Of a DNA stretch of 64,000 nucleotides, positions 1 through 64,000 are shown piece by piece. The stretch is from positions 62,001-126,000 of the forward strand of contig NW_015162019.1 of assembly GCF_001447785.1 (NCBI RefSeq), read 5' to 3'. Source of the stretch: Gekko japonicus (lineage: Eukaryota). Each line of letters begins with the position of its first letter. The stretch's first letter is position 1. The notes beneath the pieces were generated by a model that saw nothing but the letters and a program-made list of their open reading frames with translations, ran no database searches and was not told the origin of the DNA. The position numbers and the translations under genes are program-made.

Positions 1-659
1 CAGCCACTGTTTCCTGCTTCTCTGTCCCAGTGCATTGTGAAACCAGTTTGGCAGCCAGCACCATCCAGCTGATCACAGCTCCTGGTCTCCACTGCAAGAA
101 GGCTAAAAATGGCAGATTTTGGGGTGGAGGGGATCTATCCTGTCCTGGAACATCTTTCTCCCCAAACCCTTTTATTCTTTTAACATCTAGCTTGACCCAG
201 GGCCCTGGAGAACTCATAAACTCGCTCATGGCTTGGTGGAAGTTTGATAGCTTCTAATAAAACAGCATACTTTCTGAACCACTCTAATGGTCTTCCAAAA
301 GCCTGATGCGCTAGTTTATCACCGTCTCTTAAATCCGTGCACAGGAGCAGGGATCTGGTTGCCCAGTGGTGTTGTGGCCAAACTCCTCACTGCCCAAGCC
401 CCTGTTGGGATCTTCCGCTGCCACACAACATACAAAACAAAAAGATAACCCACGATTGCTGGACAGGGATTTGCAAGCTTGACGCAGCAGCCTGGCCAGT
501 CTTTGCTTGCAAGCTGGTGCAGGTTTCATCCTATCATCGCACCCTATCGGTAGTCTGATCTGTGGAAGGACTAAACTAGCTGAGACCCAGGCTCAGAAGT
601 AGGTCACTGTGCAGGACAAGAAAGCCCATGACTTGTACTCTGGTGACGTTACGCAATAC

Positions 660-1137
660 CGGGGTGGCCAAACTTGCTCTACGTAAGAGCCATATAGAAT
701 AAACATCAGATGTCTGAGAGCCGCAAGACGTGAACAAATATTACACACACGTTTTTACTGGAAAATATGCAAATCTGCCTTTTGTTAACATTAAATGAGA
801 CTGCCAAAAATAAAAACAAAAGGGGTAAAAACAGATATTGATAATGATATCTATTTGTCCAATGATATTTGTTTGTTTGCTAATGACATTTATTTGTCTA
901 AGAGAGAGAACAATAGGGAGAGAGGTGGAAAGAAAGAATGAAAGAGGTAGAGAAAGCAAAAGGAAAGACGGAAGGAAGGAAGGAAGGAAGGAAGGAAGGA
1001 AGGAAGGAAGGAAGGAAGGAAGGAAAAGGGAGGAAAAGCATGCCTCCTCTTCACTTCCCCACCTGCCCTGCTGGGAGCCACACAATATGTGTGATAGAGC
1101 CGCATGTGGCTCCCGAGCCACAGTTTGGCCACCTCTG
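660..1137. mobile_element. Non-autonomous hAT DNA transposon containing a (GGAA)n microsatellite
   Basis: TIRs cggggtggccaaact / agtttggccacctctg; 8-bp TSD cgcaatac (652-659) / cacaatac (1138-1145). Confidence 0.8.
970..1023. repeat. (GGAA)n microsatellite
   Basis: Directly visible. Confidence 0.98.
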
Positions 1138-1747
1138 CACAATACCCTTAGCGGTCAGATCTCTTCTCAAAGCTGGCTGATCCAGGCTGCTGACCTGCAA
1201 GGCGGGACATCTGAAACTAGGCTGGGACCGTTGCCTCCTTGACCCCGGTTCCTTGCCCTGAGAAAGAGAGCTTTGCACATGGACTCACACAATTTTTTTA
1301 GCATTTCTGGCTCTCACAAGCACTGTCCCAGCAGCTGTAAATGCTGGCCTCAACCATGCCCGGCAATCCATCACTTTTCAGAATCCGTTTTTTACTTTGC
1401 GGAGAAGCTGGAAGTGGCTGCTGTCGAACCTGATTACAAGAAATTGCTGCCGCACGGCAGCGGAACAACACAGCCCCTTTTCTCGCAAGCCAAAGCAAGC
1501 TCCAAGTGTGCGTGTGTGGGGGAGGGGAGCACAGCCTCCTGCTTGAAATGCAGCTTGATCTTCAGAGTCGTGACAATGGGAACTGAAACACTGGCAAGTG
1601 TGAGGCTTGCTCCTCATGAATGGGGGCTGCCATGCCTCTCAATCGCACAAGGTGGCCAGAGCAGACCGCCCCCCCCCTTGATGAACACAAGAAGCTGCTT
1701 CATTGGTTGATCCAGCTCAGATATTGCCAACTCCAAATTGACACTTA

Positions 1748-1884
1748 CCCTGTTTCCCCGAAAATAAGACCTACCCCAAAAATAAGCCCTAGCAGGATTT
1801 CTATGCATTTGTGGTATAAGCCCTAGTGTGTCTTCTTGAGAAAAAATAAATATAAGACAGTGTCTTATTGTCGAGGAAACACGG
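1748..1884. mobile_element. Tc1/mariner-superfamily (Tc2/pogo-type) MITE
   Basis: TIRs ccctgtttccccgaaaataagac / gtcttattgtcgaggaaacacgg; TA on the left flank. Confidence 0.75.
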
Positions 1885-1886
1885 AG

Positions 1887-1888
<2 letters not shown>

Positions 1889-1945
<57 letters not shown>

Positions 1946-1983
1946 GAACGAGAACGAGAACGAGAACGAGAACGAACGAGAAC
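1889..1983. repeat. Compound microsatellite (AG)n-(AACGAG)n
   Basis: Directly visible. Confidence 0.97.
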
Positions 1984-2029
1984 ACACCTTTTTCCAGAAA
2001 TTATATATCTAGCACATTTTCATCTCACC

Positions 2030-2210
2030 CTTCCTCCAAGCATGGTTCTCCCTTTCCCCATTTTTTCCCCCCAACAACCTGCAAGGTAGGTTAGGCTGAG
2101 GGATGGTGACTGGCCCAACGTCACTCTGTGAACGTCATCGCCAAGTGGGGATCTGAACCAGGGTCTCCCAGGTTCTGGCCTGGCATTCTAACCACTCCAC
2201 AACACTGACT
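2030..2210 (-). mobile_element. MIR-like tRNA-derived SINE (Squam3-type)
   Basis: Motifs aggtaggttaggctgag, gtgactggccc and tgaaccagggtctcccag match the many other copies in this window. Confidence 0.8.
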
Positions 2211-2522
2211 CCCTCACTGAGAGCCTTTTTAAAACTGGCAGGAATTGAACCTGGGACCTTCGATGCCTGAACGATGGCCCTCCTCCCCTTTTGCATTTCA
2301 GATCCAAAGCATCTACATTTTTTTCCCTGCTGAGTCAGACCATCTATCCACCTACAGATCCCAAGCCAGAAAGAGAGGGTTTTCCACACAGCTGCTACTG
2401 GAGAGCCTTTCCTATTGGGGATTGAACTTGGGGCCCTCTGGATCCCAAAGGATCCTCCAGGGGGCCCTCTGGCTAACAGAGTGGCGGATTTCTGGCCACC
2501 TTTGCTTCGGTTCCTGGTGCTA

Positions 2523-2727
2523 GATGTTCCCTCTAAGCTGTGGAGTCTTGTGAGCAAAAATTCTTCTTTGTGAGCTACTGGCATTAAAGCTGTGAGCGAG
2601 CGCTTTGGCCACTGCATCAATTAGTTTGCTCTGGAGCCGTCCTTCCTGTGCTAAGACAAAAATGTGTGAGCTGGAGGCTACAAAACGGTGAGCTGGCTCA
2701 CACTAACTCAGCTTAGAGGGAGCTCTG
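2523..2727. mobile_element. hAT MITE family A, about 205 bp, copy 1
   Basis: TIR tgttccctctaagctg / cagcttagagggag; body matches the other full-length copies. Confidence 0.85.
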
Positions 2728-3240
2728 CTAGAGAGTATCCTGACTCAGTTTCCTAGGATAATCAGACCCAAGGCCTTAATTTGGGAGCAAGAGGTGGAAA
2801 TGTAAAGGGAATAGCCCTCCATAGGAGCAAACCCAGCTGCTTTATTACACCGGGAAGCGGAGACTCGTTTTTCCCGTAAGTGCCTGGAGCTTTCCCTGTT
2901 TCAGAGCCAGAACCGTTCTGCCTCATTTACTAATGGAGAATTACAGCGCTGCCTGTCAAAGGGCAGATCCTCTTGTTCACAAGCTCCCAGAATCATCAGC
3001 GGTGATGCTGAAGCAGGCAGCCCTTTGCCGGCTCTGCAGACACAGTAACCTGATTGCCTGAGTCAAGCTGAAGCTCAGTTTTACGTAAGAGGCCTTCCCG
3101 CGTCCTCTTACATCCTGTTTCTTGACACACATCTCAAAGATCCACAAGCACGGTTCCTAGAGTATCATTAAGCCCTTGTTTTGGTGAAATCCCAGATGGT
3201 ATGGTATGACCCAGATATGCTCCTGGAAAATGCCAGCTTG

Positions 3241-3410
3241 GTGCTGTGGCTCAGTGGCAGAAAACCTGCCCTGCTTGCAAAAAGCCCCACATTCAAGCCC
3301 TGGAAACAACTTCAACTCAAGGATCCTGGACACACAAGGCCTCTCTCAGCCCAAGAGCCTCTGCCAGGGAGAGGGGAAATTACTGGGTCAGGAAGACCAA
3401 AGAGCCAATG
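3241..3410 (+). mobile_element. Degenerate tRNA-derived SINE (Squam2-type)
   Basis: A-box tggctcagtgg, B-box-like ttcaagccc, body gagcctctgccag. Confidence 0.6.
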
Positions 3411-3560
3411 AGATACAAGGCATTTCACACGTACACACTGCAAGAAAGAAAAAAAAAATCAAAAGAGAGGAAAACTGAATTGTAACTCTTCAAGGTTTTG
3501 TCCCTAGGTCAGTGCAAAAAGCTGTCTCCGGTCCTCAGAACCAGGGGACTTACAATCTGG

Positions 3561-3705
3561 AAAGTTTGAGTCCAGTGGCACCTTTAGGACCAACATGCAC
3601 ATGAAAGCTTATACCCAGAATTAAACTGTGTTGGTCTTGCAGGTGCCACTGGACTCAAATGTTGTTCTTACCGCTTCAGACCAACATGGCTACCCACCTG
3701 AATCT
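3561..3705. mobile_element. Penelope fold-back remnant (inverted pseudo-LTR)
   Basis: Inverted arms tttgagtccagtggcacc / ggtgccactggactcaaa; same family as 4180-5520. Confidence 0.75.
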
Positions 3706-3956
3706 GGAGGGTGTTACTCAGAGTCTCTCCTAGCCTTACGTTCCTCCTTGGGGCAAGGAGGGCCCTTTGCCACTCTCACAGACACCCTGCTCAATGTTGC
3801 TTTTCTTCCTGAACACTCTTGAACAAATCACCTGCACTGCAGGACTGAGGGCTGGTTGTAAAGTATGGGATATGGGGAACCCAGGTTCAAACAATGAGAG
3901 TAGTTTTGGATCTCCCCAACGGAGGAAAGGTGGAGGTATAAGTATCTCAAAGTATC

Positions 3957-4165
3957 TCCGACCTGGACAGCCCAGGCTAGCCCAATCTCTTCAGATCTTG
4001 GAAGCTAAGCAGGTTTGGCCCTAGCTAGTATTTGGATGGGAGACCACCAAGGAACACCAGGGTCACGATGTGGAGGCAGGCAGTGGCAAACCACCTCTGA
4101 ACATCTCCTGCCTTGGAAACCTTGTGGGGTCACTATAAGTCAACTGTGACTTGACAGCACACACA
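3957..4165 (+). mobile_element. 5S rRNA-derived SINE with RTE/BovB-type tail (5S-Sauria type)
   Basis: 5S-like gatcttggaagctaagcagg...tagtatttggatgggagacc followed by tail ggggtcactataagtcaactgtgacttgacagcac. Confidence 0.85.
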
Positions 4166-4269
4166 GATAGTATGTATAGATTCAGGTGGGTAGCCATGCT
4201 CTTCTGAAGCAGCAGAACAAAGTTTGAGTCCAGTCAGGCACCTTTAAGACCAACAAAGTTTTATTCAAG

Positions 4270-4308
4270 GTATGGGCTTTCATGTGCATGCCACACTTCT
4301 TCAGATAC
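4270..4308 (-). ncRNA. Degenerate minimal type I hammerhead ribozyme motif in Penelope pseudo-LTR
   Basis: Minus strand: GUAU-CUGAAGA-AGUGUGGCAUGCACAU-GAAA-GCCC-AUAC. Confidence 0.55.
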
Positions 4309-4431
4309 AATGAAATGGAAATTACCAATCTATACACATAAGTAGAGGTTGAGCAGTAAATTAGCATGCAGCATAATGAAGATGTTTAACAGATTCAAGG
4401 ATCAAACAGGAATAATAAGTTTGGTTTATAT

Positions 4432-4610
4432 GAACAAAGTTAGTCCAGTGGCACCTTTAAGACCAACAAAGTTTTATTCAAGGTATGAGCTTCCATGTGT
4501 GTGCAGACAAAAGCTCATACCTTGAATAAAACTTTGCTAGTCTTAAAGGTACCACTGGACTCTAATTTTGTTCTAGTGCTTTAGATCAACATGGCTGGCC
4601 ACCTGGATCT
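4432..4610. mobile_element. Palindromic Penelope remnant nested in a Penelope of the same family
   Basis: Fold-back arms; flanking duplication tggtttatat (4422-4431) / tagtttatat (4611-4620). Confidence 0.75.
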
Positions 4611-5956
4611 TAGTTTATATAGTTACCATTTGTTTGGATTCAACTGGAAGAGGGACATAGTGAAGGAAATAAATATGTCAAAATTGGAAATTCATGTATC
4701 CTTAACTGTGGAATGCTGAGAGTAATTAAGTGAGACCCTGCCATTACACTCCATCTGTCTCCTCTCAAGCATGGAGGAGACTTTACAGCATCTTCTTCTT
4801 TGAAGTGGGGTGACTGGCTGTGTAGAGTTATCTCCCCCATCCCCAGATCAGAAAAATACATACCAATCTACCATTCCAAATTACATTACATTCTACTATT
4901 CATTGTGTTACATTACAATCTACTATTCTAATGTATTATTCCAAATAAGAAATAAAATAAAGAGGACGTATGGCCCTTTTGGGGGATTGGTGAGAATACA
5001 GATGTAAGGGCTGAATGAGGTTAGCATATGTAGTGAGACAAGAAATCAATATCCCTGTTAAGTCTTGAGATTCCATTGTTCTGAGTGTTGTAATAACTTG
5101 CAACACAGCAATTTCCCTTTCTAGTCTGTTCATGAAGTTCCTTTGCAATAAAACAGCTACTTTGAGGTCACCCAATGAATGCCCTGGAAGGCTGAAGTGT
5201 TCTCCTACAGGTTTCTCAGTCTTGTGGTTCCTAATGTCAGATCTGTGTCCATTTATCCTCTGGTGTAGGGTTTGTCCTGTTTGTCCTATGTAGAGAACTG
5301 AAGGGCATTGTTGGCATTTAATGGCATATACAATGTTAGAGAAGATGAGCGTGTGAATAAGCCTGAGATGGTGTAGTTGATGTTGTTAGGTCCAGTGATT
5401 GCGTTGTCTGGGTGTATGTGGCAGCAAAGTTGGCATCTGGGTTTATTGCAAGCTCTGGTCCCAGTGTCCATGTTCAAATTACATGTTATATTATTGTGGG
5501 TGAGGAGTTTTTTGAGAGTGGGGGGGGGGGCTGCCTGTGCACAAGAAAAGGTTCCCCCCCCCAGTACTTGTGAAAGACAACTGTTTTGAGTTCAGAGCTG
5601 TATGTGACCACCAATAAGTATATCAACAAATCACACGCTCCTCCAAGGCTTCTGACTGGCTGCTGTTAGAAACAGGATGCTTGGCCGGATGGACCCTATT
5701 TGGTCCAATCCAGCAAGGAAACTCTCACATCCTCAGCCCCTTGGGTGCTGCAGCTTCATCCCTGACGGTGTTTGGATTTCAGCAGAAACATTCAGCATTT
5801 AAAAAGCAATCTCTAATCCCTTGACCTTGGAATCCGCTCCAGGGCATCACAGGACATAATTAGTTTTGTTATCAGAATGCAAAGCTATTGCAAGAGGACA
5901 GGCGGTGCTGAGGTCTGGCTCTTCCTAATCCCAGGACTCTCTCGACCAAACAAACT

Positions 5957-5994
5957 NNNNNNNNNNNNNNNNNNNNNNNNNNNNNNNNNNNNNN
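5957..5994. other. Assembly gap (38 N)
   Basis: Run of n. Confidence 1.
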
Positions 5995-6232
5995 TGGACA
6001 GTTGCCTGTGCAACGCGGAAATGTGGTCAGGTTGGTAGCAAGTTACTGTAAAGTTCCACTGCAACCACTACAGCAGGAAGCTACAAGAGGGTTATTTCTG
6101 TGCCCCCTCCCTGGTCCTTCCCTTTTCCCGAAGGCCATGCGAGGCAACGGTATTGATGAAAATCAGTTTCCAAAACAGTGGAAAAAATACTCCTAAATTA
6201 AGCTCCTGTTCAGCTAACTACACCCATCCCAC

Positions 6233-6313
6233 AAAAGAAAAAAAGAAAGAAAGAAAGAAAGAAGAAAAGAAGGAAAGAAGGAAAGAAGGAAAGAAGGAAA
6301 GAAGGAAAGAAAG
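6233..6313. repeat. (AAAG/AAGG)n purine-rich simple repeat
   Basis: Directly visible. Confidence 0.95.
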
Positions 6314-7850
6314 ATTACATTCACCTGTTTCTCCTGCATAATACTCATCAATTTATATGTGGCATTCAGAACCCAAGGTGTCTTACAGCAACGTAATTAT
6401 GGAACAACAATGTCCAATCAAAGACAAACGATTTAAATTACAAAGTACAAAATACCTTAAAAGCCAATAGTTCAAACAGAACAGACAGATTGGAGTCCGG
6501 CAGCACCTTAGAGAGATCAACCAGATTTTCAGGGCATGAGCTTTTGAGACACAAAGCTTCCTTCTGATAGCTCTGGATACTGAACATATCTGGTTTGGTC
6601 CTCAAACTAACCCAAAACTTGCAAAAACTACTAAGTTTTCATGTGGCTGCTTCACACTGAAGTGTTGTGGGGAAGGAACCCCCTTGTCTAGGTGCAGGTG
6701 CCGCAACAAATAAGGCCCAGCCACCTTCACTGCTTTGGGCCTGATCCATCAGGGCTCTTCTCTGGTTCTTAGCAAGACAGGAGGAGGAATTCAAAATAGC
6801 CTCCTAACAAAACAAGTCCGAGAACCTGGACACGGTGTCAGGATGTGGCACAGATGGAGAGGGGGAAGTGTCTGGCGGCGCTCCAGGTACACCGATAACT
6901 TCCGACTACTGTTCCGGTCAAACTTTCAAAACTAGATGAAACCAAAGAGGCTGGGGGCAGGAAACCACAAAGAATGAGCTGAAAACCAGAAGCTTCAAGG
7001 CAGTGTAAACAGATTTGGAGGAGAGATTCCAGGACCAAAACCTCCCCCCCCCCCACAATAACCTTTTTTGAGCTGTGCAAGCACAGTGCAGAGTTTACAC
7101 TTGAAAGTAAATCTCAAACTGCCAAACAAGTGATGCAACAGCACGCCAGACACTGCTGCAAAGCTATGGATGAGACGTCTAGACTCTAAGAGACTGAACA
7201 GCAGAAGCTGGACTGCCTCGGCAGCATCCTGCCTCAAGTGACCCCACCCCTACCCCTTCCGGGACATGTGCATTCCAGGGTCAGCCTGAATATCTATCAA
7301 AGTGGCACACAGGGTGGCTGGCTGAAGGCTGTGAAGCAAAGCCATCCAAGGCAAGCCAGTTGTTGTTCAGCTGCTGGGACCGCAGCATCAGGCCAGCTCA
7401 ACGGAGCAGCCCTGCAGAGCACTGCTTGCAGGGATTTCCCTCCTTGGTTGCGGCAGCCAGCAGATGTCTATCGATGGGACTGAGTCAGAAAACGTGTACT
7501 TTGGCTGATGGGAGCTTTCCAAGAGCACCCACTGGTGGAGCCAAACAGACACAGACTGCGGGTCTCTGACTGTACGCGACATTCTGCAGCATGACCACAG
7601 CAGCCAAATCGCCCGCTGCTGAGGGTACAGAGCACACAGGCTGTTCCTGCTAAAGGGACAGAAACAGAACAAGGTCTGGGAGAGGAATTCAGCAGCCGGG
7701 AACTGGGCCACGAAGCTGCCCTATGCGGAATCAGGCCGTTGGTCCGCCCGCCCCAACAAGCAGTGCCTCCTCTGACTGGACAGGCTCTCAAGCAGAGAAC
7801 AGCCTTTCCCCAACACCTGAGACCCTTTTAATGAGAGACTGAACCTGAAC

Positions 7851-8057
7851 CAGCTGGTGTGGTGCAGCGGTTAGAGCGTTGCACTATGATCTGGGGGACC
7901 CAGGTTCACATCCCCGCTCTGACACAGAAGCTTGCTGGGTGACCGTCAGTCACGCACCTACCTCACAGGGTTGTTGTGAGGATAAAATGGAGGAGAGGAG
8001 AACAATTTAATCAGATCTGGGGCCCTGCTGGGAAGGAAAGCAGGGTATAAATAAAAA
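7851..8057 (+). mobile_element. MIR-like tRNA SINE (Squam3-type)
   Basis: Head tggtgcagcggttagag; B-box ggttcacatccc; cctacctcacagggttgttgtgagg; A-rich tail. Confidence 0.85.
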
Positions 8058-9074
8058 CAAAGCAGTTTCCCCACCACTGAGCTGCAGCGCTGGAAGTAGA
8101 AGACCGCAGCTTTGGGTTTCTGCTCACGAACATATGATTCTGGCTTTTGCCGAGTCAGATCATTCATCTACCTAGTCTAATATTTACTCTGACTGGAAGT
8201 AACTCTCCAACATCCCAGGCACAGAAAAGGCGCTCTCTGCACCGGGCACCCAAGATACCCTTTTTGACTGGAGATGCCAGAGACCTTTCTGCATGTAGTC
8301 TACAAATGAGCCAGGTATCCTCCTCAAAGGAAGGGTGGGCGCACTTGAAGGCCACTTCTAGGAAAGCCAGCATATCCACCTATCAAACTGTTTCCCAAAG
8401 TTACACTGTCATTAAACTGGAGGGAGGCTCCTCCATTAATTACTGTTTGTAAACGATAAGAAGCATAACTGCATATTCATATGGCAACGGTCTACTCTAC
8501 ACTAAAGGTTGAAAATTGGACCTGGTATGTGTACTTCCTTGTAGTACATTGGTCTGGTGCTGGCTTAGAAAGTCCCAAAGCCAAAAATTACCCAAGCGAT
8601 GCCATCACCCTATAAAGTTCCATGGTATCCCCTGCACTATGGGAGTTTCTGGCTATAGGGAATCCATTTTTGATGGCATTCCCTCAAGATGAGAGACACC
8701 TATTCTGCCCCCGATTCTTTCCAAGATAAGCAGCACATCTAAAGGGAAAAGTAAAAAGGGTGGAGGAGACATGCATGTATTTGAAATCTGCATAAGCCTA
8801 GTCATATCACACCTGTGGTATGGGCTACTTTTTCTGACCTGCCCAAACTTTCTCAGCAAATCCTTTGAAGTCTCAACAGAAGGAGTGGCTGATCACCATG
8901 TGATGATAGGCCCCTGAAGGAAGTTGCCCTGCTCCCATTGCTGTGAGGGGGGGAAATTACCATCAAAATTACCAAGGGTGCATTGCTATTTCTGTGAACT
9001 GCCCATACGAAGGCTATTTGTCAAGGAGTTAAAAAAAATGAGGTCTTCTCATTCTACACTTCCATCCTTTTGTT

Positions 9075-9463
9075 AAACTCCGTCCAGGGCATCCAATGAA
9101 GCTGATAGGAACTAGGACAGACAAAAGGAAATACTTCTTTACACAGAAAGTGATTAAAATGTGGAATTCGCTGCCAGAGGATGTCCTGATGGCCACAGGA
9201 ATAAACAGCTTTAAAAGGGGGTTAGATAGATTCATGGAGGAGAGGTCTACCAGTAGCTACTAGCCATCGTGCCTGAGGGGGACCTCCAGTTCAGAGGCAC
9301 TAAGCCTCTGAATCCCAGTGCCAGGAGGCAACATCGGGTAAAGGCCTCAGGCTTCATGCCCTGTTGTTCGCCCTCCAGGGGAACTAGTTGGCCACTGTGT
9401 GAGACAGGATGCTGGACTAGATGGACCACTGACCTGATCCAGCAGGGGTCTTCCTATGTTCTA
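9075..9463 (+). mobile_element. CR1 LINE 3' end
   Basis: [42 protein letters not shown], then 3' UTR ending tatgttct. Confidence 0.9.
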
Positions 9464-10448
9464 ATCAGGAATGAGGCCACCAAGCGACTTTGTGACAAGA
9501 GGCAAGAGTTAAAGTAGGGACCTTCCAGAGCACAGCTCATTCTCTGAGCCATTAGGCTACGTCAGTTCCTAGTCTGATACTGGCTTCAGAGAAGAAACAC
9601 AAACTGGAGTTTGCCCGTCAAGATGTAATCAAGAACTATGGTTTGCCTAAAACTGGAAGTCGCTAATTGACTTGGAGCAGAAGGGAGAGCAAGCAGTCTG
9701 TATGCAAAGAGCTTTTAGAGACAGAGAAAGACAATCAGGGTTCAGTAGGCACTCCCTACAAAGAGGGCAGATCCCCCCCTCAAGGCAAAAACACTACCCC
9801 CCCCCCCTTCAAGGAAGGACAGAGAAAAAGAGCTACACTTTGTGCTTTGATCTGCATAATGTGATCTTTGCCTATCTGGGTTTCAATCTTGCTGGCTGGA
9901 CAGTTAACTGCTGCTATGATAAAATTCAAGCTGAAACAACAATTGGTTGGAGACTAAAATCGGAATTCTCCTGAATGCCTTGTTTGAACCTGAAGGACAG
10001 AGCTAGCCTAGACAGTCCACCCAAGAAGCCCAATACAGCAAAGGGGCAGAATGAAGCTTGGAATGTGAATTTTAAAGTGAGTTAAGGATTACCCTTCTTC
10101 AGTTAACGGGTATTACCACCACCCACAAATTACACTATTTTCTGCTCTAAACTGTCACCACCCTCCATCCAGGGTAGTGGCAGTAAAGACACTTCTTTGC
10201 TTATCCACCCTGAGTGACTGTCCTACAACTAAACTTGGATAGAAACCTGGAGGTATCCCCCTCCAGCCATCTTTCTTCCTCATCATACCCTTTGCTTGCC
10301 AGTGCAACTGACCAAGGTTCTTGCCAGGTTCAGCAAACAGCAGAGAAGATGGAGGAAAACTGAACTGGGTGAAATTGGCAAGGTTTCCCTGGCACACCTC
10401 CCTGCAAGGAGGAGAGGTTACAATGTGAAAAAAGCCTGACATGTACAC

Positions 10449-10655
10449 CAATGTTCCATCTAAGCTGAGTTAGTGTGAACTAGCTCACAGTTTTTTAGCC
10501 TTTGGCTCACACATTTTTGTCTTAGCTCAGGAAGGGATGGCTCCAGAGGAAACTAATTTATGCAGCAGCCAAATCGCTCGCTCATAACTTTAATGCCAGT
10601 CACTCACAAAGTAGAATTTTTGCTCACAAGACTCCACAGCTTAGAGGGAGCATTG
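10449..10655. mobile_element. hAT MITE family A copy 2
   Basis: TIRs plus perfect 8-bp TSD atgtacac (10441-10448, 10656-10663). Confidence 0.92.
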
Positions 10656-10866
10656 ATGTACACACACACACACACAAACACACACACGAGCCAAATGTGC
10701 ACAGAGGTATTGAGGGAGGTGAGTGGAAGGCTAACAAGACAATCCAGAAATAACATGTCTGATCACAAAAGGACAGTCCCACATGACCTTTCTGTGCCCG
10801 AGACCCTGGAGAAACGGTTTTGCTCCAAGGAGTGAATTCTAGGCTAGACAGAGCAATGGCCAGATT

Positions 10867-11210
10867 TGGGGCAAAGTAGCTCAAGTGCTTAAGACGCTGA
10901 ACTGCAGACTGGAAGTTCAGTAGGTTCAACAGTTCGAGACCCGAGATGGAGTGAGCTCTCGTCTTTGGTCCCAGCTCCTGCAAACCTAGCAGTTTGAAAG
11001 CAAGAAATTGCAAGTAGGTAAATAGGTACCGCTGCGGTGGGAAGGTAATAGCATTCCGTGCGCCTCGGCGTCTAGTCATGCCGCCCACATGACCATGGAA
11101 ATGTCTCTGGACAGTGCTGGCTCTTCGGCTTGGAAACGGAGATGAGCACCACATCCCTGGAGTCGGATTAGACTAACTTTCGAGCAAGGGAAACCTTTAC
11201 CTTTACTTTA
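10867..11210 (+). mobile_element. Sauria SINE (Squam1), near full length
   Basis: tRNA head, gtgagctctcgtc body, aataggtacc, (ACCTTT)n tail. Confidence 0.9.
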
Positions 11211-11539
11211 CTAGTTTTGTGTATTATGGGAGAGGAGCCACAGCTCATTGGGGCTCAGAACCTCCTTTGAATGGAGCTGGTCCCACATTCTACTCCAGAC
11301 ACATTCAGAGGGATGAGAACGGCTTCTCTCTGCACGATTCCTTGGGAAGTGGGCAATTATAAGGTCAATGGACCACAGGCTGGACTTGGAATAAGGCAGT
11401 TCCTTATCTAATTTTTTATCCTCCCCCTCACGTGTGTCCCCATGATCTCTCCTCAAGATGCTCGCTTACAGGTTCTCTTCCCTGTCCTCCTCCCTTTTGC
11501 CCTCACATAAACCCCGTGAGGCAGGTTAGGCTGAGAGAG

Positions 11540-11893
11540 TAAGTAAAGGTAAAGGGTGCCTTGCTCGAAAGCCAGTCGAATCCGACTCTAGGGTTGCGGT
11601 GCTCATCTACGTTTCGAAGCCAAAGAACCAACGCTGTCCGAAGACGTTTCCGTGGTCATGTGGCCGGCATGACTAAACACCAAGGCGCACGGAACGCTGT
11701 TACCTTCCCACTGAAGTGGCACCTATTTATCTACTTGCAATTTCTTGCTTTCGAACTGTTGGATTGGTAGGAGCTGGAACTAGAGACGGGAGCTCACTCT
11801 GTCATGCGGCACACTCGGGTCTCGAAACGCTGAACTACCGATCTTCCACAGCCTGCAGTTCAGCGTCTTCACCACTTGAGCCACCGCAGCTCC
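11540..11893 (-). mobile_element. Sauria SINE nested in a Squam3-type SINE
   Basis: (AAAGGT)n tail on plus strand; 14-bp TSD ttaggctgagagag (11526-11539, 11894-11907). Confidence 0.92.
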
Positions 11894-12044
11894 TTAGGCT
11901 GAGAGAGAGACTGGTTCAAACTGAGCTTCACGTCATAGCGGGGGTGTTATTCCCTGTCTCCCCAATCCTGACCTGAGATACTGACTCCCGGACTCAGAAG
12001 ATGCAACTCTGTTAAGTAGCGACTGGTTGCCACATAAAACCTTG

Positions 12045-12492
12045 GGTGTCTACAAACTCATGCACCATATAGAGAAGATGGATAAAGAGAAGTTGTTCTC
12101 CCTCTTCTGCTAACACTCCACCCTATGGAACTGATCTGAGTTGGTTCAAGACAGACCCCCCCAAAAAAGAAGAAGAAGAAGGAACCACTACTTCACTCAG
12201 TGGGTAGCTGACCCGTGGAACTCACAGCTACAAGTTACAGTGAAGGCCACCAGCTCAGATGGATCTAAAAGAGAGTCTGGAGGACAGGCCTGTTGATAGC
12301 CATGATAGCTGCATGAGACCCTTTGGGTTCCGAGGCACAGTGCCTCTGATTGTCAGGAGCCTGGCAGAAGTCAGGATATGAAGCTCTGCTTGTGGGCCTT
12401 CCAGGGGTCATTACTGGTCCCTGTTGGAAGCAGGATGCTGGCCTAGATGAACCACAGGTCTGATGCAACATGGCAACTGTTATGTTCTTATG
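12045..12492 (+). mobile_element. Degenerate CR1 LINE 3' end
   Basis: VYKLMHHIEKMDKEKLFSL-like coding remnant; tail ttatgttcttatg. Confidence 0.8.
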
Positions 12493-12547
12493 GGTGCATT
12501 GGGTGTGGTGACTCAGCTGACACCACTCAAGAGGAGTAGAAGGCGAC

Positions 12548-13103
12548 CATTGGTCGCCCGATAAATTAGCGAAATGGTATCCAAATATGTCCAAGAACTG
12601 TTGGAAGTGCAAAAATAATGTAGGCACCTTCTACCATATGTGGTGGAGGTGCGCTATGACCCAACGATATTGGCATAAAGTACATAAAATACTGGGCGGT
12701 ATATTAGAAATAGAAATACCATATGCTCCAGAATTCTTCTTGTTAAATGTGATACCAGAGAAATATACAAAGGAGCAAAAATATGTTTTGGGATATATAA
12801 TCACGGCAGCACGTATCTTGTTTGCCAAGAACTGGAAACAAGGGGGAATACCGTCGAAAAAAGAATTAATTTCTAAAATGCAAGAAATGATCGAAATTGA
12901 TAAACTGACCACACTATTACAATACAAAGATACAACGATATTCTTTAATAGGTGGGGAATGTTTTATAAATGGTTAAAGAAAAGTTAAAATACCAAATCT
13001 GATGTTGTGGGACTCTGTAAGTTGTTATATTTGTAAGTAGAACTTGTATACATGATGAAATGTATTCAAAAACTGAATAAATATGACTTAAAAAAAAAAA
13101 AAA
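12548..13103 (+). mobile_element. 5'-truncated L1: ORF2 C-terminal Cys-rich domain, 3' UTR and poly(A)
   Basis: Open frame with CWKC...GTFYHMWWRC...YW and ITAARILFAKNWK, stop at 12988; aataaa and A-tail at 13090-13103. Confidence 0.9.
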
Positions 13104-13227
13104 AGAGTTGGCTGTGACATCAAGGCATAGCGGGGGAGGGAAGACCTCCTCGCCCAATGCATCCCTACCTAGATGTGCTGATGCAACTGCCTCAGGTAAC
13201 CATTCACCACAACGCAACCCTTTGAGG

Positions 13228-13398
13228 AACATAAGAACATAAGAGACGCCAATGTTGGATCAGGTCAAAGGCCCATCCAGTCCAACACACTGTATCACAC
13301 AGTGGCCAGAAATACCAGTGCCATCAGGAGGTCCACCAGTGGGGCCAGGACATTAGAAGCCCTCCCACAGTTGACCCCCCCAAGCACCAAGATGACAG
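13228..13398 (-). mobile_element. CR1 3' UTR fragment
   Basis: (cataagaa)n tail; matches 43475-43650. Confidence 0.85.
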
Positions 13399-14025
13399 GA
13401 AACCGAAAGAGTCCAGCAAGAGAGGCAGGAAATTATACAAGCATCCCTGTGTGGCTACAGAGAATGAATCTGGGAAGGCTGGTGTCACAGAAGTCACTTC
13501 AGCATGCGACTGGATGTGACAAGTGACCGCTCGTAAAGAGGCGGAAGGGGATGAATGTTACCTCCTTTTCAAAGCATGAGATTTTGGACAGATTTTGGAG
13601 TGCAGAGAACTGAGTTAACAGCGCTTTCTTTGTGAACACTAGGCAGCTGTACCTTTACACAGTTCCTCACCTGCCAAAGTCAGATCATGCAAGTGAGACC
13701 ATGGATGCATTTTTCTCTAACCTCGTCTTCTGAACCCAAAGATTCCTGACTGAAAGCCTACCTCGGGGCAGCGGGTTAAAACACTTTCTCACTTCCACAT
13801 CCCCGCCACTCTGCCAGATTTTTATCCGGTGGGCTGTATCCTGCTACACTGAGCTAACGGCGGCACCCTCCTCCAGCACAAGAGGTTCAGAAGAGCCTGT
13901 GCTTCATCTTACAATTGTTCTTAGTGTTCATAGCTGCACAATAATATTTTACTGTGCTTTTATACTGAATTACGGCTATCTGCCTCGAGAGCCGTAGCCG
14001 TGAGCATGGGATAAAGATGGTTTTA

Positions 14026-14250
14026 GAGGAAGTGGAAAGTGCCATCCAGTCGCAGCTGACTTATGGTGACCCCGTAGGGTTTTCAAGGCAAGAGACATTC
14101 AGGGGTGATTTGCTATTGCCATCGCCTGCCTCTGCCGTGCAACCCTGGTATTCCTTGGTGGTCTCCCATCAAAATACTGGCCAGGGCTGACCCTGCTTAG
14201 CTTCCAAGATTGGACGAGATCGGGCTGGCCTGAGCCATCCAGGTCAGAGC
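14026..14250 (-). mobile_element. 5S-Sauria-type SINE, full length
   Basis: 5S-derived head; 13-bp TSD aaagatggtttta (14013-14025, 14251-14263). Confidence 0.9.
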
Positions 14251-15023
14251 AAAGATGGTTTTAAGGCGTCCGTAATTTCAACTCAGGATCTCTTTCACTT
14301 TGGGGCAGAGGAATGGCGTTAACAATGCAAAATGTGTTGTTTTTTTGAAAGGTGGAGAGGTGAAGAGAGGCCTGGCAAAAGTTTACTCATGCTAAATGCC
14401 ATACTGTGCCTTCTTGTGGGTTGATCACGTATGATTCCAACTGAGGTAGGCATACCCAGTGTTCAGCCTCGAAGGCGCCTCTCAACTCAGTAACGGAGCA
14501 AAATGTTCAGGCTGTTCTCCGCCAGCACTGCACCCTGTCCCCCTGCAGCCTCCGCCACTCTCACTCTACTGCAAAATGAGGCACAATTGATTATTCTACA
14601 TGCTTTGTGTTCTGCTGGGACAATCCAATATTTTCCCAGCTAGATTTTTATCAAAGCGGAGGGCTGAGCCACCATGCTCATTTCTCACTGGCTGTCCGGC
14701 CCTGGAGACTGTTTTGCCAACTAGTGTTGGGCCCATGGGCACTGGTGCCCCAGAAAACGCATGAGATGAACTGCACAGAGTGAAAAAAAAAGGAGTTGTC
14801 AGTCTGTTGAAGACAACACAACGGAGCATCCTGCGGCAAATCAAAGGCTTAACAAATTCAGTGTGGCAGAAAATCGTGTGGCACACTGAGTGAGAGGTGT
14901 GATGGGCAAGCCCATCATTGTTTATTCAAAACTTTTGTACCATGCTTTTGATCCAATATAGGCAGGTTGCCTCTAAAACAAACAAAAAACAGGAGATGGA
15001 CCAGATGGCAACCTCCAGCTAGC

Positions 15024-15597
15024 ACCCAAGAACAGAGGGGCAAAACCCTCCAAAAGAAGTTCAGAAAACTAGTAAAGGGCCAAAAGTTAAAAACATCAAT
15101 AGGTATAGACAAAAGTACATGTGTTTATTTAAAAAAAACATTAAAAAGCCTTGTAGGGGCCCAAATAAAGCCTCATAAAGTAATCAAAGTGACAAATGCA
15201 CAAAGAACCATATATGACCTGATGCGTTTCGGCCTACAAGAGCCTTCTTCAGAAGTCAAATAGTACAGAATGCAGCATACAACAAAGCCCTTGTTACACT
15301 TGTAAGGCAGTAAACAATTGATATAGGACCAAAAATGGAATGTTCCTGTCTGGAATTGAATGACACACACACAAAAAATTTGCGGGGCCATAAATGGATC
15401 TGGCCTTGTGTCAGAAGCAATTATATATATTAGAGATAGTAATATTTCCAATATATGTACCTTCCAGTTTCGGTCCTAAGAGTACAAGTAAAATCGCCTT
15501 ATCGGGGCCAATGTACATCATGGGCCAAAATGCCTCAGGTCATACATGGTTCTTTGTGCATTTGTCACTTTGATTACTTTATGAGGCTTTATTTGAG
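15024..15597 (-). mobile_element. Penelope-type insertion with inverted pseudo-LTR
   Basis: About 76-bp inverted repeat (15159-15234 vs 15523-15598); 12-bp TSD cctccagctagc (15012-15023, 15598-15609); hammerhead motif. Confidence 0.8.
15215..15258 (-). ncRNA. Minimal type I hammerhead ribozyme motif
   Basis: Minus strand UGACUU-CUGAAGA-AGGCU-CUUGU-AGGCC-GAAA-CGCAUC-AGGUCA; helix I UGACUU/AGGUCA and helix II can pair. Confidence 0.7.
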
Positions 15598-17001
15598 CCT
15601 CCAGCTAGCCATGCCACAGTAACCCCATCCTCTTTCCAGAGCCACAGCAACAAACACAAACAATGGTGTTCCCTTGACGAACTGCCACTGCCCATGGGGT
15701 CCATAGGGCAGCTTACAACAAGCAGTCTGTGTGAGCCAACAACTGAGGGCAGCCCCTAAAGTGGGGTCTCTGGGCCACTCTAAATGGGTTGTGTCTTTAA
15801 GATCCTACAAAACTCTCTGTTTGACAAGCAGGATGGGCAAGGCTGAGTAAAGCCCGACAGCCTTTCCTTTGCTACTGGGCATCTGCAGCCAGGCTTCACG
15901 CATCCGAGGATCGGGTGGGGGGACCCCAGATGCGAAGGAGGGCAGATAACAGGAACTGATCATGGTCACATGGGATGCAATGCACGTGTGTAGAATCAAA
16001 AGCTCTCTTGTTTGTGGCCAGGATAGACCTACTCAGCCCCATGCAGGACCACCCGGGGCACGAAACCCATTCCAGGAACATCGCTTGCCATTTCGAAAGA
16101 GCTTCTCTCGTCACTCTCTGAGTGAACAAGTGCCTGCTCTGACCTTCTTCCCAAGTCGCTCATCACATGAGGCCATCAAAGTGACCACTCGCCCTTTGTA
16201 AGACAAAGGGGCGCAGAGGACAAAAGCCACGGGTGCACGGAAGGCAGCCTTGTGACCCTTCCTGCCCACCCTCCTTTATGTGTGGCGCTCTTGTCTGTGT
16301 CTAATTTTGGGGTGAGGAGTGGGAGGCAAACAACCCACAAACAGCTCAAAATAGGACGGCCACAGAGCCCAGAGTTGTGTCCCCACCCCGCCCTGCTTCA
16401 TTCAGCTGCCCACGAGACCAGCATTGCAATCTGGAGGACGGGGTGACTGCTCTGCACTTGTCATGGCCATCAAAAACAATTATCCAGCAAAACACACTTT
16501 AAAAAAAAAATCACTTTCTATTCCCCCCCACGTGACCTCGTGGGGCCCTGTGCCAAGCTGTTTTCTCATTAGCCTTTTCCGTAAAAGCCGATGACTCCAA
16601 CATCATGTGGTGATTCGCAAGTTGGGAGCAAAGCCCACACTGGGCTGTGGGCGGGCGGGTGGGGAGGGGGGAGACAGAAGAGAAAGAGGGAGATTTCTGC
16701 CATCCTTTGTGTCTGGAGAACAGACAGGAAGAGCAGTCACGCTGGCCTGGCTGGGGTTCAAAGCCTTGAGCTAAGAGATTGCAGACGCTGAAACAATGTC
16801 AAGATGGGAAGGAGGAAGCAGACGCTAAATAAGGAAACACTTGTGCAAGGGGGGACAGGAGGAGAGAAAGTGAGAAAAGGTGAGCCATCAGCTCTCTAAT
16901 GGACTCACCGAACTCACGGAGAAGCCATGGGGGCCTTAAGTAAGTGGCCGCAATTATTTCCAGGGGATCCTACATATGCCCTTTCACTTATAAACCTTAC
17001 G

Positions 17002-17085
17002 NNNNNNNNNNNNNNNNNNNNNNNNNNNNNNNNNNNNNNNNNNNNNNNNNNNNNNNNNNNNNNNNNNNNNNNNNNNNNNNNNNNN
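17002..17085. other. Assembly gap (84 N)
   Basis: Run of n. Confidence 1.
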
Positions 17086-17744
17086 TACAAAGGCTTGATG
17101 ACGACCTCATACTTAAAGCCAAAACAGAGCAAACGAAGTGAGGGATTAATCAGGAGCACCTGAAAATAAAACAAGTCTTTGCTGGGCACCCGAAGGCATG
17201 ATAGCCTAATGGAGAGGGATCTGTCTTGATAATGCTCGCCATGCCTACCCAGCTGAGAAGAGGGGAAGAGAATTTCCAGCTTCATCCACTGTATTCATTC
17301 CACTCTTCAAAGCGGCTGACAGAAAGGCTCTGGAACATGGGACGTGATGATGACAACATGGAATGCTCTTGAGCTGGTACAGAGTGCTCCCCCCACACAC
17401 ACACACGCAACTAAGCAATTCAGATCTGAGAATGGAAGGGTAAGGCAGGCTTCCAGGGCAGGCCAAGGTGCCCCTTCTTTTTTAAACCAGTCATGGGTAA
17501 GCAGAAAAACCAAATTATTATCACGTTGTGAAAAATAACGTTTCCCCCCAGATACAATGGGGAAAAAAGACAGAAAGACAGGGAAATACAAAAGAAAAGT
17601 TACAGGAAATCAGCCTCTTAACATATACATACCTTTCTTTCCACTGTTCTTGGGATAGTCCTGAAAGAAAAAGGAAGGAAGGGAAGATTACTTTCTGTCT
17701 GGAAGGAATACCCTCACATAGGACATGCCCAACACCAAGAAAGC

Positions 17745-17930
17745 TGGCAGTGGATAGAGTGTCAGACAAGGATCCTGGGATACCTGGGTTCAAATCGCCA
17801 CTCTGCTCATGGAAGCATGCTGGGTGACCCTGGGCGGCCAGTCAAATGTGCTTATCCGAACCTCCCTCACAGGGTTGTTGTGAGAAAACAGAGTTGCTTT
17901 GGGTTTCCATTGGGGAGAAAATGCAGAACA
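17745..17930 (+). mobile_element. Squam3-type SINE, degenerate
   Basis: gggttcaaatcgccactctgc, gctgggtgaccctgggc, ctcacagggttgttgtgag. Confidence 0.75.
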
Positions 17931-19589
17931 TTCAAAAGCATGTAATCCTCACAGTGGAAGAGCTGGGGGATAAAAACCCTGCCAGGCAGCAGCCAGTTCT
18001 GGCAATTGCACCAAGGGTGATGCTAGGACCAGGCTTGTCAAAAACAGAGGGTCCAGTTGCAGGCTTCTGAAGAGACTCTTGGTTCTGCAATGCACTTAAA
18101 AGCCAGAAGCTCCCAAATCCTTTTCTTCTCAACAGGGAAAAAAGTGAGAAGAGCTCATCTGTAGAAAGGAACTGAACTCTCCCGCTAGGATACTGACAGG
18201 AGCTCTCAACTAAGCAAGTTACCCTGTGGCCTCTCCACCAGTGGGCACACACACTTTCACAAAGCTGCAGGAATTAGGTAAAACCCAAAAGGAGACTTGC
18301 AACACCTGGAAACAAAACCAATTCCCATTAATTCTGTTAGCCCTTAAAGTGCCTTTTTGATTGAGTGGAAGGGCCGTGCAGGTTCCGCTCTTCTCTCTCT
18401 TCCAGAAGTAGAAGCCACTTTGGGGGACCACAGTTCAACCAGGGATACAAATGCAACCACGACTGTCCAACAGCACAGCCTGGCATTAGGCACCCCAGAT
18501 GCCAAGAAGAGGCAAGGAACTCTTCTGGTTCCATCACAGAGTTTGAACTGCTCCTGCTCCTTCCCCTGAAAGGCAAACTCATCTTCCCTACAAAACTGCT
18601 GAATAGAAATATTATTAAAACTAATAAGCAAGAATGAGAATCAGGAAGCTCCTGGTTTGAAATTCGCCTTTTGCCTTTGACGAGCCACTATTTTTCAGCA
18701 TCCATCTGCAATGCAGGGATGTTTGTAACAACCTACCGGCCAGGGCTGTTGTAAAGGTTATGACGGGATGTTGTATATGAAGTGCTCTGAATACTGAATG
18801 CATTTTTCTGAGAACTGTTCTTAGCATTTAATCTGACTATAGTCTTCCTATAAACAACCCTGGAGGTAGACAAAAACTGTGACTGCCACATTAAAAAACT
18901 GAGAAACAATGGGGATGGATGGATGGATGGACCACTGAAAATATCTCAAAATGCAGAACATCAGCTTTCAAATCCTGAGGACTCTTCATCACACCGTATA
19001 TTTAATCCATCCAAAAAGTGGGGGTGGGGGGAGAAGGCATGTTTAGGGCATGTTTGCAGAGCTCCTGCAATCTGTAGCTTTCTTAAAATGAGAGACTGGG
19101 AGGTTTCTTCTGTTTCCAAAAGACAGAAAAAGGCTAGTCCCTTTCTTGTTCCATCCCAGGAGCCTCCAGGGCCCTTTGAAATCTGATTTGCAATCAGCAC
19201 CATGACAACTGGTTAGATCTGCCAGACCTTCTGGTCTCCATTTTGAGGAAACTACAAAGCATAGCTTTGGGGGCTTCACCAACATGCCTGGGACACACAC
19301 ACACACAGCCCCCCCCCCCTTTTGGTACTTCTCATCCAGCCTGACAAAGGGTTTTGGGGCAACTCAAAAGCTTGCAGTTACTGTTAAGGGCCAACTAAAA
19401 CAGCACGAAATAGTAAGCTATTATATTACCATCTCTATGGTTGGAAGAGTATGTGGGGTGGGTGGGACTGAAGCTTAAAGAGAGAGGGTTTGCCTAAGGA
19501 TACCTGACCAAGGCAGCAGCCAGACTTTTCTCTTTTAGTCCCTTAGGTCAAATTGCTTATCTTAGGAATAGCATTAATTCTACTAGTTT

Positions 19590-22300
19590 TATTTATTAAA
19601 CCACTTCACATCTTGTTTTAATCCTTGCAACAGAGCTCCAAGATAGTGAGAGGTTCGCTGAACTCCCAACTTACTTTAAAAAAGTCTTTCACTGTGGAGA
19701 TATAAGGGGAAAGGCACGTCTCTGCAATGAAAGTCACAATGGAGAAAGCATGTGTATGGGCACAATTGCTGAATTTGCCCATTTGCAGGTTCACACCTGC
19801 AGAAGCCCCTGCTGACATGGGTGAAGCAACTGTGGTGGAGCATAGGGTGGTCCCGCAGATAAGAGAGTCCACAGCCATGAAAGGCTTTGTATGTGACAGC
19901 CAATACCTTAACTTGAGCTCGGTAACAAACAGGAAGCCAACAGAGTTGTCTGTAGAATGGGAGTGATATGTATGCTCCATCTAACTTCTGATAATAGCCA
20001 AGCAGCGGCATTCTGAACCAGTTGCAGTTTCTGAATCAGTTTTGAGGGCAGACCCATGTACAGTGCATTACAGTAGCCTAGTCTCAATGTTACTGTGGCC
20101 ATAGATCAGCCATATCAAGACAAGGGGCCACCTTACAGGCTGAGCTGAGTTGGTAGAAAGCCTTTTTTGCAGCCACATTAACTTGCATCTCCAATAATAA
20201 CGTTGGCTCCAGTATAACCTCAAGAGTTTTAACTGTCACCAAGGGTCAGCTGAACTCCACTAAAAGTGGGGAGAACAATGCCCATCAAGAGCTTGACCTC
20301 CCCAACCAGCATTACCTTTCCTTTTCAGGGTTTAGCTTCAGCTTGTTCACTTTTAGCCAATTAACCACAGCAGCCAAGCAGTGATTCAGGATCTTTTATT
20401 ACATCACTGGGAGATTTAGATAAGGATAGATAGAGTTGGGTATTGTCAGCATACTGATGACTGACAACCAACTCCAAAACGACAAATTATTCGTCCTAAG
20501 GGCTTTATATAGACATTGAAAAGCACGGGGGATAAAACGGCGCCCTGCGGAACCCCACAAGATAGGTCCCACACTGACGGCAACTGGTTTCCAATAGCAA
20601 CCCTTTGAGTCTGATCCAAAAGGAATGATTTGAACCAGTTCACCGCACATCTCTTGATGCGTACTTCTGCCCCCAGGCACCTCAACAAGACAGCATATGA
20701 TCTACTGTATTAAAGGCTACAGATAAATCCAATAAGAGCAATAGAGAGGCATAGCCTTTGTCTACATTCAGACAGGGGCCATCGACCAAAGCTAGCGGAG
20801 CCATCTCCGATCCACAGCCTGGCCTGAAGCCAGACTGGAAAGGGTCCAGAGCAGTTATGTTATCCAAGAAGACGTGGAATTGGTCCGCTACTGCTCTCTC
20901 CGTCACTTTGCCCAGAAAGGGTAGGTTAGAGACTGGGCGATAATAATTGGCCACATCATTTTTCTGTAGGGATGTTTTTTTAAGTAGTGGGCGGATAACT
21001 GCCACTTTGATTAGGCAATGAAGGTGCCCTGGGTTAATGACTGATTTATAACAGATACTAAAGGTTTGTTGATGTGGTCCTTACATGATTTTAGAAGCCA
21101 GGATGGGCAAGGATCCACAGATCCCAGGATCTTGTCGACATCCATCATGGAATCTGGGTCAAAACGATCCATAAATAGACAAGGCGTTGTATTAGGCCTT
21201 TCTTCCAGTGTACCCTGTGTTACAACTGACATCCATATCAGAGCATATCCTTGATATTTTATCAGCAAGAAACTTGGCAAAAATATCACAGCTCATTATA
21301 AAAGCTCAGATTTAGGCAGCAGTGGATGCTGAGCTATCTTGAACAACTGGGATGGACGTGGACTCGCTGATGCTATAATAGTAGGAAAGTAACCTTTCTT
21401 TGCCACCATCATGATAACTTTGTATGTCTTACAATGAGTCTACAGCATAATCAGTCAGACTCCATGCAATTTCCTCACCGGCACTGTTCGAGACATCTCC
21501 CAACCCCTCTCACCTTACCAAGCCGAGTGGCTAACCAGGGAGCTGGATTTCACCAAGCTTCAAGGAGCTTCGCCTTCCATGCTTCCGCTGTGGACTCAAC
21601 AGAACACATGCCTGGAATCCTAAAATCCCCCAGAGCATTCTGAAATCCAGTAGGATTCATGAGCCTCCAAGGGCAGATCATTCTAACCGCCCCGCCCCCC
21701 ATGCAGGGTGTTGGAGCCACATTTACCTTGGCTTTCAGCAGGTAGTGGTAAGACCATGGCTCAGGGCAAATCTCCAGCCCTGAAACCAAACCTTCCCTCA
21801 AAGACTCAGTGCAAAAGATTAAGACCAGGGTGTGACCTCTTTCACATGTTCAGCCAGTCATGATTTGGGAGAGACCCAAGGCAGTCAAAGAAGCTATAAA
21901 ATCCTGGGCTGGTCCTAGCGAGGTTTTGTCAGCATAAATGTTGAAGTCTCCCAGGACGATCAGTCTAGCAGTCTCCAGCACCACATCCGACAGTACCTCT
22001 GCCAACTCATAGAGGCTGCCCACTCAGGAACTAGGTGGCCAGTAGACAAGACGGATGCCTAATCTATCCTTAGTTCCTAATGCAAGGAGAATACAGTCAA
22101 AGCAAGTGATAATTTGCACTGGAAGTCTGCAGAAGTTGAAAGACTCCTGGTGGATAATAGCCATGCCTCCCCTCTGGCCAGCTGAGCAGAGATGGTGGAG
22201 GACCATGTAACCAGGCAGTGTTAGTTGGGACACACATGCAAGCCTGCCCCCCTGAGGAAAACACCTTAGTAATTACAGGGACTGAGGCTGAAAGAGGGGG
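19590..22300 (-). mobile_element. L2 LINE, decayed ORF2 (APE + RT) to 3' tail
   Basis: PLLKK...RPVSNLPFLGKV...LDPFQSGFRPG...LLLLLDLSVAFNTVDH; GVPQGAVLSPVLFNVY; RLGYCNALYMGLP...KLQLVQNAAA; APE-like RGGMAII; many frameshifts. Confidence 0.93.
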
Positions 22301-23914
22301 GGTGCCTCAGCCTCAAGGAAGAGGTGACATTCAAACCCAGGACTTGCTGATTTGTAACTCAGTCTCTGCGCTCCTGTGTCACATGGTCCGTGCTCTCCTG
22401 CTCTCATTTTTGACTCAGGGGCGGGTGTGGTCAACCTGCCAAAACACTCCAGCAAGGAAATAACACCGTGCAAGTGAGGAGATCTGGACAAAGGCAATCA
22501 TGCAATAATGCCTAGGTAGAAAGAGACCGGGTGGGATGCAAAGCCCCAGCCAGCCCCGCCTGAGCAGCATTTCGGGACATTTTCCGGGACATTTTTTGCA
22601 TGGCTAGCATTCCTTTCCCTGGCTGTCATCAGCCTCTCGCATTCCTCTGTCTGCAGAGCTTTACAACACAAAGGAGACAGAGAGAGAGAGAATGAATCAC
22701 GTTTGTTTAGCCACATGGGAAGTGCGGAAGTGAGCCCGGCCACTGGCCTTGTATGGCATTCATGGAGCAGGGGAGTGGCTCTGCGGGATGCTTCTGTCAG
22801 ACCTCAAGCGCCCTCAGGAGTCAAAGCACCACACTCTTTGAGTAAAAACACTCCTGCGAAGCTGGAACAACTCCCCCCCCCCAACCTAGCTAAAGAACCG
22901 CTGCTGCATCTCACCCTGATGCTGGAGAAAACGTCATTCAGGGTGCTTTCTGACACTGTTCTGATAAGTTAGTTATGTTGGATCCTAGAGGGCACCTGCA
23001 CCCAACCAAGGAGCTTCCTGGCATGGAGCAGGAACCTCTTGAGCTCTTGTGGTGCACCACCTCACACAAGCTCCTATATGCAGCTGGGGGGAAAGGACAG
23101 ATGGTGACCTTGCACGAACTCGAGGCAGAATTCTGGGTGCCCCTAAACTTTCTGAGCCTGTGGGCACGTCCACTGACACCCTCCCCCCATTATGACTAAG
23201 TTGGAAGCAGTGAGGCATGATTCTCCCACCCCACCCCACCCCTTTTAGAGGCAGAAGTGCCAATGGGTCTCAAAGGCGGGTGGCAAAATTGGGGCTCTCC
23301 TCTTTCCAGCACTCCCCCCCCCTTCCAAGAAACAGTCCCAAGGAGGCAGCAGCAGCAGCGTGCACAGCAAAGGTATGGTGCTTCCTCCACTGCCGCCAGT
23401 AACCAGACTGGTCCAGCCTCTTCCAAATATGCGAGCCCCAGATGTCAGCCCTGACCAGACCCAACGGCACAAAGGCCCTCTGTGACAGAGTTTCTCCAAA
23501 AGAAGAAAAAATCTAGGCAACACCCCTGGCATGCACGTTTGGTAGGAACGGTCAACGGCAACTGAATTCGAGCATATCCGAGACTCATTTACGGCAGTTC
23601 TGCAATGGGGACCCAAACCTAAGACATGCCACTTCCCCATGCGGGGAACTGCTTTGCATATCAGAATCAAACCCACTGTCCATCAAGGCCACTATGACTG
23701 TCAGAGATCCTGAAGCCCTGCTGCCAGATATCTTCCCTTTCACTTGGGACTCTCTGAAGCCTTTGGTGTGCAAAGCATGTGCTCTTCTCCTGAGCTGCTG
23801 CAGGAGTTGCACACTGCATTTCTGGAGATGTGCCCTCTCCCCCACCTTTTCATGAGAGGCATGGTTACCGGTACAAAGCAGCTGTCAGTTACCAAACAGC
23901 CAGGCAGGGAGGGG

Positions 23915-24123
23915 GAAAGCTCTGCCAATTCACAGCCGATGTATGGCAGCCCCTAAGGTTTTCAAGGCAAGAGACGAACAGAGGTGGTTTGCCATTGCCT
24001 GGCTCTGTGTAGGGATCCTGGACTTCCTTGGTGGTCACCCAGCCAAGTACTAAACAGGGCCAACCCTGCTCAGCTTCCAAGATCTGATGAGATCATGCTA
24101 GGCTGGGCCATCTGGGTCAGGGG
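23915..24123 (-). mobile_element. 5S-Sauria-type SINE
   Basis: Matches 14026-14250. Confidence 0.85.
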
Positions 24124-24134
24124 AGAAGATAGTC

Positions 24135-24450
24135 TACTATTATTATTATTATTTGAATTCCATCATCATTATTACTTAAACATATTACACAATACAGAAC
24201 TCATAACAATATTAATTCCTTATCACCACAAATACCTATGCGTAAATTGCAAGAACCTTTAAACATCTCAAATATGAACAACTATATTGGTTAAAAAAAA
24301 ACCCCATATCCAGTGATATCGCATATTAAGGACCCTGCAACTTCTGAACCTCAAGGCAATGCAAAAAGATATGATAAAAATCTGTACAACCAGACCGACA
24401 CCTCTAATGTGCATCCAAAGGTGCATTATATATCCCAGCTGAACAACACT
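24135..24450 (-). mobile_element. Probable old L1 3' fragment
   Basis: Minus frame RCRSGCTDFYHIFLHCLEVQK resembles the L1 CCHC region; (TAA)n tail. Confidence 0.45.
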
Positions 24451-25219
24451 GTTTAAAAAAAAAAAATGCTTGACAGTTTACGAAAAGTAGCTTTTGGGGT
24501 AATGTTTCCCAAACCCACCTCCATTCATTTAATTAACTACAATATTTGTTTTTGCATTTTATCATTTTATTTCTTAGGCAGGGTACAAACTGAAAGGGTC
24601 TCCCCCCCCCCGCCCCCCTTTAAACACTGGAAAAACAAAAGGGAATTTGGATAACCGGCCACCCTGGGAAATCCACCTGGAATGGAAAAAATACAGAATG
24701 CCTGGAGGGTGGGCTGGTGGTGGAGCCAAATCATCTTGGCTGGGTGTTTTATCACTCTGGAGAGCAAGGAAGAAAAACACACAGGAATTCCAGAGCTCAC
24801 AATGGGCAACAAACACGAGAAGGGAAGGGCAGGACTCAGCCCATGGGACGTTGCTCTGAAACGTTCCCCGCAAGTGACTCTTTATCAGAATTCTGCGTCA
24901 CCTGCGATCACGGCTTCCCAAGAATGCAGCACCCCCAGGACAAGCCAACTTCCTGCACTCAGGCAGCAAACCTAAGCAAGTCTCCTGAGAAGACAGACCT
25001 GTTTTATTTGAGGGGGCCCGCTCCCAGGAAAGCGTCCTTAGGACTGCAGCCTCAGCTACCCTTTTCGCCAAGCGCCACGAGGAGAAAAGGATCTGATCAT
25101 CTACCCTAAAGGGCTTTGGATCAAATTCAGCAGCATAGCTTGTTGCGAAAGAAACCGCTACTGATCTGCTCTTTTACTGATTTTGCTGCTGCAACCTGCT
25201 TTCTCATTCAGTCTCACCC

Positions 25220-25550
25220 AAACTGCCTGCTAGGATCAGACAAAAAGGTCAGAGCCCAGCATCCTGTTTCCAACAGAGGTCAGCCAGATGTTCCTGAGAA
25301 TCTTACAAGCAGGGCATGGTAGGCGACAGTTAACCTTGCTTTTTGTCCCCCCCCCCCAAGCAACTTGCATTCAGAGGTAGACTGCCTTCCAACATGGAGG
25401 CTCACTTCTGCCATCATGACTAACAGCTCTCCTCCATGGATTTGTCCGTTCCCCTTTTATAGCCTTCTAAGCTTATGGCCATCCCCACATCCTATGGCAA
25501 TGAGTTCTGCATGTTAAATTATGCACTGCGTGACACAGGCCTTTCTTCAA
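25220..25550 (-). mobile_element. Degenerate CR1 3' end
   Basis: agcatcctgtttccaaca, ctcctccatggatttgtc, ggccatccccacatcctatggcaatgagtt. Confidence 0.75.
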
Positions 25551-26568
25551 TTTCTCTTGCCCCTCAGGTCCACTGGCAGGCTCACACAGTGCCTACCACC
25601 GCTGATCAACGCTGCAGAATTTCAGAAAAGCAGCCACAGCAGCCACCAAAAACACCCAAATCCCTGCCAGCTGAGAGAACAAGCCCAGACCCCAAAGGCC
25701 AAGAATTAAATGACTGGGCGCCAAGTAATCTAACACCGGGAGTTAATCCAAATTGCTTTTCTTTTACAGCCATCAGGATACATCCCAATTCGCGCCAATT
25801 AAAAAAATAAATAAAGAGGAGGTGAAGAGATACAGACAGTCCGGCTTTTTCTCACGAACTTTACATTACTTTGAAAACATAATTACAGCCGCCACCTGAA
25901 ATATGCTGAACAAACACAGTCAACCCCCAACAGCCAGTGGAGCCAGGAAAGTAGGCACTGTCTCTGCCATTCAGAAGGCAGCCTTTGTGGGGTGGATTCC
26001 CCCCCCCATTACTCTCTCTCTCTTTTAAAAAAAGATGAGTGTGTCTCCTCTGGAAGCACATCCCTTCCATCAGCTGGCTGAAAGGAAGTTCAGACTCCTG
26101 CAGTAGTCTCTGAACAAGGACCGGCGTCCCAAGTGTGGAGCTGCTGATTGGGGAGTTTCATCTGGCAATGAATTCTCCACGACCCCAAACAGAAGGATGA
26201 GAACAGCTGCTTTGTAGTCCCACAGCAGTTGCAAAGCTTGTGGGATACAGGATGGGAGGGGGAGAAGGGGACGATCTGATAGCAAATGTACAAAATGGGA
26301 GGGAGGGGTGAGTGCTGAAACTTCCATTTCAGAAGGAAGGGGGGTTTGTCTCAGGACTCAAGCATGCCACAGAAAGAGCCTTGGCAAAGTCACATGCCCC
26401 AAAGGTGGCAAATTTACTGCATCGTAACCAGGAATCCACTTTTGACGATGGAACTAGACTTCTGTTCCTTCTGAGACATGCCACAATTCAGCAGATGGCT
26501 GGATGCAATTTTGAGTCTTGTCTTATTAAAATTAAATGCATACACAACGTCTGTGCACTTGGGGCTTA

Positions 26569-26821
26569 AAGGTAAAGGTAAGGGTTCCCTTTGCTCGAAA
26601 GCCAGTCGAATCCGACTCTAGGGTTGCGGTGCTCATCTCCGTTTCAAAGCTGAAGAGCCAGCGCTGTCCGAAGACGTTTCCGTGGTCATGTGGCTGGCAT
26701 GACTAAACACCAAGGCGCACGGAATGCTGTTACCTTCCCACTGACGTGGTACCTATTTATCTCCTTGCAATTTCTTGCTTTCGAACTGCTAGGTTGGCAG
26801 GAGCTGGAACTAGAGATGGGC
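26569..26821 (-). mobile_element. 5'-truncated Sauria SINE
   Basis: Nearly identical to 11540-11790. Confidence 0.9.
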
Positions 26822-27142
26822 GTTGTTGTTGCTGTTCAGTCGCACAGTCGAGTCCAACTCTTCGCGACCCCATGGACCAGGTCACACCAGGCCCTCCTGT
26901 CTTCTGCTGTTCTCTGAAGTTCGCTCAATTTCATGTTCGTTGCATCGATGACACTGTCTAACCATCTCATCATCCTTTGCCGTCCCCGTCTTCTTTGACC
27001 TTCAATCTTTCCCAGCATCAGGGTCTTCTCCAGTGAGCGCTCCCTTCTCATTGGGTGGCCAAAGTATTTGAGCTTCAGTTTCACTATCTGGCCTTCCAGG
27101 GAACAGTCAGGGTTGATTTCTTTTAGGATTGACTGATTTGAT
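26822..27142 (-). mobile_element. BovB (RTE) LINE 3' end
   Basis: SNQSILKEINPDCSLEGQIVKLKLKYFGH...LEKTLMLGKIEGQRRRGRQRM..WLD...LVHGVAKSWTRL; (CAA)n tail. Confidence 0.93.
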
Positions 27143-27529
27143 GGGCTTACAAGGTAACAAATGGGACTCTGCCCTGAGGAGCTTGCAACCTCAACCTGGA
27201 CCCAAGAAGAGAGAAAAAGAGGAAGATGCAAGGATAGATGGGGGGGGGGCATTCGGTGCTCATTCCAGTTAGTCATGCTTACATTTCATTTCAGGCGAAA
27301 GGACTGTGCAGAGACTGGAAGGTAGGGGAAGGGTTGGCATTTCATAGGTGTTCAAGGACGGGGCAGGCACAAGGTACAAGCAAGGGAGACAAAGTGAAGT
27401 CATTTAAAGGAGCAGAATCTTGCAGCAAGTTGAGGGTGATATAGAAGAAGAAGAGAGAAAAAAACACATGTGATACCAAAGCAGCAGGATAGGAAGAAGT
27501 CCATAGCTGGCTTTGAAAGTACAGAGGAG

Positions 27530-27735
27530 GTCTCTTTTTTATCGTTCTTATTGGAACTGTACCAGACTCTTTCACCAAGGAGCTCAGGGCAGCATACATG
27601 GGTGTGTTCACCTTCCACCTCCCCCAATCCACTTTATCCTTGCAACAGCCTTGTGAGGTAGGTTAGGCTGAAAAAGTGACTGGTTCAGGGTCATCGAGTG
27701 AGAGTTGTGGCTGAGTGGGCATTTGAACCCAGATC
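27530..27735 (-). mobile_element. Squam3-type SINE
   Basis: gtgaggtaggttaggctga, gtgactgg, gggcatttgaacccag. Confidence 0.8.
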
Positions 27736-27996
27736 TGTGCTTGATCTAGGAGTGGATGGGAAGTCAGTGGAGGGATATGGCTTCTACAACAAGAGGGACA
27801 AATGATTTGGAACTGAACTCACCCAGAGACACATTGTACAGTGAGAGTCTTGGTGACTCTAGTGAGAGTCATGGCTGACTGGGCATTTGAATCCAGGTCG
27901 CTGCTGGATCTGGGAGCAGATAGGCAGACTATGGAAGGATATGGTTTGTACAACAAGAGGGGCAAATGATTTGGAACTGAACTCGCCCAAACACAC
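27697..27996. repeat. Diverged tandem duplication, period about 164 bp
   Basis: tacaacaagaggg(a/g)caaatgatttggaactgaactc and its upstream sequence occur twice. Confidence 0.85.
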
Positions 27997-29186
27997 ACAC
28001 ACACACACACTCCCTCACAGCCAACATTTCTTGTGAGGAAGGACAAAGGAATCTGGAGAGCTTGTGCTCCCTGACAATCCGTTGTACACACATAGTGCCT
28101 TTAAATGTAAGCTGTCCTGAGAGCCTGTTCGCGGGGAGGGTGGGATAGAAACCCAATAAATAAATAAATGCTTTAAAAAATGACAACAACACTCTTGCTA
28201 CAAAAGCAAGAGGCGGTTCCTGTAGAATATTTCAGCGAATGCACCACTGCAAGTATTATTCTAAAGCATACCACTTCCTTACTTTTCACAGCACATGAAT
28301 GCTCCAGCAGAGAAAAACACAAGAGGAAACTAAAGCAACGGGGGCTTTGAATGCAGAAGGAAGCCACGTCAGGCGATGGCATCAGAAGGGCTGGGGAACC
28401 CTCCGACGTGGTGGAGCTGCCCACGCAGGGAACACAGAAGCCAGAGCCAAAAAGAATCACCGGCACCCACACGGAAAGGACAAAAGTGAATCACACGCAC
28501 GCTCGCTTGGTCCACACAGCCCCTGCAGAGCCTCTCCTTTTATTCTTTTTTAAAAGAACAGCACAAACTGATCTCTTTGAGCTGCCTTTGGTACAGCTGG
28601 GAAGTTTTGCCACCTCCTGGGCCAGGAAGGAGTCCTGACCCAGTCCCCTCCCAGGATCGGCCACAAGGCACCAAAGATAAAGAGCCCCATTTTCGCCAAT
28701 CCACATAAGTTGTCAGGACCTGGGATGGGAGGCTGGTGCCCTGATTGCTTTTGTGATTGGAAGACAGCCATAAACCGCTGGCTTGGTACAGCCTGAAGCA
28801 TTCAGTCACTAGCTACATCCTGATGTTTTAATGAACTATTTGTAAGTATTTCAGTTAATGGGTGCATGGACGTTTTTAGCAGATATAAGAAAAGAAACGG
28901 GGGGATCCTTCAAGGTCCACCTAGCTCCGCATCCCAATTCCCACAGTGTGAGCCTTGGGAGGGGAGGTTACTACTTCACAATTCTGACCAGTCTGCAGAT
29001 GACTCTTCTTGGAGGTGGAGGCTTTTTATGGGTAGGATACAGTGATCTCTTTTCCACATTCCCCTCCTCCAGCAGTCCTTTCCAACTCCAGGAAAGTTTA
29101 ATTCCCAGAATCACGGGACCCACGTGCACTAACAACCACACTCGTCAACTATGAACTAATAAAACTAACTAACCACACTCGTCAAG

Positions 29187-29268
29187 GATGCTTTAGGCTC
29201 ATCCTGCATTAAGCAGGGAATTGGACCAGATGGCCTGTATAGCCCCTTCCAACTCTATGATTCCGTGA
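29187..29268 (+). mobile_element. CR1 extreme 3' tail
   Basis: ggaccagatggcc...ccccttccaactctatgattccgtga. Confidence 0.8.
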
Positions 29269-29572
29269 GTCAGGAGGCTGCAGTGGGGAGCAGGAAGGGA
29301 ATGAACTTTCCATCCCTCTCTTCCGTATGAGAGACGTTCCAGTGACAGAAGAGGGGGAAAGAGGGATTTTGTCTCCTTTTACCTCCCCACTGCATCCTCC
29401 AGAACGACATGGACTTCTGGGATAGGGAAACACACGAAAGCACCATCACCTTCGGCATCTACTACTGATAGACCACTGGATCCAACCCCATGAGTTCAAG
29501 ACTGCTCTCGCCCTGCCTTTGTTGAGATGGCCTAGTGCAGCCTTAACACCTCTGGAATTCTTTTACGGACAA

Positions 29573-29905
29573 GCTGTGGCTCAGTGGTAGTTGCACGGAA
29601 GCCTGTTGTAGCACAATAATACAGAAGTCCAGAGGCACCTTAAAGACTAACTGCATTCATTTCAGCATGAGCCTTTGTGAGTCACAGCCACGTGAGTCCC
29701 GACTTAGGAAAGCTCATGCTGAAATAAACGTTGTTAGTTGCTAGATTTTTGTTCAGAGGTCCAATTCCTGGCAGTTAAAGGATCTCAGGTAACAGGTTTT
29801 AGTCCCTCTCTGCCTGTGACCCACGAGAGCCACTGCCAGTCATGGGAGAAAATACTGAGCTGCGGGGGCCAACGCTGTCTGGTGCTGCAATAAGGCAGCT
29901 TCATA
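29573..29905 (+). mobile_element. Squam2-type SINE interrupted by a Penelope fold-back remnant (about 29604-29753)
   Basis: Head gctgtggctcagtggtag resumes as ggtccaattcctggc; insert has inverted ttcagcatgagc / gctcatgctgaa. Confidence 0.7.
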
Positions 29906-30339
29906 TAGTCTTTAGCAAAAATCTACAGCTCTGCTCTTCTGCATTTAGATGGATGGGCTATAGGGTGATGGAGCTCCTCTGGGGCTCGAAGCACAGAGGC
30001 AGCCAGCCCCCTTTTCTATCATCTAGGTTTTTGCAAAAAATTTCCTAAAATCTGAGTCGTGACTTAGCATGCTTTTGACTTACAGTTTAATACACAAAAC
30101 TAAGAAACCCACAGCAGCACTAACTTCATCTGTTATGAAAACATTTGTTTTTCTGACAGCTAAAATGAAGTGCTTTATTAGGGGCGAAAATATAAGTTCA
30201 ACGACGCACCCTTAATGTGGCTAAAACACTTTATGCGGGTGTGACATTTAATGTTTGTATACTTCTGTAGCACAGTTAGCTAAAAAAAATAAATCCAATT
30301 ATAAAACTTGAAAGTGCCCAATACTCTGGCAGTAGATGC

Positions 30340-30680
30340 AGGATGGACAAAAGGAAATACTACTTTACACAGAGGGTGATTCAAAAATGTGGAATTCGCT
30401 GCCAGAGGATGTAGTGATGGCCATAGGAATAGACAGCTTTAAAGGGGGATTAAATAGATTCATGGAGGATAAGTCGATCAATGGCTACCAGCCATGGTGA
30501 CTGAGGGGAACGTTCACATTCAGAGGCACTAAGCCTCTGAATCCCAGAGCTAGGAGGCACATCAGGGGGAAGGTCTCAGCCTCTATGCCCTGTTGTTGGC
30601 TTTCCAGAGGGACTGTGGCCACTGTGTGAGACAGGATGCTGGACTAAGTGGATCACTGGTCTGATCCAGCAGGGCTCTTA
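30340..30680 (+). mobile_element. CR1 LINE 3' end
   Basis: Close match to 9115-9460. Confidence 0.9.
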
Positions 30681-30966
30681 TTGTATACAATTATCACTTG
30701 TTGCTTTTATGAAAACAATGCACGTTTAGAAATGAGGAAAAGATGCCTGGAAAAGTGTAACAGTGGGAAATGTTCTATTATGGAAAAATTTCTGCCCCAC
30801 ATCATTGGACTAGGCGTGTTGAGCTCTAAACCACAGTGTTTTTTGTGATCCGGAGCTCTTCTGCAAAGTAGACCCACTTTCTTCTTACCTGGCCAGTGCA
30901 AGCTCCAGAGGAAAGGTCACCACAAACAAGAAATGTGCTGTTTTTAAGGCTGTGTCGTGGGTAGAG

Positions 30967-31294
30967 CAGGGGTCTCCAGCGTGGCGCCTGCAGGCACCAT
31001 GGCACCCACGGACACCTGCCAAGTGTTTTTAGAAAATGGGTGGGGCTGTTGCCCAGCAAGGCTTCTCATTGGCCACTGGAGTTCTGATTGGCTGCGAAGA
31101 TTTTTATAAACGTTGCTTCGGCGGCAGCTGCCACCACAGCACAAGGCTCCTCATGATATGACTGAAGGTAAGCTGTGGCAGCCCTTCTGTGGTTGGCTCC
31201 GCCTCCTGCGTCCAGCAGACATTTTGAGGCTGTGCCCACCACACTGTGCCAGAATTCCAAAGGTGCCCAGAGAATCAAAACGTTTGGGAGCCCC
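30967..31294. mobile_element. hAT MITE family B, inserted in a Squam3-type SINE that continues to about 31460
   Basis: Left TIR caggggtctccagc; right end gtttgggagcccc; similar to 32112-33510 and 42356-42576. Confidence 0.7.
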
Positions 31295-31579
31295 AGGTTT
31301 AAATCCCCACTTGCCATGAAGCCTTGCTGGGTAATTCTGGGCCACTCCTTCCATCTCAGCCTTGCCTACCTCATAGGTGTGTTTGAGGATGAAGTGTAGG
31401 CTGCAGAATCCTGTGTGCTGCTCTGAACCCTTTGGAGGAATGATGGGATAAAAATTTGCTAGATAGCAATGATGGGATAAAAATTTGCTAGATAGCAAGC
31501 TTGCAGAGAAGTCGCACCATCCCCATCCGCCTGTACTCCCTTCAACTGCTGACTAAAGGTGTCATTCAGTGTAACATTT

Positions 31580-31719
31580 AACCGTTCTGGAAGAACAATA
31601 CAGTAATTAGTTATCTTCGGCATCCTATAAACCAGTATTTTCCATGTTAAACCGTTCTGCAAGAACAATACAGTAATTAGTTATCTTCAGCATCCTATAA
31701 ACCAGTATTTTCCATGTTA
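31580..31719. repeat. Tandem duplication 2 x 70 bp
   Basis: Two copies differing at two positions. Confidence 0.95.
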
Positions 31720-32111
31720 TTTGGACAGGGAAGCTCAGGAGAAATCAAACAGATCCCCCACTTACTCCATCACAGGCTTATGAAATAACGGCCTCTGGAG
31801 GACAGAACTGTCATTTTTTTTAAATAAAGAATTATTGGGAACTGCTTGCGAAGGCAGGATATTTTTTCCCTGGCTTGGGTTGAATGCTCAACATGGGGCT
31901 CATCCGGCAGAGTGCCACTGGTACTCAGTGTAGTTATTGCGTACAGAACAGGTGACGTGCTTCTACACCCTGAGGAGAACAGGCAGGAGTGAAGACATAT
32001 AGCTGCCATACTAAATCAGACCATTGGTCCATCAAGGTCGGTAGCATCTTCTCTGACTGGCAGCATCTCGCCAAGGTCTTAGGCAGAGGTCTCTGACATC
32101 ACCTTCTACCT

Positions 32112-33510
32112 CAGAAGTCTCCAACCTTTCGAGCCTAGAGACACTTCTGGAACTCTGACAAAGGGCAGTGGGCACAATTGTAAATATTACAAGAACTGGG
32201 ACTCCTGGTGTAAAGCAGTAGATAAAGGCAAAGAAACAACAAGTGTGTAGCTGTTACAAGCATTTAACTGCAATACATCCAGAATTATTTTTTTCTTTTC
32301 TTTTGTGTAATGTTTAGAAATTATATAATCAAATAAACAATAAATCTAAGCAATTTCGGGTAATTATTATAGTCTCGGGTTTAAAAATTCATACAATCAC
32401 AGAAGCTCACGGCAAAAACTTCTGCTATTCACAACGTACAATTCACAATTGCATAAAGATGTTCGCAGACGCAATACAGTTTAAAGGGACAGTTTCAAGG
32501 AACACATTCTTTACAAGTTAAAGAAACAGTTCCAAAACAGTTCAGCTTCCACAACAAATGTTGTGAAAATATACAAACTAGAAACTCACTCCTGAAAATT
32601 ATATGAATTTCAACATAAGACTTAAATCATCTGCAACATGGAGTGGTTTCTTTTGCCATCTGAATCCTGCACAGACTATGTGTCTCCGAGGTAAAGAGAA
32701 CGTTTCGACAAACTTCTTCAAGTCGCACAGAAAGATTCAAAGAATTCAGAAGGCACTCATATCGGAACCCGTTTTTCATGAAACATAATTGTAGCTAGTA
32801 AAGCTTAACACTTCCTTCAGTATGAATGACTAGGTTCTCCATGTTACAGATGATTTAATTCTAATACTGAAACTTGTATAATTTTCGGGAGTGAGTTTCT
32901 AGTTTGTATATTTATGCAACATTTGTTCTGGGAGCAGAACTGTTTCAGAACTGTTTCTTTAACTTGCATTGTAAAGGACGTATCGCTTGAAACTGTTCCT
33001 TTAAACTATATTGCGTCTGCGAACGCCTTTATGCGATTGTGAATTATATATTGTGAACAGCAGAAGTTATTGTTGTGAGCTTCTGTGATGGTAAAAAAAA
33101 TTAATCCTGAGACTATAAAAATTACCCTGAATACTTTATTGTTTATTTGATTGTATAAGTTATAAACATTACACAAAAGAAAAGAAAAAAATAGCTCTGG
33201 ATGTATTGAAGCTAAGTGCTTGTAACAGGCTATACACTTGGTATTTCTTTGCCTTTATCAACAGTTGTAAATATGGCTGTTACAGGGAGTGGCGCCAACC
33301 ACAAAACGGCAGGTACTGAGGTTATATACAAGTCTAACAGTAACCCTTCAACATTTCAGGCAGAAGCTGTGTTGCCTTTTAATCTGCACAGCCAATCAGA
33401 AGCCCTGCTGGGAAAAAGCTGCACCTGGCTCTGCCCACTTTCTATAAGCATTTGGAAGGCACCAGGAAAAGTGCTGGCAGGTGCCATGGGCACCACATTG
33501 GGAACCCCTG
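32112..33510. mobile_element. hAT MITE family B split by a Penelope-type insertion
   Basis: Ends cagaagtctccaacc ... ttgggaacccctg. Confidence 0.7.
32188..33260. mobile_element. Penelope-type fold-back insertion with about 420-bp inverted arms
   Basis: Arms 32221-32643 and 32837-33259; TSD acaattgtaaatat (32174-32187) / acagttgtaaatat (33261-33274); hammerhead-like remnant in the spacer. Confidence 0.75.
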
Positions 33511-35329
33511 ATCTTTTGAACGGGAGATGCCAGGATTGAACCTGCAACCTTCTGCTTGCCAAGCAGGTCTTCCACCACTGAACTATGGGCCCTGATGGCG
33601 GCGGCTGCTCTTTTTACCTTCTTTGGACCAAGGCTACTGGATACTGAGGAAATCCCTGCTGTGCACACCACTGATGCGGCTGAACACGTGAAATTGACGC
33701 CACCATTTTGAAGGTTCTTGCATATCAGTGGGACAGGTCAGGGACTAGCGAGAGCAGTGGCTGAACAATCTGGGAGTAAGTAGCTGAGTAGATTCCCATC
33801 AGTCGCCATGCTGAAAGGCTGCAGCAGCTTGTTCGGCCATAAGACTGGTTCTTTTGAATCGCCAGGAGCTTGCAGGGATCATTTTCTTGGCTTGCACTGC
33901 ATACATCCCCTTTACTGGTGAGGCCATGGACAAAGGAATCACGGCACAACTCTGATTTTTAGGTGCATAGTGCCAGACCGTGCCATGTAAGGGCTGGTAC
34001 ATAACAGCAGTACAGTTCAAAAAACAACCAGCTACACATAAACAAGAGCTCTGCACAGATCTACTGCCTTCCTAACCAAGTAATACTTGTTCCCAGGACT
34101 GCAGGAACTGAAACTTCCAATGGAATAAAACAAAGCTCACCCAGTCCGGAAGGCCTCTGATGCCTGCAGATATTTTTGCCTGCATCAAGATCTTTCAAGC
34201 TGCCACTGTTGTGCATAGTTATGTCTCTGCTGTTTTTAATTAATTTATTTGGTTTTCATGTGTTTAATGTGATTGCCCCTTCGCTTAAAATAATAAACCC
34301 TAGATGCTAGGGGGGGGGGGGAGGCAGGAGACTATTTTACTTTACTTCGAAGGTTTTTGAACCTTCTCCTTGGCCAAGGCACAGCTTCTCAAAGTACCAC
34401 CTTGGGTCCCTGAACTGGGTGAAAAGGTGACAGAGGAATGTTTTAAATAAACAAATAAAATGTTTTGAATGAATAGGTAAAACAAATCCCCTCTCCCCCC
34501 GGCTTTAAGAGGAGAGCACCAACCACGAGCCCTGCTCATAGGCCTGTTTGTCAGGCAAAGAAGTCAGAGACTGTGCTCACAATGAACACAAAGTTCCACA
34601 GAAGGGTGGTTTTTCTCCTTCCCATTCTCAGCTTCTGACAACTGAAGCCCTGCCTGAGTCTCATTCTCTCGCCAAGTCCGCTTTGAAAAGAACTGCCAGC
34701 ATGCCAAGTTTCAGTAACTTCGAGAGAAAGATGGCACAGCCTTCTTTCCCAGGTATCACTTCCCACTCTGCTAAAAATAGTGAGAAGAAGGGGGGGGGGG
34801 GAGAGGCAGGCAAAGAGAGGGCAAGTGGATTAGTCACCAAGAAATGAAACAACCTTTCAGCAACCCTTTGTAGTGTATTTAGTGCACTCCACCCCTCTCC
34901 CTCCACACACACTTTCACTCATTTTCTCTGTGCAAAGAGTTTCTCCTTTTCATTCAGGTGCAAGCCTAGCTACGCAGGCACAAGTGGAATGGCATCAGGG
35001 GCCTGAAACTGGTGGTGAAACTGAAAGGGGCTCAGGAGGAAAATGACAGCTCAACCCCAATGCCGCAACACAACCGGCTCAAAGGACAGAAGGACAGCCC
35101 AAGCTTGAACGGGCCCAGATGGCAGTGAGATTCCTGTCTCCCACTTTTCCAAGCAACTTCTAAAAATAATCCAGTGGCAGGGAATGTGGTCAAGGGCACT
35201 GCCTGCTTTGTCTTCCTGACACCCCAAGCAAAAAAGCAGACTACAGGTAATGTTCACCCGTGAGACAGGGGGAGAGATGGTGACACAGACAAGATCTACC
35301 GCAGACAAGATCTACCGCAGACACATTTA

Positions 35330-35496
35330 GGGCCAAACCAGATGTGTGCTGGGAGCTCCATGTCTGGAGTGCGGAGGGGTTTTTTAAAACTCCATTTTCG
35401 GGCGGGTGGGACCCCTACTCCTTTGAGATGAATAGATTTTTAAAAACCACTGAGAACTTCAGACATAGAACTCTCAACGGACACACAGTTTGGCAC
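35330..35496. mobile_element. Palindromic MITE, probably PIF/Harbinger
   Basis: gggccaaac / gtttggcac ends, internal inverted symmetry, tta/taa flanks. Confidence 0.6.
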
Positions 35497-35983
35497 TAAG
35501 TATGTCCACTGCACATAAACTTTCTAAGCCAACGTCCCTCCTCCTCGGCACACAGAGCTTTCAGTACACATTGAGTTTTGCACTCTGATGCAAGGAATTC
35601 CCGGATTCATAGTTAGGCAGAGCAATGGAACAACTGAACCGGCTACAACTCTTGATCTTCTGATTAACTGAGCACCTGAAGTTGCCTTCTGGTGAGCCAA
35701 AGCACCCTGCCAAGTGCTGCCTACTCTGACTTGGAGGTGGCTGTCTAGGGTCTTAGGCCAAGAGAAGTTTATGCTGGCCACGACTACCTTTTAAAAAATA
35801 CTGTTTATCTCTTTGGATTCATTTGCACAGTGCCACCAATGTGCATTTTTACACAGTACAAGACATTGTTTGGTCCCTGTTCCAAGGAGACTTCAAGCCA
35901 TATTTTGAGATGAGGAAAACAACATTCAAAAGTTAAGCCCATTGGTTCATCCAGCTCAGTGCTGTATAGTCTGACCAGTGGTG

Positions 35984-36192
35984 ATGGTGGTGCAAAGTAC
36001 CATCAAGTCACAACCAATTTACAGCAGTCCTGCAGGATTTTCAAGGCAAGAGACGTTCAGAGGTGGTTTGCCATTGTATGCCTCTGCATATCCAACCCCA
36101 GACTTCCTTGGTGGTCTCCCGTCCAAAGTACTAACCAGGCCTCACCCTGCTTAGCTAACCAGATCGAGGTAGCCTGGGATATCCAGCACAGG
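35984..36192 (-). mobile_element. 5S-Sauria-type SINE nested in a Squam2-type SINE
   Basis: Imperfect TSD gtctgaccagtggtg / gtctgactggtggtg. Confidence 0.8.
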
Positions 36193-36233
36193 GTCTGACT
36201 GGTGGTGGATCCCCAGAATCTTGGGCAGAAAAA

Positions 36234-36480
36234 GAAGAAGAGAAGAGGAGATTGGATTTATACCCTTGCCCTTCACTTGGAGTTTCAGAGCGGCTTACAA
36301 ACTCCTTTCCCCCTCCCCACAGCAGGCACCCTGTGAGGTAAGTGGGGCTGCAAGAGCTCTGAGGGAAACTGCTCTTTCAAGAACAGCTCTGACAGAACTA
36401 TGGCTTGCCCAAGGTCATCCAGCAGCTGCAAGTGGAGAATTAAACCTGGTTCTCCCAGATTAGAGTCTGCGCACTTAACC
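36234..36480 (-). mobile_element. Younger Squam3-type SINE subfamily with (TTC)n tail
   Basis: Matches 38727-38985 and 55103-55381. Confidence 0.85.
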
Positions 36481-36589
36481 CTCCCAACACCCTTTGACTG
36501 GAGATGCTGGCATGGTGGCAATGGAACTTGGAGCCTTCTCCACACAAAACACGTGCTCTACCACTGAGCCATGGTCACACGAACATACA

Positions 36590-36762
36590 AGTCAGGCTGT
36601 TAGTCTACCAAGGTCAGTCCTGTCCACTCCAGCAGCTTGCCAAAGTCTCAGGCAGATGTCTTTCACATCGCTTTACCTCTCGACCCTTTTAACCAGAGAT
36701 GCCAGAGACTGGACATGGACCTTCTGCATGCAAAGCAAAGGATCCATATCCGAGCCATGGCC
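36590..36762 (-). mobile_element. Squam2-type SINE
   Basis: ccttttaaccagagatgcc, ggaccttctgcatgcaaagca. Confidence 0.75.
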
Positions 36763-37307
36763 ACTTCCCCACAATGAAGAAAAGGGAGTGAGGTGGTGGG
36801 GCTTACGTGCAAAACTGGGTTTTGAGGAGGAGGAATCTGAAGAAAGGGAGAGAGGCAGCCACACGCAGATGTTCCAGGAGAGGGTTCCAAGCATAACAAG
36901 GTGGCAGCAAGGAAAAGAGTGCAAACTGAGGCAGCAGGAGTCCTTTGCATCAGCAAGAGTAAGGAAATTGGGTGTACTGAGGTGTACCGGGATATGAAAG
37001 TCAAGGCTTACATCCAAGGTTGGAATGGGTTTGTCATTTTGAAAAAAAAGATTTCTTTTTCATGGGCCATGAGACAGTATGTAAAGATGGAATCGTGTGC
37101 ATGCACATGTGTGGGGGTGGAATGTTACAAGTTTTGCACTGGACCCAGGCTTGGGTCCTGATAAGCGGTTTGGGAGTGAGAAGGACATAGAGGACACTGA
37201 AAGCAACGGCATGGAGGTGTCCTTAGTGGGTCTGACTTTCCAACAGTTGCATCCTAAACAGAGTTTCACCCTTCGCTTTGAAGCCAACAGGCTGAGAAGG
37301 GTCATAC

Positions 37308-37513
37308 CAATGTTCCCTCTAAGCTTTGGAGTCTTGTGGACAAAAATTCTACTTTGTGAGCTACTGGCCTTAGAGTTGTGAGCGAGTGATTTCGCTACTG
37401 CATAAATTAATTGGCTCTGGAGCCCTCCTTCCTGAGCTGAGACAAAAATGTGTGAGCTGGAGGCCAGAAAACTGTGAGCTAGCTCACACTAACTCAGCTT
37501 AGAGGGAACACTG
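37308..37513. mobile_element. hAT MITE family A copy 3
   Basis: Full TIRs; gtcatac duplicated on both flanks. Confidence 0.92.
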
Positions 37514-38726
37514 GTCATACCTCCATTTAGGACTGCACAGGCAATTCTTCCAGGATCTACCCAGTTCCAAAATGTGAATAAATGTTCTCCGCAGTGGAAT
37601 ATTCTCCGCAACTAACCATCAAGGAACGAGTGTGCTACTGCCATGCCGTAGTTTATTTTGCACAGTTCAGTTCTGCATCATAGCAAGCACGTATTACCAA
37701 CAGCATCTACCCCTGAGGACCAGTGGAATAAAATCAGAAAAAAAGTTGCATAGTGTCCCAACAATATGGGGCACTTGTGAAACAACAAGAAACAGTTTCT
37801 GCTCTTTTCTGCCTTCCACTTTGCCAGTGCCAAAATATTCTAGTCACAGAGGAGACACAACACAGAAGGGGATTTACATTATTTGGGAGAATCAGTTCTG
37901 CTTTGAAGGATGAGCATGAGAAGGCAAGCATCCAGGATCTTCTCCCTGACTTCGAGGCACGCCAATACCACCGTCTCATCTTGATATGAGGCTCCAAGGG
38001 TCACTTGACCAAATCTCAGAGCCTCATCTCCTGACTCCACCTGCCAAATCGCCTGCAAGAAGGACTGGCAGCCGCCAAGTCTCTAGCTCGGGGATCCAAG
38101 GGAGGTCCGTCAGCTGCCAGCTTCCACATCGCCGCTGCTCCTGAAAATCGTGATCCGACTCATTGGGGCCAAGAGAGGTGCCAGCCGCAGCTGAATTTGC
38201 GGCAGGGAGGCGAGGTGTGTTGCAAGACTTAAGAGACAGCTTTCTTCGACAGACAGGCCTTCTCAGCAACTGAGCGGAGGCCGTGCCAATCTTTTCTTAT
38301 AAAACAGGCAGGGGGGTAAATAGAGAGTTGCATCTGAAGATTGCCCTTGGCCCTGCTGCTGAGAAGTGTTAGGCACACCCTCCCTGCCCCCCCCCCACCA
38401 CCACTGGGCTGTGGTTCTGGCCAAGTGAAGCACAGCTCGGCCTCCCACAAGATGGTTTTTCCGCAAGCGTGCCCAGCATTCCTCAGCATGTTGCATAAGG
38501 CAGAATATGAATAGTCCCAACATTTATAAAATGGATATCCCTGAACCTGTAAAATATGGGGGAGGATGAGGAGAAGTTATTGCCATTGAAGGGTTTTTTC
38601 CCGGTAGCATCCCTCTCACTTGGTTAAACTTTTGCTACATGCCATTAATTTCTCACCCACCGAGTCTGAGGGCCCATGGGGACCTTGGCAGACCTCCCCC
38701 CCTTTCTGTGCTGAGAAATAAGCTTT

Positions 38727-38985
38727 AAGAAGAAGAAGAAGAAGAGATTGGATTTATACCCCGCCCTTCACTACCCAAAGGTGTCTCAGAGCGGCTTACA
38801 AACTCCCTTCCCTTCCCCTCCCCACAACAGACACCCTGTGAGGTAGGTGGGGCTGAGAGAGCTCTTTCGAGGACTGCTCTTGAGAGAACAGCTCTGAAAG
38901 AACTTTTGACTGATTCTAGGTCACACCAGCAGCTGCATGCGGAAGAGTGGGGAATCAAACCCAGTTCTCCCAGATTACAGTCCGG
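38727..38985 (-). mobile_element. Younger Squam3-type SINE with (TTC)n tail
   Basis: (GAA)n then attggatttataccccgccc. Confidence 0.88.
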
Positions 38986-39849
38986 AAGGGCAATGTGGGT
39001 AGAGAGGCCACACTGGAAGGGCTTGAAATAACATGGATTATATTCTACCCCTTGGAAAACTAAAGCAAATGATAAAATCTTGCAGTTTTCAGTAAATGTA
39101 CTTCACAGGAGAACACTTCAGGCTAGTGCTATGGACTTCAAGCTGTTTTACAGCAATCTGCACCGCTGCAGAAATACACATAGCTTATAGGCAGTAGCCA
39201 GTTGCAGTTCTCTCATCCCAAGGATTCAGGAGTGAGCTAGGCCCAAAGACAAAGCTGAGATAAAGTAATATTTTTTTTCCGTTTTGTTATTTTTATTTTG
39301 TTTTGTTTTTTAATTAATCAGCCTAAAATTTTGCCCTGGATCTTCTGGAGTGGGGTTTCATTTTGGGAGGATGCAGGTGTAAATGAACAAGACAGTGCTT
39401 GTTAATATCTCATAGTATCTTACTTCTTCAATGATGGCTAGAACATTTTAAAAAACCAGAAAGAGAACTGACATGCTTTGGATTCCACTCCACGCCAGCA
39501 ATCAAATTCTGTACAGAGAGACACAAACTACAGCTGAAGCTCCTACAATTTTAACCTTCAGGAAGCATAACCCTCTGTTCTCTTGCCAGCAGTAAATCCC
39601 AGTCATGTATACAGTTATTCAAAGAAAAACCTTTCCAGACCTAAAAAGCACAAACAGGGGTTTTGTTTGTTTGCGCCCAAGTGGCCCTACGCTAAAGGTG
39701 CTGGCTTCCACTACCTAATGAAATGTGACACACAAAACCTGACAGCACCGATTCTTTCTCCTCAACTAATTTAGAGTGCTTTCTGGCTGCAGCGTTTGAG
39801 CGCTTTAACTTGCAGTAAACCAACATCTTTGCATCCCATTCCGCGAATG

Positions 39850-40060
39850 GGTTAAGCCAGCATGGAACGTGTTGGACTAGGACTGGGGCAAACAGGATCC
39901 AAATCTCCTCCTTCGCCACGAAACTCACTGCATGTTCTTGGTCCAGTCACAGTCTCAGCCTAATCTACCTCACAGGGTTCTTGAGAGGATAAAATGGAGG
40001 AGAGGAAAACCACAGACACCACCCTGAGCTCCTTGGGTGGGACAAAAATGCACTACATAA
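39850..40060 (+). mobile_element. Squam3-type SINE
   Basis: cagtcacagtctcagcctaatctacctcacaggg. Confidence 0.75.
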
Positions 40061-40084
40061 ACAGGACATTTTCTCTTCTTTGTA

Positions 40085-40278
40085 AAATTACACAGGAGTT
40101 AAGCTGCACCTTCAAGGCTAACGATTTATTTCAGCACAAGCTTTCGAGAGTTTCATCTGAGGAAGTGAGCTCTGACTCATGAAAGTTTATTCCGAAATAA
40201 ATTTGTTAGCCCTGTAAGGTGCAACTCGATGCCTGTGGGATTTTGTTACAACAGACAAATGTGGCCAGCTCTTTAGAT
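40085..40278. mobile_element. Penelope fold-back remnant with hammerhead motif
   Basis: CUGAGGA-AGUGAG-CUCUGA-CUCAU-GAAA at 40157-40184; inverted arms. Confidence 0.7.
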
Positions 40279-42355
40279 TTACTCTTCTCTTGTTGTGTGC
40301 CAAAGAACAGACAGTGTTCCAAAATCACAGTGGTCCAGTGGTGGGTGGAATAGCAGGGGTGCATTGGGGGGGGGGCACTGCCACCACCTCCTATATAGGA
40401 GGTGGGGGTACTGCCCACTCTTTGGGTTAAACAAGGACCCATCCAGATGGCCTTCCACTGAGACCACCGCTGAGACTAGAGAATCGCCTCCCTGTCATGC
40501 AGATACAGCTCTTTGGAGGTCAGGCCCTTTCTAAGAAATTCAGTCAAATAAAAAAAAGTGCAGAGGTGGAAAAAGCAGACTCTCTCTCTCTTTCTAACCC
40601 TGTAATTAAAAGCAGTAAACAGTCTGACTTCAGGAGCTCTCACAGGAATCAGCGTATTCTGTCTCCAAACTTGGCGCCGTGTCAAAAAGCGGTTCCTTAC
40701 AAAGCTGGCACTTTGTTCACCCTCCTCCCCTCCTTCCCGCAGTGTAAACACAACTATGGGGTTTTTTTGGAACTGGGAGCCTCAGAGTCCCACCCTGAAA
40801 CTAAGAGGAGGCACAAAAGCCTTCACTGCCTGTGGAACAGAATGCAGGAAATGTGCACAGCTTTCAACCCCAACTGCGGCCTATGGATTATACTCTCCAT
40901 AAAGCACTTTGAGACCTACGTTATGACAAAGGATTAAACGTATCGGACAGTTCTGCACTTAAGAGGATGGGTGGGGGGGGGGTCACGTGGTCCAACTTGA
41001 CCATCATCCCCAACACCCACGAGATGAACCGGTACCCAAAATGAGCGGTGCACCAGCACAAGTCAACCGATTGCATGCAAATCTCAAGACTTTCATCACA
41101 GTATGAATCAATCAGAAAGCGAGGCTGGTGTCAAAGGTGCACTTTATGAAGGGGCTGGGTTAAGGTATCTGCCCATTACCTGAGAATATGCTGGGTAAAT
41201 CCCACAGATCTGTTCCATTAGCTGTGGGACTTCAAGACTCTTGCTTAAGGGGAAAGGGCCACCACTACCAAAATGGATCCCACAGGATCTGGTCCCTTGT
41301 GTTAAAGCTAAGGGGGCCCAGCAAGGACAGGCCTGCTAAGCAAACCTGACTTTTCCCTCCAGCTTTTTCTTGTGAATTGGCAGGACTCTGCTTTCTCAAC
41401 TGCTCAGAGTGGTGGCAGGAGATGGAGGGAAATAGCAGGAGGAGAGAGAAAACTGGAAAACGCCCCAGGTTCCGTGGAAAGCCTGGCTGCTACTTGCCTA
41501 TAAACAACCCTCTACTCATGATCATCTCCAAGGGCTGAGCGTTAAAAAAAAGATATCCAGCGGGTTAACCCCTGGTCATACAGCGCCCCTTCCAAAGAAT
41601 GAGTGATCCTAAATGGGGGTTGTTTTCCTTTGGTCCCCAGTTTCTACATCATGCCCGAAGAACATGAGTCAGAGGCCCGTGGGCCACAGACGAAAGCACA
41701 CAGAAGCAAACTTTCTCCCATAGAGGCGGGGGAGAACAGATACATGTTTGTGAAAACAAAGAGGGCCAGAGAAAGACAGCAAGAGAAGCAAAACAAGCCT
41801 CTTATCTGGGTCTCTGCTAATAAAAGGCCCGGCAAATGTCACTGGTCCTAAAAAGGGGGAAGTGACCAGCCGTCCCAGGCAGCTTAAGGCAGGTTCCTGG
41901 AACGCCATGGAAAGGTCATCGGCCACGGAAGCTGCAATGTGGCATGCAAATCACAAGAACGCAGCCTCCCTGCAATTTGTATCGCCCATTCTAGAAATCA
42001 ATCAAACGCACAGAAATGAAATTCTAGCCAGGACATGCAGGTCATGTTGGTTTAAGTGGGCCACCTCCTGAATGTTTGAATTAGTGCACTTTGAGGAATC
42101 AAGAGTTCAGGCGTACATGTGGGGAGGGTGCTCTAAAGCTCATCCAGCAAGTCCGAATCCTCAAGCAAACCCCAATGGGAGACTACTCATCTTTCCTCAG
42201 GGACCCCCAGATGCTGGGCATTCTCCACAGGCATAAATGGAGAGGAGGGGACTTCACGCATGGAGGAAAAAAGAGATTAAAAAATGTAACAGGCGCTATT
42301 ATGAATATAATAACAACAGCAATCGTGATTATGATCATCCGGGTCCCTGTAGAAC

Positions 42356-42576
42356 CAGGAGTCCCCAGTGTGGTGCTTGTGGGTGCCATAGTGCCCACCA
42401 AATGCTTTTAAACAGAAGTTCTGCCTGCAATGTTGAAGAGGCGCGATTAGAGTTATAGATAGCCTTGCTCCCTGACATTTTATGGTTGGCTCCGCCTCCC
42501 ACAGCAGCCATTTTGTGATTGAGCCCACAGCCCTCTGTCAGAATCACAAAGGTGCCCGTGGGCTTGGGGACCAGTG
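42356..42576. mobile_element. hAT MITE family B
   Basis: caggagtcccca ... ttggggaccagtg. Confidence 0.7.
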
Positions 42577-43293
42577 AGGTGGAACTACAGAAAGTGCACT
42601 TCCAACACGTAAATCAAGGCAAAAAGCATTTAGTATGGTTCTGGTGCCTCCCCTCACTCCTAGGCGCAGCAATGGGGTTCTCCTGGCTCAGAACAACAAT
42701 TGTCTTCCCTACTCCTAAGACGAGAACGACCCACCCACTGAAGACACTACGCTTCAAGAACGGACAGCCTTCTGGGTCGGGAGTCTGATTACAAGACCTT
42801 CTGCGCGCTGTCCAAGAACTGTGTGGGTTGGGTTCCCTCTTCCCCTTCAGAACACAAAACGAAACAAACCTTTCTCCAACTGGGTCAGCGTGAAACGTAC
42901 AGCGTGTCTATTTTCAGAACATCACACTGACTCTTGGGGTTGGCAGAGCAAACAGCATTCTGACAAAGTCACAGGACTGCCTTTTTGCTGCTAACAGGGG
43001 TAAGAAGGAGCCACCCGGTACTCAGAGAGCATAGGGCATCTGCTGGCGCTGACCACGTGCGGCTGTTTTCTCTGGCGTCACGTCTTCTGTGATGAAACAA
43101 GAGTGACACACAACTCATGCGAATACAGGAGGTACCTCCATTGGTCTCGAAGGGAAGCCCACATGATGCATCACCCACAGCTTGGAAAATGCTTGAGCCT
43201 CAAATGGAGAACGTGCTCCTGGCTCCTGGCATGTAAAGCAGGGAGATAGAGACATGCAAAGGTTTGCAGTGAGAATTCAAGAAGGGTGAGGAT

Positions 43294-43359
43294 CAGTGTT
43301 CCCTCTAAGCTGAGTTAGTGTGAGCTAGCTCACACTAACTCAGCTTAGAGGGAACATTG
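43294..43359. mobile_element. 66-bp hairpin mini-MITE derived from family A
   Basis: 33+33-bp palindrome with one mismatch; perfect TSD gtgaggat (43286-43293, 43360-43367). Confidence 0.92.
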
Positions 43360-43474
43360 GTGAGGATGCCAAGGAAAAGACTGAAAGAATAAAAAATAGG
43401 AAGGGGGGCCTTTGGAAACAATTTGCCTGAAGGTCCCGCTGCATCTATCACATTCTTAATTCACCATTTGCAGA

Positions 43475-44200
43475 CATAAGAACATAAGAGAAGCCAATGT
43501 TGGATCAGGCCAATGGCCCATCCAGTCCAACTCTCTGTCACACAGTGGCCAAAAATACCAGGTGCCATCAGGAGGCCCAGCAGTGGGGTCAGGAAACTAG
43601 AAGCCCTCCCACTGTTGCCCCCCCCCCCCAAGCACCAAGAATACAGAGCATCACTTGCCTCAGACCAAGAGTTCCTATCTATACCTTCTGGCAAATAGCC
43701 ACTGATGGACTTTTGTTCCATATCCAATTCCTTCTTGAAGCCGTCCATGCTTGTAGCCGCCGCCACCTCCTGTGGCAGTGAATTCCATGTGTTAATCACT
43801 TCCTTTTATCACTTCCTTTTATCGGTTCTAAAGAAGTACTTCCTTTTATCCGTTTATCCAACTGCTCAGCAATTTCATGGAGTGCCCACAAGTTCTTGTA
43901 TTGTGAGAAAGGGAGAAAATAACTTCTTTCTCTATCTGCTCTGATCCCATGCATAATCTTATAAACCTCGATCATGTCACCCCTCAGCCGTCGTTTCTCC
44001 AAGCTAAAGAGCCCCAAGCGCTTTAACCTTTCTTCATAGGGAAAGTGTTACAACCCTTTTATCATTCTAGTTGCCCTTTTCTGCACTTTTTCCAATGCTA
44101 TAATATCCTTTCTGAGGTGTGGTGACCAGAACTGTACACAGTACTCCAAATTAGGTCACACCATTGATTTATACAGGGGCATTATGATACGGGCTGATTT
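43475..44200 (-). mobile_element. CR1 LINE 3' part
   Basis: [24 protein letters not shown]; INTWNSLPQEV; (cataagaa)n tail. Confidence 0.93.
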
Positions 44201-44589
44201 GGTTTTTTAAATCCATTTTATCCTCACAATCACCGTGTTAGGCTGAGAGGCAGGCAGACAGACACACACAGAGAGAGTGCAACTAGCTCAAGGTTACCCC
44301 AGTAAACCTCATGGCTGCCTCTCCCTGATTTGAGCTGGGCATCCTGGAAGCTGCATCGTACCAACCTTTTGAGCCAAACCTCTTAGGATAGAACCTAGAT
44401 GCCCAAGCAAAGGGATGCTTACAGAAGGTGGCAAGAGAGCTCAGGGAATAGACAGGAATTTAGGTGAGCCATGAGTAGGAAGGAAGTTCGGCCATCACAC
44501 CATACAGATGTGAGAAAGGCAGTAATGGGAGTTACCAGAGACACAGAAGCCAATCCCAGGAAAACTTATAATAATTGTGAATTTAAGTA

Positions 44590-44830
44590 GGACATAAGAA
44601 GAATCCTGCCGGTTGTCCAGTCCAGTACTGCATTTCCAGAAACGACCACTCAAGTGACCTGGAAGTTCCTCCACCCGTGCCACCACCTCCAGCGGTATTT
44701 TGACAACATGTCAAACAGCTACTGACAGACCTCTCCCCTTCCAGGAACATCCGTAGCCTGCTTTAAAAGCAATCTAAGCTAGTGGCCATCAACATCTTGT
44801 GGCAGTGAGTTCCATAAGTTCATTAAGCAT
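44590..44830 (-). mobile_element. Degenerate CR1 3' end
   Basis: acataagaaga; agtggccatcaacatcttgtggcagtgagttcca. Confidence 0.65.
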
Positions 44831-46619
44831 TTGCTTGCTTGGATGGCTTTTCGGGTACCAGGTAAAGAACATTTTACTCTAGTGAGCTTTCACAGGCAAC
44901 ATGTTTTTCTGCTGTTTGTTCTTAAACATTTATTGTTGTTTGGATGTGGGGGGGTGTCATATGTTTTAATTTATGGCTTTTACATTTTTATTTAACTTCT
45001 GTTGAGGCCATGCTGCCTTAAGAGCTCAAGCTGAACAGTGGGGACAGGAACAGTCAATTAAAATAAAACATGAGCATAAGAGGTCTGATCTCTACAGGGG
45101 ACTGGGGAATGGACCACGTAAACAAACACACCTCTGAAAAAGCTGGCAATTCTCAAAGAGTGACTCCAACTCCTTTTACTGATGCCAAAACCTGATTTCT
45201 GCCCCTTTCAACGCCGATGAAGGGAAGGGAACAGCACCAGCAGGGCGAGCAGATGGAAAGATCAAACAGTTTCTCCCAGCAGCCACAGTTTCTCTCTCCC
45301 TTACACACAAACACACACATACACAAAGAGCAAAGAATTCCCTGGCAAGCTAGTGTTACTGGGTGTGCTCTGCACGGACAGTACAGACATACTGTATGTG
45401 TGTGGCTCATTTTGCTCTGGAAAAAATTAGGTAAGTGCTCAGTGAACAGCAAGCTACAAGAGCTAAGAAGGAGGAACAGACACTCTTGTGCTATATCGGG
45501 AGGTGGGGGGTGGGGGGGGACAGGGTGCCGGGCAGGCTTCACAGACAGTGCCGACAGCCGCAGCCAGCTACTGCAGACCCACAAAACCTGCCAGCCCCTC
45601 CCAGCCCCTGTGGAGAGAGACAGAGTGTTCCCACTCTGCACGGCCAAGTGTTTCCCCCTCCCAAGCAGATGTGTGCAGCTGCCGAGAGAGGACAGGGTGG
45701 CACCCCCACACACACCAGCCCTCCTCCAGACAGATCCAACTGGGTGGCCTTCATTGGACCAGGAGACAGAGGTCGTGGGGCTGGAAACGGACACCCAAGG
45801 ACTAGGCTTACGGAGGAAGCCATAACCTGCAGCCTCGAGACATGCCACAGGGCAGGGGTGACCACGTTCCACCCCTGCCCTGCGGCTGAAGAGTCCGGTG
45901 CTTCCCCAAGCAGTAAGTGCCACTTATCTCCATCTGGGATTTCCTGAACAGTGGGCGCAGGATGCCTACGGCTCCCCAATGGCTTCCATGAACTCTCCTT
46001 GTAAAGGCTGCCTTTTAAAGGGTGAAGGAGCTAGGCATGTTTTGCGTGAGGAAGAGAAGACTCGGTGGGGGCACAAAATCTCAGAAGGTGGGGGGGCACT
46101 TGAAGCGGGGTCTTCACAAAGATTACCACAATGATCGGATAGGTTCACGAGCGATGAGATGTGGCCCAAAACATCAAGGCCATTTGAGACTGTGTTAGCC
46201 AAGTGACCCCTCCAAAAGCCCCATCAAGCAGCAGACTGTTCCACTCAGTGCTAGCAGGACCCCCCAGGATTGGCCCTGGAGACAAAGCCCAGAGGAGAAG
46301 ACCAGGAAAACGACAGGAACACAGGGGAGGGGGTGCACCTGTTGCTCTGGCAGATGAGAAGCATCCCCAGGGTGCTGCATCTTCCAATTATGACTCCAAG
46401 ACACGCTTCTCCAGAACACCGGGAAGGGAGGGGCGCAGGTGGCAAATCATATAAACCACATGCAGAGATAAAGAGGCCAGAAGGCTTTCACTGAACTTTT
46501 CATTTGATTATAAATCAAAACATCGCTGCACCTAACAGGAACGAGCAAACCAGGCCGCAGCAGTGGAACAAAGGCCGGAGATTCTGCTTCAGACTTGCCA
46601 CTTCAGTACCTTAATGTGG

Positions 46620-46843
46620 AGAGCCACTGAGGCATGTCACACGAGGATCAGGTTTGAATCCCCACTCGTGCCACTGGAAGCTCACTGGGTGACCATGGGC
46701 CAGTCACACACACACTCTCAGTCTAACCAAACCCACAGGGCTAGCGTGAGGATCACATGGAGAAGGATGTTAAGCTGCTTCGGGTCCCCACTGGGGAGAA
46801 AGGCAAGGGTGTAAGTGAAATAAATCAATGAATAAAATAAATA
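46620..46843 (+). mobile_element. Squam3-type SINE
   Basis: ggtttgaatccc B-box; ctgggtgaccatgggccagtcac; (AAAT)-like tail. Confidence 0.8.
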
Positions 46844-46956
46844 CTTGCCTGGGAGATTTTTTTTTTCAGTTTCAGATACTCCGAACAAGGAAATCAGGAA
46901 GAACCCTTACATGGCTTGCTATTTCTGACATTCAGCAATTTCCATACACTTGAGAT

Positions 46957-47162
46957 CAGTGTTCCCTCTAAGCTGAGTTAGTGTGAGCTAGCTCACAGTT
47001 TTTTAGCCTCTGGTTCACACATTTTTGTCTTGGCTCAGGAAGGAGGGCTCCCGAGCAAACTGATTTCTGCAGCAGCCAAATCGCTCGCTCACAACTTTAA
47101 TGCCAGTAGCTCACCAAGTAGAATTTTTGCCCACAGGACTCCACAGATTAGAGGGAGCATTG
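46957..47162. mobile_element. hAT MITE family A copy 4
   Basis: Perfect TSD cttgagat (46949-46956, 47163-47170). Confidence 0.93.
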
Positions 47163-48456
47163 CTTGAGATACTGATCTTTGAAAGGCGCATTCAGATGTC
47201 TTTATAAAGAGGTGTCCCTAGCATACCAAGGTCTGCTGAGAAGGCTCTGGATGCAGCCACTGTGATGGAACATAAGCAGGTTTCGATTTGGCCAGGACCT
47301 GGAGGGGAGACCTCCTGAGGAAACCCCCCCCACACACACACACCCTTTGCATTCCAGGATAGAATAAAGGCAGGGTACATTTGTATCAGGCAGAGAAATG
47401 AAATACAACTGTGGCTCATCCTCAAGATATACCTTAATTTCTTTGCAATCTGTACCTCAATGCATTGTGCAGTGGATGAGGTTAGTGCAGCCTCCGAGCT
47501 TTGACCTGCTCCGCTTGCAAGACCCTTCTAGGAACCACGGTGCTGCCTTATACCAAGTCTGACTTTTCGTTCATCGAGCTCGGGAGGGTCTACTCTGCTG
47601 CCCCCCCCCCCCTTAACCAATGCCAGCACTGGGATTGTTCTCAACAGCGGGCTGCACACATGTGGCCGTATGCAAGGACGGATACGCATTCACCTGTGAA
47701 ACAGGCAAAAACATGGTGTTTTGGCAGGGGCGGTGGAAGGTGCGGGAAGGTTAGAAAGGAGAAGGCAGAATTTTAAAAGTTTCAGAAACACTTGGATATG
47801 CTGGAGCATGTTTGAGCTGACCAAACCAAGCCGGGATGCATGACAACAAGATTAGCAGTGCTGTTTTTTCCTTGCCTCCTCCGCTTCCCCATCCAGAAGC
47901 AATCCAGTGCAGCTAAAAATGAATTCCCTGGCCTTACTGCCTTACCACCTACACCAAGTATCTTCCCCATTTATTCAGAAGTGCGATACCTCTGATTTTC
48001 TCATCCACCAAGGATCTGCCCACCCTGCTGCTTCTATGCAGGATCAGACCAGGGGGGACTTTTGTTTTCCCCCCCAGCATCCAGTTCCTAACAATTGCTA
48101 GTCAAATGCCCAATGAGATACTCATTTGCAGAGAATGAAGGTAAACCCTCAAGTGTCTAATACCTGGGGTACACAGCCTCTGAAAATGGAGGTTCCATTT
48201 ACCTCTTCAAGACAATAGGAACTGGCAGACACCCACCACAACAACGCATTTCGCCTGGATCTGACCCAAAGGTGCACCTAGTTAGGCATCCCATTTCTAA
48301 CAGTGACAAACCGGATACCTCTGCAAGAGCACAAGCAGAGCAAGAAGGCAACAACCCTGCTTGCCCCCAGCAGCCAGTAGTCAGAGGTACAGTGCCTCTG
48401 AACATGGAGGTTCTGTTCAGCCAGCTACACAAAGAGCCATGGAAAGACCTTTCTAG

Positions 48457-50284
48457 GGGACTTCCGGGTTATGGCGTCATGCAGGCAGACACATCTCCCG
48501 GACATCCTGGGGATGTAAACTGCACACCAGCGTGTGGGAGGGGGTCCGACAGGTCGCGACCCCCCCCGGAGCCTTGGTAAAAGGCTCCCAGTCAGGGGGC
48601 TTTTGAGGGGCGACCTCTTCGATGAGCCAGAGAATTGAGGTGCCTTCACCCCAAAGGTCCTGCCGCTGAGTGACCACATGGTACGAGTGCTGCTGACCAG
48701 GACAAGCGTAGGAGATCGGGCGAAATAAACGATGACGAGCGAGGCCGAATGGCCAACAACGAACTGTGAGTCGGATTGAAGCGAGCATGAAGATATAAAA
48801 AGAAGCTGCCCCCTCTAAAGAGCGACGGGAAAGCAAGCGGGGGAGGGGTCCCTCCCAAACGCATAGACGAAACATAGAAGGAAAGAGGAGGGAGCGGAAA
48901 AATAAGCGTTTAAAACTGTTTTGAGAGACTTACCAGAGCGCAGAAAAGCGTTCGGGCGAACATCAGAGACTTTAGCAACTTTTTTGAAAAGTAAACAAAT
49001 CCAAAAAGATGGCGGGAAGAAAACGGAGAAAGAGAAGCTGTTGACATCGAAACTAGGGGGCAGTCCTCGAACAGATGAGGTCACTGAGCTCGCAAAACTT
49101 TTAGCTGACTCCCTGCACCCTCTGCTGGACGAGATTAAACGATTGTCAACAATTGGGCAGAGTTTGGCAGAGCAGCAGATGCAGCTGACTCAACCCTTAA
49201 AAGCAACAGAGCAAATGAGAGAGAAGGTGAAGGAAATGGACATCACTACTAAAAAGGTTAAGAAAAAGGTGCAAAAGCTGGAAATGAAGCAAGCTACGGA
49301 AGAGTCAAAGCTTTTACAGCTACAAATGGATAAAGCAAATTTGGTCCTACGGTTTCAAGGGGTCCCGGAAATTAAAGGAGAGAATCTGAAGCAACAGCTG
49401 AGTGAAGCATTAGCCCCAATGACAGATTTAACAGCGGAATACATTTGCAGCGAGATGAATGTGGTCTACAGGTCCTATTCATCATACATCAAGAAAAATA
49501 ATCTGCCTGGGGAGATAGTGGTCAGATTCTCGAAGAGACATGTGAGAGATGCTATTTTGAAAGCAACTTCGGGAACACCCTTGAAAATTGGGGACAACAA
49601 CATCAGGATTTTAAAAGACATTCCATTTGACATAAGATAGAAGAGAAAGAACTATAACGAATTAATCCTTTTCTTACAAACAAATGACATTAATTACAGG
49701 TGGTTAACCCCAGAAGGCGTCATTTTCAAGCTCAATGATAAAAAAGAAAAGATTGACTCTGTTTTTAAAGCACGCGAATTTCTGCAGACGCAACTTGGGG
49801 AACCAGAAGAGGGCAAAGGGGAGGAAGAAGAAAGCAAATCTGATGGTGAGTTGGGCTTGGGGTCTTCGGACGAGGACTCCCCCTCTGAAAAGGGGGCAGC
49901 TGCCCCCAAAAGCCCATATAAACTGAGGATTAGAAAGGATAAGAATAAATAAGGGCTAAAGGACTCTGATTTGTGCCTGAAAAAAATGTGGAAATAACTT
50001 GGGGATGCTCTGGGATTTTCTTTAAACAGTTAAAGGGATGGTTACACGATATTATCTTAGCATAACCGACTAAATTCATTGTATTATTAGTAGCTTTTTG
50101 AAAATAGCATGATGTTAAGCTGATGTATTGATCTCCTACTCTTGGGCTTTTAGTTAGTTGTGGGTCTTTTTTCTTTCTCCCCCTAGATGTAGTTCCCTTC
50201 CCCATATTTTCTGTTGTAGTTTTTGTAGTCTGAAAAAACACACAATAAAAACCTCCCCCCAGGGGATGGGGAAAAAAAGAAAAA
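48457..50284 (+). mobile_element. ORF1-only L1 derivative (HAL1-like), 5'-complete, inserted in an old CR1
   Basis: Starts gggacttccgg...atggcg; CpG-rich 5' UTR; ORF1; about 300-bp 3' UTR with aataaa and A-rich tail; 15-bp TSD gaaagacctttctag (48442-48456, 50285-50299); no ORF2. Confidence 0.88.
49009..49952 (+). pseudogene. L1 ORF1p (coiled coil, RRM, CTD), disrupted
   Basis: LRFQGVPE, VYR, LPGEIVVRF, IRILKDIP, YRWLTPEG motifs; inferred 1-nt frameshift just after the ATG at 49009; one in-frame TAG at 49638-49640. Confidence 0.88.
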
Positions 50285-51900
50285 GAAAGACCTTTCTAGA
50301 CCTTCATATATCTGTCAAATCGCCCCCCCAGAGCTAACTACCATAAACGTACTGTGAAGTGGCGAATTCCACAGATTAATGAGGCATTATGGGAAGAAAG
50401 GCTCTCCATAAGAACATGCAAGTATAAAAGCAAGAGCTTGGGCTTGAAATGGGAGTGTGGGGGACAGGGGGCACCACTCTGAACCCATGATGAGGTATGC
50501 ACAGGCCCCACAGTTGAAGGCAACATCAGTTGCACCTGGAACCTTGATCCCTGGAGTTCATTAAGATGCATTTCATAACCTACCGCCGCCCCCCACATCT
50601 CTTGGGGAGGAGAACTATGGCTTACTGTTTCTTAGAAACATTTTCTTACAACTCTCTCCTGTGGGGGTGGGGGAGCAAAAAAAAACATTTGCCCTTAAAA
50701 GATACCTTCAGGGAAACCCCAAGGAACGGGATGTACCGAAATAGCTCAGTGCTGGAAAGAGAAAAGCCAATCTGGGGTGTTTTTTTTTAAAACTTAGTTG
50801 ACCTCAAAACACTGCAAAGGCAAGCAAGGGGAAGAGACCGGGAGCGGTTTGGCTTTGGACAAAGCAAAGTACACGGAAAGGCCGGGTTGAGAGGAGAGGA
50901 GACAAGGGGCTGGGCGAGAACCACCCCAAGGTGCTGCTTCAGGTGCCGGCCAGCCAAAAAGATGCAGTGCTCCCCCCCCCTTGCCCCCAAGTGACCCCCT
51001 GCTGCAAAGCAAGGTGTACCGGTGGCTTCAAACTGGCTGAGAAGCAACATCCTCCGCCGGGAAGGGAACACTCCATGCAGAACTGAAGGAGGACAAGTAC
51101 AAAACAGCTGGACGCAGCCAGCAAAACAAGAAAAATAATATTAAGAAACAAACCAACCACAGACGCTCCCCCTCCCCTTTCCCCACCCGCCCCATTTAAG
51201 GCCTTAAGAGAATGAAATCACAGTTTGCCTAATGAGCAAACTCCCAACACCGCCACAGCTCTGAATCAGATGGTATTTTGGGTTTCCAAGTTAAACCCAC
51301 ACCCAAAACTCTATGGCAACATGCAGACAGTTGGTGCCGGACTCCCTTTTTTTAGAAAGGAGGAATGAGACATACTGGTAAGTGCCAGGGAGGAGGAGGA
51401 GGGAAGAAGAGTTTGAACAGAACGTAACGTAGCAGGTCTGGGGAGTCGAGAAAGGATTTTTGCATACCGTTTCTGGAAGTTCAAAACACACACGGCGGCT
51501 CCAGAAGTACCTGCAAACAAGGTCGCTCTGGCCAGGGACAAGAGAAAGGAAACCCCTGCAGGAGGGGCTGCAGATTAGACAAGGAAAAACATTTTGCAAG
51601 GCAGGGGGAAATCTTCCAGAGGGCCCTCCAACTATCACAGATGCAGCCCGGCAAGGAGACCCAGTGAAACCTCACAGCTTGCTTTCAGCCTGAGGAAGGC
51701 TCCCGTAGACTCTACACGAGGGCGAGGGCTTACACTGGCAAACTCCTGAGGAAGTACCGCATCTGGCGACCTTAAACCCTTACACAAACACCTCTGCTAA
51801 GCAGGAGCCCAGATCGCTCCCCCTCTCCTTGAATTCCATCATGCCTCAGGTTCAAACTCAGACCCGTAGGCCCTCCCATCTTTTCAGAGGAATCACTAAC

Positions 51901-52117
51901 TGGTGATGGTGGAAAGTGCCATCAAGCTGTAGCCAACTTACGGCAACCCCCGTAGGGTTTTCAAGGCAAGAGATGTTCAGAGGCGGTTTGCCATTGCCTG
52001 CTTCTATGTAGCGACCCTGGTATTCCTTGGCCTCCCATCCAAATACTAACCAGGGCCGACCCTGCTTAGCTTCCACGATCTGGTGAGATTCGGCTAGCCT
52101 GAGCTACCCAGGTCAAG
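51901..52117 (-). mobile_element. 5S-Sauria-type SINE
   Basis: Matches 14026-14250. Confidence 0.88.
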
Positions 52118-52271
52118 AACTACACCCCAGTAAAAAGTGCTGAAAGTGAAGAGGATCTAAAGAGCCTTGGGCTAGCCGGAGCTACCCAGGTCAAGAAGTA
52201 CACCCAAGTAAAAAGTGCACAGGAAAGAGCAATGGGGCAGGAGTAGCTAACACTACAGTAGCCACTACACT

Positions 52272-52497
52272 GAGAGTTAGTGTGGTGCAGTGGTTAAAGT
52301 GTCAAACTAGGATCTGGGAGATTCAGGTTTGAATCCCCTGCCTGTCATGGAAGCTTGCTGAGTGACCTTGGACCAGTCACCGTGTCTCAGCCTAACCTAA
52401 ACCTACCTCGTAGGGTCGCTACAAGGATAAAATAGACAGCTATAGAAGCTGCTTTGGTCTCCGCTGGGGAGAAAGGGTAAAAATGAAGTAAATAAAG
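52272..52497 (+). mobile_element. Squam3-type SINE, full length
   Basis: A-box tggtgcagtgg, B-box ggtttgaatcc, CORE-like gtgaccttggaccagtcac. Confidence 0.85.
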
Positions 52498-52687
52498 AAG
52501 CAAGTTGACGCAAACAGAGCAGAGTTGGTGATTTTAAAAACATAAATGCAGAATGAGATTATAGGCATCCTCAGGCCACAAGTTTCCCAGTAACTGTGGA
52601 GAAGTGGCATTTTAAGTTACCTTTTGGGTTAGGTGAGAACAGATCGCCACCAACCCCAGATGGCCTCCTCTGCTTGGGACAAATGGG

Positions 52688-52975
52688 GACCGTTTCCGCA
52701 GTAGTGAAATTCCCTGCATTGACGTTTTTAAAACTACACATTATGTGAAATTTCCCACAGATAAGATTTTTCTCACCAGGCGCAAACCCAAAGTTTTCTC
52801 CTTCTTACCCTGCGTTTTCGGAATCCCCAGTTTTAGTGAGTTCCAAAAACAAGGGGGAAGGAGGAGAAAACTTTGGGTTTGCGTCTGGTGAGGAAAAATC
52901 TACTGCGGAAAATTTCACGTAACAGGCAGTTTTAAAAACGTCAATGCAGGGAATTTCACTACTGCGGAAATGGTC
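52688..52975. mobile_element. Long palindromic MITE (Harbinger-like)
   Basis: About 135-bp inverted arms starting gaccgtttccgcagtagtgaaattccctgcattgacg. Confidence 0.8.
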
Positions 52976-52998
52976 TGGGATTGCACAAGGCACCTGAC

Positions 52999-53204
52999 CA
53001 GTGCTCCCGCTAAGCTGAGTTAGTGTGATCTAGCTCACAGTTCTTTAGCCTCCAGCTCACACATTTTTGTCTCAGCTCAGGAAAGATGGCTGCAAAGCAA
53101 ACTGATTCATGCAGCAGCCAAACTGCTCACTCACAACTTTAATGCCAGGAGCTCACAAAGTAGAATTCTTGCTCACAAGGCTCCACAGCTTAGAGGGAGC
53201 ATTG
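52999..53204. mobile_element. hAT MITE family A copy 5
   Basis: Perfect TSD cacctgac (52991-52998, 53205-53212). Confidence 0.93.
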
Positions 53205-53729
53205 CACCTGACCCCCCTCCCCCGCCCATCCCATAATTAGCACATGGGAGGGGATGACTGTTTCCCTTTCTGGAAGTACACTGAAACATGAGCACACCAA
53301 GAATTGTCTCCAAAGCGTTCTGAGATCTGACCTGCCCAGTTGCGTAACAAGCAGCAGCCAACGGTCAAAGTGCCAGTGCAAACGAAGGTGTTCCCACATC
53401 CACCTCAGTACTGCAGGACAAAGAAGGCTGGTATGGGTATGGCACGCTGCGGCCACTGATCTAGGTTACGGTGTGCCTGTCACACCTCTCCCAACCCTCT
53501 CAAATTCATACAAGTATATGAAGTATTTCCAGGCCCAGGTCCCACTCCCACCCACCTAGCCCAGTTATCTGCTCTGAGAGGCAGCAACTCTCCAAATGTC
53601 TTAGGCAAACCAAGGTCTTTGACAGCATCTGCTAACTGGCTGGAGCTACAGATGGAACTTGGGAGCCTTCTGCTGGGAAAACAGGGCCTCTTACTACTGT
53701 TTCATGGCTCACTGATACGTCTGGCTGAC

Positions 53730-53925
53730 ATGAAAGTATTGCTAACTGCCCTTAAAGGCTTGAGTTCAAACTACTTAAAGGTCCACCTCTGCCCATATGA
53801 ACCTGTTCAGGGTTCTGAGATCATCCAGGGCCCTGGGGTGAATGGGGCTAACAGGGTGGGGGACCCTTACTTTCCAAGCTACAGTTGGTAGGGACCTATG
53901 GGAAGGCCTTCTTTGTTACTGGACC
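53730..53925 (+). mobile_element. Old L2 ORF2 C-terminal fragment
   Basis: KVLLTALKGLSSNYLKVHLCPYEP resembles the L2 C-terminal motif. Confidence 0.55.
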
Positions 53926-55102
53926 CTTTAGGTGCCACTATTGCTAACATCAAACTCATGGTCCCTGCAGACCTAGGATTGCGGAGCCTGGGACTGTAAT
54001 GCTTCTGCACCGGCCTACAAACCTGTTCCTCAAGGGGAAGCTGTCTTCATGGGAAGGCCTTGCTTAGGGCCGATGGCAGATCCTGTGTGGAAATCTGGAA
54101 AGGAACCCTGGTGTTTGTTTTTCTCCCTTTCCTCCCCCAGGCTGGCAAACACAAAACAAAAACAAGCTGCAGAACAACCACTTGCGCTTTTGCAACACAG
54201 ACAAGATCTTGTTGAAAAAGCGAAAAACAGGACCAGAGCAAAAAACAAGGAAGGAACCGAAAAGAGAGAGCTCAGAGCTGAAGCCCGATTGCCAGGAGGC
54301 GACAGCAGAAAGGAGGCTTCAGCTGCTAAAGGTCAGGTCAGCACGAAGGAGGAACATGTTGGAGTGCAGAGGGGGGAGGGCTGACTCAGCCAAGTTCACC
54401 CCCTCGCATTATCTTGAGATCTGGTGGGGATGTTAAAAAGACACTTGCAAATTAGTATGCAGAGCCTGAGGCAGTTTATATAATACCTCTAGAAGGGGAA
54501 GACACGTTCTCTAACTTATGCATGGTTGTCTACAAACTCCAGAGAGTGCATCTTAGGGACACAGCAGGGGTGGGTTGGGGTCTTTCTGTAGTACTTCAAC
54601 CTGCAAGGCTGTCCCTCCCTGCCAACCTCAGGTGCCCAACAAGAGACGTGCTGAAAGGCGTTCCAGCCTGTCACAGGTGCAAGGAGAAAACCAGCAAGCC
54701 CAGAAACTCAGACATCTGGTGCTGAATTGCAAAACCCAACTCAGTCGGCTAAAATTAAGCAACGAAGCCAATTCTCCCATTCTGCCAGCTACATCAGCGA
54801 TCTGTCCGCGACATCTTAATTGGAGTCAGGTTCTGGTTTTCTCCAACCTGTAAACACAAGCAGCTTCTAGTCTCGCTTCTCTTTGGAGGCTTAAAATGTC
54901 TGGATCTTGAATGCTGCAGGGCACATCTCCTGCATTATGCCCACCTCCACCCTGTGATTTAAGATCTGCTAAGGAAGCCTTCCTGAGGGTGCAAATTGTG
55001 CAGAGGCCAGTTTTCCTCCAGAGTCATTCCCGTCCTGATACTCTGGTGCACCTTTCTATTCAGTGCCCATTGAACTCATGTGCATGCACTCACTCCCCTC
55101 TC

Positions 55103-55381
55103 TTGGTGTAGCGGTTAAGTGCGTGGACTCGAATCTGGGAGAACCGGGTTTGATTCCCCACTCCTCCACTTGCACCTGCTGGATGACCTTGGGCAAGCCG
55201 TAGTTCTGGCACAGCTGTTCTTGAAAAATAGCAGTTTCTGCCAGAGCTCTCTCAGCCCCACCTACCTCACAGGGTGTCTGTTGTGGGGAGGGGAAGGGGG
55301 TTTGTAAGCCGCTCTGAGACTCCTTTGGGTAGTGAATGGCGGGGTATAAATCCAATCTCTTCTTCTTCTTCTCTTCTTCTC
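55103..55381 (+). mobile_element. Younger Squam3-type SINE with (TTC)n tail
   Basis: A-box tggtgtagcgg, B-box ggtttgattcc, L2-like tail tgtaagccgc...ggcggggtataaa. Confidence 0.9.
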
Positions 55382-55723
55382 TGCCAGGGATTTCCGTTTC
55401 AAGAACAACCTGGCAGGCATGGAGGCGAAACAGAAGCTGGCTAGAGAGGCCTGAAAGGAACATCTGCATGAACTGCCCTTTGAGATGAGATCCAAGCAAC
55501 CTGATGGCACTGGGGCGCAAATGCAGGCACCCAGAGTTCAACTGCCTGCTTTCAGCCACCGATCACCTGCACAGTGGTCACAGAGAGAACTGGATTCACA
55601 CCCAGAAACCACTGCCCACGAGAAATATTATGTAGAATCAGGGCAGATGGATGCACAAACAGGGAAGGACCACCACCCCCAGTATGGATGCACACACATC
55701 TAAGGTTACACCTCATGTACAAA

Positions 55724-55942
55724 TAGGGTTGCTGGCTCTGGGTTGGGAAACACCTGGAGATTCAGGGGGTGGAACCTGAGGAGGGTGGAGTTTGCTGAGG
55801 GGAGGGATTTCAACAGGGTAGAATGCCACGGAGTCCACCTTCCAAAGCGGCCATTTTCTCCAGGTGAACTGATCTCTGTTGCCTGGAGATCAGTTGTAAT
55901 CGCAGGAGATCCGCAGGCACCGCCTGGAGGTTGGGAACCCTA
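55724..55942. mobile_element. hAT MITE family C
   Basis: TIR tagggttgc / ggaacccta; TSD tgtacaaa / tgtgcaaa. Confidence 0.85.
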
Positions 55943-56499
55943 TGTGCAAAGCAGACATGGAAAGTGAGATGTGGAAAGGGAGAGCAGCCAGCAAAGCCCA
56001 GCAGCCATATGAGCAGCTCAGGCAAACATACCTGGCCAGCTATATGGCCCCGTCAGCCCTTTCCAGCCCTATCAGGGGCCCAGATCTCAACCTGTTGATT
56101 CACCGTTCACATCCTGCGTGGCACCCAGCAGGTTTCCCAGTGCTGAAGAAGCCACATACATGCCTAATAAGGAAAGCAAAAGCCTTGTTTACAGGAAGCT
56201 TCCCAGGTATGAGATGCCAACAGGAACTACAAATTGCTCCTTGCCAAAGAGCAGCCTAAAGCTGGAGGAGGAAGGGGAGTGGACTGAAAGCTCTTCCCTC
56301 GCCTCTACCTCCTACTGGCATGGCAGCAGAGAATACCTGCCACAGCCGAACGGGCATCAGTTTCCCTCCGACATGCACCCAAAAGAAACTCTTCTCCCCA
56401 TAAATCAAGCATGTTAAAGCCATCGCTCTGCCACAAGGCTTGGGAACAAGCTGCCACCGCAGTTTTTGCTTGGCAGGGCAAGAGGCCAATCCATAGGAC

Positions 56500-56660
56500 G
56501 TCTAATAGAAGTTTAGCCCTTCCCTTGCTCCAAGGATATAGGGTTTCCCCCATCTCTGTTTTATACTCCAGCAACAACCCAGTGAGGTAGGTTAGGCCGA
56601 GTGTGTGTGTATAGCTGGCTACCAGCAAGCTAAACGAGGATTAGAACCTGGGTTTCCATG
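56500..56660 (-). mobile_element. Squam3-type SINE fragment
   Basis: caacaacccagtgaggtaggttaggc. Confidence 0.65.
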
Positions 56661-56679
56661 GTCCTAATTTGCTGTCATA

Positions 56680-56915
56680 GTAATGACTGTCGTGAGCTTA
56701 GATGGCTTTAAAATAGGATGAGACTCATTTGTGGAATGTATGCCCATCAATAGCTATTAGCCATGACGGCTAAATGAACCTCCAAGTTGAAAGGCAGCAT
56801 ACCTCTGAATATCAGCTGCCCGGGAAGGGGGAATAGGGCTGCCGAGCCCTGCCTGTGGATCTGCCAAGTGCCTGGCTAGATGGGGCTTGGGCCTGATCTT
56901 GCAGGGTTCTTCCTG
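56680..56915 (+). mobile_element. Degenerate CR1 3' end
   Basis: ttagatggctttaaa...catcaatagctattagccatg...cctctgaatatcag. Confidence 0.7.
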
Positions 56916-58554
56916 TGCTGCTGTGCCGGCACCTACATCACACGGAACGGGGCAGAATCAAGGGCAGGCATAAAGGCTTACGGAGACTGCTCCAATCTTT
57001 CAGCACGCAGCAATTAAAAAAAAAAATACTGCAGGCAGAGCCAATTGGATGCAACAGCGATTTAACAGAAAATTCCTTCATGTGTTTCTAGAGTTGAACA
57101 CAAGCTGCGTCTCCCTTATAGGGACAGAGAAGCCGTGCCCCCAAACCACAATGTTGTTGCTCATGCTTCAGCATCCCAGGAACAAAAAACACACTGAAAT
57201 TTGTTGCACATTCCAGCGGGGCAGCCAGATTCATCTGTTGCTGAGGGAAAACAAGAGGTTTGCAGCCACAAGTCTGTTTTTGTTTTTAGCCATAGTTGGT
57301 GTCGGCTTGTGCCGCTCAGTTCCTGCCGCCTTCGGATGTTTTCGGAGGCGCTTTCGACTCTGAAAGGCACACCACCCGGTGCGATGGCTTGAGCACCTCT
57401 GCACAACGCCAACGCAGAGATGCTTGCAAAATATCTCACTGCACTGAGTGGCAGATCCCTCATCGGGGATGGAGGTAGGATGGAATGGGGAGAGGGAATG
57501 GCATGATAGCCTCCTTTCCTATGGCTGAGACCTGGCTTTGCAGGTGCCGACACCCTGCTTACCTAAGCAGGGAAGAATGAATTCAGCCAGCCAGTCTAGA
57601 CTGTGGTGATCAGGCAGCCATAGGACTGTGGAAATCTGTGGGCCAGAAATAACACAATGGAAACTTCTGTGGGAACACCGCGCCCGCCCCCTAACGGCCA
57701 CATTTTTTAAAAAAGCCCTCAGATATTTTTGTTTTAAAAAATGCAAACAGTTTCCTAGGAATTTCTGAGCACATTCCTCCAACACCCTTAGAGACTGCTT
57801 TGACTAGAAATGTTTCTTGCCTTGCAGGTTTTGCTCATATCTAAAAGGGACTCTGGAAGTGCTTCAGAGACCCAAGACTGAAAAACACTGTTGTGCAATG
57901 CAGTGGTAATTAATCAGAAATTGCATGACCACTGAGAATCTGTTCCCTTCCCCGGCAACCTTGATGGCGAGAGACCCTAGTTCCCTGGAAGATCTCAACA
58001 CCCACTTTTACTTCTCTGGGGCTAACAGCTGTTTGCACCGGCTTCCGCTGGTGAAGGCTGAGAGACGGTTTCAGCACGAGACATTCCTTGCTAAGGACAC
58101 ACTAAAGGAGTAACTCTGCCACCTACTGTTCAGCCAGCCTTCCATGACATGACTGATGTGAGACCTGTTTTTATGAGCTGACAACCAGCCCTTCGAGGAA
58201 GGCATTTGGGGCCACTGCCACTTCAAACCGGGCCCTTTCCAGTAGCTAGCACACAAGTTCCAAGAGCTACGCGCTTCTGTGATTACAGTGCATCCATGTC
58301 AGATTTGTGCTGTTAGTTATTATAGGTAAAGGTAAAGGTTCCCTCGCTGTTATTTATTATACTGTTCTTTTTATTCTGAACCGACACATAAATCTATTCT
58401 GAGTTAATAATCTGTAAGTCTCTGAGCAACAGGCAAACTAAAATTATATTTTTTTCCATGATAAATTTGTGACAGAGAGGAGGTAGCTCTGCAGTGGCTG
58501 CCCAGATGTTGAGGGGATGGTTTGCTGAGGCCAAAATGGTGAACCATCAGACCG

Positions 58555-58767
58555 ATTAGAGTGCCAGACTAGTTTCTGGGAGACCCAGGTTTGAATCCCC
58601 ACTCTGCCATGGAAGTTCACTGGGTGATCTTGGGCTCACCACTCTCAACCTAACATACCTCACAGGGTTGTTGTTGTAAGAATAAAACGGAGGAAGGGAG
58701 AACGATGCTGTAAGCCACTTCAGGTCCCCACTGGGGAGGAAAACCAGAGTACAACTATCTAAATAAA
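58555..58767 (+). mobile_element. Squam3-type SINE
   Basis: ggagacccaggtttgaatccccactctgccatggaag. Confidence 0.85.
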
Positions 58768-59164
58768 TCTCTCCTTATATATAATTGAATAGTGGGTGCC
58801 AAAGTTCTAATTCTAAAATGCACTCCCTTAGTGTATGGCTGATGGCACTGCTCCTCAGCATATATCGCCACCAATCAGAAGGCAAAGCCCGGGTCCCGCC
58901 CACACCACAACTGCTGCGACAACCTGGTCTTTTGCATATGGAAGCTGATTGGACTTCACTCCATTCCACACCTCAAACTCCCCCCCCCCGCAAGGCAGTT
59001 GGAATGTCAGTTGCATATGGAATCTGCTGTATTCTGGTGGTGTGCAGGTCCCAGATTCATGTTTTAAAAGCAGACTGACACTGTTTGCCCAAAGCCAGAG
59101 CACTCTCCCAGAGCCTCTTTCTAGATCCCGTTGTATTTATTTCCACAATGGGCCTTATTTCTAG
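58768..59164 (+). mobile_element. Non-autonomous Helitron
   Basis: A|TC 5' end followed by tatatataa; subterminal hairpin cccgttgt (59127-59134) / acaatggg (59145-59152); CTAG|T 3' end; no TSD. Confidence 0.8.
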
Positions 59165-59544
59165 TTGTACTATAATGTAGCACTTACTTGCACTACCCAA
59201 TCCTCATTAAAAATGTTTGTGGGAAATGTTCTGTTACTAACTTTTGCAAATTACTTTGATGTACAGGATTTTTCCTTTTCTTATTGCGGGTCATTTATTT
59301 GTATCAGTGTCGTGCTCCCGTTGCTGTGATCATAACCCTACAATAAACCCTCCTGGTACACAGTCTTCTATGAACGAAACACAAAACCTGGGGCTAGTGG
59401 CATGCCCTCCGCACATCTGGATTCCCAAGTCAAGACCTAGCTGCTGTCACCTACTTCCAAAGGGAAGCATGACGCAAAAACAAAATGTCCTTTTGTTGTT
59501 TGGGGGTGGGGTGGGGGATGTCATTTGGCCTTTGTCAAACATTC

Positions 59545-60755
59545 ACCAACCAAAAGGGAGACTGCAACCAAGACATCAGGATGAGATTGAGACTGGGAAG
59601 GACAGCCATGAAGGAGATAGAAAAGATTCTTAAGTGTAAAGATCTGCCACTGGCAACCAAGATCAAGATAATGCATACCATAATATTCCCCATTACCATG
59701 CACGGGTGTGAAAGCTGGACAATGAGGAAAGCCGACAGAAAGCAAATTCATTTGAAATGTGGTGTTGGAGGGGAGTTTTACGGGTACCACGGACCGCCAA
59801 AAAGACAAACAAGTGGGTTTATTTATTTTATTTATTTCATTCCATTTCTATACCGCTCCTTCCCGGAGGCTTGGAGCGGTTTACACATATATTTAATCAT
59901 CTAACTAGGGCCACATACATTTCAAGGGACCTTACCGGGCACCTAATCAGTGTAGGTCTTTTTCCTTTCTGTGGCGGGTCTTGCTGGAACCAAGCGGTAG
60001 TGTCTTTCTTTTTCTCCAGCGGGGTCTGTTCTCTTCGGCTTGGCTCCCCTGGAATGGCCCTCCGTGGCGCGCGGCTGAGCGATGAGTCGCACTGGTCTCT
60101 GTCCCGCAGGCTCTGACCACGCTCACATCACCACGCCTTCCACGCTGCCCGGACCATGCCTCCACGAGTTGTCTGCTGTTTTTTCGCCGCTGATCCGTCG
60201 CCATGTTCTTTCTGCCGGCTCGCTCGTTGTTCGCCGCATCGCCCGGCCACCGGTGCTGCCCTCCAGTATTGGAGGTAGGGTGCCCCCCACTCCTAAGGAG
60301 TGGGTACCCATTTGTCTAATTGTCCTTTTAAGGGCTTTCGAGCCACTGGGTGGGCGGGAGCTAGGACAAGGGCCGGGAGCTCACCCCGGCCGCGGTGGGA
60401 CTCGAACATCTGTTACAGCTGTTCGGAGATAGATTACTTGCAGGCATTTACTGCCTGCGCCACCGCTCCCAGCGGTTCTAGATCAAATCAAGCCTGAACT
60501 CTGCCTAGAAGCTAAAATGACTAAACCGAGGCTATTATACTTTGGCCACATTATGAGAAGACAAGAGTCACTGGAAAATGGTAGGAAAAGTTGAAGGCAG
60601 CAGGAAAAGAGGAAGATGGATTGACTCGGTCAAGGAAGCCACAGCCCTCAGTTTGCAAGACCTGAGCAAGGCTATTAACAATAGGATGTTTAGAAGGACA
60701 TTAATCCATAGAGTCTCCATAAGCTGGAAGTGACTTGACAGCACTTTACACACAC
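59545..60755 (+). mobile_element. RTE-clade (BovB-related) LINE 3' part, interrupted at about 59818-60470
   Basis: GDCNQDIRMRLRLGRTAM...FPITMHGCESWT...MWCWR...TNKWV | LDQIKPE...YFGHIMRR; tail agtgacttgacagcac. Confidence 0.9.
59818..60470 (-). mobile_element. Composite SINE-like retroposon: Sauria-like tRNA head + CpG-rich body + L2-type tail
   Basis: Minus strand: A-box tggcgcaggcag, B-box gttcgagtccc, Sauria-like ggggtgagctcccg...ctcgaaagc...aaatgggtacc; tail tgtaaaccgctcc...ggagcggtatagaaat(AAAT)n. Confidence 0.8.
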
Positions 60756-60819
60756 TAATAATAAGTAAGGGACCATGCCAAAGGCCTCTCAGAAAATACG
60801 GGTCTTCATAGGTAAGCAG

Positions 60820-61022
60820 AGAGCCAGTGTGGTGCAGTGGGAGACTCCAGGTTTCAATCTCCATTCTGCCACAAAAAGCTTACTGGGTGATCCCTGGGCC
60901 AGTCACATACTCTCAGCCTATTCCACTTCACAGAGCGGTTATGAGGATAAAACAGAAAACCACGTAAACCGCTTTGGGTCTCTGTGAGGAAGAAAAGTGA
61001 AGCATCAATGAAGTAAATAAAC
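60820..61022 (+). mobile_element. Squam3-type SINE
   Basis: gagagccagtgtggtgcagtgg head; ctgggtgatccctgggccagtcac. Confidence 0.8.
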
Positions 61023-61529
61023 CGAGAGGCTGGCTTCACACTGTTGTTCTGGGAGACAGTTCCAGACATCCAGGGCAACAAGAAAAAAGAGGGCAGAGTT
61101 GTTTAAGGGAGCACGAGATATACGGGGCATTGTGACGGGTCTCCAGGCCTCAGGGGAAGAGAGAGAGAGAAAGAGCAGGCATTTAAGCTAGCGGGAGTCC
61201 TTCAGACAGCTCATGCCTCAAGTGTTCAAGACCAGACTGCTAACTAGGGGACTATCGATTTCCTCGGCCATTCTTTTCGGCAAGCAAAGCGCACAGTAGC
61301 TGCAGCGGCCTTGCTACATAATTGAATTCACATCCATTTCTGCAGTCTAATTCTTGGGCATCAGTTTCCTCCAAAGCTTCAGGAGGATGCTGAGAGGCCT
61401 CAAGGTAGGTAAAAGAAAAGCATTCTACACTGAGATGTCAAGTTGCCTTCGACCATTCCTTTCCTCAGCTTGCAGTCCTCTTGACAGAGTACTCTTCCAT
61501 CTTCTCCATCCCAGAGAAGGTGGATCTCT

Positions 61530-62100
61530 GGCCAGATCAAACACACTTTGGGAACATTCAGGCTGGACTGCTACAACACACTCCCCGTGGGGCTGTCTCT
61601 TAATGACAAGGGTCCTTACAAGGGTACAATTCAAAATGCTGACCATAACCACTGGAGCTTAGGACTTGGGGACCTGAAGGACTGCTTCCACCCATGTGCA
61701 TCTTCTCATGTTCTCAGACCGCCCTTTATGGAGAGGACCCCTGCTCACTCTGCATACCCATGGTGACTGAGGCAAGAAAGGTGGGAGAGTCACGGGACAA
61801 TGCAGTTAGACAGACCAACGCTTAGCCCAGTAGCTGCTCTGCATGCAGGAAACAGCTGCGAGTCAGAGGAGATGATACTGGGTCAGATGGTCCAGCAGGG
61901 CAGAAGGCAGCTTCCATGGATTCCAAATGGAGCAGTGGCCATGCACCTTCACCAGACGGAGTTAGCCATAAGTCAGGCACTCCTCCATTATACCTGTGCA
62001 CTCCTGTGTGTATAATTGTATAATTTTGAGACATTCTCTTTTACTGGAAACCAGCATGAAATGCACTAGTGTAGAAAAGCAGTATAAAAATATCGTAAGC
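61530..62100 (+). mobile_element. Old L2 3' fragments
   Basis: RLDCYNTLPVGLSL and RVQFKMLTIT remnants. Confidence 0.55.
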
Positions 62101-62184
62101 CAAATTATTTACTTCATTTATACCCCACTTTTCTCCCTGAGGGGAGCCCAGAGCAGCGTATATCAGTCTCCTCCCCTCCATTTA

Positions 62185-62706
62185 TTCCTAATAATCCCTA
62201 GCATAGCATTCGCCTTCTTTGATGCAGTCACACACCGAGTTGACATCTTCAGTGAGTTATCTACCTCATCTCCAGATCTCTCACCTGGCCAGTCACTGCC
62301 ATTTTGAACCCCATCAATGTATATTTTTAGTTAGAAGTTTTGGCACCAATGTGCATTACACTGCAGTTGCCCACATGAACCCTCATTTGCCATGTTGATG
62401 CCCACCCACCCAGCCTCAAGAGACCCCTCTGGAGTGCCTCACAGTCCTCCCTAGTTCTCACCGCCCTGGACGAATTAGTGTCATCCGCAAACTCAGCCAC
62501 TTCACCGCTTACTTCCAACTCCAAATCATTAATGAACAAGTTAAAAAGCACCAGACCTAGTACCGTGGTACCCCACTGCTTCCCAAATTCCACTGTGAGA
62601 ACTGCCCATTTATACTCACTCTCTGCTTCTTGTTAATTAAACAGTTTTTAATCCACAAGAGGACTTGTCCTCTTACCCCATGACTGCTGGGTTTATTTAG
62701 GAGCCT
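62185..62706 (-). mobile_element. CR1 RT fragment
   Basis: VLGLVLFNLFINDLELEVSGEVAEFADDT...LQRGLLRLGGWASTWQM...CSVMHIG. Confidence 0.9.
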
Positions 62707-62709
62707 ACT

Positions 62710-63075
62710 ATGTAAAATTCTTCGGGAGGGCATTTTTATAGAGGAAATAGGGCTATATTATAAGAAAATGGTTCAGAAGATGTTTTTTTATAAAGGGAAT
62801 GGGAGTGTGAACTATACTACTGCATTTCGTGTTGGCTGTACATGTTATCCTGCTCTCACTGCTTTGTTTTTACACTTACGTAACACTGTTTTCTCCATTG
62901 TGTAACATATCCTGTCTAATACTTTATGCTTTGTTTCAGATTCCTGTAAGACCAGTCCTATCACATTGCTTATTAGATAGTTCATGACATTGATTGCACT
63001 GACTTACACGATGTAATCTGCCTTGAGTCTCAGTGACAAAGGCGGACTATAAAGTATGATAATAAATGAATAAAC
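62710..63075 (+). mobile_element. L2-type 3' UTR and tail
   Basis: tgtaatctgccttgagtctcagtgacaaaggcggactataaa, AT-rich tail. Confidence 0.7.
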
Positions 63076-63229
63076 AAACTTTCGATGTGTCTCACACTAC
63101 ATTTCCCTTAGTTAGTTTCTACGTTGATTCTAACCTGCCTGTCTACCAAATAGTTGGGAGTGGTTCTCACCCACTCTGAATGAACTGATAGACTGGTTCT
63201 TGTTCGACACTGGCCTCTCATTGTCACTT

Positions 63230-63431
63230 CTCCCCACTCCTCCCCCTTTCTGTCACTCGAACTCAGAGCATAAATGTATCTGCTTTGTATGAACACTCCA
63301 TGCATCTGATGAAGTGGGCTCTGACTCACAAAAGTTTACGGCGGAACAAGACTTGTTAAATCTTGAAAGTGGCTACGGGACTCCTGTTTAATTCTGCTAC
63401 AACAGATTAACACAGCTACCCCTCTGGAATC
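63230..63431 (+). mobile_element. Penelope pseudo-LTR fragment with mutated hammerhead
   Basis: GCAU-CUGAUGA-AGUGGGCUCUGACUCAC-AAAA (GAAA mutated) at 63302-63333; end cacagctacccctctggaatc. Confidence 0.65.
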
Positions 63432-64000
63432 ATTCCCACCAAGCAGGAAATTGAGGATCCCCAGCTCACTCCCAAGCGTACACAACAAAGCTCATCTCTC
63501 TAGCCTTGAGCAATTCGACTCTCAAGTCCCAGACTGAAGGGACAAGAGGAGGGGGTTAAAATGTGTTAAGTGATACTCATTTGCACAATCCGATCAAGCA
63601 CAGGCCCTTAGAAACCCCACTATGTACAAGAGCAACTTGCCTTGAAGAGGCTTCAAGTGGTTGAGGGAAGATGTCTCTACACGCCTTGCTGAGGAATTAC
63701 CAGCTATCACGCATGAAAAATATTGAATTTTTAAAATCTAATTTTGCTAGTTTACAAAACACACACTCATGCCACTACAAAAAAAATCAGTCTGTCCAAG
63801 TCAGTGAGTGTATTTTACATCACAGAACTGTAGAAATGATTTCTAAGTAATTAGTGATTATTAATGTGCCTCTGCAGAAACCACATTCAGGCTCGATGTC
63901 AAAGACAGCAAAGAAAAACAAAATTGCCATGACAATTTGAGAAGCCGGAGCCAAAAGGCAGCAGAGAGGGTTTTGCTGTTACATAAACGGAGACAATCAC

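Follow-up and report, generated by a model that had tools for sequence, protein, structure and literature searches.

A retroposon of 654 nt, inserted into an older LINE fragment of Gekko japonicus (assembly GCF_001447785.1, contig NW_015162019.1; the window, meaning the whole stretch of DNA analysed, comprises 64,000 nucleotides), is rather likely to be a recently made copy of a long SINE that has a tRNA-type head and no coding function, from a lineage related to the Sauria (Squam1) SINEs, long separated from them and dependent on an L2 LINE. This reading is drawn from one copy in 64 kb, relatives in gecko genomes, Repbase and Dfam lying outside the comparison. The evidence consists of the single duplication around the element, a diverged but still folded Sauria-like 5' part, an L2-type stem-loop at the 3' end and the intact state of the copy throughout.

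Boundaries, Unity and Age of the Insertion

Head, body and tail constitute one composite retroposon, a conclusion supported by both flanks (Table 1). When the insert was excised in silico, the reading frame of the split LINE (N-K-W-V-L-D) was rejoined exactly. From its protein motifs we take this LINE to belong to the RTE clade, and its right-hand fragment matches a second RTE fragment within the window, at 27129-26854 (E 4e-17). The RTE flanks are depleted in CpG, with observed/expected values of 0.38 and 0.17 compared with 0.82 for the insert. The AA of the 3' copy of the duplication, read on the minus strand, extends the tail repeat and may have provided priming microhomology.

The three modules are unlike in composition and structure, as would be expected if the head of a SINE, a piece of other origin and the 3' end of an L2 had come to lie side by side through independent adjacent or nested insertions. 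However, one duplication encloses all three, no internal direct repeat brackets the body (of nine repeat families listed, none occurs at both body ends), and no internal poly-A or microsatellite was found within the element. Chance neighbours are thereby ruled against, and we regard this alternative as largely refuted. Two proposals of a sequence-only reading of the same DNA, that an RTE element is split between TNKWV and LDQ and that the insert is a single composite, are thus borne out; the element that it had placed at 59818-60470 is confirmed, with its limits corrected to 59820-60473.

Table 1. Features of the inserted element and its flanks (positions in the window).
Feature	Position	Strand	Basis or remark
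Whole inserted element, 654 nt	59820..60473	-	Single 4-bp duplication around it; empty site restores the RTE frame
Target site duplication GGTT, at the element's 5' end	60474..60477	+	Flank comparison
Target site duplication GGTT, at the element's 3' end	59816..59819	+	Flank comparison
Older RTE-clade LINE fragment before the insertion	59530..59815 (left limit approximate)	+	Translation ...RVPRTAKKTNKW
Older RTE-clade LINE fragment after the insertion	60478..60735 (right limit approximate)	+	Translation VLDQIKPE...
tRNA-like head	60392..60473	-	Folding and pairs
Acceptor-like helix of head	60466-60460/60398-60392	-	Predicted pairs
D-like hairpin of head	60458-60440	-	Predicted pairs
T-like helix of head	60425-60420/60408-60403	-	Predicted pairs
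Pol III A box, differing from the assumed consensus at one position	60451..60462	-	Sequence and motif scan
Pol III B box GTTCGAGTC	60399..60407	-	Motif scan; lines up with the Sauria copies' B box
Folded central domain common to Sauria SINEs	60286..60391	-	Identity 66-70% (82-87 nt aligned); base changes leave the hairpins in place
Body of untraced origin, ~330 nt	59955..60285	-	No match; composition
85-aa ORF, probably incidental	59947..60204	-	aacATGg context; no homologue
AT-richer LINE-type 3' region, ending in L2-type stem-loop 59880-59852	59838..59954	-	Fold and by-eye match
Simple-repeat tail (AAAT)n	59820..59837	-	Sequence
First T5 run past the element, candidate Pol III terminator	59799..59803	-	In flanking RTE DNA

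The state of the copy suggests that it is recent, as had been proposed earlier. All 51 pairs in eight predicted helices are Watson-Crick, many of them containing CpG, a count biased upward by the choice of the helices from the predicted fold (two of them also overlap by 2 nt). For the 84 paired positions, a random divergence of 5% would leave all pairs intact about 1% of the time, which serves as a rough guide only. CpGs are intact alike in head, body and tail. Unbroken helices and intact CpGs throughout place the copy near its source. Since a young copy with a head 30-36% away from the local Sauria SINEs has nonetheless kept its structure, a source lineage of its own is implied; this combination is the main argument that more copies, that is, a family, would exist.

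Head and Central Domain

The promoter boxes at the start of the minus strand, already pointed out in the sequence-only reading, are present; they were named against a consensus that we take to be the usual one for Pol III A and B boxes. Folding of 60473-60356 gave a z of -5.5 relative to 60 dinucleotide shuffles. ARAGORN called no tRNA gene (0), and Rfam made no call for the head, with matches only at E 5-10; SINE heads usually escape both programs.

Homology to the Sauria SINEs extends over the first ~190 nt of the element (to 60286) and was seen with 3/3 of the copies in the window, in agreement with the earlier description of a divergent Sauria-like 5' half. Local alignment scores against the three copies were 91, 72 and 57, compared with 32-33 +/- 5 and maxima of 50-54 for shuffles (200 each), and nhmmer recovered the same copies (E 2e-8 to 2e-4), with no other sequence of the window falling below E 1. 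The head is 64-70% identical to the Sauria copies (122/175 and 110/173 aligned positions), whereas two Sauria heads agree at 144 of 174 positions and the Sauria copies are 84-92% alike over their full lengths; the comparison covers the three copies in the window. These copies lie at 11894-11541 (-), which sits inside Squam3-like sequence and has a 14-bp duplication; at 10869-11209 (+); and at 26822-26569 (-), which lacks its 5' end and lies directly against the (CAA)n terminus of the RTE fragment 27129-26825.

The consensus fold of three sequences contains 23 pairs, five with two-sided changes; with three sequences only, and three of the five changes lying in poorly aligned columns, two pairs (columns 5:21 and 46:85) are trusted. 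From Sauria to the element, pairs change from A-U to C-G in a hairpin, from U-A to C-G in a helix and from A-U to G-C in the closing helix of the head, which is G-C-ended in the element and A-U-ended in Sauria copy A. A fold kept across 30-36% divergence points to long selection as an active RNA rather than decay in place; judged by its sequence, the element is a relative of the Sauria SINEs and not a decayed local copy of one. In addition, the central-domain motifs CCACCCAG (60353-60346) and AAATGGGTACCC (60313-60302) were seen by eye in the same order after the head of SP6, an L2-tailed SINE of sea urchins. This order suggests that the Sauria central domain is possibly a remote form of a SINE domain of ancient origin, and is a hint that the domain may predate its link to Bov-B.

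Composition of the Body

The first ~50 nt of the body, past the end of the Sauria homology, are still folded (hairpin 60274-60261); beyond 60234 the sequence is unstructured, with z between 0 and +2.4 in most scanning intervals, and consists of 62% purine and 12% T. At 59954 the T content changes from 9.7% to 25%, which is taken as the start of the LINE-derived 3' region. Only 3 of 2546 intervals are as T-poor as the body, and two of these belong to this element. The element holds 42 CpGs, with an observed/expected ratio of 0.82 (0.92 in the middle) compared with 0.32 for the window; the Sauria copies in the window are likewise CpG-rich (0.69-0.95), and the CpG/TpG ratio of the body, 1.06, compares with 1.08 in the presumed L1 5' region at 48460-49000.

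No second copy of the body was detected in the 64-kb window by blastn, self-comparison, Smith-Waterman, nhmmer or tblastx, the best score being 42 compared with 39-40 for three shuffled bodies, so that the earlier statement about a middle section with dozens of intact CpGs and no match elsewhere in the window stands. The body also gave no match to the LINEs of the window or to Rfam, phages and plasmids. Two candidate sources were rejected: a bacterial origin, for which 4 of 297 candidate stretches passed weakly, over 29-47 residues, and similarity at the DNA level never exceeded 29 nt, and the L1 5' region of the window, which scored 26.

The sense strand is free of TTT over 678 nt, the longest such stretch on either strand of the window (next 573), and this stretch coincides with the element. 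Among 2000 shuffles at 15% T, however, 74-87% were also free of TTTT and 11-22% free of TTT, and the missing T runs are therefore largely explained by low T content. The earlier remark that no TTTT occurs over ~650 nt is accurate, while its value as a sign of Pol III transcription is reduced. Low T is the notable feature; it is compatible with Pol III read-through and is also seen in the L1 5' sequence of the window, which is nearly as T-poor as the body.

The L2-Type Tail and Its Probable Partner

The tail has the previously described combination of an L2-type stem-loop and AAAT repeats (59837-59820), in place of a BovB-type tail and (ACCTTT)n. Its stem has 8 bp (59880-59873/59859-59852; pair probability 0.90-1.0), and the motifs flanking it match, by eye, the L2-derived regions displayed in supplement 2 of PMC7983390. 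The best non-self match of the tail in the window is the L2 tail of a Squam3 copy, with a score (38) not above the shuffle range (39-44), so the L2 assignment is based on motif, position and fold. An L2 LINE would accordingly be the copying partner; that L2 ORF2 proteins recognise their own 3' stem-loop is established (PMC4176376).

No partner L2 was found in the window. A decayed LINE at ~21400-19750 (-), with a Pfam RVT_1 match (E 8.5e-7) and motifs from which we take it to be of an L2-type clade, does not carry the tail of the element. As to target sites, Sauria copy A has a duplication of 14 bp, none was found for Sauria copy B, and that of this element, 4 bp, starts with A. Squam3, an L2 client, is described with scarce duplications and (TAAA)n tails, which favours an L2 partner here. 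A TTT that lies 8-10 nt before the duplication, partly like the Tn-TA signature of RTE, and the lack of a duplication for Sauria copy B weigh in the other direction, the element being seen at one site.

On the minus strand, the first 12 nt of the element (60473-60462) are complementary at 11 of 12 positions to the 5' arm of the tail stem (59880-59869), and the 8-mer 60469-60462 is identical to the 3' arm. An interaction in which the 5' end pairs with this stem was considered and rejected: the duplex is possible (-20.7 kcal/mol), but its probability in the full-length ensemble is 0.0.

The earlier proposal that a Sauria-type SINE had switched its partner from RTE to L2 is not borne out in that direction. 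A recent derivation of this kind is disfavoured because the head is too diverged from the local Sauria copies, and the opposite polarity fits equally; the L2 tail may be an older state than the Bov-B tail.

The 85-aa Open Reading Frame

The basic 85-aa ORF in a good Kozak context (A at -3, G at +4), which had been singled out in the sequence-only reading, exists as described, but a meaning for it is not supported. ORFs of this length were reached in 11.9% of 2000 shuffles of the whole element and in 8.9% of those of the body; the three codon positions are alike in composition, with no codon-position bias; and the antisense strand carries a longer ORF (116 aa). Four ATGs lie upstream, one of which starts an overlapping 62-codon frame. 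Homologue searches with the 85-aa ORF returned no candidate at 46-149 aa and none that held among 74 at 150-2000 aa, the antisense ORF likewise gave 0 of 20, and exact look-ups (0/4) and the PDB (0) gave no match. No Pfam family matched any of the nine frames overlapping the element (44 proteins scanned). A HMMER search with a 122-aa frame against 1.84 billion representatives gave two matches, both rejected as tandem-repeat artefacts summing 7 and 12 stretches. As it is uncertain that these libraries contain ORFs from lizard repeats, the blanks weigh against a conserved protein and do not bear on copy number.

The ORF is probably accidental, as expected from base composition. That the element encodes a small basic peptide aiding its own mobilisation, or one captured from a host or viral gene, is very improbable in our estimate: beyond the start context, it is favoured by the coincidence of the ORF stop with the composition change at 59954, and it is opposed by the shuffles, the codon composition, the longer antisense ORF, the upstream ATGs and the lack of a homologue in these searches. 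Moreover, Pol III RNAs are uncapped. A remnant of ORF1 is not likely either, as lepidosaur L2s are reported to be without ORF1 (PMC13343379).

A Model for the Element and Its Alternatives

In the model that we favour, RNA polymerase III would start at the 5' end from the internal A and B boxes and read through all 654 nt, in which the sense strand offers no T run, giving a transcript of ~675 nt that would end at the T5 run 59803-59799. The ORF2 protein of an L2-clade LINE, acting in trans, would bind the 3' stem-loop, nick the target and prime on the AAAT repeat, and the RNA would be copied in, leaving a short duplication. The 85-aa ORF would remain untranslated, and the body, of untraced source, would be carried along as a passenger. 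The tail and the module of head and central domain would have been brought together by the kind of module exchange known for SINEs; exchange of SINE tails and bodies is documented in PMC5786205. Transcription of the element by Pol III is thus a suggestion from its sequence. The length counts against this model: without the repeat it is ~635 nt, close to the upper limit for SINEs (75-662 nt).

A rather unlikely alternative is a one-off chimera made at insertion, in which an L2 reverse transcriptase copying an L2-tailed RNA of body and tail switched to a SINE RNA related to Sauria and copied its 5' part. The single copy in 64 kb and the abrupt change from folded to unfolded RNA near 60234 would fit such an event, as would the single duplication, and template switching is an accepted source of hybrid SINEs (PMC4824008). 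It would nevertheless require two RNAs that were both young, CpG-rich and TTT-free and that occur nowhere else in the window; the donor of the head would also have to be a SINE not listed so far, 64-70% like the local Sauria copies; and the folding runs ~50 nt beyond the end of the Sauria homology. Somewhat less probable still is an L2 reduced by internal deletion to its 5' UTR and 3' end, to which a SINE head was added; the body would then be the 5' region of the partner LINE. Here the LINE-5'-like composition of the body, with low T and a CpG/TpG ratio close to that of L1, is suggestive, and SINE bodies formed when a head joined a bipartite LINE have been published (PMC5786205); reports of this kind, however, are confined to RTE, Ingi, Vingi and R2. 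The body matches no LINE of the window, and none of the nine overlapping frames matches APE, RT or any Pfam family. This idea had also been raised in the sequence-only reading; its chief support falls away, since lepidosaur L2s are reported without ORF1 and the ORF is therefore not an ORF1 start, and a 5' UTR origin of the body survives as the possible part.

The SINE reading favoured above may also be extended, doubtfully, by supposing that the element represents an active sister lineage of Sauria that kept the older L2 tail, that Sauria itself arose when an L2-dependent ancestor captured a Bov-B tail, and that the partner L2 contributed its 5' UTR as the body. If so, the horizontally mobile Bov-B LINE would have supplied the Sauria tail, and the element, as the first SINE of this construction, would combine the two ends of an L2 and give access to an L2 promoter that is intact and active in geckos.

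Other Features of the Window

The window is repeat-rich vertebrate DNA. Squam3B3-like SINE copies, with the Squam3B3 insertion and a (CTT)n tail, lie at 55090-55400 (+), 38710-39010 (-) and 36210-36510 (-), an assignment made by eye against consensus rows in PMC7983390 supplement 1; Squam3B3 is reported as major in two Gekkonidae species, and these copies by themselves would place the host, probably, among the geckos. At 48460-49640 (+) there is an element, presumably L1-like, whose 5' region is rich in CpG and whose ORF1-like frame is frameshifted and without a Pfam match. A GIY-YIG endonuclease fragment at 4936-5385 (-; Pfam E 2.7e-5) is probably part of a Penelope-like element, and a LINE 3' fragment at 12521-12988 (+) has a zf-RVT match (E 1.2e-4). 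A local duplication of 426 nt occupies 32218-32643 and 32837-33262, and short tandem duplications with periods of 164 and 70 occur at 27697-27997 and 31580-31719. At 45153-46030 both strands carry several long frames without stops (up to 256 aa) that overlap one another and match no Pfam family; this region is possibly an exon or a low-complexity repeat.

Comparison With Known SINE Families

SINEs are defined in PMC3531059 as elements of <1 kb with a LINE-derived 3' region and a simple-repeat tail. For a SINE family, at least 100 interspersed copies per genome are expected. With internal A and B boxes in a folded tRNA-like head, 654 nt, a stem-loop and (AAAT)n, the element fits the tRNA-derived SINEs (SINE2), represented by one copy in 64 kb. 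Of the known families, the Sauria SINEs (Squam1), partners of Bov-B, share with it the tRNA-type head, the boxes and a folded domain of ~105 nt. It differs from them in the D-arm and the anticodon region and in length (654 nt compared with ~345 nt), and the alignment stops at 60286, Sauria ending in a Bov-B tail and (ACCTTT)n and the element in (AAAT)n. The ~12-nt duplications starting with T and the Tn-TA signature that PMC13295347 gives for Sauria, together with the (ACCTTT)n end, also differ from the short A-initial duplication at the one site here, though a TTT does lie 8-10 nt upstream of it.

Squam2 (Anolis SINE 2) is likewise a squamate Pol III SINE with an L2 partner, Anolis LINE 2 (PMC3747384), and was present in all squamates tested according to PMC10702118, where the lengths of Squam1, 2 and 3 are given as 190-350 nt; length alone sets the 654-nt element apart from it. 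With Squam3 and Ther1 (MIR), which are CORE-SINEs, the element shares the L2-derived 3' stem-loop motif, a (TAAA)n-like tail and scant duplication. Those SINEs, however, are 218-271 nt long and have another head, the element differing by eye from the Squam3 consensus rows, whereas the element has no CORE 5' half recognisable by eye, and its 5' part did not align with the Squam3 copies of the window, nor did anything outside the last ~50 nt. The element is thus not a member of Sauria, of Squam3 or, by length, of Squam2. Other named squamate SINEs include SINE2-1_ACar, SINE2-2_ACar, 5S-Sauria and SINE-1_Pmo.

A description of a ~650-nt, Sauria-related, L2-tailed gecko SINE was not found in the literature as far as its text was available, the sequences of Repbase, Dfam and SINEBase being outside that search; in our judgement there is a substantial, though minority, chance that the element is already listed in one of these databases. 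The element seems to be a mobile element of a familiar type, in a variant that is not listed. A similar construction is seen in ERE4B, WALLSI2, IdioSINE2 and SINE2-1_ACar, which combine a shared 5' module with various LINE tails and unexplained middles; according to PMC5786205 their bodies trace to RTE or Vingi 5' UTRs, whereas here the tail is L2-type and the body source untraced.

Views on how SINEs work are left unchanged by the element; SINE tail exchange is already known. If it belongs to a family, however, this would be a fourth and unusually long type of squamate SINE, whose young copies would provide presence/absence markers for gecko phylogeny and in which covariation would show the Sauria central domain to be a structured RNA. 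The order and mechanism of partner switching would also become testable, as one folded head-and-domain module would be served, in the same genome, by two unrelated LINE machines, Bov-B in the Sauria SINEs and L2 in this lineage.
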